Notes: generated by a model from the sequence alone, not told the origin. Positions 1 through 57,017 are shown, counted from the stretch's first letter. The stretch: DNA of 57,017 nt from an uncultured Chlamydiae bacterium (GCA_963830365.1 CAWHMU010000020.1:1-57017), one strand, 5' to 3'. Program-made: numbers and translations.

Positions 1-3000
1 TCGCGCGTGATGTCGTTCAATTGCTCGCCGAAGGCCTGTTCCTTTTGTTTGGTAAGGTGGCTGATTTGCTGGTCTATATGTGCGCGCAAAGTCAAGACGA
101 CAGCCACCACTTGGTCGGCGATATGGCTGGCCTGGACCTGCCCTAGCGATGCGGTCAATTTAGTGGTGATATCGGCGGCAAGGTCGGTTTTAAGAGCTGC
201 CAAGGACTTCACATCGAGGGTGAAATTGGGGTTTTGCTCGCCGATGACGGTCTGGGTGGCGGCGCTTAGGGCCTGGCTTGGGGCGACGCCATGCTGGCTT
301 AAGCCGGCGGCTAGGGCGTCGCGCACTTCGCGCGGGAGGCGTAGGCGTTTGCACCCAGCAGGGCGGCGATGGCGGCGGCGGCGGCGTCCGGATTGATATT
401 TTGCTGAGCCAGTGAGGCCTTGAGGTTGGCGCGGTTCAAGCTATCCGTGCGTGCCGCGGTATCGAGCAGGTAGCCTGCCTTGATTTCGGCTTGGGTGTAG
501 TCGGCAGCGCGGCTGGCCAGATGGTTGGCATCTTCGGTTTTGATCCCATTTTGGATGAGGGAGGCGCGCAGCGCATCGCGCAGCTGGTCGGTGGTGTTGA
601 CTTGCGGATTGGCGATGGTCTGATTGACGGCGGTATCGATTTTCAGCTGGTCGCTCAGCACCTGCTGGGTGCGCGGAGCTTGCAGCACTTGGCTGACAAG
701 CTGGGAGGTCAGGTTGTCGCGCAGCTCGGGGGTGGCATGGGAGGCATAGGCGGCATTTTTGAGGGCTTCATTGACCAGCTCTTTGACCAGGTCAAGTTTC
801 TGCTGGTCGGTGGCGACTTGGGCAAAGCGTATATCCTGGAAGATTTGGTTGACGAGGACATTGGCCAGAGCATGCTGGGCCTTTAGGTCTATGCCTTGCG
901 CATAGTCCTGTCCTTGAAAACCTGGGCCACCAGCTGGTTGCCCAAGTCGAATTTGAGGCCGTCGAGGTTGTTTTTGGTATTCCCCAAATCGAATTTTAGA
1001 TAGTTGACACTGAAGATGTTGTTCAACACGTCCAGCAAGGTCGTCTGCTGGCTGGCGGCAAGCGCCGGCTGCAGCAGGGGGGCATTGTCCAAGGTGGCAA
1101 GGAGCTGTCCGACCAGCTGCGGGGTGTTGAGGGCCTGGCCGAGTTGCGCAAGGCCTGTCTGTAGCAGCAAAAGCTGTGACACTGCCGTCAGGGTGCTGGC
1201 TAGGGTGGCCAGATCAGGCGCTAGCGCCCCACCGACAGCCGGCGGCGCGGCGCTTTTTAAGATGTTGGCGATGGCGGCGCTTAAATTGCCGGAGGCGGCG
1301 GCGACATCGATTTGTTTAGCGAACGTCAGCCCGAGGGCGATGGCGATGGCCGGGGAGTCGGCTTTAAGTGTCGGCAGCTTATCGAGCAGCAGCTTTAGGG
1401 CGGGGGCGACGGCGGCGACGCCAATTTTTGAGAGCAGCGACAGGTTTAGATATTGCAGCTTATCGGCGACATGCGGATCGAGCGGACTTGCCGCAGGTGT
1501 ACTTGCCGCAGGTGTACTTGCCGCGAGTGGATTTACCGCGACTGGACTTGCCGCAGGTGAACTTGCCGGGAGGGGCTGTCCTTGCTGGGCGAGGGCGGCC
1601 TCAAATATCGAGCGGTCGAGGATGGCGGGCAGATTGGGGCTGCTCAGTGTGGCCACGATACTGGTGAGCGCGACGCCGGAGCCTGCGCCTGTGCCGCTCA
1701 CTTGGGCCGGCATTGCCGCTGCCGACGCGGATTTCAGGCGTTGGCGTGGTGTAGGCCGAGGGCAGCACGGCATTGGTATTGGCAAAGTAAAACTGCAAGA
1801 AGTTGGTGTAATCGCTTTGTTGCACGAGCAGATCGGTGCTGGTAGCCAGCATCCCTGCCAGCAAATTAAGCGTGGTGTTGATCTGGGTCTGGATGTCGCC
1901 GATGGCCAGTGAGACATCGGGCTGTATGGTATTGGTCGTGAGTGGAGTGAAGACGAATCGACGGGTGTGGTGGCGGGAATGTTTGGAGGATCGCCCTGGG
2001 ACGGTAGGCAGGCCATAGCTGCCGGGGAGAGATGGCGGTGGCAAACGAGATGGTGGGGGTGCCCATGTCGGCATTGATCTCGTTGAAGGCGGAAATGACG
2101 GCATTGATACTTGCGATATCGGTGTTGTTATAGGTGTTTAGGGCGTTGTTCAACTGGTCGAGAGCCGGTTCGCGCAAAGCGACATAGTCATTGTAGTTGG
2201 TGATGTAGGTGCTGTAGGTTGTGCCGGCAGCTTGATAGGTGGTAACGGCCAGGTCATGGACGGCTGTGGCTATGTCGTAGGTGTTAGTGGCTTGTTGGTA
2301 GGTTGCCGAAGCTATATTATAGGTGTTTTGCGCAGCTAAAAAAGCGATGTCGGCGGCGGCCATGTCTGTTGTCGCTTGTTGCAGCGCTGCGTTGGCGCTA
2401 TCGTACGCCGCCTGGGCGGCTGTCTGTGCATTTGCGGCGTTGGTAGCGTTCGTTTGAGCGGTGGCTTGGGCGCTTACGGCGGTGTTGTAATCGTTTAGAG
2501 CCGTATTATATATAGTTTGGTAATTCTGCAGCGTCGTGTAATTGGCCGGCGTAGGGTCGTTGTTATAGATCGTTTGCGCATCTGTCAACCACAGTGTCGC
2601 CACATTGAGCGTATTTGTCGTCGCGGTAAGATTATTATTGGCCACAGCCAGTGCTAAATTCGCGTTATTGAGTGCCACATTGGCATTATAGAGGTTGATA
2701 AAGGTCGTATTAACGTCGGCGTTTGCGTTTGCCAATGTCGTGACGGCATTGTCATGCGCGGCAGTGGCAGCCTGGTAGGTGGCCGTGTCGTTAGCGTATT
2801 GAGCGGATGCAGCATTGTATACATTGGTGTCGGCGGTAAACTGGGCGTTGGCAGTTTCGTAGACGGTTTCGGCGTTATTGTAATTGGTGATGGCAGCGTT
2901 CAATACGTTGACCTGGAACTGATCGTTATTGGCATTGTTATTGGAGAAGGTGTTGATGATGGCGGTATTAACCGTGGCCACATAGCCGTCTTCCTGCGTA

Positions 3001-3349
3001 TAAACATCGCCGATGTCTTTGAGGGCTTTTTCTTCTTGAAAAAGAGGTCGATCAGGGCCGTGGCCGCCACCACGTTGGCATAGAAGAATTTGTTAAGCTT
3101 TTCGTGGTTATTCTGGTCGTCGGCAAATTTCTGCGAGCGCAGGCTATTGGTGACTTCGCCCATGAAATTGCTAAACGACAGGATCAGAGCGGCGCCGACA
3201 GTAGGTGGCTGTTTTTCAGAAACGTTAAATGTCAGCCCGATGGCGTTGCCCATCGAGTCGAGTTGCACGCTGGCACCGGCCGGATTGTAGGTATACGTGT
3301 TATTTTGCGCACCGATAGGGCCTTGCGGAGGACCAACTGGTAGAACCAT
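1..3349 (-). pseudogene. Large Ala/Asn/Thr/Gln-rich coiled-coil protein, probably one gene (candidate secreted effector), broken by several frameshifts and running off the window start
   Basis: Overlapping minus-strand ORFs 2900..3349, 1866..2981, 1601..2104, 889..2016 and 311..688 continue one another in composition. Breaks may be sequencing indels. Confidence 0.55.
1486..1570. repeat. Intragenic 15-bp tandem repeat ACTTGCCGCAGGTGT, encoding (T/S)PAAS units
   Basis: About 5 imperfect copies seen directly. Confidence 0.8.
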
Positions 3350-3656
3350 AGCCGATTCTCCTGTTACATCGTTTTTCGAGACCAGAGATTTTGTCAGGCG
3401 GGGCGGGGTACTCAGCTTAACTAGTGATCATATCCCTAATTTATCAAACCTTGGTCTCTATAATACCATTATAACAAAAAAATATTTAATTTTATGCATT
3501 AATATTGAAATTGTGAAAATCTAATTGCAAACTTGCCAAAATGAACAGGCGGAATGAGCCGACGAAGCGGCCAATGGCATGAAATCTATGCTAATGAGCT
3601 ATCGCTAAACGTCCGCTTCGTCCATTGGCTGCTGTCCGCTCTGTCCACCCGTCCAT

Positions 3657-4568
3657 TTAGTTTGTGACATGCCAAGCTTGCACCAGGCGATTCACTTTAT
3701 AGGCATAGGGGACCAGGCGATTTTCGATGAAACGCGCCCACGAGGTGCGCACCTGCAAAAGCGGCATTTCTAGCAACGACCAGGTTGTGGGAGCATGCAT
3801 ATGCAGGCGGACGGCATTGAAGACCAATTTGGGGCCGAGCTTATGGGCGGGCAGGCCGGGCTCGATGTAAAGGGCGGTATAGCGGATGGTGTCGGGATCA
3901 AGGCGGTGGGTGATCATGCAGCCCACCACGCGCCCTTGGTGGCGCAAGCCCAGGCTGTTTAGGGGTTCGATGGTGGCTTCATCTTTAAAGGGCGAGATGG
4001 CGCCTTTGAAAAAGCCTTGATGCTGCCTTTTAAGCAGGTCCTGCCGTTCGGTAGCGGTGAGCTCGGCCCAGGGGAACTCTTCAAATTCCGGCGTATAGCA
4101 ATAGGGGGTATGCACCCATGGTACATCGAAGGTCAACATTTCAAAATGGCAGCGCACCATAAAGGGGCGTTTGCCTTTCCACCCTATGGCAGCGAGTACT
4201 TTTTCAATGGCGGGCGTGGTGGGTTCGCCTGAGGGATAGACCAGGAAAAAGTAGCGCCCGCCGGCGCTTTCGGCAGCAGTCTGCAAGCTGCCAAGCAGCT
4301 GGCGGCCCAACTGCTTGTTGCGGTGCTCGGGCAGGACATACAGATGATGGACTTCGACGGTGGCGGGGACGCTGCCGCAGCTGGCCAGTACGATACCGAC
4401 GGGTTCGGCTTGGTAAGTGGCGGCGATGGCGATGATTGATTTTTGGCTGTCGTGCTGAGGATCTTGTCCGGCAAAGCAGCCATGCAGCGGCTGTGGCACG
4501 AGCGCGCCATAGCGCGCACGTAGTGCTTCGGCTTGGGCGGGGATAGCTAACCGTATCAACTCATACAT
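3657..4568 (-). CDS. GNAT-family N-acetyltransferase (two GNAT-like halves)
   Basis: Acetyl-CoA motif A LYVLPEHRNKQLGRQLL; second degenerate motif LYIEPGLPAHKLG. Confidence 0.75.
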   Translation of the reverse strand: MYELIRLAIPAQAEALRARYGALVPQPLHGCFAGQDPQHDSQKSIIAIAATYQAEPVGIVLASCGSVPATVEVHHLYVLPEHRNKQLGRQLLGSLQTAAESAGGRYFFLVYPSGEPTTPAIEKVLAAIGWKGKRPFMVRCHFEMLTFDVPWVHTPYCYTPEFEEFPWAELTATERQDLLKRQHQGFFKGAISPFKDEATIEPLNSLGLRHQGRVVGCMITHRLDPDTIRYTALYIEPGLPAHKLGPKLVFNAVRLHMHAPTTWSLLEMPLLQVRTSWARFIENRLVPYAYKVNRLVQAWHVTN

Positions 4569-4598
4569 AAGACCCTGAAGAGCTTAAATTAGACGTAA

Positions 4599-6712
4599 AA
4601 AACGCAAAACTAACCACAGAGGCACAGAGACACAGAGCAAGGCAGGGAAGCGGTGTAGGTATCCGTATCTGTGCGATCAACTGTAATTAACAAATCATAT
4701 CTGCTTTCTATCTCTGTGCCTCTGTGTCTCTGTGGTGAATTTTGTCCAGCTGTATTTAATGCAAAACGCAAAACTAACCACAGAGGCACAGAGACACAGA
4801 GCAAGGCAGGGAAGCGGTGTAGGTATCCGTATCTATGCGATCAACTGTAATTAACCAATCATATCTGCTTTCTATCTCTGTGCCTCAGTGTCTCTGTGGT
4901 GAATTTTGTCCAGCTGTATTTAATGCAAAACGCAAAACTAACCACAGAGGCACAGAGACACAGAGCAAGGCAGGGAAGCGGTGTAGGTATCCGTATCTAT
5001 GCGATCAACTGTAATTAACCAATCATATCTGCTTTCTATCTCTGTGCCTCTGTGTCTCTGTGGTGAATTTTGTCCAGCTGTATTTAATGCAAAACGCAAA
5101 ACTAACCACAGAGGCACAGAGACACAGAGCAAGGCAGGGAAGCGGTGTAGGTATCCGTATCTATGCGATCAACTGTAATTAACCAATCATATCTGCTTTC
5201 TATCTCTGTGCCTCTGTGTCTCTGTGGTGAATTTTGTCCAGCTGTATTTAATGCAAAACGCAAAACTAACCACAGAGGCATAGAGACACAGAGCAAGGCA
5301 GGGAAGCGGTGTTAGGTATCCGTATCTGTGCGATCAACTGTAATTAACAAATCATATCTGCTTTCTATCTCTGTGCCTCAGTGTCTCTGTGGTGAATTTT
5401 GTCCAGCTGTATTTAATGCAAAACGCAAAACTAACCACAGAGGCATAGAGACACAGAGCAAGGCAGGGAAGCGGTGTTAGGTATCCGTATCTATGCGATC
5501 AACTGTAATTAACCAATCATATCTGCTTTCTATCTCTGTGCCTCAGTGTCTCTGTGGTGAATTTTGTCCAGCTGTATTTAATGCAAAACGCAAAACTAAC
5601 CACAGAGGCACAGAGACACAGAGCTAGGCAGGGAAGCGGTGTAGGTATCCGTATCTATGCGATCAACTGTAATTAACAAATCATATCTGCTTTCTATCTC
5701 TGTGCCTCAGTGTCTCTGTGGTGAATTTTGTCCAGCTGTATTTAATGCAAAACGCAAAACTAACCACAGAGGCACAGAGACACAGAGCAAGGCAGGGAAG
5801 CGGTGTAGGTATCCGTATCTATGCGATCAACTGTAATTAACAAATCATATCTGCTTTCTATCTCTGTGCCTCTGTGTCTCTGTGGTGAATTTTGTCCAGC
5901 TGTATTTAATGCAAAACGCAAAACTAACCACAGAGGCACAGAGACACAGAGCAAGGCAGGGAAGCGGTGTAGGTATCCGTATCTATGCGATCAACTGTAA
6001 TTAACCAATCATATCTGCTTTCTATCTCTGTGCCTCAGTGTCTCTGTGGTGAATTTTGTCCAGCTGTATTTAATGCAAAACGCAAAACTAACCACAGAGG
6101 CACAGAGACACAGAGCTAGGCAGGGAAGCGGTGTTAGGTATCCGTATCTATGCGATCAACTGTAATTAACAAATCATATCTGCTTTCTATCTCTGTGCCT
6201 CTGTGTCTCTGTGGTGAATTTTGTCCAGCTGTATTTAATGCAAAACGCAAAACTAACCACAGAGGCACAGAGACACAGAGCAAGGCAGGGAAGCGGTGTA
6301 GGTATCCGTATCTATGCGATCAACTGTAATTAACAAATCATATCTGCTTTCTATCTCTGTGCCTCTGTGTCTCTGTGGTGAATTTTGTCCAGCTGTATTT
6401 AATGCAAAACGCAAAACTAACCACAGAGGCACAGAGACACAGAGCAAGGCAGGGAAGCGGTGTAGGTATCCGTATCTATGCGATCAACTGTAATTAACCA
6501 ATCATATCTGCTTTCTATCTCTGTGCCTCTGTGTCTCTGTGGTGAATTTTGTCCAGCTGTATTTAATGCAAAACGCAAAACTAACCACAGAGGCACAGAG
6601 ACACAGAGCAAGGCAGGGAAGCGGTGTAGGTATCCGTATCTATGCGATCAACTGTAATTAACAAATCATATCTGCTTTCTATCTCTGTGCCTCTGTGTCT
6701 CTGTGGTGAATT
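4599..6712. repeat. Tandem array of 13 x 164/165-bp units (last one partial), each an ACAGAG-type inverted-repeat doublet (BIME-like)
   Basis: Unit AAAACGCAAAACTAACCACAGAGGCACAGAGACACAGAG...CTCTGTGCCTCTGTGTCTCTGTGGTGAATTTTGTCCAGCTGTATTTAATGC recurs at ~4599, 4763, 4927 ... 6570. Confidence 0.95.
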
Positions 6713-6744
6713 TGGTTCAGCCTTCAGCTTTCAGCTTTGGCTTC

Positions 6745-7992
<1,248 letters not shown>

Positions 7993-8033
7993 AAAGAAGA
8001 AACTCGTAGGTAAAGGGTTATGTCCTTATAAGG

Positions 8034-8657
8034 TTAGGTCCTTGGGGGAGCTTGGATTTTAGGCGTGACTACTTCATCGATCAAACCATAATCTTTAGCT
8101 TCTTGTGCGCTCATGTAGAAATCGCGCTCGGAATCGGCGGCTACTTTATCGAAAGTCTGGCCGGTATGGGCCGCCATTATTTCGTGCAGGCGCTTTTTGA
8201 GAACGAGGATTTCTTTGGCTTGCAAGGCGATATCGGCCGAGGTGCCGCCGACGCCGCCTGATGGTTGGTGGATCATGATGCGGCTATTGGGGAGGGCAAA
8301 GCGCTTGCCTTTGGTGCCGGCCGTAAGCAGCAGTGCGCCCATGGACGAGGCTTGGCCGATGCAATAGGTGTTGATATTGCAACCCATCCACTGAAGCGTG
8401 TCGTAGATGGCTAGGCCGGCGGTGATGTAGCCTCCCAGGGAGTTGATATAGATATGCACATCTTTTTTGGGATCTTCCATGCGCAGGAACAACAGCTGGG
8501 CGACGACGACGTTGGCCACATGGTCGTTAATTTCTGTGCCGATAAAAATAATACGGTCTTTGAGCAGGCGCGAGTAAATATCCATGGATCGTTCGCCACG
8601 CCCGGTGTCTTCAATAACATAGGGAGTGAGTGATAGCTTTGGTCTGTTTTCTGGCAT
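8034..8657 (-). CDS. clpP: Clp protease proteolytic subunit (ClpP2-type, adjacent to clpX)
   Basis: [34 protein letters not shown]. Confidence 0.97.
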
Positions 8658-8762
8658 GATCTAACCTTGGGTATCAAGTGTCGCAATTCTTCAGCAAGTA
8701 CATACGTGATATGTATAGATGCAAGCGGCATTGCCGGTCAAGCAAAAACGCAGATTATAAAA

Positions 8763-8824
8763 AATTCACCAGAGAGACACAGAGGACATCTTTCTCTGTG
8801 TGTCCGTGCCTCTGTGGTGAAATT
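8763..8824. repeat. ACAGAG-family short inverted repeat
   Basis: CACCAGAGAGACACAGAG...CTCTGTGTGTCCGTGCCTCTGTGGTG. Confidence 0.7.
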
Positions 8825-8863
8825 GGGCTTGGGGAATGACACGTCACCGCATTCCACGCAAGT

Positions 8864-10315
8864 TTATTTCTGCTGGGCTTTGTCGATGAGGTAATCCAGC
8901 GTCTTAATGATTAGCATTTGCAGGTGCAATTGAGCTTGCGCTTCCTTCGGATCTTTGTCCAGATTGATGGTGTTTTGTCCCATCTTCTGCAGCCACATCT
9001 GGCGCATCCATTCCATCATCACTTCATCTTCAGAGACGTCGATATGATGATCGCGGGCGATGCGCTGCGTGAGGAAGTACAGGCGCATGTCGTGATCGAT
9101 TTTATGCGCAATTTCGAGCTCGATTTTTTTGGCTTCCTCGCCGATCAAGGCTTCATCGGTACCTTCGGCGCGCAAACTGTCGATGATGGCTTTTCTTTGG
9201 TCTTTAAGCTGCATTTGCACAAAAGAATAGGGGATGTCGAATTGGAATCTGGAGAGGATCAGTTGCTCCATCAAGGCACGGCGATTGTTGATTTGATGCT
9301 CGTCGGCTCTTTTGTTCAGGTTGATAGTAACCTTTTCTTTCAGATCTTCAAGGCTTGTGGCCCCGTATGACTTGGCGAATTCATCATCCAGCGGGGAGGT
9401 GTTGGCTTTTTTTATAGCGTGCAGCATGATGCGGCATTGCACGGGTGTGAATTCCGCTTCTGCATGCTCATGCTTATGATGGTGGTGGTGATGCGATTCG
9501 TGTCCGCATTCATGGCAATCGTCATGCTTATCCTTGCCATGCTTATCTTCCTTCTCACTCATGCCTTCGATAACTTGTCCGGGTGTCATACCGATCAGCA
9601 AGCGGCGCATCCACTCATCCATTTTACCGGGTGCAATCACAAAACGCGTCGAAGTGCAGACGTTGCGGGCGGGTTCGCTGATGATATCGACATCGATATC
9701 GACGAAATCGCCGGCCTGCACTGGGCGGTCGGTGACATCGACCCATTCGGCCTTTTGCAGGCGCAGGTCTTCCAGGGCGTCGACGATATCTTCATCTTTG
9801 ACGACGGGGCGTTCCACATGGGCTATGGCTAGTTCTTCAGGCGCAATCGTTGGGATCTGGGGGGCTTCTTCGTATTCGAAGCTAAGCGTGGCGCCGTCTT
9901 TCAATGAAATGGATTTTATGGAAGCCGACTTGACGCTGTTTTTGTTGAAAGGATAGACTTTCGTTAAGCGGAAGGCTTCGTCAAGCGTGGTGTTTAAAAC
10001 GATATCTTTCCATTCTTTTTCGATATGCTGCGCAAAATTCTGCGAGAGCATTGCTTGCGGCGCTTTGCCCTTGCGGAAGCCGGGGATGGACACTTCTTTA
10101 TTGATCGACTTAACAGCTTGGTGCTGGCTGGCTTGTACGGCCTTGGCATTGACGATGACATCGAGATGCACGCGGCAGCCTGGCTCTCTTCTGAGAGTGA
10201 TGGCGATGTTGTCGTTTTGGAATTTAGTTTGATCGTTGGTTGTCAAGGAAGACCTCGCTTGGTTGGACGACTTTGATGATCCTAACGGCTTTTGCTGCAT
10301 CATTTTTTGATGCAC
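8864..10315 (-). CDS. tig: Trigger factor (true start probably downstream, ~10246) with a His-rich insertion
   Basis: IPGFRKGKAP ribosome-binding motif, LDDEFAK, tig-clpP-clpX synteny. Confidence 0.93.
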   Translation of the reverse strand: MHQKMMQQKPLGSSKSSNQARSSLTTNDQTKFQNDNIAITLRREPGCRVHLDVIVNAKAVQASQHQAVKSINKEVSIPGFRKGKAPQAMLSQNFAQHIEKEWKDIVLNTTLDEAFRLTKVYPFNKNSVKSASIKSISLKDGATLSFEYEEAPQIPTIAPEELAIAHVERPVVKDEDIVDALEDLRLQKAEWVDVTDRPVQAGDFVDIDVDIISEPARNVCTSTRFVIAPGKMDEWMRRLLIGMTPGQVIEGMSEKEDKHGKDKHDDCHECGHESHHHHHHKHEHAEAEFTPVQCRIMLHAIKKANTSPLDDEFAKSYGATSLEDLKEKVTINLNKRADEHQINNRRALMEQLILSRFQFDIPYSFVQMQLKDQRKAIIDSLRAEGTDEALIGEEAKKIELEIAHKIDHDMRLYFLTQRIARDHHIDVSEDEVMMEWMRQMWLQKMGQNTINLDKDPKEAQAQLHLQMLIIKTLDYLIDKAQQK

Positions 10316-10341
10316 CGTCAGGATTAAAGGGTCATTAGATT

Positions 10342-10413
10342 AGCGGGTGGTGAGGTTCGAACTCACGACCCTCACGTTGGCAACGTGATGCTCTACCACT
10401 GAGCTACACCCGC
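10342..10413 (-). tRNA. tRNA-Gly(GCC)
   Basis: Reverse complement GCGGGTGTAGCTCAGTGGTAGAGCATCACGTTGCCAACGTGAGGGTCGTGAGTTCGAACCTCACCACCCGCT. Confidence 0.95.
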
Positions 10414-10444
10414 ATGAAGGACAGTCTATTAGAAGGACATTATA

Positions 10445-10516
10445 AGCGGGTGATGAGGTTCGAACTCACGACCCTCACGTTGGCAACGTGATGCTCTACC
10501 ACTGAGCTACACCCGC
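10445..10516 (-). tRNA. tRNA-Gly(GCC), second copy
   Basis: Near-identical cloverleaf, anticodon GCC. Confidence 0.95.
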
Positions 10517-10589
10517 ATTATATTTTTCGCTATTGAGTCTACGTCAGACGTCTTTTTTAATCCAGCTTTTTCCATTTAAATTTAATGGA

Positions 10590-10662
10590 AGCGGGTGATG
10601 AGATTCGAACTCACGACATTCACCTTGGGAAGGTGACGCTCTACCAACTGAGCTACACCCGC
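10590..10662 (-). tRNA. tRNA-Gly(CCC)
   Basis: Anticodon arm CACCT-TCCCA-AGGTG on the minus strand; GTTCGAAT T-loop. Confidence 0.95.
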
Positions 10663-10831
10663 ACATGTCTTAATTCTTATCGCAATCTCTCTTATCGCAA
10701 CACTGCGTCACTGGCTCTTTAGCGAAGCGGCATTCTAGATTACCGCCAATTTTCTTTGCAACAAAAAACATCAAAAATATCAAGCTGCCTTCACCATATA
10801 GGCACAGCGGCACAGAGACACTCAGAAATTA

Positions 10832-11305
10832 GGTTCATCGCACAATCGCGTACCTCCCCATATGTAAACTAATTGAGGATGTTAAATAAATCATACATAA
10901 TGGCAAATTGCGCGTGCGATGCTGTGAAGGAAGGATTTGATTTGGCATTGCCATACAAGAGATCGGGCACAACATGAGAACATTTTTACAGCCTCGATAG
11001 AGGCGGAAGCATGTAGCCACATGCGTCAGCGTTTGGTATATAATAATTGCATCTAATTCGGCTTGCATCGAAATTGCTGTCGCCGTATTCACGGCTCTCT
11101 TTATACTACATTTTATTCCATAGGTTGATACCTATGGCTACATGCTTCGGCCTCTAGCGAGGCTAACTAGACCTTCTGTGCTAGAATGCCGATTTGTTTC
11201 AAAGAGAACATTACAAATAGATCATTACTTCTCATGTTTCAACCATCAATTGCTAAGGCTTTTTGACGAATCATCATGGGCAGGTACTCATTTGTGCGAT
11301 GCACC
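10832..11305. mobile_element. Non-autonomous MITE with ISL3-like TIRs, carrying an internal REP-like doublet and lying between ACAGAG repeat arms (10792-10824, 11368-11394)
   Basis: TIR GGTTCATCGCACAA / TTGTGCGATGCACC; internal IR GCCTCGATAGAGGCGGAAGCATGTAGCCA (10991) / 11135-11163; related copies at 20601 and 33942. Confidence 0.8.
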
Positions 11306-11577
11306 ACTTAAAGCAGGCTTTCGATTAAGCTGTTTTTCCATAATTAAAGATGCAATCCCCAATAATTTCTCTGTGTCTCTGTGCCTCTGTGGTCAATTTT
11401 TTGGAATTCGGGCACGGGCACAGGCACGGGCTCGGGCACGTAAAGTTAGTATTCGGGTATGTAACCGGCAGGGGCGTAAAATTTGTCTTGGCAACTATCT
11501 TTCGTTTAGTAGAATGTCGAGTAAAAATATCTTTGAAATATTGCGGGTCTTCCTGCTCATTAAAACGGTGAGTCAAA

Positions 11578-14500
11578 ATGCTCAATTTCAGAAAATTGAA
11601 AAAAGATTTTGCCCCTGCCATGATAAAAGATGGCAAGGCCTTATGCGATAAACACGCCGTCACTGCAGCCAAAATCGTGAAGATGGGCGCGCAAGCCGTG
11701 CGCTTAAGCTGCCGCGTGGTCGGCAATTTTGAGAATGCCTACCACTGCGAGATCGAAATCAACCGGCGCGAATCCATCATCGTCGATTCCGACTGCGATT
11801 GCCCTTACAAATATGACTGCCAGCATCTGGCGGCCTTTCTCTTTTATCTGGAAGATCATTTTGATGAGATCGTCGTGGCTTATTCCAAAGAGACGGATCT
11901 GGAAGAGTCGCCCATTGCCGACGAAACAGAAAAAGCCACCCTGCGAGAGACTTTCAAAGAAGCAGAATGCAAAGAAGTCGTGCGGCGCGGCAAAAAAAAT
12001 CAAAAGGAACTCCTCCAGGAATATGTGGGAGCTTCCCAAGTTTTGGGCCAATCTCCTTTCTTCCTGCCCGAAGAGGAGCTGCAGGCCGATAAGGCGGAGC
12101 TTGCCATCGTTTTCTCACCCCCGCAGCACCCCGCCGATCAATTGAGCCTGTTCGAAATCCAGCTGGCCTTGCGCTTGCCATACCGTTCCAAGCCGTTGAA
12201 TATCCCCGACGTGAAGGAATTCTTCGATGCCGTGCGCTATGGCGAAGCCCTCTATATCGGCAGCAAGCGTTATTTCTTCACCTTCGAGTCTTTTGATGCT
12301 CTGTACAGCGATATCTTCCGCAAGGTGATGGACTTCGCCCGTTATGCCGATGCCAAGGAGGAGCGCAATCTGCGCATCGTGCAAATCGATCTTGAAGCCT
12401 TTGGCACGATTTTGGCCCACGCCTACGACCTGGCCAGCGCCAAGCCTTCGACCAGAAGCACCACCGACGATGGTGAGATCGAATTGCTGTCCATGCCCTG
12501 CTTCTATTGCGGCAATCTGGAAGAGCCTTTGCGCTTTTCCACCGCACATGCCCAGCTGCGTTTCGAATTGGAATACCTTGAAGCTCCAGCCCCCAAGATC
12601 TTGCTTAAACCTGAAATTCTGTTGGAAGGCAAAGCCCATAAGCCGGAAGATGTGTGCTTCTTCGAATGCGCCAAACCGGGCATGATCTATAAAAATTCCT
12701 ATTTCCGTTTCCAGCCGCATATCCGGCGCAAGCATCTGCGCAATATCCCGGTGCTGCGCGATATCACCATCCCCGAGCCTCTCTTCGGCACCTTTGTCGA
12801 AAATTCTCTGCCGGAATTCAGACGCTTTGTGCAGATTTCAAATAAGGAGATGATCGAGCGTTTTGTAACCCTGCCCTTTGTCGGTGAGCTTGGCGCCGAA
12901 TGCGAGATCCACTTTTTGGATGGCGAACTTGAAGCCAGCTTGAACTTTGTCTACGACGATATTAAAGTGCCCGCCGCCGCTGCCAAAATTACGCTGGAAC
13001 ACATTTTCCCTTTCGTGACCAAACAGGGGGTGCTGGCGCGCAATCTTACCGAGGAACAGAAGATCATCGAGGATCTGTTTCAAGACTTCCTTTATGACCC
13101 TCAGCAAGGGGTTTATAAGGTCAAAAGTGATAAGAAAATCGTCGAATTCATGACCGAAGTGATTCCGCGCAACCAGCAGCGCGTCAAGTTCAATTGTCCG
13201 GAAAATCTGCTCGACCAGTTCATCTATGACGACACGCATTTCAAACTCGATCTCAAGGAGACAGACCGCATCGATATGTATCGCGTGGACCTTAAGGTGG
13301 ATGGCCACCTGGCAGGCACTTCTGTCGATCAGCTGTGGGAATGCCTCTCTTCAAAGCGCGCCTTCATCGAGCTTGCCTCCAAGAAGCAAACCAAAAAGAA
13401 GGTCGGCGATGCGCAAGGCTTGCGTGCCCAGAAAATCCTGGTTTTGGATTTGGACCGGCTGGCTCCCGTGGTGCAGGTGTTTGATGAGCTGGGCATCAAG
13501 ATGCTGGATGACCACTGCGAAGAACGGCCGCTATGGAGCCTTTCCAGTATCGATGCCGAACAGTTTGCGGGCCTGCCGATAGAGTTTTCGATGAGCGACC
13601 GGCTGAAGGAAATTCAGGATCAGATGCTGGGCACCAAGGTGCTTGTGCCCCGTGCTATTCCGGCTGTCATCCAGGCTACCCTGCGCACCTACCAAGTCGA
13701 TGGCATCAGCTGGCTGGAGCGCTTGCGCGATATGCATCTCAATGGCATCCTGGCCGATGATATGGGCCTTGGCAAGACCTTGCAGGCTATCATTGCCATC
13801 ACCCAGCAGATGCACGACCATAAACACACCCTTTCCGTCGTTGTCTGCCCCACCTCGCTGGTGCACAACTGGAAGGAAGAATTCGGCAAATTCAATCCCA
13901 ATATCAGGGTGCTGCCGGTCGATGGCACCCCGGTGCAGCGCAAGAAATTGCTGACGGAAGTGAAAAAGTTCGATGTCATCATTACTTCCTATAGCCTATT
14001 GCAAAAAGATATTGAGATCTACAAATCCATTCCATTTGCCTACGCCATCCTGGATGAGGCCCAGCACATCAAAAACCGCGGCACGCGCAATGCAAAATCG
14101 GCCAAGATGATCCAGGCCAAACACCGCCTGATCCTCACCGGTACGCCGATAGAAAATTCGCTGGAAGAGCTGTGGAGCCTTTTCGACTTCCTCATGCCCG
14201 GCTTGCTAAGCTCCTACGACCGCTTCGTGGAAAAATATATCCGCCACCCAAGCCAGCCCAAAGGGGTGTGCCTTGAGTTGTTGCGCCGCAAGGTGTCGCC
14301 ATTCATCCTGCGTCGCATGAAAAAGGATGTGCTTGCCGATCTGCCGCCGGTGGCTGAAATCGTCTACCACTGCCATCTTTCCGATGTGCAGCGCGAGCTT
14401 TATCATTCGTATGCCCAGTCGGCGCGCGAAGAGCTGTCACAACTTGTTAAGCGCGAAGGTTTTGACAAGGTGCAAATCCATGTACTGGCCACGCTGACGC

Positions 14501-15072
14501 GCCTGAAACAAATCTGCTGCCACCCAGCTATCTTTGCCAAAGAGAAACCTGAAGTTGGCGATTCGGCCAAATACGACATGCTGATGGAACTTTTGCAGAC
14601 GCTGATCGAAGGCAAACATAAAACGGTGATATTCAGTCAATATACGCGCATGCTGAAAATTTTGCGCGAAGATCTGCAGCAGATGGGCATCCAGTTTGAA
14701 TACCTCGACGGTTCAAGCAAAAACCGCATGGCCATCGTCAAACGCTTTAATGAAGATGAAAATATTTCTGTCTTCCTCGTTTCCCTAAAGGCCGGAGGCT
14801 CAGGCCTTAACCTCGTCGGCGCCGATACGGTGATCCACTATGACATGTGGTGGAATCCGGCCGTAGAGAGCCAGGCGACAGACCGCGTGCACCGCATCGG
14901 ACAGAAAAGTTCAGTTTCTTCATATAAGTTAGTGACACTAAATACAATAGAGGAGAAGATAGTAGAGCTTCAAAATCGCAAAAAGGGCATCGTTAAGAAG
15001 ATTATCAATTGTGATGAAGAAGCCATTTCCAAACTGACTTGGGAAGAGGTTTTGGAGCTTTTGCAGACATAA
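11578..15072 (+). CDS. SWIM zinc-finger SNF2/SWI2-family helicase
   Basis: CDCPYKYDCQH (SWIM), ILADDMGLGKT, DEAQ, TGTPIEN, QATDRVHRIGQ; same position as in Chlamydia between tig and mreB. Confidence 0.95.
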   Translation: MLNFRKLKKDFAPAMIKDGKALCDKHAVTAAKIVKMGAQAVRLSCRVVGNFENAYHCEIEINRRESIIVDSDCDCPYKYDCQHLAAFLFYLEDHFDEIVVAYSKETDLEESPIADETEKATLRETFKEAECKEVVRRGKKNQKELLQEYVGASQVLGQSPFFLPEEELQADKAELAIVFSPPQHPADQLSLFEIQLALRLPYRSKPLNIPDVKEFFDAVRYGEALYIGSKRYFFTFESFDALYSDIFRKVMDFARYADAKEERNLRIVQIDLEAFGTILAHAYDLASAKPSTRSTTDDGEIELLSMPCFYCGNLEEPLRFSTAHAQLRFELEYLEAPAPKILLKPEILLEGKAHKPEDVCFFECAKPGMIYKNSYFRFQPHIRRKHLRNIPVLRDITIPEPLFGTFVENSLPEFRRFVQISNKEMIERFVTLPFVGELGAECEIHFLDGELEASLNFVYDDIKVPAAAAKITLEHIFPFVTKQGVLARNLTEEQKIIEDLFQDFLYDPQQGVYKVKSDKKIVEFMTEVIPRNQQRVKFNCPENLLDQFIYDDTHFKLDLKETDRIDMYRVDLKVDGHLAGTSVDQLWECLSSKRAFIELASKKQTKKKVGDAQGLRAQKILVLDLDRLAPVVQVFDELGIKMLDDHCEERPLWSLSSIDAEQFAGLPIEFSMSDRLKEIQDQMLGTKVLVPRAIPAVIQATLRTYQVDGISWLERLRDMHLNGILADDMGLGKTLQAIIAITQQMHDHKHTLSVVVCPTSLVHNWKEEFGKFNPNIRVLPVDGTPVQRKKLLTEVKKFDVIITSYSLLQKDIEIYKSIPFAYAILDEAQHIKNRGTRNAKSAKMIQAKHRLILTGTPIENSLEELWSLFDFLMPGLLSSYDRFVEKYIRHPSQPKGVCLELLRRKVSPFILRRMKKDVLADLPPVAEIVYHCHLSDVQRELYHSYAQSAREELSQLVKREGFDKVQIHVLATLTRLKQICCHPAIFAKEKPEVGDSAKYDMLMELLQTLIEGKHKTVIFSQYTRMLKILREDLQQMGIQFEYLDGSSKNRMAIVKRFNEDENISVFLVSLKAGGSGLNLVGADTVIHYDMWWNPAVESQATDRVHRIGQKSSVSSYKLVTLNTIEEKIVELQNRKKGIVKKIINCDEEAISKLTWEEVLELLQT

Positions 15073-15122
15073 GGCAGTGTGCGCACTCCCTATAGGAACA
15101 GTTACAAGTAGGATCAGGTTTA

Positions 15123-16217
15123 ATGAGTAAAAGAAATCAGATGAGTTTTAGAGATGTCGCTACCAAATTCTATCGCACCGCCTTTGGTAAGCTGACAAAA
15201 TTCCGCGGCGTTTTTTCCAATGATATCGGCATCGATCTCGGTACGGCCAATACTCTTGTCTTCGTGCGCGGCAAGGGTATCGTGCTGGCCGAACCTTCCG
15301 TGGTGGCCGTCGATTCCATCACTAACGAAGTCTTGGCCGTCGGGCATAAAGCCAAGGCTATGCTCGGTAAAACCCCGCGCAAGATCCATGCCGTGCGCCC
15401 CATGAAAGATGGCGTCATCGCCGATTTCGAGATCGCCGAAGGCATGCTCAAAGCTCTGATCAAAAGGGTGACGCCCGCGCGCTCCCTCTTCCGTCCTAAA
15501 ATCCTCATCGCCGTACCCTCAGGCATCACGGGCGTGGAAAAACGGGCGGTCGAAGATTCCGCCCTGCATGCCGGCGCCCAAGAGGTCATCCTCATCGAAG
15601 AACCCATGGCCGCTGCCATCGGCGTGGATCTGCCCGTGCATGAACCGTCCGGCAATATGATTATTGATATCGGCGGCGGCACCACGGAAATTGCCATCAT
15701 CTCCTTAGGCGGCATCGTCGAATCGCGCTCCTTGCGCATCGCCGGCGATGAATTTGACGAATGCATCATCAACTACATGCGCCGTACCTACAATTTGATG
15801 ATCGGACCCCGTACGGCCGAAGATATCAAAATGACCATCGGCTCGGCCTATCCATTGGGCGGCAACGAGCTGGAAATGGAAGTGCGCGGCCGCGACCAGG
15901 TTGCCGGCTTGCCAGTCACCAAGCGCATCAATTCGGTGGAAATCCGCGAATGCCTGGCCGAACCGATCCAGCAGATCATCGAAAATGTCAAACTGACGCT
16001 GGAGAAATGCCCGCCTGAATTGGCGGCCGACCTTGTCGAAAGAGGCATGGTCCTGGCCGGCGGCGGCGCGCTGATCAAAGGCTTGGACAAAGCTCTGATC
16101 AAAGAGACTGGCTTGCCTGTCATCGTGGCGCCAAATCCGTTATTGGCGGTATGCTTGGGCACCGGTAAAGCCCTTGAATATCTCGACAAATTCAAACGGC
16201 GCAAATCGCTCATATAG
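15123..16217 (+). CDS. mreB: Rod shape-determining protein MreB
   Basis: [35 protein letters not shown]. Confidence 0.98.
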
Positions 16218-16232
16218 TAGGCAGTGACACCC

Positions 16233-16526
16233 ATGAAGCAAAACACAATTTTCACCACCGAGGCACAGAGATACAGAGAAATTGCAAAGGAATTCAACGA
16301 GGATGGCAGGATAGACAAACTATAAGGGATTTTGGTTGTGCTTAGCTCCTATGGTGCTCAGCAACGACCACAGCAACTTAAGGCAAATAAGATGGCTGAG
16401 GCAATCCAAGGGATTGAGACGAGGTTTCCTTTGCATTTTTGCATTTATCCTGTCTATCATGCCATCCTGTTTTTTGCCTTCTCTGTGTCTCGGTGTCTCG
16501 GTGGTGAAAATTGTGTTTTGCTTCAT
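16233..16526. repeat. ACAGAG-family inverted-repeat element (~45-bp arms)
   Basis: ATGAAGCAAAACACAATTTTCACCACCGAG... / ...CTCGGTGGTGAAAATTGTGTTTTGCTTCAT. Confidence 0.85.
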
Positions 16527-16571
16527 CTCTGTACCTGCGGTGAAAACTATTTTAACATGTATTAGGCATTT

Positions 16572-18383
16572 ATGATGACGCTCGACTCTTCTTCTTTCAC
16601 TCTTCCAGCTAACCTCCAGCCTCCCTTGCGAGAGTGGATCCTTAAAATGGCCGCCCTTTGCCAGCCGGATGACATCCGGATATGCGATGGCTCAAAAGAA
16701 GAATATGACCTGTTATGCCAACAAATGGTCGCTAAGGGCTCTTTTATCCGCTTGAATCCCGCACTGCGCCCCGATAGCTATCTCGTGCGTTCGACGCCGG
16801 ATGATGTCGCCAGGATCGAAGACCGCACGTTCATCTGTTCCGCACTCCGTGAAAATGCCGGACCGACCAACAACTGGTGCGATCCTAAGAAAATGAAAGA
16901 AACGCTGCTTAAATTATTTGCCGGCTGCATGCGCGGCCGCACGATGTATGTCATTCCGTATTGCATGGGACCGCTGGCTTCCGACTTCTCAGAGATCGGC
17001 GTGCAAATCACCGATTCTCCTTATGCGGTATGCAATATGCGCAGCATGACGCGCATGGGACAGCAAGTGCTTGACCTGCTTGAAGACGGACGGTTTGTGC
17101 CGGGCTTGCATTCGGTAGGCATGCCCTTGGCCGCCGGTGAAAACGATGTGCCTTGGCCTTGCAACAAGACAAAATATATCGTCCATTTTCCCGACGACCC
17201 CTCCATTTGGTCGTTCGGCAGCGGCTATGGGGGCAATGCCCTGCTGGGGAAGAAATGCTTTGCACTGCGCATCGCCTCGGTGATGGCGCGTGATGAGGGC
17301 TGGCTGGCTGAACATATGCTCATCCTGGGGATAACCAATCCTGAAGGCGAAAAGAAATATATCGCCGCCGCCTTCCCCAGCGCCTGCGGGAAGACCAACC
17401 TGGCCATGCTCACGGCCACCCTGCCGGGCTGGAAATTCGAAACTGTCGGCGACGATATCGCCTGGATGAAATTCGGCCAAGACGGCACGCTGCGCGCCAT
17501 CAACCCCGAAGCCGGCTTTTTCGGCGTCGCCCCCGGCACCTCCATGTGCTCAAATCCCAATGCCATGCGCACGATCAAACACAATGCCATCTTCACCAAT
17601 GTGGCGCTGACGGATGCCGGCGATGTATGGTGGGAAGGGATGGGCCCGCCGCCTGAACACCTGATCAGCTGGCTGGGGCATGACTGGTCTCCCGCTGCCA
17701 AAGAAAAAGCCGCACACCCCAACTCCCGCTTTACGGTGCCTGCCAGTCAGTGTCCGGTGATCGACCCCGCCTGGCAAGACCCTGCCGGCGTGCCTATCTC
17801 AGCCATCATCTTCGGCGGCCGCCGTTCTTCGGTGGTGCCTTTGGTGACTGAGGCTTTCAATTGGGAACATGGCGTCTTTATGGGTGCCTCGCTGACATCG
17901 GAGACAACGGCTGCGGCCGCAGGCGCGGTGGGCAAGCTCAGATTCGATCCTTTTGCCATGCTGCCCTTCTGTGGCTATCATATGGGGGATTATTTTAAAC
18001 ATTGGCTGCAGATTAAAGACCATGGCGATCCTGCCAAATTGCTGCGCTTCTATTATGTCAATTGGTTCCGCAAAGGCAGCCACGGCGAGTTCCTATGGCC
18101 AGGTTTTGGTGAAAATTGCCGTGTCATAAAATGGATCTTTGAACGCCTTTCCGGTTCTGCCGAGGCCGTCGCCACCCCCATAGGACTGCTGCCGGCCGAG
18201 GAAAGTTTCGATAAGGCTGGGCTGGCATTGACCGCCCAAGACTGGCGGCAATTATGGCATATCGATCGCAACGAATGGATGCAGCAGGCGGCAGAAATCG
18301 AGAAATATTTCACCCTTTTCGGAGACAAGCTGCCTGCAGCTATGAGTGATCAGATAGCAAAGCTTAAAGCCAGATTGGGTTAA
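16572..18383 (+). CDS. pckG: Phosphoenolpyruvate carboxykinase (GTP)
   Basis: [57 protein letters not shown]. Confidence 0.97.
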
Positions 18384-18504
18384 ATATAAATACTAGAGAT
18401 TACAAAACCTAAAACATACGCGGAGCATTTGGAGTACGGAAGGCTCTTTCGCTGTGGAGCAGCGGGGAACCCTCCCGTATCGGGAAATAACATAATCTCA
18501 AGAC

Positions 18505-18782
18505 TGACCATGTTGCTGAGCTCCTTAGGAGCGGCCATATTTGTAGCCCACGGTGTAACGCCAACGGCGTAAACCGTGGGTCATAATAAAAAAATAACCC
18601 AGTCCCAAAGGGGCGTTATAATTGAATTTCGGGATTTCATTTTTCGTTAGCAATCGAGGAGAAAAATTATAACGCCCCCTTGGGGCTAAATTGATTATGT
18701 GATGACCCACGGTTTGCGCCGGCTGGCGCTACACCGTGGGCTACAAATATGGCCGCTCCTAAGGAGCTCAGCAACATGGTCA
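18505..18782. repeat. Large palindromic REP-like element (CCCACGG..CCGTGGG family)
   Basis: Near-perfect arms TGACCATGTTGCTGAGCTCCTTAGGAGCGGCCATATTTGTAGCCCACGGTGTA and its reverse complement; relative at 23271. Confidence 0.85.
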
Positions 18783-18970
18783 AGCCTTGAAATTTGTTAT
18801 TTAGGAGAGGCAGCCCAAAGGCGCAAAGGAAGACAACGGACCTGGTTGTTATTTTTATTTGTTGCTGTTTGTTACTTTGCGTCTTTGTGCCTCTTGGCTG
18901 TTCCTTTGCGTTGAAATTTTGCTAAAAGCATTCATGAGTTAATCCAAGTGCCAGAATTAGAGAATAAAAT

Positions 18971-20518
18971 ATGACCAACCGCTTGAACTATTTCCGCCGC
19001 TTTACCATCGCCCTCATTATTAGTGGCGCCCTCAATATTGCCATGCTAGCGATTTTTATATATCTAGGGCTGCGCGAGCGTCCACCGACTCCATATTATG
19101 AGCTGAAGCCTGCCAATCTGAAGGAACAGCAGAGTCCGCTGGCTATCGACCATAGCAACAGCGAAGTTGTGCGTTACTTTAAAAAGATGTCTTTAGAATG
19201 GCTGGTGGCCAGACTCAATAATCTACAGCTGGTTGAGAATGGCTACACCCAGCGCGATCTGGCCCTGGCCGCCCTGGTCGATTTTCACTATTTCGATCTG
19301 GAGCGTGCTCTGGCAGGTCTTTCCGCCCCAAGCCAGAAGCGCATGCTCGTCTACGGCAAGTTCCGCGATGGCAGACCGGCTGAACTGATGGTTTATCCCG
19401 GACTAACTGATAGGCATTACGAAGCTATCGTGGCTTTTGCCACCACAGAACGCTGGCCTCTGACAAGTCATGGGCTTTTTCTAGCCATGCGCAAAGCACA
19501 GAGTGCAAACCCTTCGCTGGCCTATGCTTTTTCCATGACCCCCGAATTTTTGACTGTCGAAATGCTCTTCGGCAGGGGAGAGGTGGCTGCCGCTAAGCAG
19601 GATCTCATCGAGGTGCTGGTGCAGGGCGATTGGCAGACGCTTTCGGCTTTCGTGGAGCAGCAGCGAGCCTCGCAAGATCTCTCCGCGGCGCGCAGGCAGC
19701 GCTTCTTGCTTGATTATATCAAGCTAAACTCCAAAGCCGCCGCCAACCTCATGCTGAAGACTGATGGTGCCTTTGCAGCCCATCGGCTTGACGATGCCAA
19801 TGTCATGCTGCTGCTGCAGCTGTTAGAGGAGAAAAATACTGAAGCCGAACAGTTCGCTTCGGCTCTGCTGACCAGTCCGCGCTCAGACGATGTGTGGAAG
19901 ATGGCGGCCACGCGCCTTTATGAATATGCCGGCGAAAGCATGCCTGAAAAAAATCTCCACCACAATGCCCTTTCCCGCTTTATGCCCCAGCATCTGGTCC
20001 TTGAGCCTGTCAGAGATGCCGTCAGACAGGCCGTCGAACCGCCCGCACCGGCCATCGCGTCGGCTGCGCCGCCCATTCCGCCCCCGCCATCCCGCGCCCC
20101 CGCCAAACCTCAGGTGCCGCCAGCCACCCAAACACTGGCCAATTCTCCGCCTGCCAGTACCCCACCTGCCAAGACTATGCCAGTAAAGTCTCTGCCAGTC
20201 AAATCTCAGACGCCCATCAGCCGGTCCCCCGCCCCCAAAAACTCGCCAGCGGTAGCCGCAAATACTCCTTCCAAACAGCAGCTGCCTATCTTTTCCAAAG
20301 AAAAATCCACCGGCAAACCTGTGGCCAAACCAACCGTTAAAACGGTAAAACCGCCCGTCCCGGTGGCCAAAAACGATCAGCGTCGCTATATCGTCCAAGA
20401 TGGCGATACTTTATGGAAGATTTCCCAGCGTTTTAACGTCGATGTGCAGCAGCTGAAATCGAGCAACAAGCTAGATTCCGACGCTCTCCGCCCCGGCCGC
20501 ACCCTGCGCATTCCATAG
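18971..20518 (+). CDS. Membrane-anchored LysM-domain protein with Pro-rich linker (chlamydial CT474-like)
   Basis: N-terminal TM segment; C-terminal YIVQDGDTLWKISQRFNV...LRPGRTLRIP; adjacent to yidD. Confidence 0.85.
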   Translation: MTNRLNYFRRFTIALIISGALNIAMLAIFIYLGLRERPPTPYYELKPANLKEQQSPLAIDHSNSEVVRYFKKMSLEWLVARLNNLQLVENGYTQRDLALAALVDFHYFDLERALAGLSAPSQKRMLVYGKFRDGRPAELMVYPGLTDRHYEAIVAFATTERWPLTSHGLFLAMRKAQSANPSLAYAFSMTPEFLTVEMLFGRGEVAAAKQDLIEVLVQGDWQTLSAFVEQQRASQDLSAARRQRFLLDYIKLNSKAAANLMLKTDGAFAAHRLDDANVMLLLQLLEEKNTEAEQFASALLTSPRSDDVWKMAATRLYEYAGESMPEKNLHHNALSRFMPQHLVLEPVRDAVRQAVEPPAPAIASAAPPIPPPPSRAPAKPQVPPATQTLANSPPASTPPAKTMPVKSLPVKSQTPISRSPAPKNSPAVAANTPSKQQLPIFSKEKSTGKPVAKPTVKTVKPPVPVAKNDQRRYIVQDGDTLWKISQRFNVDVQQLKSSNKLDSDALRPGRTLRIP

Positions 20519-20556
20519 CCTCTATCCAGCTCCTGTGTAATTCGAACCCGAAAGTT

Positions 20557-21101
20557 CACCACAGAGGCACAGAGACACAGAGAGACAAGCAGCAAAAAAA
20601 GGTTCATCGCACAATCGCGTACCTCCCCAAATGTAAACTAATGGAGGTTGTTAAATAAATCAGACATAATGCAAATGGCGCGTTCGATCCTGTGAAGGAA
20701 TGATTTGAGTTGGCACTGCCATACTAGAGATAGGGCACAAGCCATGAGAACATTTTTAAAGCCTCGATAGAGGCGGCAGCATGTAGCCACATGCGTCAGC
20801 GTGTGGTCATCGCATGTTTAGAAACAAAGCCGTGCATATGGCGGCAGCAATGACTAAAGGATAGTAGATGCTATATTAATCGCATCTAATTCAGCTTCCC
20901 TCGAAATTGCTGTCGCCGTATTCACGGCTCTCTTTATACTACATTTTGTTCCATAGGTTGACACCTATGGCTACATGCTTCCGCCTCTATCGAGGCTAAC
21001 TAGACCTTCTGTGCTAGAATGCCGATTTGTTTCAAAGAGAACATTACAAATAGCCATATTTTTTGCTGCTTGTCTCTCTGTGTCTCTGTGCCTCTGTGGT
21101 G
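20557..21101. mobile_element. ACAGAG inverted-repeat element whose centre holds a 3'-truncated copy (20601-21053) of the GGTTCATCGCAC MITE
   Basis: Arms CACCACAGAGGCACAGAGACACAGAGAGACAAGCAGCAAAAAA / TTTTTTGCTGCTTGTCTCTCTGTGTCTCTGTGCCTCTGTGGTG; interior matches 10832-11220. Confidence 0.85.
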
Positions 21102-21113
21102 CGCTTCTTCGAC

Positions 21114-21323
21114 TTAGGGGACGGGGTCGTGGCCGCTGTCGCACCAGGGGTTGCAGCGCACAATGCGCTTTACGGCCAGCCAGCCGCCGCGCATGAAGCC
21201 GTGCTTTTGCAAGGCTTCGACAGCGTAATGTGAACAGGAAGGAGTGAAGCGGCAGGTGTCACCCAGTAATGGCGAGATGCACCATTGATAGAGGCGGATG
21301 ATGGCGATCGCCAAAAATTTCAT
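21114..21323 (-). CDS. yidD: Membrane protein insertion efficiency factor YidD
   Basis: [31 protein letters not shown]...RCNPW...GHDPVP. Confidence 0.95.
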
Positions 21324-21333
21324 ATGCGCTGCT

Positions 21334-22134
21334 TTAGATGATTTGGAAGACGTCGCTCATCAGCGACAAAGCCACTTCGATGACGATCAAAATGATGATG
21401 ATCCATTCCAGCCGGCTGGAATGGAGGTGGTTTAGCTCGGTGCCCAGCATCTCAAAGAGTCCGTGGATCACATCCAGGCGGTGATTGAGCACTTCCACAC
21501 GCGTGTGGATGTCGAGATATTTGGCAATAATGATATAATAGGGCTCAAGCTCCGGATATTCCCAGAAAAATTCAGGGGTGTCCAGCACGTCCATATGCAG
21601 ATTGATGGTCGTGCGCTCAATAAACAGCTCGCCCATCTTGCGCCTTATCTCGCGACGCGATAGCGGGATCTTGCCGTGCGCGGCTAGGTCTTCGGGGATC
21701 TGCTTATTGGCATTGAACGTTCTTTGCAGGCGCGTCTCAAAAGTCCCCAGTTTAACCGATTGGCCGATGCCTTGCGAAAAGGCTAGCTTGGTAAGGACGT
21801 CTGTATTGGGTAGCGTGATTTCATCTTCCAGGACTTTAGCCGTCTTACCATAACTGTAGGTGAATTCATCGGTTTCGGAATCGTTTTTAGAGTCTTGATG
21901 CAGTCCGTAGCTATGCACATCATCGCGCAAAATCTGCAGCGCCAGCTCTTTGGGGATGCCCCAGAAGACGACCGCACCATAAGAGAAAAAAAACGCATCG
22001 CAGCTAAGGCCATCTTTTTGCAAGACAACATGGAAGGCATCGCGAAAAAGTGTCGCTTTATGCGTCGTGCGCATAGCTTCGTACAAGGGTTTGATGGCAT
22101 AGCTTGTCGCCATGCAGAAAGCAGAACAGTCCAT
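21334..22134 (-). CDS. RMD1/DUF155 (YagE-like) family protein
   Basis: [45 protein letters not shown]. Confidence 0.9.
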
Positions 22135-22164
22135 AAAATTTCCAAATGAGAATAGATCTGTTGT

Positions 22165-22331
22165 TATACCGAACGTGGTTCAAAATTTGGCATTTCGAGC
22201 TGCGCCAAAATCCCCGCGGATCAAAGATCGTAGGCGACCCAATATTAAGTCAATATGGGGTCGCCTACGATCTTTGATCCCCGGGGTTTTGGCGCGCTCG
22301 AAATGCCAAATTTTGAACCACGTTCGGTATA
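22165..22331. repeat. 167-bp palindromic element with TATACC...GGTATA ends
   Basis: Near-perfect full-length palindrome; relative at 38747-38910. Confidence 0.85.
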
Positions 22332-22350
22332 TACCAGAATCTAATGAAAT

Positions 22351-22434
22351 TGCGAAAGAGGGGACTTGAACCCCTACGAGGTTACCCTCACTACCACCTC
22401 AAAGTAGCGCGTATACCAATTCCGCCACTTTCGC
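22351..22434 (-). tRNA. tRNA-Leu(GAG)
   Basis: Reverse complement GCGAAAGTGGCGGAATTGGTATACGCGCTACTTTGAGGTGGTAG... with long variable arm. Confidence 0.95.
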
Positions 22435-22579
22435 AAAGATAGAACATTGAAGAGAGGTCTATCCTAGCAATTTTGGCCAAATTACTGCAACAAAATAATG
22501 CGCGCTACTTATAACATTTGCATTTATTTGCAAATGGGGTATCAAAAGATTAATTGAAAACCAACTTTGAGAGGCTCCT

Positions 22580-22948
22580 ATGACCCCATCGGCAGTGCAC
22601 AGCCAAACACCTCATGAGTATGTCAACAACCCCCCTTCATCGGCAGCTGAGCTAAAGAAGCCTGACGAACAGCCCTCTCAGGCTTTAAAGCCTACCACCA
22701 AACGGGAGCTTCGCATTCAGCAAAAGCTTAGCGACCTTGAAGCTCGAATTAATAAAAAAGACGAAAGAATTACTGAGCTTGAAGGAGTTATTGACACCTG
22801 GGTAGGTGTCGTGCGGAGATCCGAAACTCTAAAGCAAGAAATCAACCGTCTCAAGCATGAAAATAGTCTCTTGGAAGCTAAGATTTTGCAAAACTTGGCA
22901 AAAAATGGCGCGGCCACGCCAGCCTCCTGCAACTGCATCATCCTATAG
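22580..22948 (+). CDS. Small coiled-coil protein ending in CaaX motif (CNCIIL); candidate effector
   Basis: GAGAGG RBS upstream, low-complexity S/P N-terminus, heptad pattern, terminal CIIL. Confidence 0.7.
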   Translation: MTPSAVHSQTPHEYVNNPPSSAAELKKPDEQPSQALKPTTKRELRIQQKLSDLEARINKKDERITELEGVIDTWVGVVRRSETLKQEINRLKHENSLLEAKILQNLAKNGAATPASCNCIIL

Positions 22949-23270
22949 ATTGGTTCAATGCGCCATTTGCCCACGCCGTTCAGCCAACACCAACGTCCCG
23001 AGCTTTAGAGAAGTACTACAATGACTCCGGCAATCCATAGCGCTGTTTCTAAAATCCCCATAAAATTACCTCATTATAAATCAGCTTTAGTTTGCCATGT
23101 TGTTGTGCTTTTAATTTTAGGCTCATCACATAAATGAGTACCAATGAGATTTTCCTGATCTTCTCTGTGACTCTGTGCCTCTGTGCTAAAATCTGCTTGC
23201 TGGTGGTATAATATTATTAATCAATATTTTACGAAAATTTCACCACCGAGACACAGAGACACGCATTTTT

Positions 23271-23530
23271 TGCTGAGCCCCGTCGTGGGGCGGCTATATT
23301 TGTAGCCCATGGTGTAGTGCCAAGGGCACAAACCATGGGTATCATGAGAAAGAAAACCAGCCCCGAGGGGGCGTTATCATTGTTTTTTTGCTTTTCATTC
23401 TTGCTGATAGCAGCGAAGGAATTATAACGCCCCTCTGGGGCTGGATTGTTTTGGGATTGTGACCCACGGTTTGCGTCATTGACGCTACACCGTGGGCTAC
23501 AAATATGGCCGCCCTTGACGGGGCTCAGCA
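23271..23530. repeat. Palindromic REP-like element, same family as 18505-18782, next to ACAGAG half-sites (23161-23262)
   Basis: TGCTGAGCCCCGTC..GGGCGGC.ATATTTGTAGCCCA / TGGGCTACAAATATGGCCGCCC..GACGGGGCTCAGCA. Confidence 0.8.
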
Positions 23531-23848
23531 GCAAATGCATGATGGCCGAGGATAAACCAATATCCATACTAGCTATTAAATCTTTCTCGTCAAAACGCCC
23601 TGCCAAGGACATAAAGTAAGCTATCAGAATTTTCCTGGGCGTAGCCTATCTCTTTGTAGCCCGTGAGCTAAGGTTTGCGAGCTAAAGCGAAGACAGCCGC
23701 AGCTGCGGGTTTTAGACGAAAAATAATTACCCCGTAGGGGTTCGTCTCTTTATGTACTTGCACCTTAATAGATTAAAAGATAGTACCCCCTATGGTTTAA
23801 GCACTTTACTTGCTTTGTCCATACTTGCGCCGCCCCCTTCTCCATGCC

Positions 23849-24493
23849 TTAGTGCTCAAGGCTTTGCTGAAAAAGGTTTTTGATCTTGCCGGCCAGGATG
23901 TCATCCACCGGCAGGGACGCCAAAAGCTGAAAATCGCGGCAGAAGGCCAGATATTCCATGAGCTGTCGTTCGCTGTCGAATAGCGTTGGATCGAGGTGTG
24001 TGGAGAGCGCGAGCAGCCCTTCATGGCGCAGCGTCTTCAGGCGGAAGCTTGTGCTGATGGCCAGGGGGTTACTTGCCTCTGGCAACCTGGTCAGATAGGC
24101 GAGAAATAGCTGATAAAGATCGGGAGAGGCTTTGCCGGGCATTTGTGTGGCCAGCACCGTCTGGAGCATGTCGCAGGCGGCATCGAGGGTGGCTAAATTC
24201 TGGCGCAGCTTGAGATGGGAGTTGAGGACGTCTAGTTCGCGGCAGTTGTAGAGTTCGCTGCGCCCTTTGGTGCAGGTCGCTTCTATCTGCGTGAGGGGGG
24301 CGGTGGATGAGCCTTGTCCTTTCTTCTGACTGAAGGCGCCTTTGACAAACAGTTTGATGAGCCCGTTTCCAGGGGTGAATACTGTAAGGATGCGGTCATA
24401 TTCCTGAAAGGGCAAAGCGTGGGCAACCACGCCTTCGGTGCTTAATATTTCCATAATGCAAAGAATTGTAGAAGGGGCTGTGATTTCAGACAA
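23849..24493 (-). CDS. recO: DNA repair protein RecO (true start probably at MEILSTEG)
   Basis: TEGVVAHALPFQEYDRILTVFTPGNGLIKLFVKGA OB-fold; chlamydial synteny. Confidence 0.88.
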   Translation of the reverse strand: MSEITAPSTILCIMEILSTEGVVAHALPFQEYDRILTVFTPGNGLIKLFVKGAFSQKKGQGSSTAPLTQIEATCTKGRSELYNCRELDVLNSHLKLRQNLATLDAACDMLQTVLATQMPGKASPDLYQLFLAYLTRLPEASNPLAISTSFRLKTLRHEGLLALSTHLDPTLFDSERQLMEYLAFCRDFQLLASLPVDDILAGKIKNLFQQSLEH

Positions 24494-24580
24494 CAGTGAA
24501 AAGAGCCCTGCTTGAGATTAGTCACGCATGTGGACGTTGTTTACGCTATCGTTCAAGAAAGTCGATTGATAATGACAAAC

Positions 24581-24655
24581 TCCTCTCTGTGATCTTTGTG
24601 GGTTCTGTGGTTGTTAAATTTAGCCACCACAGCGCCCACAGAGATCACAGAGGAA
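24581..24655. repeat. ACAGAG-family hairpin
   Basis: CTCTGTGATCTTTGTGGG..CTGTGGT / ACCACAG..CCCACAGAGATCACAGAG. Confidence 0.7.
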
Positions 24656-24731
24656 GGGGGAAATGAATTTAGCGTGACCGTAAACTTTTCTTGTATAAGG
24701 TGAACACTACCCTCATTTGTCGGATGCGGCT

Positions 24732-24980
24732 TTATTTCTTTGGCGGGTAGCCTTCTTCCAGTTCGGTCAATGTCACATCATCATCTTCTTCGCTATTGTC
24801 GAGCGGGATGGCAAAGATATCGGTTTTATCGACTTCAGGATGCAGGTTGAACTTGGGATGCTGGTCCGATATGGCCGTTTTCGGGTCGTTTGGGGCATTG
24901 AATTTCGGTTCTACATAGGTGTAAAGCGCCAGCACAATAACACCTGCGATCGCTGCGATGATCCATTTATTCGATGACAT
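24732..24980 (-). CDS. Small membrane-anchored hypothetical protein with acidic tail
   Basis: AAGGAG RBS, N-terminal hydrophobic helix. Confidence 0.7.
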   Translation of the reverse strand: MSSNKWIIAAIAGVIVLALYTYVEPKFNAPNDPKTAISDQHPKFNLHPEVDKTDIFAIPLDNSEEDDDVTLTELEEGYPPKK

Positions 24981-25067
24981 AAAAATTCTCCTTGATGAGT
25001 TGAAAAATGATTCATAGCAAAAAATGAGGTTTCACGCCATCCCTTCTTTTTAAAATTCTCTTTTTGC

Positions 25068-25096
25068 TTGCCTGTTTAGTTCGTGTGGACTAGAAT
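25068..25096 (+). promoter_or_regulatory. Sigma70-type promoter of tRNA-Arg and probably the rlmN-like gene
   Basis: TTGCCT-N17-TAGAAT. Confidence 0.6.
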
Positions 25097-25119
25097 TTAG
25101 CATAATATTTTTTCATCAA

Positions 25120-25193
25120 GCACCGATAGCTCAATCGGATAGAGTACCCGGCTTCGAACCGGGTGGTTGGAGGTTCGAACCCTCTTCGGTGCA
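25120..25193 (+). tRNA. tRNA-Arg(TCG)
   Basis: GCACCGATAGCTCAATCGGATAGAGTACCCGGCTTCGAACCGGG...GGTTCGAACCCTCTTCGGTGCA. Confidence 0.95.
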
Positions 25194-25210
25194 CTTTATA
25201 TAAATGTTCG

Positions 25211-26293
25211 ATGCACACCAATTCTATCTTTTCACATACTTACGCTTCCTTTACCGATTATATCGTCGCCAAGCTCGGCAAAGGGCGCATGCATGCCGGC
25301 TTGGTTTATGAAGAATTCTTCCGCACGGGCAAGGTCACCACAGGCCAGGATCCGGCCTTCGACAACGCCAAGGTACTGCTGCAAAGCATTTTGGGTCTTG
25401 TCGACTTCTCCCATCCCGAGCTTGTCCGCGACCATACCGACGGCACAACGCGCAAGATTCTGCTGCGGCTGGAAGGCAATCTCGAAGTGGAATCGGTACT
25501 TATCCCCATGGCAGCGGGAGGGACGCTCTGCGTCTCTTCACAGGTAGGCTGCCGCATGGGGTGTGCCTTTTGCGAGACCGGACGCATGGGCCTATTGCGC
25601 CAGCTTACGGCCGCAGACATCGTCAGCCAGGTGTTCTTGGCCCGCCACCATGAAAAGTTCGCAGTGCGCAATGTTGTCTTTATGGGCATGGGCGAGCCTT
25701 TCGATAATTACGATCAGGTGATGCAGGCGGTGCGCATTTTATGCGATCCCAAGGGCTTGGGGTTTGGTCCGCGTCACCTCACGATTTCAACCAGCGGCTG
25801 TGTGGATGGCATCCAGAAATTGATGGCCGAAGGCGCGCTGGCCCCCAATCTGGCGGTATCTGTCAATGCCACTACCGATGAAGAACGCAACCGCCTGATG
25901 CCCGTCAACCGCCGCTACGACATGCAGCAATTATATGCCGCCATGCAGACTTATTGCCAGAGCACGGGGCGTCAGATCCTCGTGGCTTATGTGCTTTTGC
26001 ATGAGCAGAACGATACGCTGGCGCATGCCGACCGCTTGGCAGCCTATCTGCGCGGCCTCAATGTCAAAATCAATCTGATCCCTTACAATCCACAGACGCG
26101 TGACCGCTTTGCCGCTTCTTTGCCTGATGTGGTGGACGCCTTCGCGCTGCGTTTACGCCATCATGGCTACCGCACGCTGCTGCGCGGCACCAAGGGGCAG
26201 GGGATCATGGCGGCCTGCGGCCAGCTGGGCAATGTCAAGCTGCGCGCCGAGCTCAGGCAGGCCAAACAAACCACGCCACAAAATTGCCTCTGA
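25211..26293 (+). CDS. rlmN: Radical SAM RNA methyltransferase, RlmN family
   Basis: CVSSQVGCRMGCAFC, VFMGMGEP, INLIPYNP, AACGQL; start set at the first ATG after the tRNA. Confidence 0.85.
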   Translation: MHTNSIFSHTYASFTDYIVAKLGKGRMHAGLVYEEFFRTGKVTTGQDPAFDNAKVLLQSILGLVDFSHPELVRDHTDGTTRKILLRLEGNLEVESVLIPMAAGGTLCVSSQVGCRMGCAFCETGRMGLLRQLTAADIVSQVFLARHHEKFAVRNVVFMGMGEPFDNYDQVMQAVRILCDPKGLGFGPRHLTISTSGCVDGIQKLMAEGALAPNLAVSVNATTDEERNRLMPVNRRYDMQQLYAAMQTYCQSTGRQILVAYVLLHEQNDTLAHADRLAAYLRGLNVKINLIPYNPQTRDRFAASLPDVVDAFALRLRHHGYRTLLRGTKGQGIMAACGQLGNVKLRAELRQAKQTTPQNCL

Positions 26294-26356
26294 GGCTCGG
26301 GGCGTCACATTTGCCCTCATACCGCCCTAGTTTCTCATGGCTTGATCAGGCTCTGA

Positions 26357-26455
26357 GGATTGGGGTCTGGCTTGTGATTTGTGATTTGAAAGTCCTAAAT
26401 GCATTAGAAAGCCCGACTCCTTTCAAATCGCAAATCGCAAGCCTGACCCCAATCC
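26357..26455 (+). repeat. Dispersed GGGGTC-type REP hairpin (same termini as those beside the RAYT genes), followed by an ISL3-like right end (~26497-26527)
   Basis: GGGGTCTGGCTTGTGATTTGTGATTTGAAAG...CTTTCAAATCGCAAATCGCAAGCCTGACCCC. Confidence 0.9.
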
Positions 26456-26786
26456 GTTCAACCAAAGTTTACATTTAGGTTTTTTGGGTTTTCACCTCTG
26501 TCAACCACTCATTTGTGTGATGAGCCTCTTTTTTGCTAAAATGCATTCAAGAAAATTTAACACAGAGACGCAGAGCAGACGCGGAGTCGCAAGGAAATGG
26601 AACATAAACTAGACAATATCAAGTGCTAATCACCAAGGCCGGTTAAACTTGACCGCCCAAACATGACACATGCCGCTCCAGTCGAGAGCCGCTTCAGCAT
26701 GGCATAAAGCAACCGCAGCTAGACATTAACAGCCAAACCCGTTATGATTGGCGTTTATTCTCATTAAAAACTTTTAGGTTTTGACT

Positions 26787-29700
26787 ATGTTTGATGATAT
26801 CCGCAGCGAGACGTTTGACGAAAGAGAGTTGCGCATGCTGGCGTTCTGGCAGAAAGATCGCATCTTCGAAATGTCGGTGGAGCAGAATGCCCAAAAGCCG
26901 CTGTTCTCGTTTTATGACGGCCCGCCTTTTGCTACAGGCTTGCCACACTACGGCCATTTCCTCGCCGGCACCATCAAAGACGTCGTCCTGCGCTTCAAAA
27001 CCATGAAGGGCTATTGGGTGCCCCGCCGCTTCGGCTGGGATTGCCATGGACTGCCCATCGAAAATGAAATCGAAAAGGCGCATCATCTGTCAGGCGCCAA
27101 CTCCATCGAGCAATTCGGCATCGCCCACTTCAATGAGGAATGCCGCAAAATCGTGCTGCGCTATACCGAAGAATGGAAGACTCTCGTCGCCCGCATGGGA
27201 CGCTGGGTCGATTTCAGCCACACCTATCGCACCATGGACTTGTCCTTCATGGAGTCAGTGTGGTGGGTCTTTAAAGAACTGTATGACAAAGGGCTGGTCT
27301 ACGAAGGCTTCAAGGTAATGCCGTTTTCAGCCAAGCTCGGCACGCCTCTTTCCAACTTCGAAGCCAGCGAAAATTATAAAGATGTCGATGATCCTTCCCT
27401 GACGATAGCCATGCCGCTTGTCGATGAGCCCAACACCTATCTGATGGTATGGACCACCACGCCATGGACGCTTATTTCCAATCTGGCTGTCATGGCAGGG
27501 CCTGATATCGATTACCTCAAAGTGCGCAATATCGCCAGCGGCAAATGCTATTATATCGCCAGCAGCCGTCTGTCTTCTTATGACAAAGAGGGCAGCGAAA
27601 AGGAATATGAAGTCCTCGGCCAGCTCAAAGGCCAAGATCTTGATGGCAAACGCTACCAGCCTCTTTTCCCTTATTTCGCCACGCGCGCCCAGCAGGGGGC
27701 CTTCAGAATAATCATGGATGCTGTCGTCACCACCGAAGACGGCACCGGCCTTGTGCATTGCGCGCCGGCTTTTGGCGAGGCCGACTTCTATGCCTGCCAG
27801 CGCGCCGGCATCGAGCTGGTATGCCCTGTCGACAGCAATGGCCGCTTCACGGCTGAAATTCCGGAATACACCGGCCTCTTCGTCAAAGATGCCGATAAGG
27901 ATATCATCAAGCGTCTGAAAGTCCAAGGCTCTGTCGTCCAGGCCGCCACCTTGCGCCACCGCTATCCGTACTGCTGGCGTTCCGACACGCCGCTGATCTA
28001 CAAGGCCGTGCGCTCCTGGTTTGTGGCGGTTGAAAAGATTAAAGACTCCCTGATTGCCTCTAATGAAGAGATCCACTGGACGCCCGGCAATATCAAGCAT
28101 GGCCGCTTCGGCAAATGGCTGGCAGGCGCGCGCGACTGGAATATCAGCCGCAACCGCTATTGGGGCACTCCTATTCCTATCTGGCGGGCCGATGATGGTG
28201 AAATCATTGTGCTTGGCAGCATCGCCGAACTCGAAGAGGCCACAGGCGCTAAAGTCACCGACCTCCACCGCCACTATATCGATGAGCTCACTTTTGTCCG
28301 TAATGGCAAAACCTTCCACCGCATTTCTGAAGTCTTCGACTGCTGGTTTGAATCCGGCTCCATGCCCTATGCCCAGCAACACTATCCTTTTGAAAACCGC
28401 GAATTGTTTGAAAAGGGGTTCCCGGCAGATTTCATCGGTGAAGGTCTTGATCAGACGCGCGGCTGGTTCTATACACTGACAATTTTATCTTCGGCGTTGT
28501 TTAACCGGCCCGCCTTTAAAAACGTGATCGTCAACGGTATCGTACTGGCGGAAGATGGCGCTAAGATGTCCAAAAGGCTGCGCAACTATCCGGATCCAAG
28601 TATCGTCATCCACCGCTATGGCGCCGATGCCGTCCGTCTCTATATGATGAACAGCCCGGCCGTGAAAGGCGATGATCTATGCTTTGCCGAAAGCGGCGTT
28701 GAACTTGTGCTCCGGCAGGTGCTCATTCCCTTATGGAATGCTTTCAGCTTCCTGACGACCTATGCCAAAATCTACCATTGGCAGCCGACAGCCGCGCCCG
28801 TCAAGCCGCAGGCTGTCATCGACCAGTGGATCGTCTCGCTGCTTAACAAACTGATCAAAGACGTCGAAGATGGCATGCAGGAGTACGACTTAAGCCGTGC
28901 CGTTGAGCCTTTTGTCGCCTTCGTCAATCAGCTGACAAATTGGTATATCAGACGCTCACGCCGCCGCTTCTGGGATGAAAAACCTTCCGCAGACCGCGAC
29001 GAGGCTTTTGCCACGCTCTATCATGTGCTGATGGAGTTAGTGAAGATTTCAGCCTCTTTTGTGCCTTTCATCAGCGAAGCCATCTATCTGAACTTGCGGC
29101 AGGCTGATATGCCGGCATCGGTGCATCTGTGCGACTTTCCGGCCTACCACACAGAATGCCGCGACGAATGCCTGGAAGCTGCCATGGAAGCTGTCCAGAC
29201 CACCGTCAGCCTCGGTCATTCGCTGCGCAAAGAGCATAAATTAAAGGTGCGCCAGCCTCTGCCCGCCGCCCATATCGCCTCAGGCGACGACAGGATTTTA
29301 AGCTTCCTTCAAGATCAGCAGCATCTGATCGCTGACGAGCTCAATGTCAAGCAAGTCCTCTTCGGCAAAGATGAAACTCAATTCGTTTCTCTAAAAGCCA
29401 AACCGAATTTCCGTACGCTTGGCAAAAAAGTCGGCAAACTCATGCGCAGCGTTCAACAAGCCATCGATGATTTTAACCAACACCAGCTCACCACCCTGCT
29501 TAATGGCGATGCTGTCACCCTACAGGTCGAAGGCGAAACGATCGTCTTAACCCCTGATGATGTGGCTGTCGAACGCCATGTGCGCGACGGTCTGGTGGCG
29601 GCAAACTTAAACACCATCACCATTGGCCTGGATACGGCCCTGTCAGAAGAATTGCTGATCGAAGGTCTGGCACGTGAACTGGTGAATAAAATAAATACCA

Positions 29701-29903
29701 TGCGCCGCGATGCAGGCTTTGACGTCAGCGATCGCATCCATATCAAGATCGATACCACCGAGCGCGTGCGGCAGTGCTTCGAGACGTTTGGAGATTTTAT
29801 CCGCAATGAAGTCCTGGCTGTCGCTGTCGATTTCACACCCTGTGAGGGGACTGCCTGGGAGCTCAACGGCGAGCCGGCAACAATAGCCCTGCTAAAATCG
29901 TGA
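26787..29903 (+). CDS. ileS: Isoleucyl-tRNA synthetase (type 2, eukaryote-like)
   Basis: DGPPFATGLPHYGH, WDCHGLP, GLDQTRGWF, KMSKR; ~1040 aa. Confidence 0.98.
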   Translation: MFDDIRSETFDERELRMLAFWQKDRIFEMSVEQNAQKPLFSFYDGPPFATGLPHYGHFLAGTIKDVVLRFKTMKGYWVPRRFGWDCHGLPIENEIEKAHHLSGANSIEQFGIAHFNEECRKIVLRYTEEWKTLVARMGRWVDFSHTYRTMDLSFMESVWWVFKELYDKGLVYEGFKVMPFSAKLGTPLSNFEASENYKDVDDPSLTIAMPLVDEPNTYLMVWTTTPWTLISNLAVMAGPDIDYLKVRNIASGKCYYIASSRLSSYDKEGSEKEYEVLGQLKGQDLDGKRYQPLFPYFATRAQQGAFRIIMDAVVTTEDGTGLVHCAPAFGEADFYACQRAGIELVCPVDSNGRFTAEIPEYTGLFVKDADKDIIKRLKVQGSVVQAATLRHRYPYCWRSDTPLIYKAVRSWFVAVEKIKDSLIASNEEIHWTPGNIKHGRFGKWLAGARDWNISRNRYWGTPIPIWRADDGEIIVLGSIAELEEATGAKVTDLHRHYIDELTFVRNGKTFHRISEVFDCWFESGSMPYAQQHYPFENRELFEKGFPADFIGEGLDQTRGWFYTLTILSSALFNRPAFKNVIVNGIVLAEDGAKMSKRLRNYPDPSIVIHRYGADAVRLYMMNSPAVKGDDLCFAESGVELVLRQVLIPLWNAFSFLTTYAKIYHWQPTAAPVKPQAVIDQWIVSLLNKLIKDVEDGMQEYDLSRAVEPFVAFVNQLTNWYIRRSRRRFWDEKPSADRDEAFATLYHVLMELVKISASFVPFISEAIYLNLRQADMPASVHLCDFPAYHTECRDECLEAAMEAVQTTVSLGHSLRKEHKLKVRQPLPAAHIASGDDRILSFLQDQQHLIADELNVKQVLFGKDETQFVSLKAKPNFRTLGKKVGKLMRSVQQAIDDFNQHQLTTLLNGDAVTLQVEGETIVLTPDDVAVERHVRDGLVAANLNTITIGLDTALSEELLIEGLARELVNKINTMRRDAGFDVSDRIHIKIDTTERVRQCFETFGDFIRNEVLAVAVDFTPCEGTAWELNGEPATIALLKS

Positions 29904-29970
29904 TTTGTAAAATAATAGCTTTATTGTTATATTGCACGTTCACATTTGATTCATATACGATTGAGGGGAA

Positions 29971-30222
29971 ATGGAGACATTAACGGTTCAGGAAGCCCAA
30001 CAAAAGCTGCAGGCTTTGATTGAAAACGCTTCCAGCGATCAGCAGAAGTACTGTATCACGTCGGCGACAGGCAATGCTGTTTTGCTTTCCGAAGAAACAT
30101 ATCACAACCTGCTTATCACTCTTGAAATGCTCTCTACGCCACTTTTTCTCGATACTCCGCCGGAAGATATCAATGATTTTGCCCTCTGCGAAACCCTTCA
30201 GCATAGCAAAACCCCCCTCTAG
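29971..30222 (+). CDS. Phd/YefM-family antitoxin-like protein (no cognate toxin seen)
   Basis: TVQEAQQKLQALIE...ITSATGNAVLLSEETYHNLLITLEMLSTP resembles YefM. Confidence 0.7.
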   Translation: METLTVQEAQQKLQALIENASSDQQKYCITSATGNAVLLSEETYHNLLITLEMLSTPLFLDTPPEDINDFALCETLQHSKTPL

Positions 30223-30343
30223 CCCAACTTATGTAGCGTAGACTTTAGTCTGCGCATGTTTTTGCGGATTTTAACCCATAGGCGGGAAGCTAAGAGATTG
30301 TGATATCATTGTATTTGTGTTATAGGTCGTGAATTCGATCCAA

Positions 30344-30613
30344 CGCAAAGTGGCAAAGCCGCAAAGAAAAACCTTCACCACAGAGGCACCGAGACACAGA
30401 GAAACAAGCAGCACAAGTCGGATGGAATAAAGCTTCGTCTGGGACAATTATCTACCCCTCGGATTGCTTAGGCAATCCGAGGGACATACCTCACATTGAC
30501 GCTGTCAATGTGATTGGAGTCTGATACATTCACACTTGTCATCCTGTTACTGGCTGTTTGTTTCTCTGTGTCTCGGTGCCTCTGTGGTGAAGGCCTTTCT
30601 TTGCGGCTTTGCG
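30344..30613. repeat. ACAGAG-family inverted-repeat element with internal small hairpins
   Basis: GCAAAGCCGCAAAGAAA..CCTTCACCACAGAGGCACCGAGACACAGAGAAACA and reverse complement; inner CCTCGGATTGC..GCAATCCGAGG and TCACATTGAC..GTCAATGTGA. Confidence 0.85.
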
Positions 30614-30629
30614 CTTAAGGATTTCAGGT

Positions 30630-32525
30630 CTAGCGCACGCGCTTCACAAAGATGGGCTGGCGCAGGCTATAGCGGTGGTAGGCGTACCAAATGGCAAAGA
30701 TGATGGCGGCAATCGTCCAGACAATGGCGCGCGGGGTGTTCATAAAAGGATAGGGCTTTTGCGGCGGTGAGCCCAAACGTCCTCCCGGCGGCCAGATGAT
30801 ATCGCAGGGTGCCCCCTGCAGGTTGTTTTGATGGACGAAGCCAAAGACGCGGCTGTCGGCGCTCATGGCATGGTTGTCGCCAAGCACGAGGTATTCCTTT
30901 TCCGGCAGGATGACGCCGAAAGTGCGGATGAAATCGGCATCGATAGTGCCGTCGCTTTTGAAGGGTGCACCATGGTCTTTAAAAGCCACATAGGGCGCAT
31001 TTTCAGAAGCTTTGGCTTGACGCAGCTCTTCGCGCTTATGGAAGGCCGCTAAAATGGGATCGTCTTTCTTCAGGATCGGCGCGCCCATGAGGTAGAGGTC
31101 TCCATCGCGGAAATAGGCATAGCGATGGGGAAAGAAGGTCTGATTGCTCGGGCGCGGACTGAAATCGGTACTCATTTCAATGCCCAGATTGTATAGCTTT
31201 TGCACGTTGACAGGGTCATGGCTATACAAGGGGCTGGTGTCAGGGACGATGCATGGGATGCCGGTCCAGAGAATCTCTTTCGCTTTGCCGAAATAGAACT
31301 CATAGGTGCCGTCCGGCACTCCAATAAATGTTGGATTGTCGTGGCCGAAATGACGCTCTCCCAAGCCATAGCGCATGCCTTTGCCATCGCCCACCACAAA
31401 ACGCGCCGTGTATAAATGATCCATGATGGCGTCCAAATGCTGCTGCTGCAGGGGGATGACGGCGGTGTAGCCGGGGATGCCCACGCCGCCGGGAATATTC
31501 CTTTGCACAAGCGGCTTAGGATAGTTCAAGCTTGGCGTGTGGTGCAGCTGCAGATAGAGCACTCCCTCTTCGATGCCATCAGCGCCTTCAGGAAAGTTCT
31601 TTAGCTCTTCTTTGGTAAGCAGACGCGCTTCGGCATAGTTCCTGATACCTAACAGATCGCTGTATGTCTGGATAGTCTGATGCGGCTTGGTTTGCGCCAA
31701 AGGCTGGTCTTTGATCCACTCCTTGCCGTTAAAAACTTCGCCATTCAACTGTCCTAGCACGTTGTAGGAAAGTTTTCCGGCCGGTTTATGCATCTGGTTG
31801 AACAATACTCCATTGGCGATGGCACTCATCTCTCCTTCAAAAGAGAGGAAGGGGACATATTCCAGCGTCTGCATCCACGGGCTGTCGCGCAGTTCCGCCA
31901 AATCATGTCCGTCCTTATCGACGCCATAAAGGCGCCCGCCATAGAAATAAAGGGCATCGCCGGGTTTGCCGAGCAGGCGCTTAATGTAGCGTTTCTTGTA
32001 TGGAAAAATGCCGAAATAGGTGGTGTCGACATCGCGCAAGGGGAGTCCATCGCCGGAAAATATGACGATGCTACTGCGCTGCACTAAGGCCGGATCGAAA
32101 TATAGATGCCTTGTCTCCAAGGGGAAGTTGAGCCCAAAAGCTGTCTTCGTCACCGTCAGGTGATCCTGCTCGCGAAATGTCGGCCGCATCGAGCCGGTGG
32201 GGATCTCATAAAGCTCAAACCACATCTGCCTCACCAAAGTGGCAATGATGAGCGCAAAGGCCAACGCCAGCACGAGCTCCCAAGTGTATTCAAAAAACGA
32301 CTTCTTGCAATGCACATCGCCAAACTTCTCAAGTCGTTTAGCCACTTGGCTGGCTTCGCCACGCTGCCCAGTTAGCAAGGCCTGGTCAAGGGCCTCCATA
32401 TCGCTTTCAAGGAGGTCCAGCTGGGGAGCGGGGAGTTGCTTGCCTTTCTTTTTATACCAGGCATACACCCACTTCATGATGTGACGTGATTTGCGTAAGG
32501 GATAGGGGCGCGGCGCTGAACTCAT
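30630..32525 (-). CDS. lepB: Signal peptidase I (long chlamydial form)
   Basis: IPTGSMRPT (Ser), YIKRLLGKPGD (Lys), LGDNHAMSADSRVFG. Confidence 0.95.
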   Translation of the reverse strand: MSSAPRPYPLRKSRHIMKWVYAWYKKKGKQLPAPQLDLLESDMEALDQALLTGQRGEASQVAKRLEKFGDVHCKKSFFEYTWELVLALAFALIIATLVRQMWFELYEIPTGSMRPTFREQDHLTVTKTAFGLNFPLETRHLYFDPALVQRSSIVIFSGDGLPLRDVDTTYFGIFPYKKRYIKRLLGKPGDALYFYGGRLYGVDKDGHDLAELRDSPWMQTLEYVPFLSFEGEMSAIANGVLFNQMHKPAGKLSYNVLGQLNGEVFNGKEWIKDQPLAQTKPHQTIQTYSDLLGIRNYAEARLLTKEELKNFPEGADGIEEGVLYLQLHHTPSLNYPKPLVQRNIPGGVGIPGYTAVIPLQQQHLDAIMDHLYTARFVVGDGKGMRYGLGERHFGHDNPTFIGVPDGTYEFYFGKAKEILWTGIPCIVPDTSPLYSHDPVNVQKLYNLGIEMSTDFSPRPSNQTFFPHRYAYFRDGDLYLMGAPILKKDDPILAAFHKREELRQAKASENAPYVAFKDHGAPFKSDGTIDADFIRTFGVILPEKEYLVLGDNHAMSADSRVFGFVHQNNLQGAPCDIIWPPGGRLGSPPQKPYPFMNTPRAIVWTIAAIIFAIWYAYHRYSLRQPIFVKRVR

Positions 32526-33124
32526 CGGATTGCCTAAAATAAAGTTTGAAAGCACTAACAGTAGCGAAATGCATCACAAAATGCAATCCCTAAAGGTTGA
32601 CGTTCCCGCGCACCGGAAATTTGCGTTTTTAAGGCCTTGGCATAGGCAAAAGCCTTATACAGTCCAAGCGCTTGGAAATAACGCCGTAAGCATGCCGACA
32701 GCCACTGCTCAGCGTGGTTCACGCCGCCAATAATTAGGCTCGCGGCGGCGCATTGCGACATTACCCATACGCCTTTAGTACGCCTGTATTTTGTAACTCC
32801 ATGATGACAAGCTTGTTTTTTTGTGGAAAACTTGTCGGTAAGCATAGGTTGTTGTGGAATTTTACAGGGGATTCGAACTGCGCTAAACAAGTAAAGTCAT
32901 GCAGGTTACGATATTGCAGAAGACATAACCTGCTGAACGATGCGATGTTGTGTTTTAGCTGAGAGTGTGCTCTAACAACCAGTGCCTCTGGTTGGCAGCC
33001 GGGTTAAGCGAAGCAAATATTTGTTAATAACTAAGAGCAATTTTATTTTTTACAAAGATGAGGGGTTTTACATTAAGATATAGTAAAGATTTTATTAACA
33101 ACTATCTGCGGGTTCATCCGCCTC

Positions 33125-33871
33125 TTAAGGCACGCGTCCGGGAGATGTCAGCCCGCTGCCGGAATCCACGATGCGCACCTTGGCTTTGCCGATGATCCCG
33201 CTGATTTGCAGCCAATAAGGAAAATAGGCCGGGTATTTCTGACTATCCTGGGGCAGATAGATCTCGATCATTTTGCCGGATAGTTCGCTCCCATCCTTGG
33301 GCCAGTGTGTGCGCCACCCATCAAAGGCGACTCCTTGTATGATTTTACCTTCCACAATCAGGCTCGGCTGCCACAGGGAGCGCCGATCAGTACTGTCGGC
33401 AAAGGGGCGAGGGCCGACTTTTTTTCGCTCATCAAAAGGAATGGCCTTAAGGCGTAAATTTAGCAATGTGGACAGGAAATTTTGTGATTGGGGGATGGTG
33501 ATCCATTCATTTCGGGAAAATGAGAACGTATGCTGCAGTGCGCCGGTTGATAAATGAATATTATACAACAGCCAGGAAGTGTTTCCCTTGGCTCCGCTTT
33601 CAACCCAACGCCGCCAGGAAAAAGTTTTGTCGGCAGCGATGCACTTGGCCGGGACGGTAATTTCTTCGATGCTTAATATGTCAGCTTCTTTCTGGCGAAT
33701 AAGTAAGATGGTATAGTTTTTGTTTTGAGCTGTGACGAGGTAGTCACCGCTTTTGGCTTGCTTTAGGTTATCGCGCAGCAAGAGTTCTCTTTCTGCCGCC
33801 GGCGCCATAGCCGGGCAGAGGAGTCCAAAAGTTAATAGCAAACTGAATAGAAGAAAAAACTTGTGTTTCAT
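33125..33871 (-). CDS. Secreted chlamydial conserved hypothetical protein (CT021-like)
   Basis: Signal peptide; position next to lepB as in Chlamydia; FPYWLQI...VRIVDSG tail. Confidence 0.7.
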   Translation of the reverse strand: MKHKFFLLFSLLLTFGLLCPAMAPAAERELLLRDNLKQAKSGDYLVTAQNKNYTILLIRQKEADILSIEEITVPAKCIAADKTFSWRRWVESGAKGNTSWLLYNIHLSTGALQHTFSFSRNEWITIPQSQNFLSTLLNLRLKAIPFDERKKVGPRPFADSTDRRSLWQPSLIVEGKIIQGVAFDGWRTHWPKDGSELSGKMIEIYLPQDSQKYPAYFPYWLQISGIIGKAKVRIVDSGSGLTSPGRVP

Positions 33872-33941
33872 CAGGAAATATACCGTTAGCGTTTAGGTGA
33901 GGGTGTTCTATTCGTTTATATCGCGCCGCACAGTAAAATGG

Positions 33942-34421
33942 AATGTAAATTTCGCGTTCGATCCTGTGAAGGAAGGATTTGAGTTGGCACTGCCATACAA
34001 GAGATAGGGCACAAGCCATGAGAACATTTTTACAGCCTCGATAGAGGCGGAAGCAGGTAGCCACATGCGTCAGCGTGTGGTAATCGCATGTTTAGAAACA
34101 AAGCCGTGAATACGGCGGCAGCAATGACTAAAGGATAGTATATACCATAATAATTGCATCTAATTCAGCTTCCATCGAAATTGCTGTCGCCGTATTCACG
34201 GCTCTCTTTATACTACATTTTATTCCATAGGTTGACACCTATGGCTACATGCTTCCGCCTCTATCGAGGCTAACTAGACCCTCTGTGCTAGAATGCCGAT
34301 TTGTTTCAAAGAGAACATTACAAATAGATCATTACTTCTCATATTTCAACCATCAATTACTAAGGCTTTTTGACGAATCATCGGCGGTATTTTTGCAACT
34401 TCCTCATTTGTGCGATGAACT
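33942..34421. mobile_element. Third, 5'-truncated copy of the GGTTCATCGCAC MITE
   Basis: Matches 10897-11305; right TIR ATTTGTGCGATGAAC. Confidence 0.8.
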
Positions 34422-34450
34422 TTATATATTTGTTCTTTGAAGCATCGTTG

Positions 34451-34642
34451 TTAGCCGCGAATGGCGGCGGCAGCATGTAGCCACAGGCGTAAGCCTGTGG
34501 TTGTGCCACCAAAGACGCCAAGCCGTGCTAACGGCGACAGCATCTCCATGTAACTGTCGCCATTATCACGGTTCAATGTCATAATTCTTGTGCCACAGGC
34601 TTACGCCTGTGGCTGCATGCCGCCGCCGCTATTCGCGGCTAA
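34451..34642. repeat. Palindromic REP-like doublet related to the MITE-internal element
   Basis: TTAGCCGCGAATGGCGGCGGCAGCATGTAGCCACAGGCGTAAGCCTGTGG / CCACAGGCTTACGCCTGTGGCTGCATGCCGCCGCCGCTATTCGCGGCTAA. Confidence 0.85.
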
Positions 34643-34748
34643 CGACTTTTATTTCCACCACATCCCTTGAGCTCTTTCAGTTTACAACGGGCCGAATAAT
34701 GAAAGTTTATCAAAACCTGAACACTTAATACTTTCACCTGCCAAAGGT

Positions 34749-35246
34749 GGGTCATCACACAAATGATTGGTTGACAGAGATGACTACTCAAGAATTTATG
34801 ACGTGAAAGGACTTTGAGGGTTGGGGTCAGGCTTGTGATTTGTGATTTGAAAGTCCTAAATACACTAGAAAGTCCGACTCCTTTCAAATCGCAAATCGCA
34901 AGCCTGACCTCAACCCGTTCAGCCAAAGCCTACATGATGAGTTTTTGAGGTTCATCCGGTTTTATAGGACCCACCTAGAAAAGGATGCGTAGAAATGGGG
35001 AAATGTAGGTAACACATCGGAGCGTAAATAACAGGATATTAGGATGGACAGGATGAAAGATTTAAACTTTAGTTTGCCAACTTTGCGATTTACGTAAGTC
35101 TTGGGTGATCATCCTATTTTTCATATCCTGACCATCATAATATCCTGTTATTTTTGCTTGCTCTTTTCTCTTTACAAGTCCTGCAAAACCGGAAGAACCG
35201 TTTTTGAGATGTTAGCTCTGTCAACCACTCGTGCGTGTGATGACCC
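34749..35246. mobile_element. ISL3-like MITE with 8-bp TSD CCAAAGGT, containing a GGGGTC REP hairpin (34818-34916) and a nested MITE
   Basis: TIR GGGTCATCACAC..GGTTGACAGAG / CTCTGTCAACC..GTGTGATGACCC; CCAAAGGT at 34741 and 35247. Confidence 0.88.
34949..35199. mobile_element. Nested ISL3-like MITE with 8-bp TSD GTTTTTGA, enclosing a further inverted repeat (35026-35152)
   Basis: TIR GGTTCATCCGGTTTT / AAAACCGGAAGAACC; GTTTTTGA at 34941 and 35200. Confidence 0.85.
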
Positions 35247-35448
35247 CCAAAGGTCCTGATTTGCCGGATGAACTATTTTTTGCACTAAAGTTCGTTCCGG
35301 CAATTACATGTAATTTTGTTTTTTTGACGGTAGCGTATGCCTGCCCAGCCAGCCGATTCTTTTTTTAGCCTGAGCCTTCCCCCTTTTCTTTTTATCCGTG
35401 ATACGTTAATTTGATTTTCAGCGTTTAGCTTTCTTTTTGGAGGGATGC

Positions 35449-35799
35449 ATGTCAATCAATTATCGCGCTCTGGGGTTATCGGCCTTGCTAATGTCGACTC
35501 CGCTGCTTTTAAATAGCGCAGAGCCAGCTTCTGCTGTGCAAACTGCCGCGTGGCAGGATGAATTGAATACCATTGAAACTGAAATACAGGCCCTAAAATT
35601 AGATCTGCAGACCTATCGCAAAAAATCTTTGAATGAAGAAATGCAAGCCCAGCCCTTGATGATTGATAACTGGCATGAATATGCAGACCGCATCACCCTT
35701 TCCGAAGATGATGAGAAACGCGTATTGGTTATCAAAGCGCGTATGGCAGCTCTTAACACACGCAAGCAAGAGATTCTTAAGAATCATCCGGCCCCTTAG
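35449..35799 (+). CDS. Secreted coiled-coil hypothetical protein
   Basis: GGAGG RBS, signal-peptide-like N-terminus. Confidence 0.7.
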   Translation: MSINYRALGLSALLMSTPLLLNSAEPASAVQTAAWQDELNTIETEIQALKLDLQTYRKKSLNEEMQAQPLMIDNWHEYADRITLSEDDEKRVLVIKARMAALNTRKQEILKNHPAP

Positions 35800-35835
35800 C
35801 CGGTGTAATCCAAAGATCCGCACGCATTAATTTTT

Positions 35836-37344
35836 TTGAGCATACTCATGACGTTGGCACAGCCACAGAAATTCCGCTTTTATAATCATTCCCTGGCTTT
35901 GCTGATCGATTTGTACCAATTGACCATGTCATATGGCTATTGGAAGGCCGGTCTGGATAAAAAGGAAGCCGTCTTCCACCTTTTTTTCCGCAAACAAACC
36001 TTCCATGGAGGGTTTACCATTGCGGCAGGATTGGAAAGTGTCATCGATTACCTTAATAACTTTCGCTTCGATGAAAGCGATTTGGCATATCTTTCTGCAT
36101 TGCGGGGAGATGATGATACGCTGCTATTCGATCCGGCGTTTTTCGACTACCTGGCGGAGATGAAGTTTTCTTGCGATATCGATGCCATTCCCGAAGGTAA
36201 TGTCGTTTTTCCCTATGAGCCCCTCATCCGTGTGCAAGGCCCCCTTATCCAGGCTCAACTGCTGGAAAGCCCTTTGCTTAACCTCATCAATTTTCCCACG
36301 CTGATCGCTACCAAAGCTGCACGGGTGTGCATTGCCGCCCAAGGCGACCCTGTCTTTGAATTCGGCTTGCGCCGCGCCCAAGGCATTGATGGTTCCCTTA
36401 CCGCCAGTCGTGCCGCCTATATCGGCGGTTGTACTGCCACTTCAAACGTGCTGGCAGGCAAATTGTTCGGCATCCCCGTGCGTGGCACGCATTCGCATAG
36501 CTGGATCATGGTTTTTGATGATGAGCTTGAGGCTTTTAAAGAACATGCTAAGCAGCAACCTAATAACTGCATTTTTCTGGTGGATACTTATGACACCTTG
36601 GAAGGGGTTAAAAAAGCCATCGAAGTGGGCTGCTGGCTCAAGCAGCAAGGCAAAAAAATGCTTGGCATCAGGCTCGATTCCGGTGATCTGGCGGATTTGA
36701 GCATTAAAAGCCGCGCCCTGCTCGATGCCGCCGGCTTTGAAGATGCCAAAATCATCGCCAGCAATGAACTCGACGAAACCATCATCAGTGATCTTAAAAG
36801 GCAAGGCGCTAGAATCGATATGTGGGGGGTTGGCACCAACTTGGTGACGGCCGGCAACCAGCCGGCACTGGATGGCGTGTATAAGTTGTCGGCCATCAGA
36901 GATCCGGGGCAGCCATGGCAATATAAGCTGAAACTCTCCGAGAAAATGGTTAAAGTTTCTAATCCGGGCATCATGCAGGTCAAACGCTACACCTACCAGG
37001 GGGAATATGTCGCCGATGCCATCTATGATTTAAGCCTTGGCATCAATCATGAAGGGATGATTATCGATCCATTCGATCCCACCAAATATCAGCGTGTAAA
37101 AAAAGCCTGGTCATCACACGATTTGCTCATTCCCATTTTCCGCCAGGGGAAATGCCTATATGACTTACCCCCATTGTCTTCGATTCGCGCCAACACCCAA
37201 AAAGAACTGGGCTGTTTTCATAAGGGCATCAAACGCTTCATCTATCCGCATGAGTATGTCGTCGGCATGGAAAAAGCCTTTTATGATCTCAAAGTCGGTC
37301 TGATCAAACAGATTCGCAACCATAGTCCCATGCAGGAAATTTGA
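35836..37344 (+). CDS. pncB: Nicotinate phosphoribosyltransferase
   Basis: [43 protein letters not shown]. Confidence 0.95.
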
Positions 37345-37364
37345 TTAACTTGTGAAGGTTAGTG

Positions 37365-38069
37365 ATGAACGCTCTTATTCTTGTCGACATCCAAAACGAT
37401 TTCCTTCCCGGCGGAGCTTTGGCCGTGCCAAACGGCTCTCAAATCCTTCCCATTGTGAATGCATTGCTGGCTTGTCCTTTTGACAGCGTGGCGGCTTCTA
37501 AAGACTGGCACCCGCATGATCACGGCAGCTTTGCCGCCAGCCATGGCAAAGCGGTAGGCGAACAGATCATGCTGCGTGGTTTGCCACAGCAGTTATGGCC
37601 GGTGCATGCTGTCCAGGGGACTTTTGGAGCGGAATTCAGCGACGGCCTGGATATTGGAAAAATTCATAAAACATTCTATAAAGGCGCTGATCAATGGATC
37701 GATAGCTACAGCGCCTTTTTTGACAACGGCCATAATAAAAGTACGGGCCTTGCTGAGTATTTGCGGAAACAGGGTGTAAAAGATCTCTATCTAGTAGGTC
37801 TGGCGACAGACTATTGCGTTAAATATTCAGTCCTGGATGCTCTTAAGCTGCGCTTTAACACCTTTGTGGTCGTCGATGCCTGCCGCGGGGTGGATTTGCA
37901 AACCGGCGATAGCGACAGCGCCTTGGTCGAAATTCAAAGCGCCGGCGCTACGCTTGTCACTTCCGAAGAAGTCTTGGAAGGGTTTTTCGGGGTGGTGGGA
38001 TTCGAACCCACGACCTCTTCGTCCCGAACGAAGCACGCTAGCCAAACTGCGCTACACCCCGGCTATTGA
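37365..38069 (+). CDS. pncA: Nicotinamidase/pyrazinamidase; 3' extension overlaps antisense tRNA-Pro
   Basis: VDIQNDF.PGGALAV, DWHP.DH.SF, WPVH, DSYSAF, GLATDYCV. Confidence 0.93.
   Translation: MNALILVDIQNDFLPGGALAVPNGSQILPIVNALLACPFDSVAASKDWHPHDHGSFAASHGKAVGEQIMLRGLPQQLWPVHAVQGTFGAEFSDGLDIGKIHKTFYKGADQWIDSYSAFFDNGHNKSTGLAEYLRKQGVKDLYLVGLATDYCVKYSVLDALKLRFNTFVVVDACRGVDLQTGDSDSALVEIQSAGATLVTSEEVLEGFFGVVGFEPTTSSSRTKHASQTALHPGY
37987..38061 (-). tRNA. tRNA-Pro(CGG)
   Basis: Reverse complement CGGGGTGTAGCGCAGTTTGGCTAGCGTGCTTCGTTCGGGACGAAGAGGTCGTGGGTTCGAATCCCACCACCCCGA. Confidence 0.95.
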
Positions 38070-38108
38070 GGTAAATTCTCAAAAATTCATGGCAAGCGGC
38101 GATGACTT

Positions 38109-38211
38109 AGGCTTGGGGTCTGGCTTGTGATTTGTGATTTGAAAGCCCACCAGGGCCTTTAGGAAGGTCAACTCCTTTCAAATCGCAAATCGCAAGCCTG
38201 ACCCCAAGCCT
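38109..38211 (+). repeat. Dispersed GGGGTC-type REP hairpin
   Basis: Same arms as 26362 and 34823, different loop. Confidence 0.9.
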
Positions 38212-38272
38212 TTCGCCGAAACTTGCCCTATGGCTTTTTATATACTGCAGCCGACAATATTATTCGATAAAA

Positions 38273-38426
38273 TTAGTATCCGCTCACGGGGTCGGAAATT
38301 TAGACGTCAGGCCTTCAGCCTGAGATTTTTGTGTGTTTTACCTAGGGCCTCGCCCTAGGTGGAATATATAAAGAACCCAGGCTGAAGGCTTGATGTATGG
38401 TTTTCGACCCCGTGAACGGATACTAA
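38273..38426. repeat. Palindromic element (another family)
   Basis: TTAGTATCCG.TCACGGGGTCG.AAA..CCTTCAGCCTG / CAGGCTGAAGG..TTTTCGACCCCGTGAACGGATACTAA. Confidence 0.8.
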
Positions 38427-38469
38427 AATTAATCTTTAGCCGGTCAGCATAATTTTACAAGGATGCCGT

Positions 38470-38760
38470 ATGTGGAAAATGTCGTCTGAAGGGGTTGTTA
38501 TTCCGCTAAAGGTAACACCCAAAGCCAGCTTTAATGAAATTGTAGGCTGGGAAAATAATGAGTTGAAAATCCGCATAGCCGCACAGCCTGAAAAAAGTAA
38601 TGCTAATGATGAACTCATCGCCTTTCTGTCTAAGGAGCTAAAGCTAAGCAAACGGCAAATCAAGCTGATTAGCGGCTTTACCAGCCGTCACAAGCGTATT
38701 TGCCTCATCGATGTTGATCCTCAAACAATTTGGTTTCTAAAGAATGATACCGCCATCTAA
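38470..38760 (+). CDS. DUF167/YggU family protein
   Basis: LKVTPKAS.NEI...LKIRIAAQPEKSNANDELIAFLSK...ISGFTSRHK. Confidence 0.88.
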   Translation: MWKMSSEGVVIPLKVTPKASFNEIVGWENNELKIRIAAQPEKSNANDELIAFLSKELKLSKRQIKLISGFTSRHKRICLIDVDPQTIWFLKNDTAI

Positions 38761-38910
38761 TGAGAATTTGACATATGGGATTGCGCGAAAGCTCCCGCGG
38801 TTGTGTGATCGTAAGTCACCCAATATTAGCAATATGGGGTGACTTATGATCATATAACCCCGGGGCTTTGGCGCGTCCAATATGTCAAATTCTCATTAGA
38901 TCATGGTATA
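38747..38910. repeat. TATACC-type palindromic element, overlapping the stop of the DUF167 gene
   Basis: Same central CACCCAATATT..AATATGGGGTG architecture as 22165-22331. Confidence 0.8.
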
Positions 38911-39144
38911 GGTTTGAAAATTCTGTCGCTTGCGCTTTTTGTTGATTTTTTCATCTCATCTTTATATTGTCTTAACGAAAAAAGCCTAAAAATAGCCTCG
39001 AAATGAACTTTTACGTGTGCAACATTTCTAAATCGTGACACCTAAATCTTTTTAAATCGATCTACACACAAGTCTAAAGAGGCTTTATGTCTTGACCGAT
39101 CACTCATTTTAAAAATACACCTCATCAACTACCAAGGAGTCCTT

Positions 39145-40104
39145 ATGAATTCACTCAATGACCTTAATAATAAGATTGATTACTGGAATCAGCCAACACA
39201 AACTTTTTTCACACACCACGTTAAAACTCGTGCCGCTAACGTCTTTGCCGGCGCGCCGCTCGGTCTGGTCGCCGTTGCCCAAAATGCTCTTCAAGCCACG
39301 GCACAAAGTGTCGGCGCTGTCATAAAATTGCCGGTGCGCATATTTTCGATCATCACTAAAGCCGCCTGCCTGCGTCAGCTCGATCAAAAGCTGCCTGCGT
39401 TAAAAGATTTCTTCGAAACGGTGAAACGTGTGATCGCCCATGCCCTTGGTGCGTTTGCTTCAGCTACGCTTGGTTTTGTTTCTCCTTCGCTTAACTTTAA
39501 GCTGCAAGTTTGCCTGGGTGTGGTAGTAAGTAACACAAACGATTTGCAGAAAATGACTATCCTTGATGAAGAGGCGCTTAAGCTGACACAGGAGATCAAG
39601 AAGCTTAGAGAAAACAAAGAAAAAGCCATCCTCGCCAAGCAAGAGGCTGATGTCAAAAAAGCCGAACAGCAAGCTGCCGAACGCCAGCTGGAAGAAACTT
39701 GTGAAGCTGTGCTAAATGCGGCCCGTGAAATTGATGCCAAAGCTATCGATGCAGACATCCCTGTTTCCGAAGCTGTAAAGGAATTGTTTTCTAATGCTGA
39801 AACCGAGACTCAAGCCGCAGCTGATGTGATCAGCAAAGATGTGGCTGAAATTAAAGCCTTTATCGATGCCGACTCTGCTGACGAGATAGCGCTTGTTGAA
39901 GCTGAAATTCAAAGAGAAATCGATGAAGAAGCCGCCCAAACACAACACAAGGTGTGCGATCTTGGCAACTCCATCCTCAATGGTCTTTCCACCGTAGGCG
40001 GCGGATTGAAGTCTGGTGCCATATACCTTGCCAATATCCCTGTAAAATTAGTTACCGTGCCTTATAATTTCTTTGCTCAAAAGAATGCAGCTGCACAAGT
40101 CTAA
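39145..40104 (+). CDS. Hypothetical protein with hydrophobic N-domain and acidic coiled coil (Inc-like candidate)
   Basis: AAGGAG RBS; N-domain paralogous to the next gene. Confidence 0.75.
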   Translation: MNSLNDLNNKIDYWNQPTQTFFTHHVKTRAANVFAGAPLGLVAVAQNALQATAQSVGAVIKLPVRIFSIITKAACLRQLDQKLPALKDFFETVKRVIAHALGAFASATLGFVSPSLNFKLQVCLGVVVSNTNDLQKMTILDEEALKLTQEIKKLRENKEKAILAKQEADVKKAEQQAAERQLEETCEAVLNAAREIDAKAIDADIPVSEAVKELFSNAETETQAAADVISKDVAEIKAFIDADSADEIALVEAEIQREIDEEAAQTQHKVCDLGNSILNGLSTVGGGLKSGAIYLANIPVKLVTVPYNFFAQKNAAAQV

Positions 40105-40132
40105 TCTTTAGCCTGTTGATCAATTTGAATAT

Positions 40133-40172
40133 ATGTCCCCATTCCTGTAAAGGAATCGGGGACATTTCTATT
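40133..40172 (+). terminator. Probable intrinsic terminator
   Basis: ATGTCCCC-ATTCCT..AGGAAT-CGGGGACAT followed by a T-rich run. Confidence 0.6.
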
Positions 40173-40245
40173 TTGTGGTTGTATAGAAAGTTTTCATGTC
40201 GCATCATCCGGACTGTTTATCTGAATTTCATGACAGGAGATTGAT

Positions 40246-41034
40246 ATGTCACCTCTCGATGGGCTGATGAATCGGGTAGCTGAAATGTCTGATTCGAATT
40301 CCTTTTTCAAACAGCAGATTCTTTCTAGAGTGTCCGTACTTGCCGGCTGTATACCCCTTGAAATGGTGGCCACAGCCCAAAACATTATCAAGCTTCCCTT
40401 CGAAGCCGCCATGCTGACGATAAAAATTCCAGCCAAGGTCATCAATCTGTTTATAGGTTCCGAGACCCTTAAGGACTTCGAAACATCATTGCCGGGCCCT
40501 TTGCAGCTCATTAAGACGGCATTTAAAATCATTGGCTATGCCATAGGCACCCTCTTCACTTCCACTTTAGGCATGCTCAGTCCCTATAAAAATTTCCGCT
40601 TGCATACCGTGCTGGATCTGATCTCGGATGAAAAAGCCGAGGCAGCAGCTTTTCAAAAAGAGCAGGCAGCCGCCAGGCAGCGCGAAGTGCAGCGCGAAAT
40701 CATGCAGCTGCATATTAAGAATCTTATCCTTGCCCAGCGCCTGAAAACAGCCGAACAGCAACTAGCCATCCTACCAGCTTCGCAGCCGGCCAACCATGCC
40801 CCGGCTGCCCTGGATGCCCTCGATGCCCTCGATGCCGCCACGCCTAATTCTACAGCACCGAAGCCTGCGCCTCAAATGCCCTCAGAACCTAGATCTACGC
40901 CCGAAGCCTCTCGCTTTATTCAAGAACCTCAGCCGCTGGCAGTGAACATACCAACCCCTAATAATGCTCTTGTGGAAGAATCTATGCCCGCCTCCACTGC
41001 CCAAGAAGCGGTTGCCGCCTTGACATTGGATTGA
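40246..41034 (+). CDS. Hypothetical protein, paralog of the upstream gene, Pro/Ala-rich tail
   Basis: AGGAG RBS; shared AQN..IK.P..LP...STLG.LSP..NF.L pattern. Confidence 0.75.
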   Translation: MSPLDGLMNRVAEMSDSNSFFKQQILSRVSVLAGCIPLEMVATAQNIIKLPFEAAMLTIKIPAKVINLFIGSETLKDFETSLPGPLQLIKTAFKIIGYAIGTLFTSTLGMLSPYKNFRLHTVLDLISDEKAEAAAFQKEQAAARQREVQREIMQLHIKNLILAQRLKTAEQQLAILPASQPANHAPAALDALDALDAATPNSTAPKPAPQMPSEPRSTPEASRFIQEPQPLAVNIPTPNNALVEESMPASTAQEAVAALTLD

Positions 41035-41111
41035 CACGCAGGTTGTTAGTTCCCAATCCCTGCTCAGAGCCCTTTGCATCCGGTCAATTTTAATTTTATC
41101 GAGGAAGAAAC

Positions 41112-42623
41112 ATGTCTAAAAGCTTTTTGCTGACCCTATGTGGACTTTTTATGTGCAGCCTATCGGTATTTGCTGAAGAAAGCGTGGCGCTTAAAAACGA
41201 TAGGAAGGAAATCCCCAAAGAAGAAGCCGTCAGCACCCTGCATTCTGTCAAAATCAATAATACCGATATCTCCTACAAAGCGACTGTGGGAATGCAGCTG
41301 CTTAATGACGACAAGTCCAATCCCAAAGCTTCACTCTTTTATATCGCCTATACCAAAGAGGGCGTTACCGACTTAAGAGCGCGCCCCATTACTTTTTGTT
41401 TCAATGGGGGGCCCGGCTCATCTTCCGTATGGCTGCATTTAGGCGTCTTCGGCCCGCGCCGCATCGATATCGATAGCGAAGGCAAGCAAGCCGTCCAGCC
41501 CTATCATTTGCTTGATAACCCCTATTCGCTGCTCGATGTGACGGATCTGGTGTTCATCGATCCCGTGTCGACAGGTTATAGCAGGGCTGTCGATGATGCC
41601 AAGCCATTCCATGGCGTGGAAGGCGATATCCAATCAGTCGCCGATTTCATCCGCCTGTATGTGACCCGCAACCTGCGCTGGGAGTCCCCGAAATTCCTGG
41701 CCGGCGAGAGCTATGGCACCACGCGCGCGGCAGGACTTGCCCAGGAGCTGCATGACAATCAGCATCTGTATATTGATGGCATAATCTTGATTTCCAGTGT
41801 CCTGGACTTTCAAACCATCAAATTTTCAGCCGGCAATGACTTGCCCTATGTCCTTTTTCTGCCTACCTATACCGCCACGGCATTGTATCATAACAAGCTG
41901 GCCCCCAATCTGCAGCAGGATAAGCAAAAGACCCTGACCGAGGCCGAGAAATTTGCCAATAACGAATATGCCTGTGCTTTGATGCAAGGCGACCGCCTGC
42001 AGGGGGCCGAGCGGGCGGGCATCATTGATAAGCTTGCCGGTTTTACAGGCCTTTCCAAGGAGTATATCGATAGATCCAATTTGCGCGTGCACTACGCCCG
42101 CTTTGCTAAAGAGTTGCTGCAAGGCGAGCGTCGCACAGTAGGCCGCTTTGATAGCCGTATAAAAGGGATCGAATCCGACTGGTGCAATGATACGTTCGAT
42201 TTTGATCCGAGTTTTGAAAGCGTCATCGGCGTATTTGCAGCTACCCTTAACAACTATGTGAGGGCGGAGCTCAATTGGAAGAGCGATACTGAGTATAAGA
42301 TTTTGTCGGACGTTTCGCCCTGGGATTACGGCAAGACCTCCTCCAATCAATATCTCAATGTCGGCGAGAAGTTGATGGATGCGATGACCAAGAATACCAA
42401 ATTGCAAGTGTTTGTCGGCACCGGCTATTATGATTTGGCCACGCCCTACTTTGCGACCGAATATACTTTTAGCCATTTGGGATTGGATCCTTCGTTGCGC
42501 AAACATGTGGTTTTGAAAAACTATGAGGGGGGGCATATGATGTATTTGTATCATCCATCATTGGTAGAGTTGAAGTCTGATCTCGTGCAATTTTTTAAGC
42601 AGAGTTTGCAGCCCAAGCCATAA
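41112..42623 (+). CDS. Secreted S10-family serine carboxypeptidase
   Basis: Signal peptide, FNGGPGSSS, IDPVSTGYS, GESYG, YEGGHMMY. Confidence 0.92.
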   Translation: MSKSFLLTLCGLFMCSLSVFAEESVALKNDRKEIPKEEAVSTLHSVKINNTDISYKATVGMQLLNDDKSNPKASLFYIAYTKEGVTDLRARPITFCFNGGPGSSSVWLHLGVFGPRRIDIDSEGKQAVQPYHLLDNPYSLLDVTDLVFIDPVSTGYSRAVDDAKPFHGVEGDIQSVADFIRLYVTRNLRWESPKFLAGESYGTTRAAGLAQELHDNQHLYIDGIILISSVLDFQTIKFSAGNDLPYVLFLPTYTATALYHNKLAPNLQQDKQKTLTEAEKFANNEYACALMQGDRLQGAERAGIIDKLAGFTGLSKEYIDRSNLRVHYARFAKELLQGERRTVGRFDSRIKGIESDWCNDTFDFDPSFESVIGVFAATLNNYVRAELNWKSDTEYKILSDVSPWDYGKTSSNQYLNVGEKLMDAMTKNTKLQVFVGTGYYDLATPYFATEYTFSHLGLDPSLRKHVVLKNYEGGHMMYLYHPSLVELKSDLVQFFKQSLQPKP

Positions 42624-42680
42624 GCTGCAGCCAGTCATCGGCAGGGATTTTGTTTTTTTGCACTTTTTAGCAGGAAAATC

Positions 42681-42709
42681 TTGCTTGCTGAAGGCATCCC
42701 TGCTATGAT
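42681..42709 (+). promoter_or_regulatory. Sigma70-type promoter of tRNA(CAT)
   Basis: TTGCTT-N17-TATGAT. Confidence 0.6.
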
Positions 42710-42723
42710 TGCTGCATCCCCTT

Positions 42724-42797
42724 GGGGCAATAGCTCAGTCGGTTAGAGCAGCGGACTCATAACCCGCTGGTCCTTGGTTCAAGTCCAAGTTGCCCCA
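42724..42797 (+). tRNA. tRNA with CAT anticodon (Ile2-like or elongator Met); island insertion site
   Basis: GGGGCAATAGCTCAGTCGGTTAGAGCAGCGGACTCATAACCCGCTGGTCCTTGGTTCAAGTCCAAGTTGCCCCA. Confidence 0.93.
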
Positions 42798-42840
42798 TCC
42801 TTTTCCTCCAAAGCTTCCTAGATCGGCCACATGCATCAGA

Positions 42841-43539
42841 CTCAAGAATGGGGTCTGAACCCATGCGGGCTCCACGAATTCATTCCAATAGTGTGTTTTG
42901 CCAACGGCGTGTCTTTCAAAACTCTTGTTGTCTAAAGTTACTATAAATATTTTAGTTTAATCTTTAGAATCCGCAAAAGTCGTCATTTAACCTGAAAATA
43001 GAAATCAAGAATGAGACTCGAGAATGGGGTCTGGCTTGTGATTTGTGATTTGGTTCCTGCCAAATCGCAAATCGCAAGCCTGAACCCATTCGGGCCTCAC
43101 GAATTCATTTCCAATAGTGTGTTTTGGCAACGGCGTATCTTTAAAAATTCTTGGTGTCCAATTTCACTGTAAATATTTTAGTTTAATCTTTAGAATCCGC
43201 AAAAGTCATCATTTAACCTGAAAATAGAAATCAAGAATGAGACTCGAGAATGGGGTCTGGCTTGTGATTTGTGATTTGGTTCCTGCCAAATCGCAAATCA
43301 CAAGCCTGAACTCATGCGAGCTCCACGAATTCATTTCCAATAGTGTGTTTTGGCAACGGCGTATCTTTAAAAATTCTTGGTGTCCAATTTCACTGTAAAT
43401 ATTTTCGTTTAATCTTTAGAATCCGCAAAAGTCGTCATTTAACCTGAAAATAGAAATCAAGAATGAGACTCGAGAATGGGGTCTGGCTTGTGATTTGTGA
43501 TTTGGTTCCTGCCAAATCGCAAATCGCCAGCCTGAACCC
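42841..43539 (+). repeat. Three tandem ~226-bp units, each ending in a GGGGTC REP hairpin
   Basis: GAGACTCGAGAATGGGGTCTGGC at 43013, 43239, 43465. Confidence 0.92.
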
Positions 43540-43575
43540 ATGCGGGCCCCAAAAGTTTACTTAAAAGGAATATTT

Positions 43576-44538
43576 ATGGCTAGAAAACCCCGTCTTCACA
43601 CTCCAGGAGGCTTTTATCATGTGATGCTGCGCGGAAATAATGGCCAGCCAATTTTCTTTTCAGAAACAGACCGGTGCCGATTATCGCTGCTCATTCAGGA
43701 AGTTTGTGAACGCTTCAACTTTCGCATCCATGGCTTCTGCTTTATGAAGAATCATATCCATTTGATTCTCCAGGTGTCTGAAAACCATATTTCATTAGCC
43801 ATGCAAAATCTATCCTCACGCTATACACGGTACATCAACAGAAAGGAAAAGCGCATCGGCCATCTTTTTCAAGGACGATTCAAATCCATCCTGATAGAGG
43901 ATAGCGATTATTTGCTTCAGTTGATTCGTTATGTTCATCTTAATCCTGTGCGTGCCGGGATTGTCGCAAAGCCCGAATATTACCTTTGGAGTGGACATCG
44001 CGCATACCTAGGAGTAGAAACAATATTATGGCTAACGCAAGACTGGATACTAGCCAAGTTTGATGACTCTGAGTCTACTGCAAGGCAGTGTTATGAAAAA
44101 TATGTGAATGAAGAAAGTCTAGCTGAAATACCCTTAAATAAATCTAAGAGGGTATCGTATCAAGATCAAAGTCTTAGCAATGATAATTTCGTTGGACGCG
44201 TGCTTGCGGAAAATCATCAACTCTTACAAAATCCCGTGGTATGTTCTCTTGAGGATATTTTAGAAGTCGTTTGTCAGCAGCTTGGCAAACCTGTCGTTAT
44301 TGTCAAATCGCCGGGTAAGGAAAGAGTCGGCTCTAAGGCTAGGGCATTAGTGTCATATTTTATTAGACGGACGCCGCACCTTACTTTGAAAGAATTTGCG
44401 GATTTTTCGGGCAGAGATGTGAGTAGTTTAAGCAAGCTAGCAAGGGATATTGAAGTGCGAAATGAAACAGAAGAGGGGACTGCTTTGTTAATTTCAGAGC
44501 TAGCTATCAAGTTCAAGCATTGCGCCTTAGCGCCTTGA
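43576..44538 (+). CDS. REP-associated tyrosine transposase (RAYT; IS200/IS605-superfamily Y1 HUH) with C-terminal DnaA_C-like HTH
   Basis: MARKPR..YHVMLRGNN, NHIHL (HUH), HLFQGRFKS, RYVHLNPVRAG (Tyr); AAAGGA RBS. Confidence 0.9.
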   Translation: MARKPRLHTPGGFYHVMLRGNNGQPIFFSETDRCRLSLLIQEVCERFNFRIHGFCFMKNHIHLILQVSENHISLAMQNLSSRYTRYINRKEKRIGHLFQGRFKSILIEDSDYLLQLIRYVHLNPVRAGIVAKPEYYLWSGHRAYLGVETILWLTQDWILAKFDDSESTARQCYEKYVNEESLAEIPLNKSKRVSYQDQSLSNDNFVGRVLAENHQLLQNPVVCSLEDILEVVCQQLGKPVVIVKSPGKERVGSKARALVSYFIRRTPHLTLKEFADFSGRDVSSLSKLARDIEVRNETEEGTALLISELAIKFKHCALAP

Positions 44539-44637
44539 TAGATGTTTGAAGTGTTGTTCGGGTGTAAAGTTCCAGTCTCTCCTCATTCTGGCCATCGGAT
44601 AGGCGGACTAGCCTTTTTATCTACAGTACTTTAGGTG

Positions 44638-45462
44638 TCAAATCTCCAAATGCCAAGCCTGACCCTTTGTGTTGGCGCTGGCATTGATAGAGCCAATGGG
44701 ACGATAAAGGAGATTCCAGTAAAGGTGTGGTGTTTTCCCGTCACTATGGTATAGTGTTGTGGCTAATTCAGAAACTGGTTGAAAATATGTCGCAGTCTTC
44801 ATTCCAATAGGTTTGAAGAGGTTTTGTTCAACATATTCTTCAAAACTCTTCCCTGTTATCTTTTCCACGACATAAGCTGCAACAGCGGGTCCGGAATTAC
44901 AATAGGCCATGCGCGTACCAGGGCGCCAACGAGAGATTCTAGAGCTGTGATCATAATCAAGCGCATCGAAAGAAGACATTGTTGAGGGGTTCTTGGCAAA
45001 CTCGCGCAAATGCATGTCATCCCAGCCAGTAGTGTTTTCTAGTAAATGGACAATACGCACTGGATCGCTGGCTTCCCACTTATTGTCAAACCACACCTCC
45101 GGCGCTAATTTTTGCAAAGGATCTTCAAGTGAGAGCTTGCCTTCATTGACGAGCATAAGGACTGCGAGAGAAACAAATCCCTTAGATACCGATCCTATGC
45201 GGAATAGTGTTGTTGCAGTTGCAGCTCGATCATTGACTAAATCAGCTTTGCCTAGACCAGCTATCCACTCGGGAGTATCTCGATTCACAATCGCAATGGA
45301 CATGCCTGGTACATGCATACTCTCAAGTACATTTTCAAGTTGCGTTTGCAATTCTTCGATAGACTCAGCAGGCTTTTTATTTTCAGTGATGTTTTGGGAA
45401 GAGCATGAGATTTCAAGAAAAGCTAAAATAATTATTGAGATCATTGACCTTAGACTTATCAT
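44638..45462 (-). pseudogene. Beta-lactamase-family serine hydrolase (probable lipoprotein), C-terminally truncated at a REP end
   Basis: FRIGSVSK (SxxK), YCN; ends just after GSINASAN, and the last residues KGQAWHLEI are encoded by the REP. Confidence 0.8.
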
Positions 45463-45474
45463 ATTGAATATTTC

Positions 45475-46119
45475 TTATTTATCAGTTGAAGTGCTGAGTT
45501 TTTCGAGAATGAAATCAACCCTTTCTTTAACGGGTATTTTTGGGATAAGAACAGTCTCATAGCCGAAATTCTTATACTTTATAAGAAGCTCCTCGAACTC
45601 CTTTTTTGCAGATTCAAAATTATGCTTTCGCTCTGTATCACCTTTAAAAATCTCTTTCCAAGGAGGAACGAGGAATATTAGACGATTGTATCTAAAGTTT
45701 TTAGCTGCATGCTGAAAATATTCCGGCTGAGATGGGTCTAATTGAACGGCATCAATAATGCCTCGATCAAAAAAAATAAATTTTTGTGATTCTTTCTGAG
45801 AATTAAACTGAAATAAATAACGAGATAAAGCAAGTTCCAAAAATTTATTAAGATTTATCCAGGGTAAACCATTTCCGCCGATTGCTGTTTGTTCTTTTAC
45901 GATTTGGCGTCCTGGCTCAAGAACGACAGAATAGCCTCGATTTACAAGCTCAGATAAAAGAGTAGATTTCCCTCCACCCGAGCATCCAGAAATAACCACA
46001 TAATTGTTTTTGATAATTGGAAAACTAGTCTCGTTTAAATAATTATCCTCTAAATTTTCCGCAGAAATATTTGGATTCATAATCAAGCATCCTAATAAAA
46101 TTAATATAACTATTTTCAT
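45475..46119 (-). CDS. AAA_28-type P-loop ATPase/kinase
   Basis: VVISGCSGGGKSTL, EPGRQI, FFDRGIIDA, PPWKEIF..DTERK. Confidence 0.85.
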   Translation of the reverse strand: MKIVILILLGCLIMNPNISAENLEDNYLNETSFPIIKNNYVVISGCSGGGKSTLLSELVNRGYSVVLEPGRQIVKEQTAIGGNGLPWINLNKFLELALSRYLFQFNSQKESQKFIFFDRGIIDAVQLDPSQPEYFQHAAKNFRYNRLIFLVPPWKEIFKGDTERKHNFESAKKEFEELLIKYKNFGYETVLIPKIPVKERVDFILEKLSTSTDK

Positions 46120-46979
46120 CTAAACCTCTTTAGGTCTAAAACACTTGTAAAGAACCTCCTTAAATCACTCACAACTCTTTCTAAAGAGATAGGTTCATGC
46201 GAAATATCCCTTAAAAAGGCATTCCATTTATCTTTTTTGATTTGATTGTCATAGAAAGATTCTAAGAAAGCAACGGGAGTAGCTTCAGCAGAGGTACCAC
46301 GATTTTTGAGAACTTGTTGAATAATTCCCTTTAGCTCTTGAAGGTCAAAATCAAATTGTTGAATCAACAACCATATGTCATAAAAATCTTTCATACGCGT
46401 ATTAGCAAATCCTAAGCGAATGATAGATTCAAACTTTTCAGCTATGGATGTTTGAGGCGTATAGCCATTAAGTTCGGGTGCAGGAAAATCTAAAAGCGTC
46501 GGATATTTTACCTTTGCAGGATGAGGAAGAATGGTATCACTAAAGCCAAAGTCTATTCGCATGGGAAGCTTAGCTGTAAATAAATGTGCTGAAAACGCTG
46601 CACTGATTCCATGATACTCAGCTTCTAATTGTGCTTCCGCTAATTTTAATGTTTCTGAAGCAAATTTCAGACCATCAGGAATAACTTCTATGGCGCACAC
46701 TTCATTAATAATTTTCTGTAGATTTGCTATGGAATTAGAAGTCTTAGCGAGGAGATCAATGTCTACGGTGGCTCTATGGCTCATAGGATCCCAGACCATT
46801 AGCATCAAACCACCCTTTAGATAAAAATTACTCTGATGTGAAGAAACGCTTAAACGATACAAAAAGCGTTCCATCGCATAGTATTTCAAAACTTCTTGAA
46901 CGGGTCTCTTTCTCTGCCTTGCTACATTCTTTAAGCGGCTATAAATCGATTCCTCGAGGTTCTTTTTAGTTTTCTCCAT
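46116..46979 (-). CDS. abiEii: AbiEii/AbiGii nucleotidyltransferase toxin (type IV TA)
   Basis: YAMERFLYRL, LKGG, RATVDIDL, IAEKF, NTRMKDFYD. Confidence 0.92.
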   Translation of the reverse strand: MEKTKKNLEESIYSRLKNVARQRKRPVQEVLKYYAMERFLYRLSVSSHQSNFYLKGGLMLMVWDPMSHRATVDIDLLAKTSNSIANLQKIINEVCAIEVIPDGLKFASETLKLAEAQLEAEYHGISAAFSAHLFTAKLPMRIDFGFSDTILPHPAKVKYPTLLDFPAPELNGYTPQTSIAEKFESIIRLGFANTRMKDFYDIWLLIQQFDFDLQELKGIIQQVLKNRGTSAEATPVAFLESFYDNQIKKDKWNAFLRDISHEPISLERVVSDLRRFFTSVLDLKRFR

Positions 46980-46984
46980 TGCCG

Positions 46985-47596
46985 TTAGCTCACTATTGTT
47001 TCCATAATAGGTTGAAGGATTTTTTCAACGCGATTTATCTTTGCATACTCATATAATTTATCAATTTGCGTTCCTTTGCGTTGCCAGTACATTTTCAGTG
47101 CTTCAATGACAACATCCATACCGATTTTGTTACGGAATTTAATGCAATCGGCTAAAGTTTTTTCAATATTGAAAATTTTAACTGGATAACCTCCAATCAA
47201 TATAGTTTCAACACCAGCAGTATAAACCTTTTCTGAGTAATGAAAGTAGCGAATCGGTGGATAATCCAATCTTGATTGTCTTGATTTTGTTGGAATGGCG
47301 ATATAAACAAAGTGCGGAATCTGTGTCGTGATTTCGTGATAGGCCAAGGCTGAAATCAAGCATATGACGGCTTGAGGGATTTTCTTGGAGACAAGGACAA
47401 GATCGGGCTCAGAGAAATCAGGAACTTCAACTAATCTATAGACTCCTTTAGCTAACTGCTCTAACAATCCTTCCTCTCGCAACTGATAAATAATGCGAGG
47501 GTGTATACCCAAGCGCATAGCTTCGGCTGTCCGGAGCAAACCTTGGTTTTTCTTGAAGAGTTTAATGGCTTTTTGTTTTGCAGTCATGGATAACAA
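46985..47596 (-). CDS. abiEi: AbiEi antitoxin/transcriptional regulator (type IV TA)
   Basis: wHTH LEQLAKGVYRL, ICLISALAYHEITTQIP, EKTLADC.KFRNKIG. Confidence 0.92.
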   Translation of the reverse strand: MLSMTAKQKAIKLFKKNQGLLRTAEAMRLGIHPRIIYQLREEGLLEQLAKGVYRLVEVPDFSEPDLVLVSKKIPQAVICLISALAYHEITTQIPHFVYIAIPTKSRQSRLDYPPIRYFHYSEKVYTAGVETILIGGYPVKIFNIEKTLADCIKFRNKIGMDVVIEALKMYWQRKGTQIDKLYEYAKINRVEKILQPIMETIVS

Positions 47597-47825
47597 CGTC
47601 GGTAAATATCATCTTTTTACTACATTATTATCCATATGAGTTTTTTGGTCAATCTAAATTCCTCGCTGCCTCTCATGTAACAAGGTCCATTACGCAAATA
47701 TTACGCACTCGGCAGGAAAAGACTAGAACAAAATTACGCAGACCAGCACAATCAGTAGTTACTCAAACCATTGAATGTAGTGTGCCTATGTATTCTCATT
47801 TATGCTGGTTTGTGGAAGGTCAGGC

Positions 47826-47906
47826 GACTCATAACCCGCTGGTCCTTGGTTCAAGTCCAAGTTGCCCCATCCTTTTCCCTCCAAAGCTTCCTATGTCGGC
47901 CACATG
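47826..47906 (+). repeat. Duplicate of tRNA(CAT) 3' half plus trailer (att-like direct repeat)
   Basis: GACTCATAACCCGCTGGTCCTTGGTTCAAGTCCAAGTTGCCCCATCCTTTTCC matches 42754 onward. Confidence 0.95.
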
Positions 47907-48518
47907 AACCCATTCGGGCCCCACGAATTTATTTCCAATAGTGTGTTTTGCCAACGGCGTGTCTTTAAAATTCTTGTTGTCCAATTTTACTATAAATATT
48001 TTAGTTTAATCTTTAGAATCCGCAGCAGTCATCATTTAACCTGAAAATAGAAATCAAGCCTGAACCCATGCGGGCCCCACGAATTCATTTCCAATAGTGT
48101 GTTTTGCCAGCGGCGTGTCTTTCAAAACTCTTGTTGTCCAATTTTACTATAAATATTTTAGTTTAATCTTTAGAATCCGCAGCAGTCATCATTTAACCTG
48201 AAAATAGAAATCAAGAATGAGACTCGAGAATGGGGTCAGGCTGGTGATTTGTGATTTGGTTCCTGCCAAATCGCAAATCGCCAGCCTGAACCCATGCGGG
48301 CCCCACGAATTCATTTCCCATGGTGCATTTTGCCAACGGCGTGTCTTTCAAAACTCTTGTTGTCCAATTTCACTATAAATATTTTAGTTTAATTTTTAGA
48401 ATCCGCAAAAGTCGTCACGGCATCTGCGAATTGACTCCATATTGAGACTCGAGAATGGGGTCTGGCTTGTGATTTGTGATTTGGTTCCTGCCAAATCGCA
48501 AATCGCCAGCCTGAACCC
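47905..48518 (+). repeat. Second array of three units of the ~226-bp family (first unit lacks the hairpin)
   Basis: GAACCCAT.CGGGCCCCACGAATT at 47906, 48062, 48288; hairpins at 48232 and 48457. Confidence 0.9.
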
Positions 48519-48554
48519 ATGCGGGCCGCAAAAGTTTACTTAAAAGGAATGTTT

Positions 48555-49517
48555 ATGGCTAGAAAACCCCGTCTCCACGCTCCAGGAGGCTTTTATCACG
48601 TGATGCTGCGCGGAAATAACGGCCAGCCAATTTTCTTTTCAGAAACAGACCGGTGTCGATTATCGCTGCTCATTCAGGAAGTATGTGAACGCTTCAATTT
48701 TCGCATCCATGGCTTCTGCTTTATGAAGAATCATATCCATTTGATTCTCCAGGTGTCTGAAAATCATATTTCTTCTGCCATGCAAAATCTATCCTCACGC
48801 TATACGCGTTATATCAACAGAAAGGAAAAGCGCATCGGCCATCTTTTTCAAGGACGATTCAAATCCATCCTGATAGAGGATAGCGATTACTTGCTTCAGT
48901 TGATTCGTTATGTTCATCTAAACCCTGTGCGGGCGGGGATTGTCGCAAAGCCCGAGCATTACCCTTGGAGTGGGCATCGCGCGTACCTAGGAGCTGAAAC
49001 GATATTATGGCTAACGCAAGACTGGATACTAGCCAAGTTTGATGACTCAGAGTTTACTGCAAGGCGGTGTTACGAAAAATATGTGAATGAAGAAAGTCTA
49101 GCTGAAATACCCTTGAATAGATCTAAGAGGGTATCGCATCAAGATCAAAGTCTTAACAATGATGATTTCGTTGGACGCGTGCTTGCGGAAAATCATCAGC
49201 GCCTAGAGAATCCCGTGGTATGTTCTCTCGAGGATATTTTAGAAGTCGTTTGTCAGCAGCTTGACAAACCTGTCGTTATTGTTAAATCGCCGGGTAAGGA
49301 AAGAGTTAGCTCTAAGGCTAGGGCATTAGTGTCATATTTTATTAAGCGGATGCCGCACCTTACTTTGAAAGAATTTGCGGATTTTTCGGGTAGAGATGTG
49401 AGTAGTTTAAGCAAGCTAGCGAGGGATATGGAAGTGCGGAATGAAACAGAAGAGGGGACTGCTTTGTTAATTTCAGAGCTAGCGATCAAGCTCAAGCATT
49501 GCGCCTTAGCGCCTTAA
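48555..49517 (+). CDS. Second RAYT transposase, close paralog of 43576..44538
   Basis: Same length and motifs; roughly 20 amino-acid differences counted by eye. Confidence 0.9.
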   Translation: MARKPRLHAPGGFYHVMLRGNNGQPIFFSETDRCRLSLLIQEVCERFNFRIHGFCFMKNHIHLILQVSENHISSAMQNLSSRYTRYINRKEKRIGHLFQGRFKSILIEDSDYLLQLIRYVHLNPVRAGIVAKPEHYPWSGHRAYLGAETILWLTQDWILAKFDDSEFTARRCYEKYVNEESLAEIPLNRSKRVSHQDQSLNNDDFVGRVLAENHQRLENPVVCSLEDILEVVCQQLDKPVVIVKSPGKERVSSKARALVSYFIKRMPHLTLKEFADFSGRDVSSLSKLARDMEVRNETEEGTALLISELAIKLKHCALAP

Positions 49518-49911
49518 TAGATGTTTGAGGTGTTGTTCGGGTGTGAAATTCAAGTTTCTCCTCATTCGGGCCATCCCATCGAGTAGGCGATCCAGACTAT
49601 TTATCTACAGTACTTTAAGTGTCAAATCTCCAAATGCCAAGCCTGACCCCTTTTGCAAAAAAATGGCGAAGTTGTTGTGCTCCTTAGCGGGAATCCTGAT
49701 GATACAGGAGATGTGTTAAATCTTTTAGATTATTTATATAAAGAAACTTTGGATACTTTTTTAAAAATCTTTAAAAGTCCTTTAAAGAACAAATTTAAAG
49801 AATTCAAAAAAATCTGAAATGGCTCAAAGAACTATGTTTAGCTAATCTTCTTAAAAAAGTTATAAAAGGAATAATTCGTCGTGATAAAAAAACTATTGTT
49901 ACTTGTGTTTT

Positions 49912-50340
49912 TTAAGATATCTTGAGTGATGCATTAAAGCGAACCTCCTGGATTACGTCGGCTTCTCTGCTCCAATCTCCGGCTTGTCCCCATTTCACAA
50001 GTCTGCCATCACAGAAATAAAGCCAGTAAGAGTTTATTTCACCTTCAGAAAGCAGTATGGGTGCACATAGACCCAATGTGAGGGCCGTTAACGCTAGTTC
50101 ACCGCCAAACTGTCCACTAGTTTTTCCTTGGTCAACACGATACTCCCAGACTTCAATGATCTGACCATAGTTATTTTTGATTGAACCACGAACTACAGAT
50201 GGAGAACCTAGTTTGTTCAAGACTTGAGACTTATCCATGTCTACAGATACTGTTATAAGCTTATCTGAATTTATGCTTCGAACGCATCCAAATGAAAATG
50301 AAAGAAGTATGCAGGTAAGAAGTAATGTTGTGAGTTTCAT
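49912..50340 (-). CDS. Putative lipoprotein (SmpA/OmlA-like fold)
   Basis: Lipobox-like FSFGC; MDKSQVLNKLGSP...EVWEY...YFCDGRLVKWG. Confidence 0.65.
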   Translation of the reverse strand: MKLTTLLLTCILLSFSFGCVRSINSDKLITVSVDMDKSQVLNKLGSPSVVRGSIKNNYGQIIEVWEYRVDQGKTSGQFGGELALTALTLGLCAPILLSEGEINSYWLYFCDGRLVKWGQAGDWSREADVIQEVRFNASLKIS

Positions 50341-50460
50341 TGCACCCCCCCCAATTATTATAGAAAACTGTCAATAAGTGTAGTAGATTAAGTATTTAAA
50401 CACAAGATAGATAGAATATTTGAAGGATGGAGTGTTCCTAAGCTAGATCCAATAAAGGCA

Positions 50461-50606
50461 AGAAAAAGGGGCAGGCTTGGCATTTGAGAAAAGGGGTCAA
50501 AAAGGGGTCAAAAAAGGGGTCAGGCTTGGCATTTGGAGATTTTACGCTTAAACACTTTGCTATCAATATTCTAAGTGCCAAATCCCCAAATGCCAAGCCT
50601 GACCCC
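50461..50606. repeat. Complete GGGGTC REP doublet (50517-50606) preceded by stuttered partial ends
   Basis: GGGGTCAGGCTTGGCATTTGG.GATTT...AAATCCCCAAATGCCAAGCCTGACCCC; upstream AAAAGGGGTC x3. Confidence 0.9.
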
Positions 50607-50843
50607 TTGTGCTAGGAGAACTCCAGAATCTACAAGGGGGCGTAAATTCTTCAACTCAACAAAAGGCTTTTGGAATCCTTTGCCATCGCTATCGCCTTCC
50701 AATCGTTTAAGACGCTTTTTCCAGCCGGACAGAGTGTTCATGGGAATTTGTTGTTCTTGGCACCAAACGCACGCGCTTTTTCCGCTGTCTCTCCATTCGT
50801 GGACTAATTTTTTCCAGTTGGGATTCGGTTTTCCTTTGGTCAT
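50571..50843 (-). pseudogene. IS66-family accessory TnpA-like fragment truncated at the REP
   Basis: WKKLVHEWRDSGKSACVWCQEQQI...LSGWKKRL..FVEL; upstream ATTGACGCTTAC (reverse complement GTAAGCGTC) resembles an IS66 terminus at ~50922. Confidence 0.7.
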
Positions 50844-50934
50844 ATCTCTCCTTAAAATGAAATCTAAGGGAAGATTACCAGTTTGGTTGAATTGTAAAAA
50901 GATGGCTAAAATTGACGCTTACAATTCTTTCGCT

Positions 50935-51159
50935 CTACCCATAAAAAATCTGGTACGGTTGACTTGAAAAATCGACTTCATCGGCCATCCGCATCCCATT
51001 ATCAGGGAGGAAGAGCACTACTTCAGCATCAATTTCAAGTCTTGAAAGATCAAAACCTGAAGAGGCATCGTAGATGACTCTAGCAATTCGTCTTTTAGTA
51101 GATTTGGCATAAAAAAAACTCTCTAATTTTTCTAAACGCTTTTTTTGAGATGCTTTCAT
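50935..51159 (-). CDS. Small hypothetical protein translationally coupled to the DUF5681 gene
   Basis: ATGA overlap at 51156-51159. Confidence 0.55.
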   Translation of the reverse strand: MKASQKKRLEKLESFFYAKSTKRRIARVIYDASSGFDLSRLEIDAEVVLFLPDNGMRMADEVDFSSQPYQIFYG

Positions 51160-51608
51160 TTTAGGTTTCCTATCTGGACAAAAGACTCAAGAGTTTGTAG
51201 CCTGCATTCGTGCTGATTTGCTTCAAGGATTTTTGAGTGTAAATCTATTGTTCTAGACAGCGCCTCACCTTCGGATGGCGAAATTTCGCCTTTGCAGATG
51301 GCTGATATAATTAACATCGATGCAGATAAAACATCTTCATATGTTTTAATTTCAGGGAGATTCAGCCGGATTAAGCGGTCTTTACGAGGAGGCAAAAATC
51401 TTTCCAAAACCATTTTTGCAGCTTGCATGTTGCCATTTATAGCTTCTTCTTCGATTCGTCTACAGATTCTATCTAATGACCCTTCAAGCAGTTTTTCTGC
51501 AGCTAAAGTCGATTTATTCCTCGCGCCTTTGGGTTTACCTCTAGGATTTCCGGATTGTCCTCTTTTGAATTTGTTACTTCCCTGTATTTTTCCTGTATTT
51601 TCAGGCAT
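51156..51608 (-). CDS. DUF5681-domain protein (phage/island-associated)
   Basis: FKRGQSGNPRGKPKGARNK signature. Confidence 0.8.
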   Translation of the reverse strand: MPENTGKIQGSNKFKRGQSGNPRGKPKGARNKSTLAAEKLLEGSLDRICRRIEEEAINGNMQAAKMVLERFLPPRKDRLIRLNLPEIKTYEDVLSASMLIISAICKGEISPSEGEALSRTIDLHSKILEANQHECRLQTLESFVQIGNLK

Positions 51609-51775
51609 TGCATTCTCACGGTATTGAAGATCAATATTAAGTCTTTATTCTAGCAGATTTTTTAATCATGTGAATAGGAAAAGCGATTTCACATTTACAG
51701 GTATATAGCTAAATTTATTATTATCTAATGGTCAATAAATAGGCTTTATTTTTCCTCATCTAAAAAATGAAAAAC

Positions 51776-51804
51776 TTGCGTGGATATAGCAAGTGCTATA
51801 TCCT
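51776..51804 (+). promoter_or_regulatory. Promoter with overlapping palindromic operator upstream of the XRE gene
   Basis: TTGCGT-N17-TATCCT; GGATATAGCA-AG-TGCTATATCC at 51782-51803. Confidence 0.65.
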
Positions 51805-51837
51805 ATTCACATATCACACATAACCTACTGAATTGGA

Positions 51838-52062
51838 GTGACTATGAACCACGAGCAGGACTGTCGACCAGAACAGATAAAAGAAATACGAAAGAGGCTT
51901 AACTTAAGCCAAGAAGAGTTTGCCAAAAAACTTGGAGTTAGTTTTACCAGCGTTAACCGCTGGGAAAATGGTCAAACTAAACCCTCCAAGCTGGCTCGAC
52001 GACAAATTTTGAATCTTTTTGAACAACTAAACGAATATGAAAAATTAGTAAACAGTGTATAA
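51838..52062 (+). CDS. XRE-family HTH regulator
   Basis: IKEIRKRLNLSQEEFAKKLGVSFTSVNRWENGQTKPS. Confidence 0.9.
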   Translation: MTMNHEQDCRPEQIKEIRKRLNLSQEEFAKKLGVSFTSVNRWENGQTKPSKLARRQILNLFEQLNEYEKLVNSV

Positions 52063-52166
52063 CAAGTTTTTTATGAATTATTTAAAATAAAAGCAAATCA
52101 TAACAATTCACTTAAACTTATTATTGAAGTTAACTGAATTAACTGCCAGAGAGAAGAAAGTCTTTT

Positions 52167-54533
52167 ATGAATGAAGCTGACACATGTAGGCAATATATCC
52201 TTCCAAAAATTGTAGCTGCTGGATGGGATAACTTGCCCCATTCAATTACCGAGCAACGAACATTTACTGATGGTCGAATTTTTGTAGCTGGCAATAAAGT
52301 TAAGAGGGGTAAACAAAAGCGTGCCGATTATTTGCTACGTTATACTAAAGATTTCCCAATCGCAGTTGTTGAGGCTAAAGCTGCACATAAAAATCCAGGA
52401 GCCGGCTTACAACAAGCAAAAGAGTACGCAGAAATTTTAGGATTAAAGTTTGCTTATTCAACTAACGGTGTCAATATTATTGAGTTTGATTATATAACCG
52501 GAAAAGAAAGCTTGCTTACAGACCTTCCAAGTCCTAGTGAGTTATGGAAAAGACTGAAAGGCGATCAACATATTTCCGACGATCATGCCGATATAATTTT
52601 AAGTAGCTTTTTTAATCAACCTGGTAAACAGCCCCGCTATTATCAAGAAATTGCTATAAACAAAATTGTTCAAACAATTGTTCAAGGAAAAAAACGCGTT
52701 CTTGTCACAATGGCTACCGGCACTGGAAAGACAGTGGTTTCATTTCAAGTTTGCTGGAAGCTTTGGACTAGCAGATGGAATATAAAAGGAGAATTTAGAA
52801 AACCACGAATTCTTTTTTTAGCTGATCGAAGCATTCTTGTAGATGACCCTAAAGATAAAACATTCACACCCTTTGGCGATGCACGTTACAAATTGGAAAA
52901 TTGCTGTATCTCAAAAGGACGTGAAATGTACTTTGCAACTTATCAAGCGATTGCAGAAGATGAAAGAAGGCAAGGGCTTTACAGAGAGTTTGCTGCTGAC
53001 TTTTTTGATCTTATTATTATTGACGAATGCCATAGAGGATCGGCAAGTAAGGAGAGTAGCTGGCGAGAAATACTAGAATATTTTCATCACGCTGTACAAC
53101 TAGGAATGACAGCTACTCCCCTCAGAGATGATAATCGTGATACTTACACCTATTTTGGCAATCCAATATACACTTACAGTTTACGGCAGGGTATAGACGA
53201 TGGATTTTTAGCACCATATTGTGTTCATCGTATAATAACCACTGCCGATGCAGCAGGTTGGAGACCTTCATTTAAAGAGGTTGATCGATATGGAAGGGAG
53301 ATTCCCGATGGTGAATATCAAACAAAGGATTTTGAGCGTTTGATAGCCCTACGTTCACGGACTAAAGCTATTGCAAAGCACTTAACGGATCACCTAAAAA
53401 AAACGGATCGGTTTTCTAAGACCATTGTTTTTTGTGTAGATCAGGAACATGCCGAAGAAATGCGCCGAGCTATCAATAACCTTAATCAGGATCTTACAGC
53501 ACAATACCCAAACTATGTTTGTCGCATTACATCTGACGAAGGTGACATTGGACGTGGACATCTCAGTCGTTTTCAAGAACTCGAAACTATGGAGCCTGTA
53601 ATCCTAACGACTTCAAAACTCCTGACCACAGGAGTTGATGCACCAATGGTTAAAAATGTGGCTCTAGCGCGGGTTGTTGGTTCTATGACGGAATTTAAAC
53701 AAATAATAGGCAGAGGAACGCGTGTACGAGATGATTACGGAAAATATTTTTTTAACATTCTTGATTATACAGGTTCAGCAACAAGCCATTTTGCTGATCC
53801 TGAATTTGACGGAGAGCCTTCACTGATTAAAGAAGAGAATATAGACGATAACGGCAACCTAATCGATGAAGAAATCTGCGTAAAGAATTTAACAGATGAT
53901 GAATGGAACGACATTATAAACGGTGATCCCCCTCCAATTTCCGACACTCAAGTTGAAAAACCTAAAAAATTTTATGTGGATGGTGGTTCAATAGACGTCA
54001 TAGCAGACCTTGTATATGAACTTAATGCAAATGGAAAACAGCTTAATGTGGTTAAGTATACTGACTATACGGCCAATACTATTCGTAGTCTTTACCCAAA
54101 TCCTTCTGTTTTCCGTGAACAATGGATGAATTCTGCTGAGCGGGAAGATATTATTCAAAAACTCAAGGACCAAGGAATTGATTTTGAAAAATTAGCTGAA
54201 CAAACCCTACAGCCAGATGCTGACCCATTTGACTTGCTTTGCCATGTAGCTTTTAATGCGCCACTTCGAACAAGAAAAGAACGAGCTGAGCGTGTTAAAG
54301 CGAATAAACAAGATTTTTTTGAGAAATATAGCTATGCAGCACGGGAAATTTTAGAATACCTGTTAAAAAAATACACCGATCATGGTCTGGATCAGTTTAG
54401 AATACCAGAAGCATTAAAGGTTCCTCCAATTTCTAATTATGGAAACATTGGCGAAATAATTAAATTATTTGGCAGTGCTGATGATTTACGAAATGCAATT
54501 AACGAATTACAAAATCAACTATACGTGGCTTAA
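52167..54533 (+). CDS. hsdR: Type I restriction enzyme R subunit (EcoEI/EcoAI-like short form)
   Basis: MNEADT, RADY..VEAK nuclease motif, MATGTGKT, DECHRG, MTATP, QIIGRGTR. Confidence 0.93.
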   Translation: MNEADTCRQYILPKIVAAGWDNLPHSITEQRTFTDGRIFVAGNKVKRGKQKRADYLLRYTKDFPIAVVEAKAAHKNPGAGLQQAKEYAEILGLKFAYSTNGVNIIEFDYITGKESLLTDLPSPSELWKRLKGDQHISDDHADIILSSFFNQPGKQPRYYQEIAINKIVQTIVQGKKRVLVTMATGTGKTVVSFQVCWKLWTSRWNIKGEFRKPRILFLADRSILVDDPKDKTFTPFGDARYKLENCCISKGREMYFATYQAIAEDERRQGLYREFAADFFDLIIIDECHRGSASKESSWREILEYFHHAVQLGMTATPLRDDNRDTYTYFGNPIYTYSLRQGIDDGFLAPYCVHRIITTADAAGWRPSFKEVDRYGREIPDGEYQTKDFERLIALRSRTKAIAKHLTDHLKKTDRFSKTIVFCVDQEHAEEMRRAINNLNQDLTAQYPNYVCRITSDEGDIGRGHLSRFQELETMEPVILTTSKLLTTGVDAPMVKNVALARVVGSMTEFKQIIGRGTRVRDDYGKYFFNILDYTGSATSHFADPEFDGEPSLIKEENIDDNGNLIDEEICVKNLTDDEWNDIINGDPPPISDTQVEKPKKFYVDGGSIDVIADLVYELNANGKQLNVVKYTDYTANTIRSLYPNPSVFREQWMNSAEREDIIQKLKDQGIDFEKLAEQTLQPDADPFDLLCHVAFNAPLRTRKERAERVKANKQDFFEKYSYAAREILEYLLKKYTDHGLDQFRIPEALKVPPISNYGNIGEIIKLFGSADDLRNAINELQNQLYVA

Positions 54534-54556
54534 ATTCGAAATAACAAGGATTTGAA

Positions 54557-56119
54557 ATGATTACAAAAAATGTAATAATGAAAAAACAGAATTTAAGGAC
54601 AATAGAACAGCTCGAATCTCTAATTGATAACGCAAGAAAAATAATGCGTAAAGACAAAGGGTTAAATGGGGATCTCGATCGTCTTCCTATGCTTACTTGG
54701 ATAATGTTTTTAAAGTTTCTTGATGATATGGAATTTATCCGTGAGCAAGAGGCTCAACTTTGTGGTGAAAAATACCGTCCTACTATTGATAATCCATATA
54801 GATGGCGTGATTGGGCAGCTCAAAAAGATGGCATAACAGGAGATGAATTAATAACTTTTATTAATCAAGAAGAAGTTTTGTTACCTGGTGGAAGAAAGGG
54901 AAAGGGATTGTTTGCATACTTGAAATCACTTGAAGGTGATGGTAAAAGCCGCAAAGATGTTATTGCAATTATTTTTAAAGGAACGGTCAATCGCATGATT
55001 AATGGATATCTACTTAGAGAGGTTATTAATAAGGTAGATGATATCCATTTTAGTTCATCCGAAGAAACACATACACTGGGGATGCTCTACGAAAAAATGC
55101 TAACTGAAATGCGAGATGCAGCTGGTGACAGTGGGGAATTTTATACACCAAGACCGGTTGTACAGTTTATGGTTGCTACGACTAATCCAAAACTTGGAGA
55201 TAGCGTTCTGGACCCTGCTTGTGGTACAGGCGGTTTTTTATCTGAAGCATTTATTCACCTTCAAAAACAGTGTAAGACAGTTAATGATCAAAAACGACTG
55301 CAAGAACAATCAATATTCGGGCAAGAAGCAAAACCTTTACCTTATCTTCTAGGTGAAATGAACTTGTTACTGCATGGACTGGAATTTCCAAATATTACTT
55401 ACGGAAATACACTTGCTCAAAAGATAACTGAAATAGGTGACAATGAAAGAGTAGATTTGATTCTTACAAATCCACCTTTTGGTGGAGAGGAAGAAACGGG
55501 GATTAAATCAAACTTTCCCAGTGACTTACAAACTTCAGAAACAGCATTGCTTTTCTTGCAATACATTATGCGAAAGTTAAAGCGATTAGAAAAAAACAAA
55601 GGAGTTCCTGGTCGGGCTGCGGTTGTTGTTCCTAATGGAATTCTATTTGGCGATGGCGTATGTGCCCGAATTAAAGAACAACTCCTAAGAGATTTTAATC
55701 TACATACAATTGTAAGACTTCCAGAAGGCGTTTTTGCACCCTATACCGATATACCGACAAATATTATTTTTTTTGATAAGGGAGGTCCTACAAAAGAAAC
55801 ATGGTTTTATGAGCAACCAATTGCAGAAATTCATAGAACTAAAAAGAATCCAAGATACTCTAAGACAAAGCCCATGCAATATTCCGAATTTGAAGAATGT
55901 CTCACTTGGTGGAGTAATCGTAAAGACAATGATTTTGCATGGAAAGTATCAGCAGATGTTATTAGTTTAAATAATTATAATTTAGATATTAAGAATCCTA
56001 ATTCTATAGAATCTCTTGTCCACCTACCGCCAACAGTTCTTTTAGATAACATTCTTGAAAAGGAACAAATGATCATTAATCTAATGAACGAGTTAAAATC
56101 TGAATTGAGGAGTAGATAG
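54557..56119 (+). CDS. hsdM: Type I R-M N6-adenine methyltransferase M subunit
   Basis: GEFYTPR, LDPACGTGGFL, TNPPFGG, LPEGVFAPYT. Confidence 0.95.
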   Translation: MITKNVIMKKQNLRTIEQLESLIDNARKIMRKDKGLNGDLDRLPMLTWIMFLKFLDDMEFIREQEAQLCGEKYRPTIDNPYRWRDWAAQKDGITGDELITFINQEEVLLPGGRKGKGLFAYLKSLEGDGKSRKDVIAIIFKGTVNRMINGYLLREVINKVDDIHFSSSEETHTLGMLYEKMLTEMRDAAGDSGEFYTPRPVVQFMVATTNPKLGDSVLDPACGTGGFLSEAFIHLQKQCKTVNDQKRLQEQSIFGQEAKPLPYLLGEMNLLLHGLEFPNITYGNTLAQKITEIGDNERVDLILTNPPFGGEEETGIKSNFPSDLQTSETALLFLQYIMRKLKRLEKNKGVPGRAAVVVPNGILFGDGVCARIKEQLLRDFNLHTIVRLPEGVFAPYTDIPTNIIFFDKGGPTKETWFYEQPIAEIHRTKKNPRYSKTKPMQYSEFEECLTWWSNRKDNDFAWKVSADVISLNNYNLDIKNPNSIESLVHLPPTVLLDNILEKEQMIINLMNELKSELRSR

Positions 56120-56703
56120 TGAAAAACAATTGGCCGAGAGTTAAACTCAATAAAATCCTTCAAGAGCGTAAAGAATCCCCTAACCCCATTCATATAGCCT
56201 CCGGAGACATAAAAATTATTTCAAAAATAGGTTTTGAAAGTGGTAAAATTGAGTTTCGCCAAAACTCCTCAACACATACAAAAATGATTTCTATCCATCC
56301 TGGAGATTTAGTTATTTCAGGAATTAATGCTTCAAAAGGCGCAATAGCAATAATGGATAGTTCATTTAAAGCTTCAGCAACCATACATTATAGTTCATAT
56401 GCAGTTAATGAAAATCTTGCAGATAGATTTTTTCTATGGCTCTATTTTCGAAGTGCTTATTTTCAAGAAATATTAACTAGTCAACTTCGAAATGGAATAA
56501 AAACAGAGCTTAAAGCTAATAGATTTCTTCAAGTTGAAGCCCCTCTCCCCCCTATTAAGGATCAGCATAAAATAATAAAAAAAATAACATCTCATGAACA
56601 AGCACTCCAAGCTTCATTTAGAATTTCAGAAAAGCAGATTGATGAATTGGAGGTTCTGAAAAGATCTTTAATAATGTATTTGATAGCCTACTGCCTACGG
56701 TGA
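56119..56703 (+). CDS. hsdS: Type I R-M specificity subunit, only one TRD present (probably truncated by the junction at ~56690)
   Basis: [29 protein letters not shown]; overlaps the hsdM stop. Confidence 0.75.
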
Positions 56704-57017
56704 TGCTCTGGCTGATGTCACCGGTCAGCAGGTTGGGGATGCGGTCGATCACGCTCGACCGGGCAGATTTCATCCTGAACTCGCCAGCTTGTTGAGCGGC
56801 CAAGGCCTTCTGGTGCGAAGCCAGCGCAAATGCGTCCTGGTCTTCGCGGCTGACCTTCCACTGGTCGGCGACCTTCTCGGCCGTCAAACCCATGCCGTAG
56901 GCGATGCCGATGTTGTCGTCGGTGGTGAAGACCAACGGGTCGAACGAGGGCTTGTTACCGCCCATGGGCACCAGGCTCATGGACTCGGCGCCGCCGGCAA
57001 TCATCACGTCGGCTTCG
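56692..57017 (-). other. Internal fragment of a GC-rich acetyl-CoA C-acyltransferase (thiolase) gene, apparently from a different organism
   Basis: [42 protein letters not shown]; abrupt GC and codon shift. Confidence 0.8.

Follow-up and report, generated by a model that had tools for sequence, protein, structure and literature searches.

The window analysed here is the whole stretch of 57,017 nucleotides, a contig of the draft genome of an uncultured Chlamydiae bacterium (G000). Behind a tRNA(CAT) gene it carries two tandem modules, each starting with a head (trailer, hairpin array, transposase gene and terminal repeat arm) that is followed by cargo genes. The features are as follows:

42724..42797, plus strand: tRNA(CAT), integration hot spot and the only Rfam match in the stretch
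42798..42836, plus strand: tRNA trailer ('tail'), 39 bp, recurring behind both att copies
42837..43551, plus strand: array 1 of three 226-bp units, composed of a 150-bp spacer and an A-type inverted-repeat hairpin of ~68 bp whose ends read GGGGTC
43576..44538, plus strand: TIRYT/RAYT gene, copy 1 (NHIH, FQ and YVHLNP motifs; Bac_DnaA_C-like tail)
44640..44671, plus strand: terminal B-type arm 1, with the element ending 6 nt beyond GACCC at junction 44671/44672
44672..45462, minus strand: beta-lactamase-family serine hydrolase gene, 3' end cut by the terminal arm (Pfam profile 7-212 of 329)
45475..46119, minus strand: AAA_28 ATPase gene, by domain profile match
46116..47596, minus strand: AbiEi and AbiEii, type IV toxin-antitoxin pair
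47688..47825, plus strand: integrase attR arm (TTACGCA repeats), homologous to the arms preceding att in islands of G010 and G036
47826..47869, plus strand: att core, i.e., the 3' 44 bp of the tRNA, identical to it
47870..48530, plus strand: second trailer copy, then array 2 with three spacers and two hairpins
48555..49517, plus strand: TIRYT/RAYT gene, copy 2
49624..49655, plus strand: terminal B-type arm 2, junction 49655/49656
49656..49817, plus strand: headless PF18928 gene (~256 aa), last 53 codons, 86% identical to residues 205-254 of P0122
49912..50340, minus strand: 142-aa lipoprotein-like ORF with no Pfam or NCBIfam match
50463..50611, no strand assigned: free B-type hairpin whose left side shows 11-nt end stutters; its right end, 6 nt past GACCC, cuts IS66
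50612..50922, minus strand: IS66 stub (end and tnpA); five copies elsewhere in the genome continue beyond 50612
50935..51608, minus strand: 74-aa gene and DUF5681 gene, a pair that recurs within an integrase island of G002
51838..56703, plus strand: XRE regulator, EcoAI-type hsdR, hsdM and half-length hsdS
56690..57017, minus strand: high-GC thiolase fragment, outside the element

The tRNA(CAT) is likely a tRNA-Ile2, an identity reached by elimination because contig C19 carries the initiator-type (fMet) and elongator-type Met tRNAs. A preliminary description of this locus had stated that the head occurs twice behind the tRNA, and this agrees with our analysis: 44 bp of the tRNA recur unchanged at 47826-47869, followed by ~37 bp of trailer (96% identity over 81 bp), and transposase gene and arm are repeated as well. 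Three 226-bp units had been assigned to each head, which applies to head 1 but not to head 2, where three spacers and two full hairpins are left and the first hairpin is deleted. Profile searches bore out that the two cargoes are unrelated, with AbiEi/AbiEii, AAA_28 and hydrolase in module 1, and DUF5681, XRE and type I hsdR/M/S in module 2. Module 1 is indeed bracketed by att-like repeats; however, it is not complete as claimed, since its first gene is cut and its left arm and integrase are absent. The hsdS gene of module 2 ends with one specificity domain at the transition to the thiolase fragment, which has a GC content of 63% from near 56690 (36% before) and is most likely a chimeric contig end. 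As the contig turns to this fragment near 56690, the right end of module 2 does not lie on it.

The two transposase genes are intact and identical at 907 of 963 nt (94%), and the 19 amino acid differences are evenly spread. With dS = 0.19, dN = 0.027 and dN/dS = 0.14, they are no assembly duplicate, in agreement with the preliminary description, and both lineages were under purifying selection. Both proteins (320 codons) pass NCBIfam NF047646 and Pfam Y1_Tnp, and both contain NHIH, HLFQGRF and YVHLNP, in agreement with the subclass 2.1 motifs (NHxH, FQ/W, Y[IV]HLNP) given in Table 1 of PMC6006769. A C-terminal helix-turn-helix resembling Bac_DnaA_C (PF08299 at 238-298, E = 4e-5, under the curated cut-off) is also present in most close homologues of the transposase. 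GGGGTCTG/GGGGTCAG arms lie upstream of the genes and an inverted arm lies downstream, which fits inverted repeats of the type GGGG[AT][CG]A[CG]; the A arms are one base off this consensus. Judged by motifs, tail and GGGGTC[AT]G-ended inverted repeats, both transposases are Y1 HUH enzymes of TnpA-Y1 subclass 2.1 (TIRYT), which the same table equates with Bertels RAYT group 1. Three other assignments were rejected. A canonical REPtron (RAYT groups 2/3) does not apply, as the arm flanks lack a conserved GTAG-type foot. The IS200/IS605 family has a TnpA of ~150 aa with a Y---Q motif, compared to 320 aa and Y---NP here, and NF033573 scored 26 bits (cut-off 55). Membership in IS91/ISCR was dismissed because Y1_Tnp is the only Pfam match and the ends are inverted repeats.

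The genome holds nine Y1_Tnp matches. Its two other close paralogues lie 7 and 26 kb away from a tRNA or tmRNA. Homologues from other genomes had been expected beside tRNA genes, but none of ten such loci (4-19 kb each) contained a tRNA or att copy. One homologue locus stems from a Chlamydiae MAG. A contig search yielded one locus with a 46% identical relative, again without tRNA, and the protein search revealed no relative between 59% identity and the window's own copy. The premise that RAYTs are single-copy is weak for subclass 2.1, given that, in the accessible portion of PMC5581495, group 1 is the true RAYT group most often duplicated (6.3%, recent duplicates). According to the corresponding portion of PMC6006769, the subclass occurs in 14.9% of strains.

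Two kinds of repeats can be distinguished in the genome, i.e., type A in the array and in dispersed hairpins, and types B/C flanking genes. In total, 187 arm matches in ~122 clusters were counted, some chance matches included. The A hairpin has a calculated stability of -31.8 kcal/mol (DNA parameters), and the hairpins overall range from -32 to -34 kcal/mol. For the 150-bp array spacer, neither the rest of the genome nor the loci of relatives gave a match. Short terminal stutters of 11-13 nt were found at 8 of 21 B/C-type arms vs 1 of 90 A-type arms; across all arms there were 12 in 237 (0.37 expected). Longer tandem copies end at an arm as well: on contig C14 a 392-bp copy reaches from the 3' end of a tRNA-Tyr to the arm (383/394 identical), and in G168 an 857-bp copy (99% identical) reaches from within the transposase gene to the arm. 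The common footprint is an outer arm end joined to a site further back on the same strand.

The terminal repeat end sets the cargo boundary to the base at all three window junctions. Cargo had been described as beginning at the REP end, and this is correct as to its fixed position, but the actual break lies 6 nt past GACCC, exactly so at 3/3 cargo or IS boundaries, each of which cuts a gene or an IS. A contig with a homologue of the hydrolase gene, taken from the independent run X7, aligns to 44672-44861 and then continues for 200 nt unlike the window. An offset of 5-6 nt also fits the junctions on C14, in G168 and at L098; the last one cuts an AbiEii gene, and its offset is less exact because the homologue is only 67% alike. 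Where checked, junctions showed at most 1 nt of microhomology, and the joined island positions (x sites) displayed no evident target motif. Of a putative one-ended rolling-circle mobilisation in the manner of IS91/ISCR, fixed-offset junctions and tandem copies would be the footprints.

Islands behind tRNA genes normally begin with an integrase gene. At this tRNA, integrase gene and left arm are absent, and the duplication of the tRNA 3' end with distal arm sites is present in module 1. A combined ORF and profile search of 42797-57017 found no integrase, in line with the preliminary description, and the three PF00589 matches of the genome are all located on other contigs: an island-type tyrosine integrase at a tRNA-Thr on C36, a fragment on C5 and a further match on C33. 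Regarding an integrase acting in trans, the C36 enzyme has a different arm motif, and the 82% complete assembly contained neither a cognate integrase for the module 1 arm nor a large serine recombinase.

To place the locus among its relatives, 61 genomes were searched, in which extra 3' copies of tRNA(CAT) proved frequent. We tabulated 80 tRNA/att sites from 35 genomes, the loci being chosen for having such matches and not blind, and set aside three sites of G000 (the genome of the window), three that came from a pattern demanding the repeat and four whose downstream sequence was too short. At 42 of the 70 scoreable sites, a complete or fragmentary gene for a tyrosine integrase or serine recombinase lay within 1.5 kb, and the recombinase query proteins behind this count were confirmed. 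Four sites had a terminal repeat within 120 bp, all without recombinase, and 24 had neither, so integrase loss also occurs without these repeats. A Fisher test (p = 0.024) is not relied on, as it treats kin as independent and includes the att2 of the window among the negatives (25, not 24). The 138 bp preceding the att of the window align with the arms preceding att in G010 and G036, and AbiE likewise precedes an att in G010. In cargo 2, the DUF5681 pair is 73%/49% identical to the pair in the G002 integrase island, where it lies ahead of a type I R-M system. Taken together, attR arm, AbiE in G010 and DUF5681 pair in G002 indicate that cargo delivery was not taken over from the integrase by the transposase. 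Both modules are likely right-hand halves of ordinary integrase islands that lost left arm and integrase. The cargo had also been seen as a stockpile of defence genes, which is true in part; at the other heads, it is mostly metabolic or of no assigned function, with one TOTE-type gene.

After standard integration, the host trailer is found only behind the last att. In G000, the same trailer and repeat head stand behind all three att copies, namely at the tRNA, at att2 and at a third copy on C42. The right arms before these copies differ, the C42 att having another arm type, and the repeated head on C42 terminates at a repeat end. Such a trailer and head behind every att copy is beyond what standard integration can produce. 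A repeated head at the tRNA is also seen beyond the genome of the window, as G019 from a second genus carries its own trailer behind the tRNA and behind three att copies, each with a different right arm. There, trailer and A hairpin are followed by spacer, terminal arm, stutter and cargo, and three heads finish in a terminal arm with a stutter before the cargo. None of the G019 heads contains an integrase or transposase gene; the transposase of G019 is encoded on another contig. Among 74 distinct trailers, the best non-self matches of the G000 trailer are those of G019 (19/30), the best match being mutual, and both genomes have an S10 peptidase gene upstream. On this basis the trailer looks host-derived, the homology being short, modest and A/T-rich. 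As its alternative, the preliminary description had offered integrase islands that lost their integrase end at the repeat; this comes closer, but by itself does not account for one and the same host trailer behind every att.

We consider it fairly probable that the HUH transposase joins its terminal arm one-endedly into delivered islands, recopies the head and drops the integrase. First, a tyrosine integrase would insert an island at the tRNA, and the host trailer and head would be pushed behind the new att, a step supported by homology. The transposase would then nick single-stranded DNA on the outer side of the terminal arm, 6 nt from its GACCC, and the nicked end would be joined to a weakly specified site x, located further left on the same path and inside the island. 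This joining is likened to one-ended IS91/ISCR transposition, and its product would be a tandem copy or a circle of x-cargo-attR-trailer-head. Subsequently, tRNA-head/x-cargo-att-head could result from homology of tRNA 3' half and head, or from normal excision of the intact island through the integrase that it encodes. With the integrase gone, the cargo would be fixed, and repeated cycles could build an array. Integrase-stripped cargo, including anti-phage genes, would thereby be locked in place. A fresh duplication in place predicts identical heads, so a dS of 0.19 is too high for a recent copy of this kind; a divergence of 6% under purifying selection suggests either an old event or, for one head, an origin in a sister lineage. 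Several observations speak against recopying. The repeated head was seen in 2 of the 35 tabulated genomes, and in G004 and G168 an integrase still lies directly behind the tRNA despite the presence of repeats. The att on C14 is followed by a normal island arm and no recopied head, and the C42 and G019 heads lie on separate contigs, from which their order is not readable. Integrase loss at sites without repeats, the ten homologue loci lacking a tRNA or att copy, the distance of the two other close paralogues from a tRNA or tmRNA and the likely chimeric contig end count against it too.

A serious rival, although we regard it as rather unlikely, is a distinct integrase island that owns trailer, array and transposase as its left end. 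Repeated integration would be followed by adjacent deletions from the terminal repeat, removing the remainder of this island and the left part of the next one. Diverged heads under purifying selection and fixed-offset junctions that cut genes would be accounted for, the left arms of islands on C14 and in G018 are truncated at a terminal repeat, and in G168 a transposase unit sits within an island at the same tRNA. However, the trailer is absent from all 42 recombinase-adjacent sites, G019 would require an island of its own that has a homologous trailer but lacks the transposase gene, and tandem copies ending at the arm are left unexplained. We find it improbable that no transposase catalysis is involved, i.e., that long hairpins promote deletions while RecA shuffles heads between strains. 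The hairpins are stable and the heads share 0.1-1.9 kb of homology, and exchange between strains would account for the divergence; against it, the breaks are constant at 6 nt outside one arm type, the stutters are specific to the arm type, and microhomology at the checked junctions did not exceed 1 nt.

It is very improbable that the transposase takes the part of an integrase and itself carries out cargo insertion at the tRNA, as the preliminary description had it with its RAYT/REP-driven platform. In its favour, a transposase gene or repeat lies within 20-55 nt of the tRNA end at five loci (G000, G019, G168, L098 and L102), with a 44% identical transposase gene at L102, but three of these five were found by the pattern that demands the repeat. 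This pattern of tRNA end and repeat matched 3 of 401 genomes order-wide, of which G034 and G049 showed no true repeats on inspection; its gap of 15-45 nt missed G000 itself, and G019 was outside the sample. Metagenomes gave five matches, three of them contigs of G019 itself, and viral contigs gave none. The integrase arm sites at the right junction of module 1, the G002 island pair and the ten homologue loci lacking a tRNA or att copy count against insertion by the transposase. Least likely of all is that the assembly mis-joined two strains at the common tRNA/trailer repeat, for which the apparently chimeric contig end, the incomplete draft assembly and the public sequencing runs, none of which contained the locus (best share of words 0.07), could be cited, but arm-att-trailer joins lie mid-contig on C42 and on C80 and C85 of G019, the trailer copies differ from one another, and run X1 has an arm and att contig with 8 differences in 188 nt. 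As the run contigs cover only homologues of cargo 1 and no head, their missing cover is no evidence.

One-ended joining by the transposase was further compared to known systems, as far as the accessible portions of the cited papers describe them. TIRYTs and TIRtrons (PMC3733652, PMC6006769, PMC5581495) share with our locus the three motifs, the Bac_DnaA_C-like tail, GGGGWSAS-type inverted-repeat ends, dispersed repeat dimers and few copies per genome. Our locus differs in that amplification of the upstream repeat has given a 226-bp array and in having two copies with 94% identity, and these portions describe no activity, fixed-offset junctions or link to tRNA islands. For ISCR1 complex class 1 integrons and one-ended IS91 transposition (PMC7707992), the likeness lies in an HUH enzyme, in captured DNA starting from the element end that lies 3' of the transposase gene, in tandem units with duplicated transposase and common homology block and in a circle-and-recombination model. 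Unlike these, our enzyme has an IS200-like Y1 core rather than that of IS91 Y2/ISCR, the ends are inverted-repeat hairpins, the homology block is tRNA 3' half plus trailer and the captured DNA is half an integrase island. E. coli TnpA-REP (PMC3333891) cleaves and strand-transfers single-stranded DNA, and the local tandem amplification of repeat units (BIMEs), the proposed rolling-circle-like copying and the capture of flanking gene fragments, which that paper likens to IS91/ISCR, recall our locus. E. coli REPtrons differ in having a GTAG-type REP and apparently do not move as a unit, and kilobase island halves or integrase loss are not described in the part available. A preprint (10.1101/2020.03.09.984088) tied TnpA-REP to gene diversification but withdrew the causal claim. 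Tandem tyrosine-integrase islands at tRNAs, as found in relatives (chlamydial example in the available part of PMC548262), have the same site, att core, right arm and cargo types (AbiE, type I R-M, DUF5681); however, host trailer and repeat head replace left arm and integrase here, behind every att. Our search of the open-access literature (supplements excluded) found no biochemistry of subclass 2.1, no integrase loss or recopying of tRNA ends linked to TIRYT/RAYT, and no joint treatment of TnpA-REP, genomic island and integrase. All parts are thus of known kinds, and their combination appears undescribed.

A wider reading is possible but doubtful: the 'domesticated' subclass 2.1 transposases could be active one-ended capture enzymes that turn islands at hot-spot tRNAs into fixed, integrase-free cassettes (cargo-att-trailer-head), swappable between strains by homology. 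This would be a host-side device for taming islands and collecting cargo, the tRNA equivalent of the ISCR1 complex integron. Subclass 2.1 is the largest uncharacterised class of REP-type transposases, with no activity assigned in the papers found. The locus yields natural substrates and a base-precise prediction for it, i.e., a cut 6 nt outside the terminal-arm GACCC and one-ended transfer. If recopying by the transposase is true, it would offer one route to the integrase-less island remnants that are common at tRNAs. The host could then benefit from keeping AbiE and type I restriction with excision disabled, which could explain why the transposase gene is retained.

In G000, the genome that the window belongs to, the window's tRNA(CAT) has a third att copy on another contig (C42:7204-7290; L001); this copy carries the same trailer, ending at a repeat end, and is flanked by NrtR/NUDIX genes and kinase/glycosyltransferase genes. 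Behind tRNA-Tyr (C14:29794-31660; L002), a partial island arm, a type A hairpin, and a type B arm are duplicated as a 392-bp tandem, which is followed by short cargo and then by an att copy of tRNA-Tyr whose arm is normal. At tRNA-Thr(CGT) (C36:108895-123583; L108), a conventional integrase island carries a type I R-M system. Furthermore, tRNA-Pro(GGG) occurs twice in G000 (C32:2989 and C48:1600) with nearly identical DNA downstream, and within the window several unrelated long inverted repeats crowd around the DUF167 gene adjoining tRNA-Pro (38109-38909). Genome-wide, G000 contains further abundant repeat families (the top 16-mers reach 131 and 96 copies) and several additional Y1 transposases, including a two-domain protein (C45:169640-170425).

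The right end of the window (56690-57017) comprises a thiolase fragment with a GC content of 63% versus 36% before it. The hsdS gene, with one specificity domain present, stops at this shift, and the segment is likely a chimeric contig end.

Regarding other sources, a metagenome contig (L102:1-1215) carries a transposase unit with 44% identity; it is oppositely oriented and lies 25 nt downstream of the 3' end of the same tRNA. At L098:1200-3140, stuttered repeats follow the tRNA, and an AbiEii gene is truncated at a repeat end. In the relative G168 (G168:C1:1464700-1505200; L104), 17 of the 18 repeat-pattern matches in the 4-Mb genome fall within 40 kb, inside an island array at the same tRNA as the window's, which also includes a partial tandem copy of one transposase gene (99% identical).
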